DNA of 27,769 bases from an uncultured virus (IMG/VR IMGVR_UViG_2061766007_000494) (taxonomy: Duplodnaviria > Heunggongvirae > Uroviricota > Caudoviricetes): IMG/VR virus record IMGVR_UViG_2061766007_000494. One strand, written 5' to 3'. The translations under genes and the position numbers were made by a program. Shown here piece after piece: positions 1 to 27,769 of the stretch; the first letter of the stretch is position 1; each line of letters starts with the position of its first letter. The notes beneath the pieces are model-generated. The model was not told where the DNA came from. It ran no database searches and saw only the letters and a list, made by a program, of their open reading frames with translations.

Positions 1-575
1 TGTTTGACAAGGACGCGGAGGAAACATGGGGCGATAACCCGCAGACGATAGGCGAAGGAAATCCTCCTGAAGAAATCGGGGGGAGAAAGGCTGTCGGCGT
101 TCTGGTAGTCAAGGATGGCAAGTATCTTGTCGGAACCAGAATCAGCAATACCGGCTACGGGCAAATCTGCGGCCCCGGTGGACACGTGGAACCGGGCGAG
201 AATCCTGCCTACGCCGCGATGCGCGAGACGGACGAAGAATTCGGTATCATCCCAAACGACCTGTACTTTATCGACTGTAAAGAACCTGATTCGGAAACCG
301 GGTTGGAAAGCTACATGTTCCTCTGTACGGACTTCGAGGGCGAGCCGAAATGCGATGACGAAGAAATGACCGGTGCGCATTGGCTGTCCGACAAAGAAGT
401 TGCCCTGCTGGAAGACAACGCATTCCCCGCATTCCTGAACGGGATAGAAAGAGTTAAGAAATCTCTTGAACACCCGGAGGAAGAACCTGACGAAGAATAC
501 CCCAACGTAAGAGACAAAGACGAAGGGAAACCGATGGTTTCAGCCTTCCGAGGCGGAATCGAAACCAGAATATAA
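1..575 (+). CDS. 5'-truncated ORF ending in a Nudix hydrolase domain (probably the C-terminus of the portal protein)
   Basis: The frame of ORF 186..575 is open back to nt 3: FDKDAEETWGD...RKAVGVLVVKDGKYLVGTR...CGPGGHVEPGENPAYAAMRETDEEFGI. It has a complete Nudix box GX5EX7REUXEEXGU at 180-248. Portal identity is inferred only from its position before MuF. Confidence 0.85.
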   Translation, partial: FDKDAEETWGDNPQTIGEGNPPEEIGGRKAVGVLVVKDGKYLVGTRISNTGYGQICGPGGHVEPGENPAYAAMRETDEEFGIIPNDLYFIDCKEPDSETGLESYMFLCTDFEGEPKCDDEEMTGAHWLSDKEVALLEDNAFPAFLNGIERVKKSLEHPEEEPDEEYPNVRDKDEGKPMVSAFRGGIETRI

Positions 576-584
576 AGAAAACTC

Positions 585-613
585 TTGACAATATCACAAA
601 TTTACGGTATGAT
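585..613 (+). promoter_or_regulatory. sigma-70/sigma-A promoter P1
   Basis: TTGACA (585-590), 17-bp spacer, TATGAT (608-613). RBS AAGGAG at 620-625 precedes ATG 635. Confidence 0.8.
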
Positions 614-634
614 ATCGTAAAGGAGTGATAAAGC

Positions 635-829
635 ATGAAGGTCAAGAGTGTTGAAGAACTGAAGTTCATGAGCGAGGAGCTGCAAAGGGCTTACGTTGCG
701 AAGTGTGCGGACTACTGGGAAAAGAACTTCATGGGAAAAGACTGGGAGAAGATGAACCCGGAGGAACAGGAAGAAGACGATAAGTTGAGGGACATATTCC
801 GGTACGCGAGAATAAACCTTGATGATTGA
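635..829 (+). CDS. small helical protein, 64 aa; paralog of 4654..4851; candidate orphan immunity protein
   Basis: Own promoter and RBS. Aligns by eye with ORF 4654 (MK..S...L..M.......YV.K ... EQ...D....D.FR..RIN.D). Confidence 0.75.
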   Translation: MKVKSVEELKFMSEELQRAYVAKCADYWEKNFMGKDWEKMNPEEQEEDDKLRDIFRYARINLDD

Positions 830-1656
830 ATAGCGGGGAGGGAAACCTTCCCGCTTTCTTTGTGGATATGGACGAGATTGCCAAGAAATTCAAAGGGCGG
901 AAAGTGCTTCCGAGCAGAACCGTACCGATATATCCGAAAAGCGCCGAACGAGAGATACAAAGACTCGTTGGCGCTTATTTTATTGAGCTTTCAAAAGTTG
1001 TTCGTGACGGCGGAAGCTATAAGCGCATTGAACGGATGGCGACCGGGAAGTCTGTGTCGGGCAGGATTGACAAGATATCCCGTCAGGTACAATACCACGC
1101 AATCAGAGAGTGGAAGCGATGCCTGCAAGATACCTTGGGTGCGGATGTCCCCGCAGACTACTACACTAATCTGTTCAAGGATACAGCCGAAGAGTGGAAG
1201 AAGTCCGTAGCGGAGCAGCTTTCCGGTTTTCCAGAGGCGGCGAAGCAGTACAAGAAGGAAATACTTCGAGAGTGCCGCAAGAAGGGCATGACAAAGCAGG
1301 AAACCAGACGGGAACTGAGCATGAAACTTGCGTCACAAAAGCGGCAGGCGAAAGCAAGGGCTGTGGCTTCTGTTGCGAATCTGTTTGGCGATTTGAGCAG
1401 GCTTCAGCAGAAGGACGCGGGATGCAAAAGGTACAAATGGAGAACTCAAAGGGACAGCCGCGTGAGGTCATGCCACAGGGCGCTGGAAGGAAAGATTTTT
1501 TCTTGGGACAATCCGCCTATGATGTGGAGAGAAACTGCACACGGAATCGTTTACACGGGCGAGAGATGCAATCCCGGTGAAGACTGGGGATGCAGATGCA
1601 TCGCAATTCCTGTGTTTGATATAAGTAGCCTGACATTACCTGATATGGGGGAATAA
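826..1656 (+). CDS. MuF / SPP1 gp7-like minor head protein (short form, no toxin extension)
   Basis: C-terminal YKWRTQRDSRVRSCHRALEGKIFSWDNPP...PGEDWGCRCIAIP is the MuF signature. The ORF ends soon after CRC. Start uncertain (TTG 826 or ATG 868). Confidence 0.9.
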   Translation: MNSGEGNLPAFFVDMDEIAKKFKGRKVLPSRTVPIYPKSAEREIQRLVGAYFIELSKVVRDGGSYKRIERMATGKSVSGRIDKISRQVQYHAIREWKRCLQDTLGADVPADYYTNLFKDTAEEWKKSVAEQLSGFPEAAKQYKKEILRECRKKGMTKQETRRELSMKLASQKRQAKARAVASVANLFGDLSRLQQKDAGCKRYKWRTQRDSRVRSCHRALEGKIFSWDNPPMMWRETAHGIVYTGERCNPGEDWGCRCIAIPVFDISSLTLPDMGE

Positions 1657-1658
1657 TA

Positions 1659-2444
1659 ATGGACAACAAAGAAGCAATCGCCGCTTGGAGAGCACGGAGG
1701 GAAAAACGCCTATCGGCACGTGGTATGTCCCATAAGGACGAAGACCAATGGGTGACTATAAAGGGTACGCATGTTCTTGTTGGGGAAAACGGGAAAATCA
1801 AGAACAACTTCATCGACGGGAAAGCAGAAGCTCGTTTAGGCGGAAAGAATATGCGTGAAGTAGACAAGGGAATCCAAAAGAAAAGCGAGCCTGAAGGTGC
1901 CGAACAGAGTGTCGGAAAGAAAAACAACAGGCACAATGAAGTATACGGGCCAGTTACCCTAAGCGATGAAATAAAAGACATGGCTGTAGATTTCAAGGAT
2001 AACCTTGTGTCCCTTACTGGAGATAACGGAGAGAGCGCGAATAAGCATATTGGGGAAATCAATAAGACCATTAACAATATGCTGCAGTCACTCAAAAAGT
2101 CTAAAGAATACAAGGGAAGTAATGGGAGACTGGCAAAGACTGATTGGGCAGAACCGTTTGCCGAGGAAATCAGCACACATCTTCCGGCTCGTTCAACCAT
2201 GAAAATCGGGAATACAGAGTATGAGCTTTTGGAAAAGAAGCCTATGGGTGGAGGCGGATATTCTTCCCCGGTTTGGTATGGGAATGACGGAAGCGCAATG
2301 GATACCGCTACATTTGCCTGGAGGCTGTACGACCACATGAAAAATGGCGGTGAGTCCATTGAAATTACCAAAATAGGTAATGGGAAAGCTCCGAAACGAG
2401 CGTATGTGAAGAAAATGACTCTTGAAGAGTACATGGACTCGTGA
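1659..2444 (+). CDS. hypothetical head-associated protein with shared N-terminal leader (cargo 1)
   Basis: MDNKEAIAAWRARREKRL leader resembles ORF 5225. WVTIKGTHVLVGENG.I.NNF resembles ORF 2455. Starts 2 nt after the MuF stop. Confidence 0.8.
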   Translation: MDNKEAIAAWRARREKRLSARGMSHKDEDQWVTIKGTHVLVGENGKIKNNFIDGKAEARLGGKNMREVDKGIQKKSEPEGAEQSVGKKNNRHNEVYGPVTLSDEIKDMAVDFKDNLVSLTGDNGESANKHIGEINKTINNMLQSLKKSKEYKGSNGRLAKTDWAEPFAEEISTHLPARSTMKIGNTEYELLEKKPMGGGGYSSPVWYGNDGSAMDTATFAWRLYDHMKNGGESIEITKIGNGKAPKRAYVKKMTLEEYMDS

Positions 2445-2454
2445 GGTGCAAAAT

Positions 2455-4641
2455 ATGGATTCGATAAAGAAACCACAAAAGAGACAAATAAAACGTCTTG
2501 ACGAATACAAAAACAGCGAAAACTGGGTGACGATAAATGGCGTTCATGTGCTTCTGGATAAGCATGGGAACGTCATTAACAATTTCAAGGACTCAGACCA
2601 CAAGCTTAAGAATCTTCGATTCGTGGACGCTGTAAGTTCCCACACAGAGGGAGGGAAGAAGGTCATTGATGCTCCTATCAATCGAAAGACACACGAAGCG
2701 AAGTTCAACGACACCATGAAGAAGATTGCGAGTGCTCTTGGCGGAGGAGCTATCAAGAAGGACGATGCTCAGAAGCGGATGGCGAATGCATTTGCCAATC
2801 TGGAGCAGGGCGCAATCATCAATGCAGGTGACACCAAAGCCTTGAAACTGGGTAAGGGTCTTTTCAAGCTGAAGGGAATGAAAGGGAACTTTACCGCAAA
2901 GCAGCTCGCGGAGAAAGTCATGGGCGGCGTGAAGGTCAATGACTTTACGGGTGATGTTGATGGGATGCCTACCGTGAAGGAAGGAACAAACACCAATATT
3001 ATCCAGAAGGGAAGCAAGCGTATCTCCCATGTGGCGACGAACGCTCTGGAAGACCTGTACAACAAGTACAAGTCAAACAAGTACAGTCGTGAAGGGCTTC
3101 AGAAGCTTGCTAAGGGATACCTTGAAAGCCTGCCGAAAGGCTCTGAGCTTAATGTCGGGGGGAACACCTTCAAGAAGAACGACAAAGTGTGGAGCATCGA
3201 AGCGGATGGTGAGGAACACACGATTGCCGGGAATATGGTGGCAAATATCCTTCTGAACAGCATGAGCACGGGCTATGCGGGAGGAACGCTGAATGCGAAG
3301 ATTCCCGAAGCGAGTGCTGCGACTGAAAAGAAGGTCGAAAAGTCCGCTGAGAAAATCGCGGAGAAGAAGCCTGTCAAGACTCCCAAGGAAAGTGAACCGG
3401 CTGACTATCCGACTGACAAAGAGATAAAGAAAATGGCTGAAGAGTTCGAGAAGGAAACCCCGGCTCCCGCTCCAAAGCTTATGTCCGATTCTTTGAAGGA
3501 AATCGTTTCCGGCAGCGGTACACCCGCTGAGAAGAAGGATGCAATTACCAAGTTCCTTACAGAGCTTCCCGATGGAACGGCGATTTCGTATGAAGCGACG
3601 AGTAAGACCACCGGTGAGTTGTATGTGGTCAAGGGAATCAAGGAAGGGGATAAAATCAAGTTTACGACGAAGGAAGCTCCGCTGCATGGCGTAGCGAAGT
3701 CCTTCCTGAAGAAGCTTGAAGAGGGCCTGCACGTTGGCGGCTCCGACGAAGAAGCGTTCGCGTGGGCAAAGTCCAAAGCTCCCACTACCGAAGTTGCGAA
3801 GCCTGAAGAAAAGGCTGAGGAAAAGCCTGCCGAGAAGCCTGCCGCCGAAGAAAAACCCGCTGAACCCGCAAAGCCTTCCAAAATCTTCGCAACCGATAAG
3901 ATGAACAAGCTTGCTACTATTCCGGTTGACAAGAGCAAGTATACACCTGAGAAAAAAGACACGGCGATGAAGGAGTGGACATCACCGAGCCATTGGGATA
4001 ATGTCCAGAAGAAGTATAAGACGAAATCTATGGAGTGGTTCAAGGGACTTCCTGAAAAGGTTCGTGGTTGGTTCGAACACTACACAGGTGGCGGATATAT
4101 GGCTATCAACAATGCACTCCGTAATGCTGGTTCTGATGGGCTGGATGACTACATGACCAACAAGGTAAATGCTATGACCGAAGAGCTTGCTAAAAACAAG
4201 CTGACCGAGCCGACGATTCTGCGGCGCGGTGTTGGTTATGAAACTATGGCAAGTATGTTCGGCATGAGCTACGATGAAGTTGAAAAGCTCGCTATGAACC
4301 CGGAGAAATTCAAGGATACGTTCCTCGATAGCGTTGGCGTAGACAACGGATTTGGTTCTTGCGGCACCGCGCCTGGAACCGGATTTATGAAGCAATTCGA
4401 CTTTGAAATCTACTGCCCCGAAGGAACTGAGGCTGTGTTCGCAAATCCGTGGTCAACGCACAAGTCCTACACAAAGGGCAGCGGTGAGTTTGAGACCATC
4501 GTTCAGCGCGGCTCCGCATACAAGATTACCGGGATTGAGCCGAAGCCTTACGGAAGGTTCAAAATCAAGTGCGAGATTATCGCGCAGCGGCAGTTCGTCG
4601 ATAACTTCGGTGATGCAATTACCGGAAAGCTTGCCGCGTAA
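2455..4641 (+). CDS. large protein with C-terminal VIP2/ExoS-like (R-S-E clade) ADP-ribosyltransferase domain (cargo 2)
   Basis: YTGGGYMAINNALR (about 4081), ILRRG (about 4216-4230), GFGSCG (4348-4365, STS-equivalent) and EFE (4486-4494) followed by IVQRGSAYKI. The better start is ATG 2455 behind GAGGTG, not 2422. Confidence 0.85.
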   Translation: MDSIKKPQKRQIKRLDEYKNSENWVTINGVHVLLDKHGNVINNFKDSDHKLKNLRFVDAVSSHTEGGKKVIDAPINRKTHEAKFNDTMKKIASALGGGAIKKDDAQKRMANAFANLEQGAIINAGDTKALKLGKGLFKLKGMKGNFTAKQLAEKVMGGVKVNDFTGDVDGMPTVKEGTNTNIIQKGSKRISHVATNALEDLYNKYKSNKYSREGLQKLAKGYLESLPKGSELNVGGNTFKKNDKVWSIEADGEEHTIAGNMVANILLNSMSTGYAGGTLNAKIPEASAATEKKVEKSAEKIAEKKPVKTPKESEPADYPTDKEIKKMAEEFEKETPAPAPKLMSDSLKEIVSGSGTPAEKKDAITKFLTELPDGTAISYEATSKTTGELYVVKGIKEGDKIKFTTKEAPLHGVAKSFLKKLEEGLHVGGSDEEAFAWAKSKAPTTEVAKPEEKAEEKPAEKPAAEEKPAEPAKPSKIFATDKMNKLATIPVDKSKYTPEKKDTAMKEWTSPSHWDNVQKKYKTKSMEWFKGLPEKVRGWFEHYTGGGYMAINNALRNAGSDGLDDYMTNKVNAMTEELAKNKLTEPTILRRGVGYETMASMFGMSYDEVEKLAMNPEKFKDTFLDSVGVDNGFGSCGTAPGTGFMKQFDFEIYCPEGTEAVFANPWSTHKSYTKGSGEFETIVQRGSAYKITGIEPKPYGRFKIKCEIIAQRQFVDNFGDAITGKLAA

Positions 4642-4653
4642 AGGAGAAGGAAC

Positions 4654-4851
4654 ATGAAGATTCTGAGCAGAAAACACCTCGTCGAAATGAGAAGCAAGGA
4701 AATCTCCGATTATGTGGAGAAGCTTGACAGGCAGCTCGAAAAGAAGGGCTGGTACGAAAAGTCCAAGAAAGGCGAACTGACCGAGGACGAGCAGAAGCTT
4801 TTCGACCGCATCATGGATGACTTCCGCTGGCTTCGCATTAACGCTGACTAA
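4654..4851 (+). CDS. small helical protein, 65 aa; candidate cognate immunity/partner of the ART
   Basis: RBS AAGGAG directly after the ART stop. Paralog of 635..829. Confidence 0.75.
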   Translation: MKILSRKHLVEMRSKEISDYVEKLDRQLEKKGWYEKSKKGELTEDEQKLFDRIMDDFRWLRINAD

Positions 4852-4883
4852 CAAGCAAATCTTTGAGAAAATCAAGAAAACGC

Positions 4884-4911
4884 TTGACAAAAGGCGCGGA
4901 TGTGATATAAT
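4884..4911 (+). promoter_or_regulatory. sigma-70/sigma-A promoter P2 with extended -10
   Basis: TTGACA (4884-4889), 16-bp spacer ending TGTGA, TATAAT (4906-4911). RBS GGGAGGGTGA precedes ATG 4933. Confidence 0.85.
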
Positions 4912-4932
4912 GGCGGCTGGGAGGGTGATGAT

Positions 4933-5163
4933 ATGCACGATGTAACTCCGAAGTTCGTTCATGAATACGGCTACGATGATGCGGAAGGAAACTTCCGCAT
5001 GAAGGATGAAGCCCCAGTCGAACTGAAAAAGAAGTTCGAGATATGGTACAACAAGAACTTCGCTTTCGAGGACGAAGGGAAGGAAGACCCGTGGTATACA
5101 TGGGATGCCAAGGTGATTGAGAAGAAGGACAGGTCAAAAAGACCTGAGTTCGCCAAAAAGTGA
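4933..5163 (+). CDS. small acidic/aromatic protein, 76 aa; moron-like, candidate immunity protein
   Basis: Bracketed by promoter P2 and an intrinsic terminator. Contains the motif FRMKDEAPVELKKKFEIWY. Confidence 0.75.
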   Translation: MHDVTPKFVHEYGYDDAEGNFRMKDEAPVELKKKFEIWYNKNFAFEDEGKEDPWYTWDAKVIEKKDRSKRPEFAKK

Positions 5164-5172
5164 AGAAACCGC

Positions 5173-5205
5173 AAAAGCCGCTTGGGTTGTCCCAGGCGGC
5201 TTTTT
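5173..5205 (+). terminator. intrinsic (possibly bidirectional) terminator
   Basis: AAAAGCCGCTTGGG-TTGT-CCCAGGCGGCTTTTT: 14-bp stem with one G:U pair, A tract before and T tract after. Confidence 0.85.
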
Positions 5206-5224
5206 CTGTGGGTGGTGAAAGTAC

Positions 5225-6757
5225 ATGACCGACAACAAAAACGCGATTGAGGCGTGGCACAGGCGGCGAGAGAAGCGTTTAGCAGAGAGAACCCGGATGG
5301 ACTTCGAGGTTGGCGATTATGGCCCCGACGAAGCAGGAGATAAAGGCACCTCACATGGCAACACACGCTTGCCCTATGGGCTTTGCAAATCAGCCGGTAT
5401 AGATACTACTGGTATGTCGCCTAGCGAAGCATGGGAAGCTCTGGAAGGTAAGACGGGAGTTTCCGCAAAGGAAGCGTATAAAGACATCAAAAAGTATGGA
5501 ACCGCAAAGGCTGTGGACATTCCGAAGAAGAGTGAAAACGGCAATTTGCCAGGAACCGAAGAACTGAGCAACCGGGGGCCGATTCCTGAACCGTTCGAAA
5601 AGGGGAAGCCTGAGAAAAGCAAAGCTGTCCAAGATGCGCTGAAACGAATCGGAAGCGTAAAGTCCGTAAAGACCGAGGAACAGATTCAGGAGCAGCTAGA
5701 CAAGCTGAAGTCCGAGTACGGCGAAAAGGGTGTTGTCGGTTTTGTGACCGCAGGCGGGAGAGAGCATCACTTTGACCTTTCGCATCCCATGATTGCATCG
5801 AACATTGCATACTTCAAGAAAGACGGGCCACTCTTCATGTTCGCCGGTAAGGATGAATCCGATGCTAAAAGCGAAGTCAAACAGATAGTTGACGGTTGGA
5901 AAAAATCCGGTGACATAGACAACATTCTCCGCGCCTACGATTACGATTTGGTTGAGCTTAGGAAGCAGAAGGGACGAGGGGATATCACCGTCGAGGAATA
6001 CGAATCCTTGTCCGGCGAAAAGAAAAAAGAACGAAGTAAAAGAGTCCTGAAATCGCTTCCGACATACGATGATTGCAAGACCACCCGGCAGGTTGCAGCC
6101 AGAATGGACGCACAGGGAAATTTCAAAGCCGCAGCGTACTTCAGCTCGAATGCGGCGGTTGAAAACGCGAGGGAAGCCGCTGTTTCTGCTGAGAAAATGT
6201 TCAATATATTCCCAACGATGAAGGGACGGGTTGAAAGTATCAACGCTTCTGTCCCGAAAAGCAAGTCTTATGCGTGGGTTGAGAATAAAACCGATTCTGG
6301 GATATACCTTAGCAAAACATATATGGCAGACCGGAAAAAATTGGAAGAACTGTACGATACCGATGTGAAATACGGTTTCCATCCGCCCGGAACAGACTCA
6401 AAGGCCATCGTGTATCACGAGTTCACGCACGTTATTGACTTGAACCTGTCTTCCTATGCAAACAAGCATGGTGGAATTCCGGGACATCCAGGGGCGAAGG
6501 TTTCCACTGCAATTGCAAGAGATATGGCATTGGCTCGCGGAATAACGCTTACCGAATTGAAGAAACGGGTTAGCAAATATGCGTTGAAAAAGTATAAAGA
6601 AACCGGAAACAATGAGCTGGAGTTTCTTGCTGAATGCATGGCAGAATACTTGGGAAGTCCGCACCCGCGAGAAATAGCTGTGGATTGTGCGAACAGACTT
6701 TTCAAGTACATGAGACAGTTTTGGGGAGATAAAGCTGTAAACGAAAGCGCAATCTGA
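5225..6757 (+). CDS. protein with shared leader and C-terminal zincin-type metallopeptidase domain (cargo 3)
   Basis: HEFTH (6416-6430), then SKYA and EFLAE (6620-6634) supplying the probable third zinc ligand, a spacing like lethal-factor/Pro-Pro endopeptidase-type zincins. N-terminus MTDNKNAIEAWHRRREKRL. Confidence 0.8.
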   Translation: MTDNKNAIEAWHRRREKRLAERTRMDFEVGDYGPDEAGDKGTSHGNTRLPYGLCKSAGIDTTGMSPSEAWEALEGKTGVSAKEAYKDIKKYGTAKAVDIPKKSENGNLPGTEELSNRGPIPEPFEKGKPEKSKAVQDALKRIGSVKSVKTEEQIQEQLDKLKSEYGEKGVVGFVTAGGREHHFDLSHPMIASNIAYFKKDGPLFMFAGKDESDAKSEVKQIVDGWKKSGDIDNILRAYDYDLVELRKQKGRGDITVEEYESLSGEKKKERSKRVLKSLPTYDDCKTTRQVAARMDAQGNFKAAAYFSSNAAVENAREAAVSAEKMFNIFPTMKGRVESINASVPKSKSYAWVENKTDSGIYLSKTYMADRKKLEELYDTDVKYGFHPPGTDSKAIVYHEFTHVIDLNLSSYANKHGGIPGHPGAKVSTAIARDMALARGITLTELKKRVSKYALKKYKETGNNELEFLAECMAEYLGSPHPREIAVDCANRLFKYMRQFWGDKAVNESAI

Positions 6758-6780
6758 CCGGGGAATACCCGGTCATTTCT
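6755..6780 (+). terminator. hairpin, possible weak intrinsic terminator
   Basis: TGACCGGG-GAATA-CCCGGTCA (8-bp perfect stem beginning at the stop codon) followed by TTTCT. Confidence 0.5.
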
Positions 6781-6808
6781 ATAGCTCTCCAAGGGGGAGG
6801 GGGATGGT

Positions 6809-6982
6809 TTGAAGGAGTATGAAAGAATCCCTGTGTATGTAGACATACAGAACGGCGAAACAAAATGCATCTGCAAGCACGAAAAAAAGTTGTGCGACAA
6901 GGATTGCGAAAAAGACGTGGTAACGCGGGACAAGTTTGAAGGCTGGTATTCCACGTTCCACCGAGACGAGTATGGAAGATAG
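6809..6982 (+). CDS. small Cys-rich protein, 57 aa (absent from the supplied ORF track)
   Basis: TTG start behind GGAGG (6796-6800). Translation: MKEYERIPVYVDIQNGETKCICKHEKKLCDKDCEKDVVTRDKFEGWYSTFHRDEYGR. The stop abuts the RBS of the next gene. Confidence 0.7.
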   Translation: MKEYERIPVYVDIQNGETKCICKHEKKLCDKDCEKDVVTRDKFEGWYSTFHRDEYGR

Positions 6983-6994
6983 GAGGGGTGAATA

Positions 6995-8728
6995 ATGCCG
7001 CCTACTCTGCGGCGAGTGGTACGACTTGACAGCATACCGATTCGCAAAGCAGTTTTCACCGATGAGGGCTATCTGAGAGACAAGCCAATTCTCACAAGCA
7101 CAGGCATCTTCGAGTATACGAATCCTGACGGTTCAATTCGCCGGGAACTTCGATTGCCCGAAGATGTTTTTGCTAAAGAAAGCCTCGCTAGTTACAAAGG
7201 AAAACCGATAATCATTACCCATGATGCCGGTTTGGTAACGAAGGATAATGTTCACGATAATCAAGTGGGCACTATTCTGAGCGAGGGGTTCCAGGATGGC
7301 GAGAATGTCCGTGCGGATATCGTAATCCACGACACGGACGAAATGAAGGACAGGGGCTACAAGGAATTGTCCCTTGGCTACAACCTTGACCTTGAGGAAA
7401 CTCCGGGTACTTGGCACGGTCAACCTTACGACGCTATCCAGCGGAACATTATCATCAATCATCTTGCTCTGGTGAGGGAAGCTAGGGCTGGTGAACAGGC
7501 GCGACTGAATATAGACAGCCGCGATTCTGATATCCTTAAAGGAGGAAAGAGCATGAATAAGACTCCCAAGAAGACCGTTCGCGGCGACGGCATTCTTAGC
7601 AAGGAAGAGCTTGAGCAGGCCATCAAGGAATACAAAGCTCGCCGCGCTAAGGAAGCCGACAAAGACGAGCCTGTTGCCAGCGAACCGAAGCCGGAACCTG
7701 CCCCTGATAAGACCCCGGAGAAGAAGCCGGAGTCCAAGGAGGAGGTCAAGCCCACGGAGAAGGAGAAGCCCACGTTCGACGAGGATGTGGAAGCTGTCGA
7801 GACCGTGGAGAAGAAGCCCGAGTCTGTTGAAGACAAGATTCAGCAGGTGAAGGAAAACCGCAACATGCGGGACGAGGAGGGCGACCCCAAGGATAAGCTG
7901 TCCGCTATGGGGATGATTGCCCATCAGGACGAGGACATTGACACCCTCTTTGACATCATTGACACCCTTCTGGCCGAACGGGAGTTCAAGATGAAAGAAG
8001 ACTGTGCGAAGACCGATTCCGATGATGATGCTATCCCTGACCGTGATAAGAAGGGCGAGAGCGTTTCAAACTGCGACGGGGAGGAAGTCGAGGAAGAGGA
8101 AGTCGAAGTCAAGGAAGAGCCTGAAGGCGACCCCGAGGATGACGAAGACTGGGAGGACGAAGACTGGGAGGAGGACAGTGACGAAGAGGAAGAAGACTTC
8201 GAGGTAGAGGAAGACTTCGAAGAAGACTCCGACGATTCTACTGTCTTCGAGGAAGAGGAAGAAGACTGGGAAGAAGACGAAGAGGACGAGTGGGAAGAGG
8301 AAGAAGAGGAAGTCCAGTGTGACAGTCACGATTCCGTGATTCCCGATTCCACCGGTGAAGTCCACCACGTGAAGAAGCTCAATTCCGATTCCGTGGATGC
8401 GGTCATCAATCAGCGCATTGCGCTTGGAATGCTTGGCCGCAAGCTGAACATGGACGGGCTGGAAAAGCTTGGAATCATGTCCGCGAAGAAACGTATCATC
8501 AAGGCTGTGCGCCCGAATATCCGGCTTGACGGCAAGAGCGATGCGTACATCAACGCCGCGTATGATTGCGCCGTTGACGAAATTCAGAAGCGTTCCCGCA
8601 AGGGCGTGAAATACCAGAAGAAGCAGATGTTCAACAAGGATTCCAAGGTTCGGGCCGAAGAGGGCGGCAAGTCCTCTGCCGACGCTCGCCGGGAAATGAT
8701 TGAGCGTCAAATCAACCGCAATAAATAA
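6995..8728 (+). CDS. DUF2213-type prohead protease fused to scaffold
   Basis: N-terminal TDEGYL...TGIFEY...RRELRLPEDVF...SLASYKGKPIIITH...KELSLGY...QRNIIINHLALVREARAGEQARL, followed by a long acidic, low-complexity region. Lies before the decoration and capsid genes. Confidence 0.9.
   Translation: MPPTLRRVVRLDSIPIRKAVFTDEGYLRDKPILTSTGIFEYTNPDGSIRRELRLPEDVFAKESLASYKGKPIIITHDAGLVTKDNVHDNQVGTILSEGFQDGENVRADIVIHDTDEMKDRGYKELSLGYNLDLEETPGTWHGQPYDAIQRNIIINHLALVREARAGEQARLNIDSRDSDILKGGKSMNKTPKKTVRGDGILSKEELEQAIKEYKARRAKEADKDEPVASEPKPEPAPDKTPEKKPESKEEVKPTEKEKPTFDEDVEAVETVEKKPESVEDKIQQVKENRNMRDEEGDPKDKLSAMGMIAHQDEDIDTLFDIIDTLLAEREFKMKEDCAKTDSDDDAIPDRDKKGESVSNCDGEEVEEEEVEVKEEPEGDPEDDEDWEDEDWEEDSDEEEEDFEVEEDFEEDSDDSTVFEEEEEDWEEDEEDEWEEEEEEVQCDSHDSVIPDSTGEVHHVKKLNSDSVDAVINQRIALGMLGRKLNMDGLEKLGIMSAKKRIIKAVRPNIRLDGKSDAYINAAYDCAVDEIQKRSRKGVKYQKKQMFNKDSKVRAEEGGKSSADARREMIERQINRNK
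7553..8728 (+). CDS. probable nested in-frame scaffold protein (internal start)
   Basis: AAAGGAGG (7538-7545) 7 nt before an in-frame ATG at 7553, exactly at the end of the protease domain. Confidence 0.65.
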   Translation: MNKTPKKTVRGDGILSKEELEQAIKEYKARRAKEADKDEPVASEPKPEPAPDKTPEKKPESKEEVKPTEKEKPTFDEDVEAVETVEKKPESVEDKIQQVKENRNMRDEEGDPKDKLSAMGMIAHQDEDIDTLFDIIDTLLAEREFKMKEDCAKTDSDDDAIPDRDKKGESVSNCDGEEVEEEEVEVKEEPEGDPEDDEDWEDEDWEEDSDEEEEDFEVEEDFEEDSDDSTVFEEEEEDWEEDEEDEWEEEEEEVQCDSHDSVIPDSTGEVHHVKKLNSDSVDAVINQRIALGMLGRKLNMDGLEKLGIMSAKKRIIKAVRPNIRLDGKSDAYINAAYDCAVDEIQKRSRKGVKYQKKQMFNKDSKVRAEEGGKSSADARREMIERQINRNK

Positions 8729-8743
8729 GGAGGAGAAAAGAGA

Positions 8744-9362
8744 ATGAGTGCTCAGACCAATTACAACTACTTCCCCGTGCATGGCGCTCCCGGTGGCATC
8801 GTCGATGTCAACCCGATTGCCATTGACACCCGTATCGTCGAGGAAAACACCGGTGTTGTGTTCCCCGGTATGGGTGTTGTTACCGGCACTACTGCCGGTG
8901 TGCAGATTAAGCTTCCCGTTGCCGCTTCCGAAGTCGCTGATTTCGAGGGCATCACCATCAACCGTCGTACTACCGAGCGCGACCTTGCCGGTTCCCTGTA
9001 CGTGCGCAATAAGTCCGCTCTCGGAGTGGTCCGCTGGGGCCGCGTGTACGTGCGTGTGGAGGCTACCGCTGCTCCCGCCNNNNNNNNNNNNNNNNNNNNT
9101 GAGCGGTTCCGAGGCTGGTTGCTTCACTACCGCCGCTTCCGCTGCGACCAAGCTGCCCATCAATGGCCGCTTTCTCGGCGCGAAGGACGGCGGCGCTGCC
9201 CCTGTCGAGCTGTTCAACGGCGCTGTGACCGCTGCCGCTCCTGCTACCAATATGAGCCTCGGCGACCTGACCGACGTTGACCTGACCGGCGTTGAAGACG
9301 GAAAGGTGCTGAAGTATGTCGGCGCGGACACCAAGTGGGAACCCGGCACCGACGCGACCTAA
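8744..9362 (+). CDS. capsid decoration/cement protein (spans an N gap)
   Basis: Between scaffold and MCP. Frame 8744 (MSAQTNY...WGRVYVRV) before the 20-N gap at 9080-9099 joins the frame ending at 9362 (GCFTT...NGRFLG...VELF). Confidence 0.8.
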
Positions 9363-9388
9363 TCTAGGAAAAGAGGAGGAATAACATA

Positions 9389-10435
9389 ATGGATAACTTC
9401 ACCAAGCACACCCATTACGACGCGAATGAGCTGAAGACCCTGCGGGCTTCCGCCATTCCTGCGGCTATCATGAATAGCCCCGGCGCTCGCTTCGACAGCG
9501 TTGAGGATGCCAGCGTGTTCTTCGCCCGTGAGCTGGACTACATCAAGGCCCGCTCCTACGATGTGGAATACCCCGAACTGACCGCTCTGAACCTGTTCCC
9601 CATCAGCACCGAGGCTGACCCCGGCGCTGAGACCATCACCTACTACACCTACGAGAAGCAGGGACTCGCCAAAATCATCGACAACTACAGCACTGACCTG
9701 CCCCGCGCCGATGTGAACGGCAAGCCCTCTATCGCTCAGGTGAAGTCCATCGGTGATAGCTACGGCTACTCCGCTCAGGAAATGCGTGCGTCCAGGCTGG
9801 CCGGTAAGTCTCTGGATATCCGCAAGGCTGAGTCCGCCCGGTATCAGATTGACTCCCTGACCAACAAGATTGCGTGGGCGGGAGATGCTGATTCCGGCCT
9901 CATGGGCGTCCTGTCCGATGGTCAGAGCATCCCTGAGTTCGTCGTGGCTGCTGGCGGCACTTCCGGTAAGACCAAGTGGACCGAGAAGACCGCTGAGGAA
10001 GTCATGGCCGATATCAACGGCATGGCGAAGCAGGTTGCCCGCGTGACTAAGAACGTGGAGCGTCCCGATACCCTGTGCGTGCCCGCCGATGTCTACATGG
10101 ACATTGCTACCCGTCAGATTCCTCATACCACCGCGACGGTCATGAGCTTCATTCTTGACTACTCTCCGTACATCAAGAAGATTATCTCTGCCGCCGAGCT
10201 GGATGCGGATTCCGTGGGCACTAACCCCTACGCCAAGGCGGACGGGAGCGGCAGCGGCGTTGCGTTCCTGTTCAAGAATGACGCTCGCAAGCTGACCCTT
10301 GAGAACCCCATGCCCTTCTTCCAGTACCCCCTGCAGACCCGCAATCTGGAGACCATTATCCCCTGCGAGGCCCGGACCGCTGGTGTCATCGTGTACTACC
10401 CCCTGTCTGCCGTTATCGCGGTGGGAGTGTCCTGA
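9389..10435 (+). CDS. major capsid protein (DUF2184/encapsulin-like HK97 fold)
   Basis: FFARELDYIKARSYDVEYPEL, DLPRADV, IGDSYGYSAQE and EARTAGVIVYYP motifs. 348 aa, strong RBS, biased codons. Confidence 0.93.
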   Translation: MDNFTKHTHYDANELKTLRASAIPAAIMNSPGARFDSVEDASVFFARELDYIKARSYDVEYPELTALNLFPISTEADPGAETITYYTYEKQGLAKIIDNYSTDLPRADVNGKPSIAQVKSIGDSYGYSAQEMRASRLAGKSLDIRKAESARYQIDSLTNKIAWAGDADSGLMGVLSDGQSIPEFVVAAGGTSGKTKWTEKTAEEVMADINGMAKQVARVTKNVERPDTLCVPADVYMDIATRQIPHTTATVMSFILDYSPYIKKIISAAELDADSVGTNPYAKADGSGSGVAFLFKNDARKLTLENPMPFFQYPLQTRNLETIIPCEARTAGVIVYYPLSAVIAVGVS

Positions 10436-10445
10436 GTTAAGGAAC

Positions 10446-10484
10446 AAGCGAAAGGGAGGGGCTACATGCCCCTCCCCGCTTTTT
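10446..10484 (+). terminator. intrinsic terminator after major capsid gene
   Basis: GGGAGGGGC-TACAT-GCCCCTCCC stem, extended by AAGCG/CGCTT, followed by a T run. Confidence 0.8.
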
Positions 10485-10519
10485 GCTATCATCAACAATC
10501 TATAACGGAGGTCAAAACA

Positions 10520-10870
10520 ATGATTATCTTCCACAATACGAGCAAGAAAATTATCAGCGTGAACAGCATCGCGGTGATGCCCGGTGACAGCACGGAAATC
10601 CCTGACAGCTACGCGGACCTGCCCAGTATCAAGGCCCTTGCGGAGACCGGGAAAGCGATTGTGACCCCCAAGGTTGAGCCTAAGCCGGTCAAAAAGCCTG
10701 CCGCGATGCCTGTGGAGCCAGAGGCAGTTTCTGAGGAAGTCCATGAGGAAATCCCCGTGGAAGCGCCCGAGGCGGAGCCTGCCAAGCCCAAGCGCCGCAG
10801 CAAGAAAAAGGCTGACGAGGAAGACAGCAAGGCCGTGGAGGAAGCGCTGGCGAAGGAGATTTTCGGCTAA
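10520..10870 (+). CDS. hypothetical protein after MCP (small beta domain plus P/E/K-rich tail)
   Basis: GGAGG precedes ATG 10520. The 10466 start in the track lies inside the terminator. Confidence 0.75.
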   Translation: MIIFHNTSKKIISVNSIAVMPGDSTEIPDSYADLPSIKALAETGKAIVTPKVEPKPVKKPAAMPVEPEAVSEEVHEEIPVEAPEAEPAKPKRRSKKKADEEDSKAVEEALAKEIFG

Positions 10871-10882
10871 GGAGAGCATAAG

Positions 10883-11335
10883 ATGACAGTCATCGACATG
10901 ATACGGCTCATTGCCCCTGAATTCGATAGCGTAAGCGATATCGACCTAGAACAGTGGATAGAATTTTCTTTGCCGTTCGTAAGTAAGAAGCAGTTCGGAA
11001 AGCTCTACAATCAAGCTTTGGCGCTGTTCATCTGCCACAAAATGAAGGTGGCAAATTTGGGCGACGGAAGCAATGATGGAATGGGCACGTTCGCCGATGC
11101 TGTCAGATTTTCCTCCTATTCTGAGGGAAGCCGCTCTGTGAGCTTCAATAACGGACGCAGCGGTACCGCCGATGATGAACTGAGCCTGACGCCATACGGG
11201 CTGCAGTATATCGCACTGAGGAAAATGGTGGTGGTTCCTATCACGTCTTCCGGTTTCGGACAGCAGATGGCACCTACGTTAGTCCCCGGCGTGAATTGGC
11301 CGTTTATCGACGATATGATGATTCGCTATCCTTGA
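10883..11335 (+). CDS. head-tail adaptor (DUF4054-like)
   Basis: APEFDSV.D, ALALFICHKM, SYSEGSRSVSF and LSLTPYGLQY motifs, plus synteny. Confidence 0.85.
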   Translation: MTVIDMIRLIAPEFDSVSDIDLEQWIEFSLPFVSKKQFGKLYNQALALFICHKMKVANLGDGSNDGMGTFADAVRFSSYSEGSRSVSFNNGRSGTADDELSLTPYGLQYIALRKMVVVPITSSGFGQQMAPTLVPGVNWPFIDDMMIRYP

Positions 11336-11343
11336 GGTGAGCT

Positions 11344-11784
11344 ATGCAAGATATTACCGTGAAAGTTACCGCAGAGGGGGAGCGGTTCCAAAGGCTGCTT
11401 GACGAGCTGACGAGGACAACGCTTTCGGTAGGTTTCAAACCCGGTGAACACTTTGAGGAGGACGGGACGGATGTGGCTGAAGTTGCACTAAGGAATGAGC
11501 TGGGAGACGATAGAATCCCGGCAAGACCTTTCATGCGTCAGACCGTGGAGAATCACAAAGCGGAAATAACGGCGCTGGTCCACAAAGCAGCGAGCAGGGA
11601 AACGGCAAAGGACATCCTGAATCTGATAGGCGACGGTATCTCACAGCTTATGCGGGATGAAATTTCCAACGGTGATTTTGCGCCCAATGCCCCCGCGACT
11701 ATCGTGGCAAAAGGTTCCGATAAGCCGCTGATTGATACCGGCACGATGAGGGATTCCGTGGAATTCTGGCTGACGAAGGAGTGA
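11344..11784 (+). CDS. neck/tail-completion protein (HK97 gp10 / virion-morphogenesis-like)
   Basis: NELG...IPARPFMR and PNAPATIVAKGSDKPLIDTGTMRDSV. Confidence 0.85.
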   Translation: MQDITVKVTAEGERFQRLLDELTRTTLSVGFKPGEHFEEDGTDVAEVALRNELGDDRIPARPFMRQTVENHKAEITALVHKAASRETAKDILNLIGDGISQLMRDEISNGDFAPNAPATIVAKGSDKPLIDTGTMRDSVEFWLTKE

Positions 11785-12131
11785 AAAGCGTGATATTCCG
11801 AAAGACGTACAGGGTGCGCAGGTTCACAAAGCAAGAGTTCGTGAACGGCTATGCGACACAAGGGTATACAGATTGCACAGCGAGCCTTGACGTTCAGCCG
11901 GAAGGGAATGCGCTGCAATATCCTTCGGAGGGTGCAAATGCCGTGACGAGGTTATCCGTGTGGGGCGACTTCCCATTCACGGCGGCAAATCAAGATAGGG
12001 GCGTAAAGGGAGACCGGATTTGCTGGTACGGGCATTGGTACGAATGCACTAGCTCTGTCTGGTGGGACGGTACGCCTCTACATCACTATAAATCATCGTT
12101 TACCTATGTCCCGAACGGAGGCACCGAATGA
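11781..12131 (+). CDS. head-closure/stopper protein
   Basis: DVQP...L...EG and GDRICWYGHWYE, HYK motifs. Overlaps both neighbours by 4 nt. Confidence 0.75.
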   Translation: MKSVIFRKTYRVRRFTKQEFVNGYATQGYTDCTASLDVQPEGNALQYPSEGANAVTRLSVWGDFPFTAANQDRGVKGDRICWYGHWYECTSSVWWDGTPLHHYKSSFTYVPNGGTE

Positions 12132-12726
12132 ATATTGACGGCGTTAGAAGCGCAATCTATGAAATCGTGAGCCGTTATTTCGCCGGGGCAACGGTGGCGT
12201 GGGGCGATACGAATATGACAAAGCCGAGCCTGCCGTTTATTACCTTNNNNNNNNNNNNNNNNNNNNNNNNNNNNNGTGGCCCAATAAAAGATATGTGGAC
12301 GGAGAGCCGTTATATGATTATCCGTCGCAGGTGAGATTGACCGTCAATCTGTTTACGCGAGGAAAGAAGGTACTCCAAGGTTCAGATACCGCGATTTGGG
12401 AAGACACTTCCGAAAACGATATGATGGAGTTCCTGAATTTCGTAAACAGCGATTGGTTCATTCAATGGGAGAATTCGAAGAATATCTATATCAGGCCGGA
12501 AGGGCCGATTCGGAATCTTTCAGCTCTCACGAATGATATCAATTGGGAATACCGGGCTATGGCTGAGTTCATGGTAGCCTATACGGAAATTGCGGAAGGT
12601 GCTACTACGGTATGGTCGCAGAATCCGAGCGGCGGAGGTTCTCAGGAGTTGGCGGATATCACAAACGGTTGGTTCGACCACGTTCACATAGATTACGAGA
12701 ATGACCCAATAGATATGGAGGAATGA
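12128..12726 (+). CDS. tail terminator / neck protein (spans an N gap)
   Basis: Frame 12128 (…KPSLPFIT) before the 29-N gap at 12247-12275 joins the frame ending 12726 (LTVNLF…WEYRAMAEF). Directly before the sheath. Confidence 0.7.
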
Positions 12727-14195
12727 CAATGAGCAATCTCAATTCCGTTGTCAACGTTTCGATTCAGTTGCAGACTGGCGCGGCGCTCGGTGAGAGCTTC
12801 GATTACGTTTGCCTTGTCGGACCCCTACCTGCTGCGTGGAGTCCGTGGGCCGCGTCCTCTGGCTATACCGTGGGGCAGATGGTGTATAACGGTAGTCACG
12901 TCTATAGGTGCAAGACCGCTGGTACGTCTGCCGCTTCCGGTGGCCCTACTGCGACTGAGGGCGATATCGTTGACGGCGCTACGTTGACCCCGGTTGTGTG
13001 GGACTGGAAGGAAGCTGTTCCTAGTGAAATCCCTTCGGAATGGGTGCAGTGGCAACCTTCTACGGCGTATGAAGTGGATGATATCTGCTATAACGGCGAG
13101 AATGCGTATACCTGCGTTACGGCTGGTACTTCCGCTACTGTCGGTGGCCCTACCGGAACCGATAGCGGCATCATCGACGGTATCAGCGCGACGGCGGTTG
13201 TGTGGAACTACGTTCAGGAGCTTCCGCCCGATGTGGGTATCTACAATGCCCTGACGGACGTTGCGGATGCCGGGTGGGTGACTGTCGGTGCTGCGGCTGA
13301 CCCTGTGGGTTTGGCGGCGGCTGTGGCGTTCTCTCAGAATCCCAAGCCTGACAAGCTGTATATCGCTTACCAGAAGTGGAACGGTGAGGAAATCGAGAAC
13401 GTTGGAACTACGCTTGACCGGGCTAAGAAGTTCGGTGGCTGGTATGTGGTTTGCCCTGCCGGTGTGGCTGAGAATCAGTATGAGACGATGGCGCAGTGGA
13501 CGGAGGCTAATATCCTGCTGTTCGGTTATACCTTTGTCGGTGATACTGACCCTGTTGGGAGCGGCTATTACCGCAGTTTCGGCTACGACGGTAAGGTTTC
13601 CGATACGGTGCCCGCTGGGATGAATCCCGATAGCAATTCCTATCTGAGTGTGGGCGCGGCTGTGAAATGCCTGTCTTATCAGAGTGGAAGCGAGACTTGG
13701 GCGTACAAGAGCCTTGGAGGACTGACCCCTTCTGAGTTCTCTGCGACGCATATTGCGCTGCTGGAAGCGGCTAATCTGAACTACTACGAGCCTTTGGCTG
13801 GTATGAACGTGACTCGGAACGGCAAGGTCAAGGCCGGTGAGTGGATTGACGTTATCCGGTTCCGTGACTGGCTGGAGAATGATATGCGGGTTCGGGTAGC
13901 GACAGTTCTGTTGTCTAATCCCAAGATTCCGTATACGGATTCCGGTATCGCCCTTATCAAGGCTGCTATGGTGGCGAGCCTGATGCAGGGGCAGACCAAC
14001 GGCGGTATCGCTGGGACTACGATTGCTACGGACGGTTCGCTGATTCCCGGGTTCGCGGTGTCGGTGCCCGCTGCGGCAAGTGTCTCCGCCGCTGATAAGG
14101 CCGCTCGCATCCTGAATAACTGCCGCTTTGAGGCTTACCTTTCCGGGGCTATCCATGTGGTGAAGATTCTCGGATATCTGAGCTATCTCGGTTAA
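12723..14195 (+). CDS. contractile tail sheath (DUF3383-like) with two inserted Trp-rich repeat modules
   Basis: VVNVSI, FSQNPKP, GSETWAYKSL.G, GEWIDVIRFRDWL, KIPYTDSGI and YLSGAIH.V. Start at 12723 or 12729. Confidence 0.92.
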   Translation: MTMSNLNSVVNVSIQLQTGAALGESFDYVCLVGPLPAAWSPWAASSGYTVGQMVYNGSHVYRCKTAGTSAASGGPTATEGDIVDGATLTPVVWDWKEAVPSEIPSEWVQWQPSTAYEVDDICYNGENAYTCVTAGTSATVGGPTGTDSGIIDGISATAVVWNYVQELPPDVGIYNALTDVADAGWVTVGAAADPVGLAAAVAFSQNPKPDKLYIAYQKWNGEEIENVGTTLDRAKKFGGWYVVCPAGVAENQYETMAQWTEANILLFGYTFVGDTDPVGSGYYRSFGYDGKVSDTVPAGMNPDSNSYLSVGAAVKCLSYQSGSETWAYKSLGGLTPSEFSATHIALLEAANLNYYEPLAGMNVTRNGKVKAGEWIDVIRFRDWLENDMRVRVATVLLSNPKIPYTDSGIALIKAAMVASLMQGQTNGGIAGTTIATDGSLIPGFAVSVPAAASVSAADKAARILNNCRFEAYLSGAIHVVKILGYLSYLG

Positions 14196-14208
14196 GGAGG
14201 GGTGAGAA

Positions 14209-14625
14209 ATGGCTGAGGCTGTTACTACTTACAACTGCAAAGACGTTCATATCACTTTCGGCGGTGAGGCTGTCTACGGGTACGCCGAGGACAGCTTTGT
14301 GACTATTGAGCCGAACACGGACGGTATCACTAAGAAGGTCGGCTGCGACGGCGAGGTTGCCCGCGCTATCATGCCTGACCGGACGTATAAGGTTCGTATT
14401 GTCCTTATGCAGACTTCTCCGTGGAATGAGAAGCTGCAGGAGGCGTATTACACGGACAGAGAGACCGGGGACGGTATCAAGGATTTGGCGATTGAAGCGC
14501 CGAACGGAATGCCCTATTTCCAGGCACCGGCCTGGGTTGTCCGGTCTACGTCTTATGGGTACGGTAAAGACGTTGGAAATCGTGAGTGGCAGTTCGATAC
14601 TGCTTCCGCGCAGGCCACGTTCTAA
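14209..14625 (+). CDS. tail tube protein (DUF3277-like)
   Basis: TYNCKDV, GYAEDSFVTI, VGCDGEV, LMQTSPWN and REWQF. Follows the sheath. Confidence 0.88.
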   Translation: MAEAVTTYNCKDVHITFGGEAVYGYAEDSFVTIEPNTDGITKKVGCDGEVARAIMPDRTYKVRIVLMQTSPWNEKLQEAYYTDRETGDGIKDLAIEAPNGMPYFQAPAWVVRSTSYGYGKDVGNREWQFDTASAQATF

Positions 14626-14647
14626 GAGAGAATAGGAGGTCGTAAAG

Positions 14648-15130
14648 ATGGCAGATTTTAAGCCTGTTAGAAAGGAAATCGGGGGATATACTTTCTACAT
14701 TCGTCCTATGGGAGCTATGAAGTGCGCCGCTATGTCCGGGGAATTGGCCGCTGTGGTCGTTCCTCTTATGGCGGCGCTGCTTCCTCTTGCTGGGGGAGAT
14801 AATCAGGAAATTGATATCGTCAAGGCGACCCCGGCAATCGCAAGTGCGTTTTCGTCCCTGTCCGGTGAGAAGCTTCAAAAGCTCATATATACCCTGCTGG
14901 TAGAGGACCGGACAATCGGAGTCGAAGGACCGGGTATCAACGGTGCTACGATGATGGATGAAAAGACGATGGATATGGTTTTCGCCGGGAATGCACAGAA
15001 TATGTTTATTCTGGCGTTCTATGTGATTAACACGAATTTCGGAGATTTTTTCGGTTCGCTCGGAACCCAATATGGCAATGTTATCGAGAAGCTGAAGGTT
15101 CCGGCAGCGTTGACAAATTTGGCAGACTGA
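14648..15130 (+). CDS. tail assembly chaperone (lambda G-like)
   Basis: Between tube and tape measure. Ends near NFGDFF, which contains the slippery heptamer T-TTT-TTC. Confidence 0.82.
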   Translation: MADFKPVRKEIGGYTFYIRPMGAMKCAAMSGELAAVVVPLMAALLPLAGGDNQEIDIVKATPAIASAFSSLSGEKLQKLIYTLLVEDRTIGVEGPGINGATMMDEKTMDMVFAGNAQNMFILAFYVINTNFGDFFGSLGTQYGNVIEKLKVPAALTNLAD

Positions 15131-15324
15131 ACGTTGAAGAATTCTCCGATTTAGAACTGAAAATGTACGTCCTTATCAAGGAACGGGTTGCCACGATGTG
15201 GGAGCTAAAGAATGTGTATACCCTTGGTGAGGCGCTGAAGCTACACGCTCTTGTCCAGATGGAAAAGGATATTGAGCGGTGCCATTCTGAAGATATGAGA
15301 AACGAAAGCGATAGGAGGCGGTAA
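15046..15324 (+). CDS. -1 frame extension of the chaperone (lambda GT-like), absent from the ORF track
   Basis: The -1 frame is open from the slippery site to TAA 15322-15324: ...FGRLNVEEFSDLELKMYVLIKERVATMWELKNVYTLGEALKLHALVQMEKD... An internal ATG at 15163 lacks a clear RBS. Confidence 0.7.
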   Translation, partial: FFRFARNPIWQCYREAEGSGSVDKFGRLNVEEFSDLELKMYVLIKERVATMWELKNVYTLGEALKLHALVQMEKDIERCHSEDMRNESDRRR

Positions 15325-15327
15325 TAC

Positions 15328-17467
15328 TTGGGCGAAATCTGGAAAGCTATGCTGATAGCCCTGCATTTTTTCGTAGATAAACAGTCCGAGAATGCCGCTA
15401 ATGATTCCGTTGCGAAGTTCGCGCAGAATGCAATGCGGCAGCTAAGGCAAATCGGAGCCGTCGCCGCCNNNNNNNNNNNNNNNNNNNNNNNNNNNNNNNN
15501 CGTCGCAGGCCGAAGAGACCGCATTCGTATTCGAGAATATCTACGGTGATTTGTCGGATTCTCAGGCCAAATGGGCGGAGGAATTCGCGGATACCTACAA
15601 TCGGAGTGCAACGAAGGTCAAAGAAACACTTGCTCAGATTCAGCATGAAATGATTGGCTTCACGAAAGCCGGTACAGACGAAGAGAAGAAAAACGTTGCT
15701 GAAATGTCCAAGACGATTGAGCAAGCGGCTCTTAACCTCGGTGCTTTCTACGGGTTAGATTCCAAAACCGCGATAAATACCCTGTTAAGCGCTACGCAGG
15801 GTTCGGATGCGGCTATGCAGACCTTCAATGTTGGGCAGGGTACGACCCTTACCCGGAACCGGCAGGAAGCAATGAGGGAGCTGTTGTCAGAGGGCGCATT
15901 GAGCGCCTATTCGGCAAGGTCCTATGAGAATCTAACTCCTTATGAGAAATCCCTAGTAAACCTGAGAACTGTCCTAAATGCGAATAAGCAGGCTACGGAT
16001 GCTCTTGCAAAAAGCCAAGGGAACTACGCCACGATGCAGGAGAATCTACAAGAATCTCTTGCAGAACTCAAAGAAACGCTTGGGAAATTCTTTTTGCCAA
16101 CGGCAAAGAAAATCGTGGACTTCCTGACTATTATCGTGCGGTATCTGAATGATGTGCTGGGAGCGGTAAAGAAGGTCACGGATTTCCTTGGCGTTACTGA
16201 GTTGGCGGTAAATATGTTGGCTGGCGGGCTGGCTGTTCTGGTCGGTATGCGGGTTGTCGGATGGGCGAGAGGCGTAATCACAGCGTTACGAGGCATAGCC
16301 ACAGCGGCAACGGGAGCTGGCGTAGGAGTCGGAGCGCTGGGTACGGCTGCTATACCCCTTGCGGTCACACTTGCGCTTCTGGTAGCGGTCTATGCGGTAG
16401 TCAGCGATATCAATAAGTTCCTGAAAGGCGAGAGTTCCAAAACCGGCACGTTTTTGGAGCGTCTAGGATTGGACGCTGAGAAGTGGAAGCCGGTACTTGA
16501 AGGACTCAGAAATGTAATCATCGCTGTAACTATGGCACTTCTAGCTATGAGAGTCGCCGCAATAGTGACCGGGACGGCGATTATGGCTACACCTGTCGGA
16601 TGGATTATCGCCGCTATTGCGCTGCTGATAGGCGTCCTAGTCGTTGTTATCAAGTATTGGGATAATATCAGAGCGAAGTTGAAGCAATGGACGGATTGGC
16701 TTCACGAGAAAATCAGTAAAGCGCCTATCTTGGCGGCGATGCTGTCGGCAATCTTCACCGGTCCTATCGGGCCAATTATTATCCTGATTCGACATTTCGA
16801 CGAAATCAAGAAAAAGGTTGTCGATTTCTTCAAGACGGTCAAAGAGACACTTACAGAGTTTGAGAATTCTATCCCCGTTTGGCTGAGGGCAATTATCGCG
16901 TTTATCATTAACCCCGCAGCCGGTATCACGTTCCTTATCAAGCATATTCAAGAGCTAAGGGACACGGCGGAAGAATTCTATAATTGGCTGTTAGGTGTAT
17001 TCGGGAAAATTCCAGATTGGGCGCAGATGTTGATGGGGCCGATTGGAGGACTGACCCTCCTAGTCGAGCATTTCGACGAAGTGAAGACGGCGGCGCAAAC
17101 GGCGTGGGAGTGGGTGCAGAAATTCTACAATTTTGTACGGCATCCCTTCGGCGGTGGGGAAGGAGACGGTGGCGGACAAGGCGGCGGACGAGGTGTGAAC
17201 GTTTCGGATGCTCTGCGGCTGTTTAACCTTGGAGCTATTGCGGATGTGCTTCAATACGCTAGGTCTGGGAATGTGAGCGGTTCGACGCTGGCGATGGCAA
17301 GCGGGACGTATAATTCCAGCAACCGGAATGTGACCCAAAACATCACGTTCAATCAGGAGTTCAAGGGTTCGGAATCGATGGACCAGAAGATAGCCAGGTC
17401 GGCGGAAGAATCGTATGAAAGCGCATTCGATAAGTTCACGAGCGCGATAGCAAAACTGCTGACTTAA
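15328..17467 (+). CDS. tape measure protein (spans an N gap)
   Basis: TTG 15328 behind AGGAGG. After the 32-N gap at 15469-15500 the frame of ORF 15551 reads SQAEETAFVFENIYGDLSD... Helical, with hydrophobic segments and repeated IKYWDNI / IRHFDEI / VEHFDEV motifs. Confidence 0.9.
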
Positions 17468-17479
17468 GGGGGTAGATTC

Positions 17480-18034
17480 ATGGATTTGGAAAATCCGCTT
17501 GCTAGCCTCGGACCTACCCCCGTTGCAATTGGCGCGGTGCAGTTTGACGCGCTGTTGGAAATCACCGAAAAGTTTGATGCGAACGTCCCAATGATACGTA
17601 CAGATATGGGGTATGATACATCAGATGATATCATACCCGGTTTGATGCGGGTTGACATGCGGCTGTTTGTGACTCCTACTCCGGTAACTTGGTGGAGTGT
17701 AGAAAGCCATAGGTTGAGGAATCCACGCGAAGTTGTAGATGCGCTGAAAGTGCTCTTGGAAAAGCGAAAGCCTGTTTTCGTTACTACGGTAAAACGGAAC
17801 TACGAGAACATGATGATAAACAAAGTCACTACAAGCAAGACCGCTGATACAGGGTATGCTCTTGAAATCACGGTTTCGATGATTCAGTTGACGATAGCAC
17901 CTTATACGGAACAGGTGATGCATGTGGTCAATGAGTTCGCGCCGAGTACGAATATCGGGCAGATTCTTACCGTTGGTTCGGAGGACGGTGTACCGCAATT
18001 TTACGGCCCGTTTTTTGATGAAAGAGACAGGTGA
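17480..18034 (+). CDS. Dit-like / tube-initiator baseplate protein, paralog 1
   Basis: Follows the TMP. FDALL, LFVTPTPVTW, YENMMI and DTGYALEITV. Confidence 0.75.
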   Translation: MDLENPLASLGPTPVAIGAVQFDALLEITEKFDANVPMIRTDMGYDTSDDIIPGLMRVDMRLFVTPTPVTWWSVESHRLRNPREVVDALKVLLEKRKPVFVTTVKRNYENMMINKVTTSKTADTGYALEITVSMIQLTIAPYTEQVMHVVNEFAPSTNIGQILTVGSEDGVPQFYGPFFDERDR

Positions 18035-18040
18035 CATATC

Positions 18041-18640
18041 ATGGATTACCTGAAAGGCGAAAGATTACCAGTTACGTTTGTGGTCAAGCTTGGCGACAAA
18101 GAGTATCGGGCGATGTTTGATGCGCATATTGACAGCAAAGAAGACTTCTCAATAGAGACGCCGACATATCCGGTTGAAAAGGATTTCGACACTACTACAA
18201 GTACCTTAAACCACCAGACGCAATTGATGATGAACCTGTTTTTGACACCTTATCCGGTTACATGGTCGAGCCTCTTCGGCAGAAGTATCGAAACAGTAAA
18301 AGACACCTTGATTCGGATGTATTGGCAGCATTGCCCTATTACTGTGGAGACGCAGGATGAGACCTATGAGGATATGGCAATAAAGAGCATGACGTTCAAA
18401 AGAAATTCCGATACTGGGGATGCTTACGACGTTGCGGTGACGTTAATGCATGTGAAGCCTACGGCAGGCAGACTTGCTCAGTATGCGATGGGGAAGCAGT
18501 TAAAGAGGGATGAAGAAGCACAGGCGAGAATTGCGAACAAAGAAAACGGGAGCATATTCAACACTGGAAAGCTGGAAGTTGAAGAAAAGATGGATTGGGC
18601 GCAAAATGTCCCGTGGTATTTGATGGGAGTTATGCCCTAA
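18041..18640 (+). CDS. Dit-like / tube-initiator baseplate protein, paralog 2
   Basis: FDAHI, PTYPVE, LFLTPYPVTW, YEDMAI and DTGDAYDVAV, collinear with paralog 1. Confidence 0.75.
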   Translation: MDYLKGERLPVTFVVKLGDKEYRAMFDAHIDSKEDFSIETPTYPVEKDFDTTTSTLNHQTQLMMNLFLTPYPVTWSSLFGRSIETVKDTLIRMYWQHCPITVETQDETYEDMAIKSMTFKRNSDTGDAYDVAVTLMHVKPTAGRLAQYAMGKQLKRDEEAQARIANKENGSIFNTGKLEVEEKMDWAQNVPWYLMGVMP

Positions 18641-18653
18641 TGGAGGGAGTAAC

Positions 18654-18962
18654 ATGATATATAGAATAGGGGTTCCTGATTTCGACGATTCTGTTTCTCT
18701 CGCCACTATAGGGAACAATCTGTGCCGATTGCGCTTCCGCTGGGATACGCTCGGTGAGTATTGGGAGTTCGGATTATACGACCAGGATTTCAAGCCCATT
18801 TTCATCGGGATAAAAATAGTCCCAAACTTCCCACTAAATCTGTTTTCTGGGCATGAGGAGTTTTCGGATGGGTACTTTTATGTAGAAACGAATGAGGAAA
18901 GGCTGACTAGAAATTCTTTCAAGAGCGGCCTTGCCACGTTCTGCTTTGGGGAGAAAACATGA
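18654..18962 (+). CDS. small baseplate protein (plug-like)
   Basis: LRFRWD....YW...LYD....PI..GIKIVPNFPL. Typical size and position before the hub. Confidence 0.7.
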   Translation: MIYRIGVPDFDDSVSLATIGNNLCRLRFRWDTLGEYWEFGLYDQDFKPIFIGIKIVPNFPLNLFSGHEEFSDGYFYVETNEERLTRNSFKSGLATFCFGEKT

Positions 18963-20584
18963 GGGACAATCAGGAAGTCGCTTTCGATGGTGAAGTATCG
19001 GAAAGCGGAACCGCGCAGGAGCCTCAACTTGATGAAATGATGCTCCGTACAAGAGTCCAACAGGCGGCTTTGCAGTGGGTTGGTACTCTTGAGGGAAGCC
19101 CGGGACACGCACAGATAGTATCCATCTTCAATTCCATATGCCCGTCTTATCCTATAACAATGGATTCGTCATGGTGCGCGGCATTCGCAAGTGTGGTAGC
19201 ATATCAGGCCGGTGTTGGCGATATCTTCCCGATAAATCCTAGATGTACTATCCAGATGGGGGGATTCCAAACTCAGGGAAGATGGGTATGGGGTTCGTCA
19301 TATAAACCGCAGATAGGGGATTTCGTCTATTACAATTGGGATGCGAAGCAAGACCCTGACCATGTTGGTATAGTGGTCGGCTGGGAAGGTAATAAGTATG
19401 TAGTCTGTGAAGGAAACAAACAAGGCCACGATTACGATACCCCACCGAACGTAGACAGGGTTGGTCTTAGATATGTGGAACCTGGTTCTTCTCTGGTGTA
19501 TGGCATCGGAGTGCCCAATTACGGGAATCTAACCGAAGTGGGCGCTCAGTTGATATATCAGCCGGTATCTTATTATCCGCCGAACACAGAGACTTGGGCG
19601 GAGTCAATGGATGGCAAGACAAATTGGCTGCGAAGATACAGGCTGGAAGCTGGGCTTGAAGGGCAGAGCGGGGGATTCGTTATCGGCGATTATGACGGGC
19701 CGAACAATCCGCCGTTAAGGATTCGGTTCAACGTGGAAAAGGCGGATATGGAAACTCCGAACAATTCCACAATCAAGATTTGGAATCTCGGAACGGCGCA
19801 CAGGAATCTGGTGTCTACTCCGGGATGCTATATCAAGCTCTTTGCCGGTTATGGGGATTTGCTGCCTGAGTTGACGGAGGGCATGATAGCAAAGGCGGTT
19901 GATTCTTTCGACGGCGGCAATATCGTTACGGAAATTGAAATCGTAGATATAAGAAAGAATATCCGGGACACGTATACGGCGATAAGCGTAACGAATATGG
20001 TCGGCGACGATATAATTAGGAAAGTCGTAAAAGAGAGCATGGGGCTTTCGGAATCCATGTGTTCTTTCGCGTCTAATCTGGATTGGTTTAACCGTACTCC
20101 TATCGGTCAGTATGTTTATTGTGGTACGGCGCTCGGGTGCATTGAAGATGTCTGCAAGATATACGGTTATAAGTGTACCATTCTGAACGGGCTTATTGAA
20201 ATTCATAGCGCGAAGAAAGAAGCGAGCGGTGCGAGACCTGTTGTTATAAGCGCAGAGACCGGGATGATAGGAAACCCAAAACGGCTCATAGAAACAGAAG
20301 ATGGCGTATTCTATTTGCGGGGTTGGCAAGTTGATTTCATGCTTGTCGGCGGGATAGACCTCGGTACTCCGGTCCAGTTGGAAAGCCCGTTTGTAGACCA
20401 TCGTAGAAACATCTTCGATGTGGTGCAGTTGAATATTACCGGTGATAGCATGGATGGCGAGTGGAAATGCTCTGCAAAGCTTCAAGACCCGTATTTCTCA
20501 CAGGTTGAGTTGTTTAATCCTAAGAATTACGGGATTGGGAATTACACGGACAGAGGTTCAGGATTCACAAGGAACGGTGGGTGA
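18959..20584 (+). CDS. baseplate hub with N-terminal CHAP peptidoglycan hydrolase domain
   Basis: CHAP: WCAAF (19172), PQIGDFVYY, DHVGIV (about 19358) and EGN. Hub from about 19620: LRIRFNVEK, NNSTIKIWNL, LFAGY and ETGMIGNP. Confidence 0.85.
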   Translation: MRDNQEVAFDGEVSESGTAQEPQLDEMMLRTRVQQAALQWVGTLEGSPGHAQIVSIFNSICPSYPITMDSSWCAAFASVVAYQAGVGDIFPINPRCTIQMGGFQTQGRWVWGSSYKPQIGDFVYYNWDAKQDPDHVGIVVGWEGNKYVVCEGNKQGHDYDTPPNVDRVGLRYVEPGSSLVYGIGVPNYGNLTEVGAQLIYQPVSYYPPNTETWAESMDGKTNWLRRYRLEAGLEGQSGGFVIGDYDGPNNPPLRIRFNVEKADMETPNNSTIKIWNLGTAHRNLVSTPGCYIKLFAGYGDLLPELTEGMIAKAVDSFDGGNIVTEIEIVDIRKNIRDTYTAISVTNMVGDDIIRKVVKESMGLSESMCSFASNLDWFNRTPIGQYVYCGTALGCIEDVCKIYGYKCTILNGLIEIHSAKKEASGARPVVISAETGMIGNPKRLIETEDGVFYLRGWQVDFMLVGGIDLGTPVQLESPFVDHRRNIFDVVQLNITGDSMDGEWKCSAKLQDPYFSQVELFNPKNYGIGNYTDRGSGFTRNGG

Positions 20585-21154
20585 TGCGGCACGAAAATTG
20601 AGCTTGTAAACGCCATTACTAAGCAGGCGCAAAGAATCACCGAAGAAATCCATACCGCTATGCCGGGTGAAATACTCAGTATAGATTACGACAAAGGGAC
20701 ATGTAGCGTACAGCCTTATGCGCTGCTGAAGATAGTCACCGGGGACAAGTTGCAGTATCCGGTAATAAATGATGTGCCTATCGTAGTTCCTCAGTCGAGT
20801 ATTCAAGATGCCTGCATTGCGTTCCCTATTGTTCCCGGAGATACATGCCTGTTGATTGTTTCGGAAGGTACTCTGGATTATTGGAGATACAACCGGGTTA
20901 CGGAGCTTGATGCCAAGTTTTCTCTGTCTAACGCTGTGTGCATTCCCGGACTTACTAGGAAGTTCGACCCTTGCTTCAAAGAGGCGGCGGAAGACGGCGC
21001 GGTTATCTTGAAATATGGAGCGGGGAAGTTCAAACTGACAGATACGACCATGACGATATCCGCGCAAAACCTTGTTCTGGAAGCGGGAAACAATCTCACG
21101 TTATCCGCTGGGAACAATGTTACAGTTTCCGGTAGTCGTGTGGATATCAACTAG
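20584..21154 (+). CDS. central spike (Gp138/gpV-like OB fold plus short beta helix); 5' end ambiguous
   Basis: IHTAMPGEI, CSVQP, DVPIVVP, FPIVPGDTCLLIVSE, FSLSNAVCIPG and terminal GSRVDIN. The first in-frame ATG is 20660, but spike-like sequence extends upstream. Confidence 0.85.
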
Positions 21155-21164
21155 GAGGGTGCTT

Positions 21165-21488
21165 ATGGCGGCGGCTTGCCGAGTTGGTGATACCTGCGCC
21201 GGAACGTGCAATATCGGAGCACCGGATTGCCCACATACCTATAGCGGGGGGACGTGCGATACCGGAAGTCCCTCCGTTTTTATCAACAAAAAAGCCGCTG
21301 TGAGAGTGAATGATACCGGGGCAACGCATTGCCCACATGGGGGCAGCTTCAAATCCTCCGCAGGAAGCGCCACAGTGTTCATTAACGGCAAGGCAGCGGT
21401 TCGGGTGGGTGATTCCATTACCTGTAATACGTGCGCTCAGGGCGGCTCACACACGACAGGAAGCGGTAGTGTATTTATTGGGGGATAA
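21165..21488 (+). CDS. PAAR-repeat spike-tip protein
   Basis: AACRVGD, GSPSVFINKKAAVRVND, GSATVFINGKAAVRVGD and GSGSVFIGG, with Cys/His metal ligands. ATG 21165 behind AGGAGG. Confidence 0.92.
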   Translation: MAAACRVGDTCAGTCNIGAPDCPHTYSGGTCDTGSPSVFINKKAAVRVNDTGATHCPHGGSFKSSAGSATVFINGKAAVRVGDSITCNTCAQGGSHTTGSGSVFIGG

Positions 21489-21490
21489 GT

Positions 21491-21841
21491 ATGCTTGATA
21501 TACTCATGAAAGACGGTGACCTTGTTATTACAAGAGGCGGGGATATCGTTCTGGCGGATAGTGTTCGGCAGGCGATAAGGATACGGCTTTTGTGGTTTGC
21601 GGGTGAATGGAGGTTCAATGAAGCGTTCGGAATCCCGTATTACAGTGAGGTCTACGTAAAGAATCCAAATCTTGAGAAAATAAAGCTGATTCTCACGAGG
21701 GAGATTCGGAAGGTTGAAGAAGTTCAGGATGTGCGGGACATGAGCATTACGCTTGACCGGAGCAATCGGGTGGCGAATGTGATGTTCACGGTCTACACAA
21801 GCCAAGAGACTTTTGATATGGAGGTGGCCTTGGGTGCCTGA
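21491..21841 (+). CDS. baseplate wedge / sheath initiator (gp25 / Mu gp46-like)
   Basis: DGDLVI, VRQAIRIRLLWFAGEWRFNEAFGIPY. Confidence 0.82.
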   Translation: MLDILMKDGDLVITRGGDIVLADSVRQAIRIRLLWFAGEWRFNEAFGIPYYSEVYVKNPNLEKIKLILTREIRKVEEVQDVRDMSITLDRSNRVANVMFTVYTSQETFDMEVALGA

Positions 21842-23738
21842 GTATGGAGTTACCCTGAACGGGGTGAATATCAAAAAGTCGGACACGATACAGGCAGAAA
21901 TCCACGCCGCCCTGACAAGCGGATGGAATGTGAATACGAGGAACAATCCTCAATCGTTCTTAAATGTCCTAGTCACGGACTTCGCGGACAAGCTGGCGGA
22001 GCTGTGGAGTTTCGGTTCTGGAATCTACTATTCCATGTACCCGTCAACGGCAGAGGGGACTAACCTTGACAATGCGGTACAGTATGCCGGGGTGCGTAGG
22101 CAGTTGTCGGAGAAGAGCTATTACCCGATTCATTGCAAGGGCATCGACGGTACGGTGCTTCCAGAGGGCACAAGGATATCTTCTATCTCTAACCCGACGA
22201 ATTATTTCTCTATCGTCCATGCTGGGACTATCACACGAGATAAGTTCAACGCGGCGGCGGTTCGGATTCAGAGCGTGACGAATAACACAGTCTATACGGC
22301 GGTAATCAATGGAATATCCTATTCCATTACTTCGGATGCATCGGCTACGGCTCTTGAAATCCTGACGGCGCTTAAAAATGCGATTACCGACACCTTGAAT
22401 TTCGCAATCGTAGTGGACGAAGATAATTCTCTTCTGGTTATCACGGCTCTTGATGTGAATTCGGTGAATTCGCTTTCCCTTAGTAGCAACCTCACGACGG
22501 AGTATGTGGTTTCTATCATTCAGTTCGCGTCTGAAGTGTCGGGTGATGTAGACCAGCCTGACGGAACGATAACACAGATTGTGACGGCTGTGAGCGGTCT
22601 TAGCGAGGTTACAAATCTAGGAGGGTATCTACCCGGCAGGGACATAGAAACTGACACAGAGCTGCGCAGAAGCTATCTGGAAAAGATATTCCATCTTGGT
22701 TCCCGGATGGCGGATAGTATTTCCAGCAAATTGCTGAATGACGTATCAGGTGTGGACAGCGTTACGGTGTTCGAGAATGATACGGACTGGACAACGCTCA
22801 CATATACCTGCGTGGGGACTGAATCAGGGAATTACTACTTTTTGAGTGATTCTATCTATTACAAGTTTGCAATGCCGGTTGGAATCACATCGGGAAGTAA
22901 GCTTGTATTCAGTACCGAGACAAAGAAACTAATGTTTGGAAACACAGAGATTTCCACAAGCATCACAAAGAACGCCCCGCAGGGAACCAGCCTGGTGGAT
23001 GATTTCATTTCGGATATCTGGCCGCACAGTATTGAGTGTGTAATCGACGGTGGAGAGGAAGCGGCGATTGCAAAGAAAATTTTGGAATCCAAAGCGGCAG
23101 GTATCAACACTTTCGGCGATATTACCGTAATGACTCCTGATTCTTTGGGAAACATGGTCCCGATTCGGTTTACAAGACCTGACGATATATTTATCTGGTT
23201 TGATTGTGAGATAACGGCTTCTGCGACGGAGGCGATGCCTGCAAACTATATTGAGCTGATTCAAAACCTCATTCTTAGCAAGATGAATGAGATAGATGCC
23301 GGTGGCTTTGTATCTCCACAAAGGTGGCTGGATGACATATTCGGAACGGTATCAGGAATTTCCTATATTGAAATCACTATGGAGGCGGAATTGAGCGATA
23401 CGGCAAGCCCCATGACTATCACCTGCACGGGCACGGAGAACGGTGCCTATTATCTGAAATACTGTGATAAGTGGTATGTCTATCACCTGAATGATTCAGG
23501 CGGTACGGCAGTTACGTCTGGCGATACGCTTACATTCAATCCCGCTGACAACGGCGTTACTATGAAGAAGAACGGAACAACAGAAGTTTCACTGGCGGTT
23601 TCGGATGTTCTCCCCGCAGGGACAGACATGAGGGCCGCGTTTATGGCTGGGTATACGCTGAGGAATTACCAGACTACGACAAGGCAGCGTCCAAGAGTCA
23701 AAGATGCCGCTATGATAGGGGTGACTATCGTTGGCTGA
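21834..23738 (+). CDS. baseplate J-like wedge protein with inserted domains
   Basis: YGVTLNG, PSTAEGTNLD, GRDIETDTELRR, FENDTD, PHSIECVIDGG, KAAGINTFG and IRFTRP. GTG 21834 behind GGAGGT. Confidence 0.9.
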   Translation: MPEYGVTLNGVNIKKSDTIQAEIHAALTSGWNVNTRNNPQSFLNVLVTDFADKLAELWSFGSGIYYSMYPSTAEGTNLDNAVQYAGVRRQLSEKSYYPIHCKGIDGTVLPEGTRISSISNPTNYFSIVHAGTITRDKFNAAAVRIQSVTNNTVYTAVINGISYSITSDASATALEILTALKNAITDTLNFAIVVDEDNSLLVITALDVNSVNSLSLSSNLTTEYVVSIIQFASEVSGDVDQPDGTITQIVTAVSGLSEVTNLGGYLPGRDIETDTELRRSYLEKIFHLGSRMADSISSKLLNDVSGVDSVTVFENDTDWTTLTYTCVGTESGNYYFLSDSIYYKFAMPVGITSGSKLVFSTETKKLMFGNTEISTSITKNAPQGTSLVDDFISDIWPHSIECVIDGGEEAAIAKKILESKAAGINTFGDITVMTPDSLGNMVPIRFTRPDDIFIWFDCEITASATEAMPANYIELIQNLILSKMNEIDAGGFVSPQRWLDDIFGTVSGISYIEITMEAELSDTASPMTITCTGTENGAYYLKYCDKWYVYHLNDSGGTAVTSGDTLTFNPADNGVTMKKNGTTEVSLAVSDVLPAGTDMRAAFMAGYTLRNYQTTTRQRPRVKDAAMIGVTIVG

Positions 23739-24354
23739 GGGATATGATATCAAGTTGATGAAGGATGTGCCGGAGCAATTCAAGAATCAGATGAACATAA
23801 AGGTTCTTCTGGATGCACTGGCGAAGCAGCTAGACGATATCGCTACCTTTTACCGAGACCTGATTACCGCTAGGACAATCGCCAATGCGGAGGGGAAGCA
23901 GCTTGATTATATCGGGGATATCGTTGACCTGACCAGAGCGGAGGCGACGGCAATTTCAACGCTTGACAGTATCATGGATGATGATATGTACCGGCGCTAT
24001 CTTCTCTATAAGATTTCTCTGAATACTTCTACCTGCACGTTACAAGATATCTACGATGCTATCAAAGCTTTTGCAAATGATGTGGCATTTTATAGTGAAG
24101 ATATCGAGCATCAGGCGACTATCATTCTCAGCCTTTCGGATGCGATGCTGCGGCTGTTCCAAAACTTCAAGTTCGCAAAGGCGGCGGGGGTTAGGTTGGA
24201 GTTCGATGTGTTCCCCACGAATAACGGAGAGGAATTTGGACTCCGTTCTTTCTTCTCTTATTTCCCGGTAGAAAAGACTTTCATTGACAATTCGATGGTT
24301 TACTACGGCGTGTTGGGGTTGGAACCGGCAAGGTATTACGTTGTGGATGAGTGA
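23731..24354 (+). CDS. baseplate wedge protein (DUF2612 / P2 gpI-like)
   Basis: AEGKQLDYIGDIV, DDDMYRRYLLYKI and KAAGV. Confidence 0.82.
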   Translation: MAEGYDIKLMKDVPEQFKNQMNIKVLLDALAKQLDDIATFYRDLITARTIANAEGKQLDYIGDIVDLTRAEATAISTLDSIMDDDMYRRYLLYKISLNTSTCTLQDIYDAIKAFANDVAFYSEDIEHQATIILSLSDAMLRLFQNFKFAKAAGVRLEFDVFPTNNGEEFGLRSFFSYFPVEKTFIDNSMVYYGVLGLEPARYYVVDE

Positions 24355-24362
24355 GGTTCGTG

Positions 24363-26366
24363 ATGGGAAGAAGAAAAACATTGGTATGCCCGGATGACGC
24401 AAGCGTATCGGATGGAGTGCTGATACTTCATTCAAGTTGGAATGGGGATATCTTCACGGCCAACAATGCGTATATCACTTTCACGGGGAATGTGCCGTTC
24501 TATATCGAATTCGGGGCATATATGTTTGACGGGCGGGTAGAAATGTCCACGGATAAAAACACGTGGGTCACTTTTTACAACGGTTATTCGGAAGAGTATT
24601 CAGATTACCCGCACATGGAAAGCGGCGAAGGAAAGTGTATCTACGTTCGGGGAACGGGAAATACAATATTCAGCAATCTAGGGAATTTGTGGGGTGACTG
24701 GCTGGCTGGGTTCTATTTTGCCCAAGTGGATTATGACCCTGAACATCCCCTTACAGTGGAGTGTTCCGGCAACATTGAAAACCTGCTGGACTATCAAACG
24801 GTTCTTACCGGAGAACATCCGGTGATGGGCGAACAGTGCTTCTATCAAACATTTTATGCCTGCGACAAACTCACGAAAGCGCCAAAGCTTCAAAGCACCA
24901 TGCTTTCCACTGGCTGCTATGAAGAAATGTTCGCGTATTCCGCTGTGACCGAAGCCCCGGAGCTTCCCGCGCTGGTGTGTGCCGAACGGTGCTACGAGAA
25001 CATGTTCAAGTCTTGTACGGATTTGGTTTCTCCTCCGGTACTCCCGGCTACAAGCCTTGCGGAGAATTGCTATGCTAAAATGTTCGACGGTTGTACTTCT
25101 CTGGAGTCTGCGCCTGAACTACCGGCAGTATCGTTGGGAGCTGGCTGTTATTACAGAATGTTCGCTGGCTGTGAGAGTCTAACTGAGCCTCCTGTGATTG
25201 ATGCGACAACGCTTGCTGGGGATGGGTATGATACTGGCGGCTGTTGTGAGGAAATGTTCGCCGGGAGTGGAGTAACCAGCTCTCCTGAACTCTTGGCAAC
25301 CGTGCTGACGCCAGTTTGCTATAAGTCTATGTTTTACGAATGCGAAGACTTGACCTCTGCTGGCGGAATCATGGCGATAAACGCAATTGATTATTGTGAA
25401 TATAGCTGTGAAAGAATGTTCTATGGATGCACTTCTCTGGTTACGCCTCCTACTTTACCGATAGTCGAAGAGGTGGCTTCCGGGTGTTTTGCAAGCATGT
25501 TTGAAGGATGCACCAGCTTGGCAACTGCCCCGTCTCTCCCGGCAAAAACAGTCGGGACATGCGGCTATATGAATATGTTCAAGGGTTGTGTTTCTCTTGA
25601 AACGCCGCCGGTACTTCCTGCGGGCACGTTAAACGATGCTTGCTATTATGGAATGTTCGAGGGATGTACCTCACTTTCGTCTCTTCCTGTACTCCCGGCA
25701 ACAGACATACCCGGTAATTCGGGGGATGGAGCTTATGAACGTATGTTCTATGGCTGTTCGTCTATTATGCTGTCTACTACTAAGACCGGGAACTATACGA
25801 AAGCATATAGAATCCCTGATAATGGAGAGGCTTATGGTAGCGGTTGCAGAGATATGTTCACAAATACAGGCGGAAGTTTTCGGGGGACTCCTAGTATTGA
25901 GACCACATATTATACGAGTAATAATATCGTTCCTGAATATGTTTGGTGGACGGCGGATACATATTATCTTATATATCAGCATGGCGTGTTCGGAACAAGC
26001 GACAGTGAAAGGGCACCGGCATCCAAGACCGCTGACGGTATGGCTATCGGGTATTATGTTGGTAGTTTTGAAGTCGAAGGTTATCCTGACGAGGCTTGGG
26101 ATGGGTTCGTGCTGATATCCACAACTCCGGCAAATGCACAGTTTTCTATGGGGAATTACCAGCCGGTAGAGAATACGCATCAATATTTAGGCGCAACGTG
26201 GTACAGCTACTTTGGGATGCAATCTCCACAACATGGCGGAGGAAGCTACTATAATACCGATTTGAATACGTATTGGTTTAGCGTTGATACAATACCGGCA
26301 AACGGGAAACTCCCTGATGCGGAGTTCCAAGATATGATGTCGGAAGCAGATGTCAGAGCAAAATAG
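24363..26366 (+). CDS. Cys-rich leucine-rich-repeat (BspA-like) protein in the tail-fibre region
   Basis: About 12 tandem repeats of roughly 24-30 aa, consensus LPA..L...CY..MF.GCTSL...P, at about 24830-25780. ATG 24363 behind GAGG, or GTG 24351. Confidence 0.8.
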   Translation: MGRRKTLVCPDDASVSDGVLILHSSWNGDIFTANNAYITFTGNVPFYIEFGAYMFDGRVEMSTDKNTWVTFYNGYSEEYSDYPHMESGEGKCIYVRGTGNTIFSNLGNLWGDWLAGFYFAQVDYDPEHPLTVECSGNIENLLDYQTVLTGEHPVMGEQCFYQTFYACDKLTKAPKLQSTMLSTGCYEEMFAYSAVTEAPELPALVCAERCYENMFKSCTDLVSPPVLPATSLAENCYAKMFDGCTSLESAPELPAVSLGAGCYYRMFAGCESLTEPPVIDATTLAGDGYDTGGCCEEMFAGSGVTSSPELLATVLTPVCYKSMFYECEDLTSAGGIMAINAIDYCEYSCERMFYGCTSLVTPPTLPIVEEVASGCFASMFEGCTSLATAPSLPAKTVGTCGYMNMFKGCVSLETPPVLPAGTLNDACYYGMFEGCTSLSSLPVLPATDIPGNSGDGAYERMFYGCSSIMLSTTKTGNYTKAYRIPDNGEAYGSGCRDMFTNTGGSFRGTPSIETTYYTSNNIVPEYVWWTADTYYLIYQHGVFGTSDSERAPASKTADGMAIGYYVGSFEVEGYPDEAWDGFVLISTTPANAQFSMGNYQPVENTHQYLGATWYSYFGMQSPQHGGGSYYNTDLNTYWFSVDTIPANGKLPDAEFQDMMSEADVRAK

Positions 26367-26389
26367 CGAAAATTTGAGGAGGCCGTGAT

Positions 26390-27769
26390 ATGGCGTATAC
26401 GACTACTTTAACGGATGCAGGAAAGGAAATGCTCCGTGCTGTCCTCTTGAATGAGGGCGGCATTATTTTTACCTCCTTGATGGTGGGGAGCGGAACGCCA
26501 CCCGCTGACGCTTCGGGATTGACAGCGCTTGTAAACCCGGTTATGTCTGCGGGGATTACTTCTCTGGAACGTGGGAGCGGGTACTTCGCAAGAATCGTGG
26601 CAACGCTTCACAACAACAATGTCCTAGTTCGTTTTGATGTGACGGAATTGGGGCTTTATGCGAAAGACAGCGATGAAGGAACGCCTATTCTGTATGCATA
26701 TGTAGGTATTACGGCGGGTGACGGTGGTTCCGTGCCTCCCGGAGCGAATATTCTGATTGAGCGTGATTACACAATCAATGTGTTTGTCGGTGATGCAGAA
26801 GCATCCGCAACGGTTACCTCAGACCAAGCAGCTACTCTCGGAGACCTTAATGCCCATAACCTTTCCGATTCTGCCCATGAGGTTCGATTTGTAACCAAGC
26901 AGGATAGGACAGACCTTCTAACAGCATCTAACGATGTTGCTGATGCTGATTATGTTCCTTTCTATGATGTGAGTGCAAATGTCCATAGGAAATCTACCTT
27001 GTCGAATCTGTTCCGGTATATAAAGAACAAAATCACCCTGACCGCTGCGGATATGCCGCTTATCCCCGTGAATAAGGGTGGTACAGGGCGCTCTAATCTT
27101 ACACTGAATGCGGTTCTCTTGGGCAATGGAACGGCGGAAGTCACTATGCGCGGAACTTCTTCCGGCGCTTTCTATGCTACGGGGAATAACGCAAGCCCTT
27201 CCTTTGGTACGCTTCCTGTCGCCCAAGGCGGCACGGGAAATACAGCAGGGTATATTCGTGCCGGATTGGTCAGCGGAGGCGCAGCGGGTTCCAGAGCCAC
27301 GTCAGAGGGCATAAATACCTTGTGTTCAGGCGACAACTCTCATGCAGAGGGGAATACGTCTGTGTCCTTCGGTAATAACTCTCATGCTGAGGGTCTTGGG
27401 ACGATAGCAAATTCCCGCTCTCAGCATGTGGTAGGCGAGTACAACGTAGCAGAAACGCAGAACAAAACGGGCAGAGGTTCGTATGCTGAGGTTGTCGGAA
27501 ATGGAACCGCTTCAGCCCGTTCCAATGCCCGGACGCTGGATTGGAGCGGCAATGAATCGCTGGCGGGAAACCTTTATCCGATGGTGAACAATTCTAAGGA
27601 TATCGGTTCATCTGCTAAGAAATGGCGGAATATCTTTGTGACTACGCTCAATGGCGCTTTGGCGAAGAAAGCGACGTTTAATAACAGCGGTTCAGGTGTT
27701 GCTTCCGGTACGGCGTTTGACGGAAGTGCGGATATGGTGGTGAGCTATAATACTGTCGGAGCTGCGGCA
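26390..27769 (+). CDS. tail fibre protein, 3'-truncated (absent from the ORF track)
   Basis: GAGGAGG then ATG 26390, open to the window end: MAYTTTLTDAGKEML...FDVTELGLYAKD...ILYAY (baseplate-anchoring domain), HNLSDSAH, two PV..GGTG motifs, SHAEG repeats and ARSNARTLDWSGN. Confidence 0.9.
   Translation, partial: MAYTTTLTDAGKEMLRAVLLNEGGIIFTSLMVGSGTPPADASGLTALVNPVMSAGITSLERGSGYFARIVATLHNNNVLVRFDVTELGLYAKDSDEGTPILYAYVGITAGDGGSVPPGANILIERDYTINVFVGDAEASATVTSDQAATLGDLNAHNLSDSAHEVRFVTKQDRTDLLTASNDVADADYVPFYDVSANVHRKSTLSNLFRYIKNKITLTAADMPLIPVNKGGTGRSNLTLNAVLLGNGTAEVTMRGTSSGAFYATGNNASPSFGTLPVAQGGTGNTAGYIRAGLVSGGAAGSRATSEGINTLCSGDNSHAEGNTSVSFGNNSHAEGLGTIANSRSQHVVGEYNVAETQNKTGRGSYAEVVGNGTASARSNARTLDWSGNESLAGNLYPMVNNSKDIGSSAKKWRNIFVTTLNGALAKKATFNNSGSGVASGTAFDGSADMVVSYNTVGAAA

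Follow-up and report, generated by a model that had tools for sequence, protein, structure and literature searches.

The locus described here raises the question of what two similar micro-proteins, mp1 and mp2, do in the head module of a phage and whether they inhibit the ADP-ribosyltransferase (ART) encoded between them. We analyzed a 27,769-nt stretch of DNA (the window) from an uncultured virus (IMG/VR IMGVR_UViG_2061766007_000494). ART belongs to a myovirus head module, in a rumen phage, that comprises portal, MuF, cargo, and protease genes, and the genes lie in the order portal-NUDIX, mp1, MuF, 261-aa ORF, ART, mp2, cassette, zincin, and protease. The individual features are as follows.

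3..575, + strand: 3' end of the upstream gene, with a NUDIX domain (PF00293, E 1.2e-16); open at the 5' end of the window
585..613, + strand: promoter of the mp1 cassette, sigma-70 type, TTGACA-17-TATGAT, 11/12
635..829, + strand: mp1, a 64-aa helical micro-protein of the mp1-type subfamily; ATG start
832..862, + strand: intrinsic terminator of the mp1 cassette, a 10-bp stem, 7 of whose pairs are GC, and then a T-run
868..1656, + strand: short MuF (SPP1 gp7-like) minor head protein (PF04233, E 3.5e-13; phrog_324, E 3.2e-29; TIGR01641, E 4.4e-16)
1659..2444, + strand: 261-aa accessory protein with the shared N-terminal cargo leader; no match in Pfam, PHROGs, or NCBIfam
2455..4641, + strand: 728-aa ART cargo protein, consisting of the leader, a long conserved middle, a Pro/Glu/Ala/Lys-rich linker, and a C-terminal R-S-ExE ART domain
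4654..4851, + strand: mp2, a 65-aa helical micro-protein of the mp2-type subfamily; ATG start; co-transcribed with ART
4884..5202, + strand: second self-contained cassette, with a promoter, a 76-aa ORF (4933..5163), and a terminator (5184-5202)
5225..6757, + strand: 510-aa cargo protein with part of the common leader and a zincin-like HExxH region (HEFTH in translation)
6995..8728, + strand: prohead protease (phrog_530, E 6.5e-78), which marks the end of the cargo block

The toxin-type ART domain was located in the head module, downstream of the portal gene, and MuF was encoded by a separate gene. The product of 3..575 matched phrog_15528 ('portal protein') at profile positions 521-629 of 794 (E 4.5e-24), and this match makes it a probable C-terminal extension of the portal protein. 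For MuF, the start was set at ATG 868 because the longer frame from TTG 826 would cross the mp1 terminator. Two PHROGs matched the 510-aa cargo protein, phrog_7153 (E 4.7e-8), annotated as 'zinc-finger protease', and phrog_21401 (E 3.8e-7), annotated as 'pilot protein for DNA ejection'. An N-terminal leader was common to ART and its two neighbors, the 261-aa and 510-aa proteins, although the latter carried only part of it. With the ART alignment as query in IMG/VR, nine loci (L003-L011) were recovered, all of which matched this leader only. None of the nine had a member of the micro-protein family in its flanks (family HMM, 2,120 six-frame ORFs), and no member was present in the five whole records of leader-bearing loci.

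Gene content in this region was variable. In a contig of one relative (sequencing run X9), the gene for the 261-aa protein was missing, and position 1666 was joined to position 2503 with 49 other letters between them. In a related IMG/VR phage (L005), genes for CPCC, YjcQ, and Bro/ANT proteins occupied the position of mp1; a literature search on Cys_rich_CPCC found no papers. The second cassette of our phage had a perfect promoter (4884-4911, 12/12 with TG) and a stable terminator (-22.5 kcal/mol, z -4.43), and its 76-aa ORF had no match in Pfam, PHROGs, NCBIfam, or PADLOC.

A preliminary description of this DNA had given coordinates and sequences for both small ORFs and had proposed that they resemble one another. 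Both ORFs were confirmed in the window, and each is preceded by a ribosome-binding site (AGGAG at 621-625, 9 nt 5' of the mp1 ATG, and AGGAG at 4642-4646 for mp2). Profile-profile comparison and shuffling placed the likeness beyond chance, and the significance of the alignment, which the preliminary description had left to be checked, was borne out with hhalign and with 5,000 shuffles. Specifically, hhalign with the two small family profiles (3 and 4 sequences) aligned 63 columns at 32% identity, with a probability of 95.6% and an E value of 1.1e-8. The Smith-Waterman local score of mp1 against mp2 was 63 (shuffles, mean 28.9, sd 5.6), the global score was 52 (shuffles, mean -10.4, sd 10.9), and in both cases 0/5000 shuffles scored as high. 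BLASTP aligned the C-terminal 24 residues only, 10 of which were identical (E 2e-4 in this single comparison). Judged from these alignments, mp1 and mp2 are true, distant paralogs.

The family to which they belong was very rare, with 8 credible matches among 1.84 billion representatives searched. Its conserved parts were concentrated in the N-terminal helix and in a C-terminal motif, F-R-x-x-R-I-N-x-D, that is common to mp1 and mp2. An R-I-N motif near the C-terminus (R61, I62, and N63) was invariant in 13/13 sequences, even at pairwise identities as low as about 20%, and R58 was Arg in 12 of the 13 sequences and Lys in the remaining one. Among the members of the 90% clusters, two deviated from the motif, P0024 with FQWIRINAG and P0023 by stopping early; these deviations may be assembly errors. 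In one cluster of six members (P0012), the domain was fused to a Cys-rich N-terminal region.

The tree resolved two clades in the family, one of the mp1 type (support 95/97) and one of the mp2 type (90/97). Another phage contig apparently contained one member on each side, with a weak attachment (61/65). This pattern suggests that the mp1 and mp2 types are two old subfamilies that have been kept together in at least two phages. The duplication looks old and retained, and mp1 does not look like a stray extra immunity gene. Thus, the label "orphan" that mp1 had received in the preliminary description is doubtful.

AF2 modeling of the micro-protein produced a confident helical hairpin (pLDDT 88.8), with lower confidence in the last 5-6 residues (block mean pLDDT 73). 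A search for a known family was negative. PHROGs, NCBIfam, and PADLOC returned no family for mp1 or mp2, and the best Pfam E values (0.032 and 0.047) were far under the cut-offs; a Pfam scan of all 12 family members reached a best E of 0.006, in 2/12. The family profile had a best E of 0.17 against PDB sequences, and Foldseek had no match in the PDB at E <= 1e-3. A likeness to ribosomal uL29 was rejected, since the best VIA Z score of 7.0 reflected a generic helical hairpin and fell within the background of helical models. The Atlas had no usable feature match for mp1 or mp2; it did list structural neighbors with PF09720 (Unstab_antitox, a type II antitoxin) at TM 0.42-0.48, under the bar of the service and with no Pfam match.

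Searches for relatives were similarly empty. The family profile yielded 119 pattern stretches in IMG/VR and 333 in the JGI metagenomes, with no relatives in either case. In GTDB genomes, it yielded 38 stretches and two loci (L001 and L002), both of which were discarded as spurious; the matches were in long high-GC frames that overlapped other long ORFs, with family HMM E values of 0.009-0.01. Against GenBank phages, tblastn returned 4 records for mp2 and 6 for mp1, with a best E of 2, and megablast of positions 1-7000 found no match.

The two paralogs differed in how their genes were arranged. For mp1, a single ORF between the portal-NUDIX gene and MuF had its own promoter and terminator, which is the layout of a moron. 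The consensus promoter that had been noted before mp1 was present at 585-613. Only one other site in the whole 27.8-kb window matched at least 11/12 positions, namely, the 4884-4911 promoter of the second cassette, and the two promoters have AAGAAAACNCTTGACAA in common. Dinucleotide shuffles of the window contained a mean of 0.31 such sites, and 10 of the 200 shuffles reached two, so the promoter hexamers by themselves are only modestly significant. Additional features of the mp1 promoter region were an inverted repeat (arms 592-610 and 612-630), which is a possible operator, and a high contig depth; around 578-615 the depth was 37-82 versus about 6 alongside, and flanks in the run contigs were unlike on both sides. 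Because of this depth and the unlike flanks, the promoter stretch is a repeated element. Directly 3' of mp1, the terminator hairpin (832-855) had a folding energy of -21.2 kcal/mol (z -4.68, 0/200 shuffles as stable) and was followed by UUUCUUU. The preliminary description did not include this terminator.

The potential target of the micro-proteins, ART, contained a catalytic domain at about aa 483-728. The protein scored 63.5 bits against PF03496 (cut-off 23.4), also matched phrog_3895, and could be aligned with BECa and VIP2 over their catalytic domains, where its EFE falls on EYE. The catalytic residues were R591 (nt 4225-4227), S635 (4357-4359), and E678/E680 (4486-4494), and all four were invariant in 7/7 homologs. 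By its above-cut-off profile match, catalytic Arg, Ser-x-Ser-type motif, and ExE motif, ART belongs with the R-S-E Alt/VIP2-like enzymes. Since the score is well over the Pfam cut-off and the catalytic residues are invariant, ART is likely an active, potentially self-harming enzyme, and it is probably packed into the phage head. A classic polymorphic toxin with a swapped tip was rejected, as the six homologs all kept one ART family with graded divergence. In these homologs, the N-terminal part was 70-85% identical and the ART domain 51-61% identical, and one homolog (P0020, 861 aa) was a MuF-ART fusion, the classic MuF-toxin architecture. Searches of IMG/VR with the ART domain alone gave 7 stretches and no relatives, and a degenerate pattern for the conserved ART motif had no matches in IMG/VR or in the JGI metagenomes.

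The gene that had been described as starting 12 nt past the ART stop is mp2; the ART stop codon (TAA) is at 4639-4641, and the gap is exactly 12 nt. We found no promoter-like site and no terminator between ART and mp2, and folding indicated no stable hairpin 3' of mp2. Contigs from all four sequencing runs compared (four studies) spanned the ART/mp2 junction, a count that covers near relatives of this phage at about 90-99% nucleotide identity. Three of the runs covered the junction directly (X4, 3021-5164; X8, 2926-4707; X3, 4338-5219), and run X9 spanned it with two 1-nt insertions in the 12 nt between the genes. No RNA run was among the sequencing runs listed for this phage. At about 4155-4810, however, run X9 had only one short piece at 80% likeness or more (4405-4454, with unlike flanks), whereas the flanks of this gap were about 91-95% alike. 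The ART domain and most of mp2 could be diverging together here, although a region without cover proves nothing. For the family member P0001 and the ART homolog P0015, the longest contigs were of equal length (12668).

The layout of this locus is comparable to that of several known systems. In polymorphic MuF toxins of temperate phages, the toxin domain is likewise encoded in the packaging/head module by the portal gene and is followed by a small ORF without a known family; an ORF of <150 aa is reported next downstream of 89.4% of 191 MuF toxin genes, versus 25.5% of 952 short MuF genes, and ARTs are reported to make up 14% of MuF toxins (PMC5576092). Our locus differs in that its architecture is split, MuF being short and the cargo proteins having genes of their own, and in its homologs, which form one ART family with graded divergence and not swapped toxin cassettes. 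In addition, those phages are temperate, which ours may or may not be.

A closer parallel is the Bxa/Bsi/BAH system of a Bacteroides stercoris prophage, for which a head-module ART linked to MuF (Bxa), a small non-enzymatic protein that is encoded next to it and binds and blocks it (Bsi), and more than one protective gene per toxin are reported (PMC11699363). The candidate counterpart of Bsi here is mp2, and the two proteins are likened by description. Bsi must be longer than 65 aa because its reported mutated residues are 89-92 (PMC11699363). Bxa is fused to MuF; in our locus, a short MuF is encoded separately, and ART has its own leader-bearing N-terminal part of 480 aa. In the Bxa system, the second protector is an ADP-ribosylhydrolase, whereas its equivalent in our phage would be a paralog of the first that has a separate promoter; the window contained no ARH-like gene, only the upstream NUDIX domain.

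T4 Alt and other head-packaged Alt/VIP2 ARTs also resemble our system, as they are found in myoviruses, with ART among the head genes and NUDIX fused to a head protein (PMC5512222, PMC9503650). The position of ART among head genes and the NUDIX-head fusion point to enzymes that are injected with the DNA. The portions of these two papers available to us describe packaged Alt/VIP2-type phage ARTs as injected host-modifying enzymes and mention no inhibitor or immunity partner for them; the term 'immunity protein' does not occur in the main text of PMC5512222, and in the available portion of PMC9503650 immunity proteins are given only for other toxin families (Ntox40-Imm63 and Arc-Imm74). Our system differs from the T4 Alt type in having a conserved micro-protein gene coupled to ART and a separately expressed paralog.

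Orphan immunity genes of CDI, Rhs, and T6SS systems are extra genes without a neighboring toxin that protect against the toxins of relatives, and they are usually arrays of displaced toxin-tip/immunity remnants. In contrast, mp1 forms a clean unit flanked by a promoter and a terminator of its own, and its subfamily is apparently retained beside the mp2 type elsewhere. Our literature search found nothing that combined orphan immunity, phage, toxin, and superinfection.

By analogy with MuF toxins and with Bxa–Bsi, immunity is the best explanation for the micro-proteins, and a role for mp1 and mp2 as ART inhibitors is plausible but unproven. Our tentative proposal, which we hold at somewhat less than an even chance, is that mp2 is a small all-helical inhibitor (an immunity protein or antidote) of the ART encoded upstream. 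The preliminary description had proposed a cognate and an orphan immunity protein; the arrangement of the genes agrees with a toxin-immunity pair, and the orphan label is doubtful. On the other hand, since the cargo region forms a hot spot where unrelated accessory genes collect, the adjacency of ART and mp2 could be incidental. The micro-proteins might then be moron-type accessory proteins unrelated to ART whose target lies in the host or the phage (for example, a regulator, an anti-defense factor, or a host-factor binder), with mp2 having landed in the variable cargo region. The typical moron structure of mp1 inside a late operon, the similarly built adjoining cassette (4884-5202) with its related promoter, the gain and loss of genes such as the 261-aa ORF and those in the mp1 slot of L005, the lack of a match to known immunity or antitoxin families, and the generic hairpin fold are all consistent with this idea. 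It does not readily account for mp2, which lacks its own promoter and terminator and lies tightly behind ART with its own ribosome-binding site, nor for a junction that was spanned in 4/4 runs. Moreover, small ORFs are strongly enriched after MuF-linked toxins and are reported to be immunity genes in the tested cases (PMC5576092, PMC11699363). We regard an ART-independent role as doubtful, but serious.

Two further roles seem less probable. Like the effector chaperones of secretion systems, the micro-proteins might keep leader-bearing cargo soluble or guide it to MuF, the portal, or the procapsid; small helical proteins encoded near three cargo proteins that have one leader in common, mp1 adjoining MuF, and mp2 adjoining the largest cargo protein would suit such helpers. 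A packaging helper would be expected to be expressed with the late genes, however, and the separate promoter and terminator of mp1 fit a protective factor that is needed outside late expression better than an assembly chaperone. The family is also far rarer than MuF and was absent from the leader-bearing IMG/VR loci, which makes a chaperone function unlikely. The remaining idea, the Arg decoy of the preliminary description, is a special case of immunity, in which R58 or R61 enters the ART active site and is ADP-ribosylated or blocks it, so that the micro-proteins are substrates or pseudo-substrates. The ExE motif, which ART carries, goes with Arg-specific transfer in the VIP2/iota group, and the conservation of R61 and R58 is in line with such a decoy. 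Conserved Arg residues in a helical hairpin may equally form structural salt bridges, though, and the last residues of the model are its less confident part, so we consider an Arg decoy very unlikely.

If mp2 is an inhibitor of ART, the system might operate as follows. mp2, which is made from the same late transcript as ART, would bind the ART domain in the producing cell, and ART would remain silent up to its packing into the capsid. On ejection, the way through the tail would strip off the non-covalent inhibitor, and ART would reach the next host in an active state. mp1, as an old paralog with the same conserved surface, would be expressed separately from its repeated sigma-70-type promoter, with its own terminator, and could supply the same inhibitor while the late operon is off, that is, in a lysogen or early after infection. 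In that role, it might counter ART brought in by this phage or by a relative. Any mechanism for the C-terminal motif, such as Arg residues that reach the ExE glutamates, is speculative.

A more elaborate version of the inhibitor proposal is a timed antidote, which we consider improbable. Injected ART would act at once, and mp1 would shut it off within minutes or, in a lysogen, disarm the ART of related phages as a protein-level defense against superinfection; mp2 would silence newly made ART until it is packed. The two old subfamilies would thus split one inhibitory function by time of expression.

If mp1 and mp2 do not inhibit ART, what remains is just two rare accessory genes, paralogous to each other, in a rumen phage. 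If they do, they would represent a new family of very small (65-aa) inhibitors of VIP2/Alt-type ADP-ribosyltransferases. Such a finding would connect the two ways in which the literature presents ARTs associated with phage heads, namely, as injected modifiers of the host and as members of toxin-immunity pairs, and the paralog with separate expression would exemplify a phage's control over an injected enzyme, or the resistance of a lysogen to it.

The window represents the structural module of a phage or prophage with a contractile tail. Its DNA or that of close relatives occurred in 20 listed sequencing runs from 13 studies, which were labeled as bovine, sheep, or other gut metagenomes; two of the runs possibly derive from the source sample. 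No nucleotide-level similarity to GenBank phages was found. Both micro-protein ORFs named in the preliminary description were present: mp1 (64 aa) and mp2 (65 aa) each had an ATG start codon and an AGGAG sequence upstream. The features relevant to the two genes were as follows.

Features of the window around mp1 and mp2
3-575, end of a NUDIX-domain gene, matching a portal-protein PHROG
585-613, promoter of the mp1 cassette (TTGACA-17-TATGAT)
635-829, mp1
868-1656, short MuF / SPP1-gp7 protein
1659-2444, protein without a structural-family match (261 aa)
2455-4641, protein without a structural-family match (728 aa, C-terminal ADP-ribosyltransferase [ART] domain)
4654-4851, mp2
4884-5202, second autonomous cassette, right behind mp2 and before the zincin-like cargo gene, with the same build as the mp1 cassette
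4884-4911, promoter of the second cassette, 12/12 match with TG (extended -10)
4933-5163, 76-aa ORF of the second cassette, no family match
5225-6757, protein without a structural-family match (510 aa, zincin-like cargo gene)
after 5225-6757, in order: prohead protease, major head protein, sheath, tape measure, baseplate, and fibres

The preliminary description had paired mp1 and mp2 on scattered residues, and the similarity proved to be significant. BLASTP detected similarity in just the 24 C-terminal residues (10/24 identical, E 2e-4). When a profile of mp1 and its three close database relatives (100, 83, and 75% identity) was compared by hhalign with a profile of mp2 and its three (98, 82, and 68% identity), the alignment ran end to end over 63 columns with 32% identity, a probability of 95.6%, and E 1.1e-8. 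The observed local and global alignment scores were not matched by any of 5,000 mp2 shuffles (z about 6). On these sequence comparisons, mp1 and mp2 are true, distant paralogs, and scanning the window in all six reading frames with a family HMM turned up no other copies.

The family to which they belong was small. A search of 1.84 billion representative proteins with a profile of the mp1 and mp2 groups matched nine proteins at E <= 1e-3, eight of which were retained; the discarded hit, P0008, was a TPR-repeat protein of 1208 aa with nine short matching stretches. Seven of the eight were 65 to 69 aa in length. In P0012 (221 aa, a 6-member cluster), the micro-protein domain was C-terminal to a Cys-rich region; the N-terminal region of this fusion had several CxxC pairs, and three of the six members came from NCBI records. 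Residues R61, I62, and N63 (mp2 numbering) were invariant in the 13 aligned sequences, M12, Y20, R58, and D65 were almost invariant, and the protein always ended a few residues from the R61-I62-N63 motif. The motif was broken in two 90%-cluster members, P0024 and the truncated P0023, which may be assembly errors. AlphaFold2, given 12 sequences, predicted a helical hairpin with confidence (pLDDT 88.8; helices 6-10, 14-31, 33-38, and 44-63) whose structural neighbours were generic. No significant match to Pfam, PHROG, NCBIfam, PADLOC, or PDB sequences was found for the family.

A maximum-likelihood tree divided the family into two clades. The mp1-type clade contained mp1, P0005, P0006, P0009, and the P0012 domain (support 95/97), and the mp2-type clade contained mp2, P0001-3, P0007, and P0011 (support 90/97). 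P0010 joined the mp1-type clade weakly (61/65), and P0013 joined the mp2-type clade weakly. P0013 and P0025, a 90% relative of P0010, were each found on a single Logan contig with a listed length of 23417, very probably the same contig, which implies that two divergent members also occur in a second, quite different phage. An old, kept duplication is thus indicated rather than a stray extra copy, and the label of orphan previously given to mp1 may be inapt.

The gene preceding mp2 encoded a protein that ends in the ART domain. The ATG start at 2455 was backed by the N-termini of homologs, and the ART domain scored 63.5 bits against PF03496 (cut-off 23.4). The domain could be aligned to the BECa and VIP2 catalytic domains, where EFE fell opposite EYE. 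Only seven homologs were found at E <= 1e-5 (672 candidates, 5.8 billion clusters); R591, S635, E678, and E680 were invariant in all seven, one of which (P0020) was a MuF-ART fusion. Identity across the four more distant homologs was 70 to 85% in the first 280 residues and 51 to 61% in the ART domain. Cassette swapping at the ART end was rejected as the cause, since the divergence was graded, with the enzyme end evolving faster. The Pro/Glu/Ala/Lys-rich linker before the domain (3799-3860) was internally repeated (family D3) and carried 3- and 12-nt insertions among relatives; many unrelated contigs matched it, at a depth of about 22.

An N-terminal leader (1659-1800, 2455-2600, and 5225-5290) recurred in all three proteins encoded between MuF and the protease. 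Its motif was A-I-x-A-W-x-x-R-R-E-K-R-L, followed in two of the three by W-V-T-I-x-G-x-H-V-L, and it retrieved nine IMG/VR loci. In L004, L005, L006, and L011, the leader was located within the C-terminal extension of a portal protein; in L003 and L007-L010, it was located near the start of 417- to 457-aa proteins or of an ORF truncated at the end of the locus. The leader may serve in capsid targeting or in docking to the portal or MuF. In L003 (239-2055), the 457-aa leader protein had a weak, sub-threshold match to PF03496 (E 8.7e-4, 19.1 bits, cut-off 23.4), and the next gene encoded a Cys_rich_CPCC protein of 147 aa (PF14206, E 3.1e-8); the small partner here is of another kind, and the enzyme before it may be related. 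In L005, a related phage, the order was portal, a separate NUDIX gene, a CPCC zinc-ribbon gene, YjcQ, Bro/ANT genes, and MuF; the slot of mp1 in the window was that of the CPCC, YjcQ, and Bro/ANT genes in L005, before MuF. The NUDIX-ended gene of the window also matched PADLOC model PDC-S07 (E 2.2e-8). Further downstream, a 57-aa Cys-containing ORF (6809-6982; TTG start, GGAGG upstream, no PHROG match) was located between the terminator 3' of the zincin-like gene and the protease gene. In its C-terminal part (8080-8310), the protease gene encoded degenerate repeats rich in Asp and Glu, with Trp and Phe at intervals (families D1 and D2), possibly an acidic tail that is scaffold-like or cleaved.

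The start of mp2 was 12 nt past the ART stop codon, with no promoter-like site or terminator in between and no stable hairpin 3' of mp2. The mp1 gene was a closed cassette consisting of a promoter, AGGAG, the ORF, and a terminator (-21.2 kcal/mol, z -4.7) with a U-run; the terminator of the second cassette was -22.5 kcal/mol. The promoters of these two cassettes were the only sites in the window with at least 11/12 matches (shuffle control: mean 0.31; two sites in 10 of 200 shuffles), and they had AAGAAAACNCTTGACAA in common. In aligned contigs, the depth at 578-615 was 37 to 82 versus about 6 around it, and the flanks were unlike the window on both sides, which indicates a regulatory element that is repeated. 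The mp1 promoter is overlapped by an inverted repeat (19-nt arms 592-610 and 612-630, 79% complementary) that could be an operator, and the 578-630 stretch may represent a phage promoter/operator family.

The ART/mp2 junction was covered by contigs of all four runs aligned, which came from four studies: X4 (3021-5164, 9 differences), X8 (2926-4707, 91 differences), X3 (4338-5219), and X9, which had two 1-nt insertions within the 12-nt spacer. The X9 contigs also spanned the entire mp1 cassette (9-984, 84 differences). All four represent close relatives, so the coverage indicates a stable arrangement rather than independent linkage. An X9 contig joined 1666 to 2503 with 49 other letters in between, which indicates a close relative that lacks the 261-aa gene and has the ART gene directly after MuF. 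The cargo gene set is variable. No distant family members were found in the DNA collections searched (IMG/VR, JGI metagenomes, and GenBank phages).

By analogy, the ART/mp2 arrangement matches published prophage toxin systems. The account of the prophage MuF-ART Bxa in PMC11699363 describes a small neighbour, Bsi, that protects cells and is purified together with the enzyme, and an ADP-ribosylhydrolase that protects beside Bsi. The most likely reading, still a tentative one, is that mp2 is an ART inhibitor made together with the enzyme and that mp1 has the same function but is expressed separately. The passages of PMC5512222 and PMC9503650 on head-packaged Alt/VIP2-type ARTs present them as injected host-modifying enzymes and mention no immunity partner; this, together with a genome region that clearly gathers unrelated accessory genes, counts against an inhibitor. 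The same gathering of genes speaks for an unrelated accessory function of mp1 and mp2, which we consider rather unlikely. The variant in the preliminary description, in which the conserved Arg would act as a decoy or pseudo-substrate, seems very improbable. It is also improbable that the micro-proteins are chaperones of the cargo, as mp1 has a promoter and a terminator of its own, which speak against such a role. For the inhibitor reading, these signals favour a protective role that would be needed outside late expression.

Follow-up and report, generated by a model that had tools for sequence, protein, structure and literature searches.

How a phage chooses the proteins that it packages and injects to disarm or reprogramme its host is understood in only a few models, such as T4 and P1. 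The question arises anew in the window (the whole stretch of 27,769 nucleotides analysed here), where three stand-alone open reading frames, ORF1659, ORF2455 and ORF5225, lie between the gene for a MuF-like protein and that for a DUF2213 prohead protease. An earlier note on this DNA had proposed that all three begin with a portable, scaffold-mimicking helix that admits them to the prohead. Here we ask whether such a leader exists, how widely it is used, and whether it could serve as an address to the phage head.

The three ORFs adjoin portal/terminase-type packaging and head genes (Table 1), the genomic setting by which polyvalent proteins are recognized. The truncated first ORF of the window matches phrog_15528, "portal protein" (E 4.5e-24, profile positions 521-629 of 794), and relatives combine PF06381 portal and NUDIX domains within a single ORF. 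The MuF-like protein was found to be bare, as had been stated, with no toxin extension beyond its C-terminal PF04233 domain. Three small ORFs without a family match were also identified downstream of effector candidates. The first of these, whose last 24 residues match ORF 635-829 at 42% identity (E 1.5e-4), is a candidate immunity or helper protein, and a small ORF comparable to the Cys-rich third one precedes the DUF2213 gene in locus L015. Further along, the cement protein ORF is broken by a run of N at 9080-9099.

Table 1. Features of the window, with positions counted from its first nucleotide.
Feature	Position	Strand	Evidence or remark
Portal C-terminal end + NUDIX	3..575	+	PF00293 E 1.2e-16; 5' end outside window
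MuF-like head morphogenesis protein, bare	826..1656	+	PF04233 E 3.5e-13, residues 152-260 of 276; phrog_324
ORF1659, stand-alone cargo candidate, leader H+W	1659..2444	+	C-terminal part of no known family
H of ORF1659, basic amphipathic helix, residues 3-20	1665..1718	+	AF2 helix 3-20, block pLDDT about 90
W head of ORF1659, residues 30-51	1746..1811	+	beta-hairpin W-V-T-I-x-G-x-H-V + G...N-N-F
ORF2455, stand-alone ADP-ribosyltransferase (ART), W-type leader	2455..4641	+	PF03496 E 2.8e-17, residues 527-696; phrog_3895
W head of ORF2455, residues 24-44	2524..2586	+	shared with ORF1659
Small ORF, 65 aa, 3' of ART	4654..4851	+	ORF list
Small ORF, 76 aa	4933..5163	+	sub-threshold LPD18 match, E 0.11
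ORF5225, stand-alone zincin-like protein, leader H+N	5225..6757	+	HEFTH residues 398-402, nt 6416-6430
H of ORF5225, residues 7-22	5243..5290	+	BLASTP alignment, helix profile
N head of ORF5225, H-G-N-T-R-L-P-Y-G-L...A-W-E-A-L, residues 44-73	5354..5443	+	motif matches in relatives
Small Cys-rich ORF, 57 aa	6809..6982	+	immediately 5' of protease gene
DUF2213 prohead protease + acidic scaffold-like region + conserved C-terminal domain	6995..8728	+	PF09979 E 1.9e-34, residues 21-171
H', scaffold H-like helix, residues 202-221	7598..7657	+	AF2 helix 203-221, disordered linker 166-199 before
Second conserved basic helix of scaffold region, then D-x-E-G-D-P	7835..7888	+	block in most of 33 non-redundant DUF2213 proteins
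Capsid cement protein	8744..9280	+	PF22758 Phage_cement E 3.9e-14, residues 1-112
Major capsid protein	9389..10435	+	PF09950 E 8e-58; phrog_264

ORF1659 and ORF5225 do share an N-terminal peptide, with 14 of 20 residues identical (BLASTP E 2e-5), and as previously noted its codons differ: identical residues are encoded by different codons at 9 of the 14 positions, and only 35 of 60 bases are common. Conservation therefore acts at the protein level, and the low agreement at the base level rules out a recent duplication or a DNA-level recombination handle behind the shared peptide. The peptide corresponds to a basic amphipathic helix, here termed H. A helix profile seeded with both window leaders (29.9 bits for ORF1659 and 33.3 bits for ORF5225, as seeds) was searched against 12,620 stop-to-stop segments from 80 related loci and the window, comprising about equal numbers of residues per strand. 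It returned 58 matches of at least 12 bits, every one of them in the coding orientation and none in the opposite one, although many of the loci are close relatives and neither these matches nor the motif and position counts given below represent independent events. On a helical wheel the conserved face, formed by Val/Ile, Tyr/Phe and Leu/Met together with four near-invariant Arg, falls within a 140-degree arc. In cargo proteins H is followed by an acidic patch, with D at +10 in 44 of 72 sequences and acidic residues at +12 to +14. A Tat signal has a hydrophobic h-region after its RR motif; in the consensus, H continues from its RR into further Arg and then the acidic patch, with no h-region found, ruling out a Tat signal peptide.

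The degenerate helix previously ascribed to ORF2455 was not recovered: the protein has no match to the helix profile, and the basic stretch before its W motif is not a significant H. What it shares with ORF1659 is instead a second element, W-V-T-I-x-G-x-H-V-L...N-N-F, in an alignment with 28 of 79 residues identical (E 2e-8). The leader is thus not a helix alone but comprises two parts, namely H and an acidic patch joined to one of four short, interchangeable heads (W, G, N or P). Within the W head, W31 and T33 are invariant across 18 and across 28 aligned leaders; in the AF2 model of ORF1659 the head forms strands at residues 30-34 and 37-41 (pLDDT about 87) and is followed by a predicted disordered tether of about 50 residues (51-101). 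In related loci the N motif occurs 14 times on the coding strand and never on the opposite one, in N-terminal positions as well as within long ORFs. Start codons were assigned by a crude ribosome-binding-site heuristic. Database searches indicated that H, W, G and N belong to no Pfam, NCBIfam or PHROG family. Eight leader-only pieces retrieved nothing relevant from Pfam at E values up to 10, including none of the LPD families of polyvalent proteins; no match was found to NCBIfam among 13 proteins, or to PHROGs for the H, W, G and N leaders of 12 proteins. The leader region of the one P-head protein tested matched the portal-fusion family phrog_15528 (E 7e-4) and the unnamed phrog_30637 (E 0.005). 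A full-text literature search, which covers articles but not supplementary tables, found no paper on the leader motif.

Outside their leaders, no similarity was found among the three proteins, in keeping with the unrelated C-terminal parts described previously, and each contains at most one enzyme domain recognizable by Pfam or PHROG. The ART assignment of ORF2455 is solid (Table 1), and ART domains were also found behind W, G and P heads. The zincin assignment of ORF5225 holds in part: the HEFTH motif and two PHROG matches (phrog_7153, E 4.7e-8; phrog_21401, E 3.8e-7) agree with it, while the Pfam peptidase matches (M90 and ATLF) remain below threshold. Its zincin domain recurs in relatives behind W heads and inside polyvalent ORFs, with the window copy using N. 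ORF1659 matches no Pfam, PHROG or NCBIfam family; the sole match to its residues 61-261 among the fetched loci and cluster representatives is one near-identical protein, and word-index searches, which are insensitive, returned no match in longer proteins for residues 1-60 and a single protein, 99% identical, for the whole sequence.

Extending the search with a combined H+W profile retrieved, from 1.84 billion cluster representatives, 827 that score E<=1e-3, of which 80 reach E<=1e-10. Of the top 150 matches, 68 have one copy that begins no later than residue 30, 6 a single copy starting at residues 31-100 and 9 a single internal copy; the other 67 contain multiple copies (2-7) inside giant multi-enzyme proteins. 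Among 64 payloads of N-terminal leaders, 7 are ARTs, one is a glutamine deamidase toxin, 2 have sub-threshold matches only and 54 belong to no family; a zeta toxin is also found among leader-borne payloads. The earlier note had anticipated hits restricted to the N-termini of diverse proteins, and the leader is indeed widespread at such extreme N-termini; given the copies inside long proteins, however, it is better described as a module head than as a strictly N-terminal signal. The sources are uncultured phages, with a few host clues (a Faecalibacterium phage and one Oscillospiraceae MAG) pointing to gut Clostridia; the host of the window phage is probably a member of the Oscillospiraceae. No cultured relative was found when a leader protein and the ORF5225 leader were compared by tblastn with 50,697 phage records, and an ESM Atlas search with the leader gave no usable match.

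The multi-copy matches could suggest that the leader is a mere module head or linker, derived from polyvalent proteins by gene fission, with its likeness to the scaffold reflecting a convergence of basic helices. We consider this very unlikely, since such an origin sits poorly with strong conservation at the extreme N-terminus of otherwise unrelated proteins, and with protein-level conservation despite codon divergence. Using an RRxxRL-type stretch within 45 residues upstream of W as a proxy for H (a strict regular expression matched almost nothing and was dropped), we found it before 65 of 108 N-terminal copies (60%) as compared with 20 of 138 internal copies (14%). H therefore favours free N-termini, and modules fused to the portal mostly lack it.

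Genomic context places the leader at a defined position within the head module. Across 65 oriented loci, covering 491 kb upstream and 483 kb downstream of DUF2213, 23 H matches lie upstream of the DUF2213 gene, 35 inside it and none downstream; the corresponding upstream/downstream counts are 20/0 for W, 32/0 for G and 14/0 for N. Of 8 additional loci retrieved with the leader, 7 have a portal, MuF, DUF2213 or MCP gene beside the leader genes. Confinement to head modules, as predicted, accordingly held in the oriented loci and in these seven, where the leader is limited to the portal-MuF-protease part of DUF2213/PF09950 modules, but not for locus L098, which encodes RadC, ParB, MetK and an ADP-ribosylglycohydrolase with no head gene within 10.3 kb.

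Relatives further revealed a covalent counterpart to the stand-alone arrangement. Among 35 leader-bearing ORFs of related loci, five are portal (PF06381)-NUDIX ORFs running on into G or W heads, and among 37 long leader-bearing proteins four contain a portal domain and none PF04233. The alternative covalent carrier in this lineage is thus the portal and not MuF. One of the five (L032, with heads at 676 and 1629 and ART at 1781-1970) and two of the four (P0040, with W at 788-819 and ART at 829-993, and P0028) continue to an ART, and the portal ORF of L101 ends in Ntox50. Several effector domains per polypeptide were identified in L032, L036, P0009, P0012 and P0040.

Taken together, these findings suggest that the leader is a cargo-addressing tag akin to the T4 CTS, in which H takes the place of covalent fusion to the portal, a reading that we hold to be rather probable. 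ORF1659, ORF2455 and ORF5225 would then be stand-alone virion cargo, i.e. injected effectors, each addressed by its portable leader to the interior of the assembling head. H may act as a non-covalent anchor to a component of the prohead, while the acidic patch and its head (W, G, N or P) would mark the start of each cargo module, ahead of a long flexible tether. In relatives where modules follow portal-NUDIX covalently or are strung together in giant polyvalent proteins, H would be mostly dispensable.

A potential partner is suggested by the DUF2213 protein. It matches phrog_530, "head maturation protease" (E 6.5e-78), and an AF2 model of residues 1-245 superposes on T4 gp21 (5jbl_A; Z 9.8, rmsd 2.7, 122 aligned) and on herpesvirus proteases (Z 9.7-8.8); the top Foldseek match is also T4 gp21, albeit weak (E 0.013). 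As modelled, the DUF2213 domain has the T4 gp21/herpes assemblin protease fold, with catalytic activity inferred from the invariant residues H76, S126 and H156; none of the papers listed by a full-text search appeared to address DUF2213 function. The acidic scaffold region (residues 225-470) contains 106 D/E among 246 residues, and is preceded by the H-like helix, H'. The peptide previously quoted for the scaffold was located exactly, positions 7613-7651 translating to DUF2213 residues 207-219. Window H', which was not a seed, scores 13.8 bits with the helix profile. Such a weak match, and the presence of other basic helices in the scaffold, would be compatible with convergence; on the other hand, 35 matches of at least 12 bits lie at this position of DUF2213 in relatives, where scaffold matches score 26-33 bits and the similarity extends into the next acidic stretch, confirming that an H-like helix is conserved in the protease-scaffold. 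The second conserved basic helix of the region, judged by eye, also resembles H with its acidic patch. Given that the protease-scaffold has its own H-like helix, scaffold and cargo probably share a docking site or pair together. Later cleavage inside the acidic patch by the protease may then release the cargo, in the manner of the T4 CTS.

Cleavage might alternatively be the chief purpose of the leader. As a propeptide or processing signal, the unit of H plus acidic patch would be cut by the gp21-like protease in scaffold and cargo alike, with head entry achieved by other means, e.g. payload domains or the W/G/N/P heads. Relatives of gp21 cut after Glu in A-x-E and remove N-terminal propeptides of 20-24 residues (PMC10052503); together with the gp21 fold, the acidic patch following both H in cargo and H' in scaffold, and the heads at portal-fusion junctions, where targeting is superfluous, this lends the idea some appeal. 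Candidate L-x-E/A-x-E triplets occur in the scaffold and in two of the cargo proteins, ORF5225 and ORF2455, are missing from ORF1659, and are too short to exceed chance, and a pure junction cleavage signal would not predict the enrichment of H at free N-termini. We therefore regard a chiefly processing role as improbable.

A more specific form of addressing would take up the mimicry proposed earlier, with cargo H mimicking, by complementary charge, the basic half of the scaffold helix. The receptor would be S-P-E-E-L-x-K-A-I-E-E-Y, the acidic half of H', which is universally conserved. A scaffold that has the basic half would pair with itself, and cargo H would compete for the same site, partition into the scaffold core, and stay behind once the gp21-like protease destroys the scaffold. 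Portability of the leader was borne out as described above. With regard to mimicry, loci L036-L041 and L055 have the best cargo helices and yet a scaffold helix lacking the basic half, while in many loci with a full scaffold H' the leaders are all portal-fused or of other kinds; H and H' thus do not simply co-vary. The former loci, rich in H-tagged cargo, might have dropped the scaffold basic half and so freed the receptor, but overall we judge such mimicry unlikely.

The properties of H could also be explained by a function during or after ejection, for example as an arginine-rich, nucleic-acid-binding helix that holds the cargo at the DNA end, or as a signal for tail-channel passage or localization in the new host. 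The strongly basic character of H, its near-invariant arginines, the long disordered tether, and the name "pilot protein for DNA ejection" given to one relative of the zincin among the PHROGs are consistent with this possibility. However, a very similar helix occurs in the protease-scaffold, whose exit is expected to precede DNA entry, the conserved face combines hydrophobic with basic residues, much like a protein interface, and portal-fused modules mostly dispense with H. On balance, an ejection role has little likelihood in our estimation, and addressing of cargo to the head remains our preferred reading.

The leader family, absent from Pfam, NCBIfam, PHROGs and searchable papers, labels hundreds of clusters, including ADP-ribosyltransferases, metallopeptidases, zeta-type kinases and many enzymes of no known family. 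If it is an address tag, it would provide a sequence-based rule by which the proteins that such phages inject could be predicted from metagenomes, account for the interconversion of portal-fused, polyvalent and stand-alone effectors, and offer a compact label for loading chosen proteins into phage heads. Should mimicry apply as well, it would amount to a capsid-loading code that is simple, portable and programmable, has interchangeable second elements, and could be applied throughout a large group of phages of gut Clostridia.

Short peptides that dock to an HK97-fold shell or portal and set its contents include the docking helices of P22 and herpesvirus scaffolds and the cargo-loading peptides of encapsulins, to which the leader is alike in principle only. 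In T4, the CTS is a short N-terminal peptide of diverse proteins (IPI-III, Alt) that loads them into the scaffolding core (PMC3012670), and T4 cargo includes an ADP-ribosyltransferase (PMC5512222). The window likewise presents one short N-terminal peptide common to otherwise unrelated proteins of the same phage, and encodes a prohead protease resembling gp21, in fold only; the likeness is one of architecture and protease fold. Unlike the T4 CTS, the leader is about 50 residues long and bipartite, with a helix and one of four second motifs, occurs also at internal junctions and behind portal fusions, and is accompanied by a protease fused to its scaffold. Polyvalent proteins of phages and conjugative elements (Iyer et al. 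2017; PMC5512222) are effectors beside or fused to portal or MuF with predicted delivery alongside DNA. Their domain repertoire (ART, metallopeptidase and NUDIX-type enzymes) is similar, as are the giant multi-module ORFs of relatives, whereas the window cargo is stand-alone and single-payload; passages retrieved from that paper by terms rather than motif strings make no mention of an N-terminal helix or of W/G/N/P heads. MuF polymorphic toxins (Jamet et al. 2017; PMC5576092) comprise toxin-like domains near portal-MuF in temperate phages, with small ORFs downstream. Effector domains in a portal-MuF neighbourhood and small downstream ORFs are shared with the window, where, in contrast, MuF is unfused and the covalent carrier of the lineage is the portal. 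Finally, in P1, which packages anti-restriction cargo, the N-terminal 30 residues of DarB suffice to send a reporter into the capsid, and the authors of that study found no consensus among Dar protein N-termini (PMC9024508). The phages considered here differ from P1 in using a single leader family across hundreds of protein clusters.

The stretch comes from an uncultured phage and represents its head-and-tail module. Every gene of the leader region lies on the plus strand, and the MuF protein is bare, as previously claimed (see table). In Faecalibacterium phage FP_Brigit, the closest named relative, the DUF2213 gene lies directly 3' of the MuF gene with nothing between the two, and the ~5.3-kb block at 1659-6982, which encodes the stand-alone candidate cargo proteins ORF1659, ORF2455 and ORF5225, therefore consists of accessory genes that were inserted in a conserved head module. 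The small ORF preceding MuF and the first of those following the ADP-ribosyltransferase (ART) gene share a C-terminal stretch of 24 residues (42% identity, E 1.5e-4). Runs of N break the window at 9080-9099, 12247-12275 and 15469-15500, the first of these falling inside the cement-protein gene and leaving its frame unreadable past 9080.

Genes of the window from the portal to the major capsid protein
Feature	Position	Strand	Basis
Portal protein, C-terminal NUDIX part	3-575	+	PF00293; phrog_15528 'portal protein' profile positions 521-629 of 794
Small ORF, 64 aa	635-829	+	ORF listing
Bare MuF	826-1656	+	PF04233 at residues 152-260 of 276
ORF1659, no family	1659-2444	+	Family searches
ORF2455, ART	2455-4641	+	PF03496 at residues 527-696
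Two small ORFs (first, 65 aa)	4654-4851, 4933-5163	+	ORF listing
ORF5225, zincin-like	5225-6757	+	HEFTH at 398-402; two PHROG matches; Pfam peptidase matches sub-threshold
Small ORF	6809-6982	+	ORF listing
DUF2213 protein	6995-8728	+	PF09979; phrog_530 'head maturation protease'
Cement protein	8744 onward	+	PF22758
Major capsid protein	9389-10435	+	PF09950

The earlier note proposed that these effectors enter the prohead through a portable N-terminal helix mimicking the scaffold. The peptide on which it drew is indeed common to ORF1659 and ORF5225 (14 of 20 residues identical, E 2e-5), and it is the peptide rather than the DNA that is conserved between the two leaders: no more than 35 of 60 DNA positions agree, and different codons specify 9 of the 14 residues that are identical. 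Likewise, the scaffold peptide was found to be the exact translation of window 7613-7651. The degenerate helix claimed for ORF2455, however, was undetectable by the helix profile. What ORF2455 shares with ORF1659 is a second element, unmentioned previously, consisting of W-V-T-I-x-G-x-H-V-L followed by G and N-N-F (alignment of the two ORFs: 35% identity across 79 residues, E 2e-8), and at the equivalent place in ORF5225 (residues 44-73) stands a third element, H-G-N-T-R-L-P-Y-G-L...A-W-E-A-L.

From 80 viral-contig loci retrieved via the DUF2213 domain and scanned for motif patterns and with a small profile of the helix, a two-part leader design emerged among relatives, comprising a basic amphipathic helix, H, and, after a short acidic patch, one of several head motifs. 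These heads are W (W-[VI]-T-[IV]-x-G-x-H-[VI]), G (G-G-P-G-S-G-N-[WF]-G-H-x-G-R-x-G-x-x-G-G-S) and N (H-G-N-T-[RK]-L-P-[FY]-G-L...); a further head, P (D-E-W-x-E-x-D-H-P-R-D-x-x-G-R-F), was found in additional, leader-retrieved loci, where it follows the same basic helix (L086:9657-10540, L096:12149-13194, L096:13714-14663 and L101:4906-5612). In a non-redundant list, with start codons chosen by a crude ribosome-site heuristic, H begins 3-13 residues past the chosen start, and it is at times doubled in tandem. In the H+W profile search described below, leaders of the N-terminal group come close to a single consensus, running from Met and a few residues through [AS]-[VI]-x-x-[YF]-[RK]-x-R-R-x-x-R-[LM]-x-x-R-x-D and acidic residues to the W head. 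An AF2 model of ORF1659 (28-sequence alignment) places a helix over residues 3-20 (pLDDT about 90) and a beta-hairpin over residues 30-41 (pLDDT about 87), after which come 50 disordered residues and a C-terminal part modelled with low confidence. The conserved H positions in 72 aligned leaders (V/I, Y/F, L/M and four Arg) span about 140 degrees of the helical wheel, with four positions constrained by the anchoring pattern, and, judged from these alignments, this arc has the look of a specific binding surface and not of diffuse charge. A conserved stretch ending F-F-A-G-E-L was also observed ahead of heads in polyvalent ORFs (L036:6101-9700, L037:5201-9553 and L055:5106-8693) and in several cluster representatives matched by the leader profile (P0009, P0015, P0017, P0019 and P0023), and may be a further anchor or junction element.

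All 58 helix-profile matches of at least 12 bits fell on the coding strand and 0 on the opposite strand (12,620 segments searched, the two strands contributing roughly the same number of residues), while coding- versus opposite-strand motif counts were 33/0 for G, 20/1 for W and 14/0 for N. DUF2213 could be positioned in 65 of the loci (491 kb of sequence upstream of it and 483 kb downstream), and in these every non-scaffold match lay upstream (H 23, W 20, G 32, N 14; downstream 0 each), although these counts are not independent since many of the loci are closely related. Closer alignment of 14 leader proteins led to 21 viral loci, and ORFs were listed for eight previously unseen ones, with 66 ORFs scanned against Pfam. 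Confinement to head modules, as anticipated in the earlier note, held for seven of these eight, in which portal (with or without NUDIX), MuF, DUF2213 or PF09950 lies by the leader genes; each of the seven has several leader-bearing genes, and L086, L096 and L102 at least four. The exception is L098, where the Pfam scan detected no head gene within the 10.3 kb fetched. The two leader-bearing genes of this locus (L098:1-10278) have RadC, DUF5688, ADP-ribosylglycohydrolase, SAM synthetase and ParB genes around them, a setting closer to that of early or anti-restriction regions in mobile elements.

A profile built from an 18-sequence H+W leader alignment and searched against 1.84 billion cluster representatives gave 827 matches at E<=1e-3, of which 80 reach E<=1e-10 and 3 reach E<=1e-30. 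The anticipated N-terminal location proved correct for part of the family: among the best 150 of the 827, 68 have a single copy starting in the first 30 residues, but 67 are long proteins with multiple copies (up to 7), with a further 6 having a single copy that starts at residues 31-100 and 9 a single internal copy. All ten clusters looked up derive from metagenome assemblies, and only one was named, as 'hypothetical protein'. A search of species-representative genomes identified two loci, one of them clearly a prophage in an Oscillospiraceae MAG and the other a weak match in a Gemmatimonadales MAG.

Scanning 64 proteins with N-terminal leaders revealed PF03496 ART domains in 7, a glutamine-deamidase toxin domain in 1 and sub-threshold matches in 2, leaving 54 without a Pfam family. 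Among 37 long leader proteins, 4 start with a portal (PF06381) and NUDIX, 5 contain PF03496 and 1 an ATLF-type metallopeptidase above cut-off; MuF was found by Pfam scan in 0 of the 37. Identical payload types occur with different heads, both fused and free. For example, ART stands behind W in ORF2455, behind G with an I-R-x-R-H-type helix in L024, L029 and L030, behind P in L086:9657 and L096:13714, and within the polyvalent ORFs of L036. It also ends the portal-NUDIX fusions L032 (1981 aa; G heads at 676 and 1629, ART 1781-1970) and P0040 (NUDIX 590-692, W 788-819, ART 829-993), and the portal-NUDIX ORF of P0028 continues into ART as well, while in L101 the portal-NUDIX protein terminates with the toxin domain Ntox50. 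Similarly, the zincin domain of ORF5225, which follows an N head in the window, is found behind W heads in stand-alone proteins elsewhere, and in up to three copies within a single polyvalent protein. Given that a C-terminal extension of the portal is expected inside the capsid, the portal fusions constitute the strongest indirect evidence for these modules as head cargo, and suggest that H on the free-standing versions replaces the covalent portal link. In agreement with such a replacement, an RRxxRL-type stretch lies upstream of W in 65 of 108 N-terminal copies versus 20 of 138 internal copies.

Genes for ADP-ribosylglycohydrolases (PF03747), which may protect the producer, share loci with ART cargo or leader-bearing genes (L084:12742-13661, L098:4820-5637 and L101:10971-11845). 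The scanned window region lacks a PF03747-type gene; small ORFs follow its ART gene instead. Relatives also repeatedly encode small HD_4 (PF13328) proteins amid their cargo genes (L083:1166-1596, L091:2751-3169 and L096:9787-10373), possible hydrolases that partner a cargo enzyme.

Within the window no separate scaffold gene lies between the DUF2213 and capsid genes, and we therefore infer that the DUF2213 protein has the scaffold function. Its AF2 model (residues 1-245, 28-sequence alignment, mean pLDDT 70) comprises a confident beta-rich domain (20-165), a disordered linker (166-199) and an isolated helix (203-221) corresponding to H', the H-like helix at residues 202-221. The best Foldseek matches were T4 gp21, the maturation protease acting on the T4 scaffolding core, and herpesvirus proteases, all weak (E 0.013-0.1); a second structural aligner returned T4 gp21 (Z 9.8, rmsd 2.7, 122 aligned), VZV protease (Z 9.7) and pseudorabies protease (Z 9.0 and 8.8). 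H76, S126 and H156, invariant in the 28-sequence alignment, would fit a Ser-His-His type site. In relatives H' reads S-P-E-E-L-x-K-A-I-E-x-Y-K-A-R-R-A-x-R-[LM] and scores 26-33 bits, compared with 13.8 bits for the window copy. Cargo and scaffold similarity extends into the next acidic stretch in one pair (L041 cargo and L002 scaffold). In L036-L041 and L055, however, which have the clearest cargo helices, the scaffold retains only the acidic half. Beyond H', residues 225-470 (window 7667-8404) contain 106 D/E among 246, with Trp/Phe-punctuated acidic repeats near the end, and could provide a counter-charge to leaders that are basic. Of the 33 DUF2213 proteins aligned, the majority conserve a second basic helix (window 7835-7888) followed by D-x-E-G-D-P, whose likeness to H plus acidic patch was judged by eye; the C-terminal portion comprises a conserved domain and a basic C-terminal helix.

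Taken together, H would most likely anchor the cargo non-covalently to some prohead component, be it scaffold, portal or shell, and the heads would mark module starts. The gp21-like protease may release the cargo by a cut within the acidic patch, and cargo loaded in this manner might then be injected. What the analysis shows is the leader's anatomy, distribution and portability, the fusions and the fold of the protease; the loading, the partner, the cleavage and the injection are inferred. Relatives of gp21 are described as cleaving after Glu in A-x-E motifs (PMC10052503); such cleavage-type triplets occur in two of the three window leaders and after H', but are too short to weigh as evidence.

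Polyvalent effectors and portal- or MuF-fused effectors (PMC5512222), as well as MuF toxins (PMC5576092), have already been described, as has the idea of a capsid targeting sequence (CTS). The passages of both papers found by term search do not mention the leader, literal W and G motif fragments were not found in the literature text searched, and Pfam, NCBIfam and PHROGs hold no family for H, W, G or N leaders. The exception is the P head, for which the leader region of the single protein tested (L086:9657) weakly matches positions 651-701 of the portal-fusion phrog_15528 (E 7e-4) and the unnamed phrog_30637 (E 0.005). By analogy, the leader probably represents a modular, two-part and widely distributed CTS-like addressing system. 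In T4, diverse internal proteins are described as entering the scaffolding core through a common targeting peptide (PMC3012670), and for phage P1 30 residues at DarB's N-terminus are described as sufficient for packaging (PMC9024508). The leader anatomy identified here follows the same logic as the T4 CTS, with one targeting peptide on diverse proteins, and the stand-alone leader-bearing proteins are the counterpart of portal-fused polyvalent effectors.
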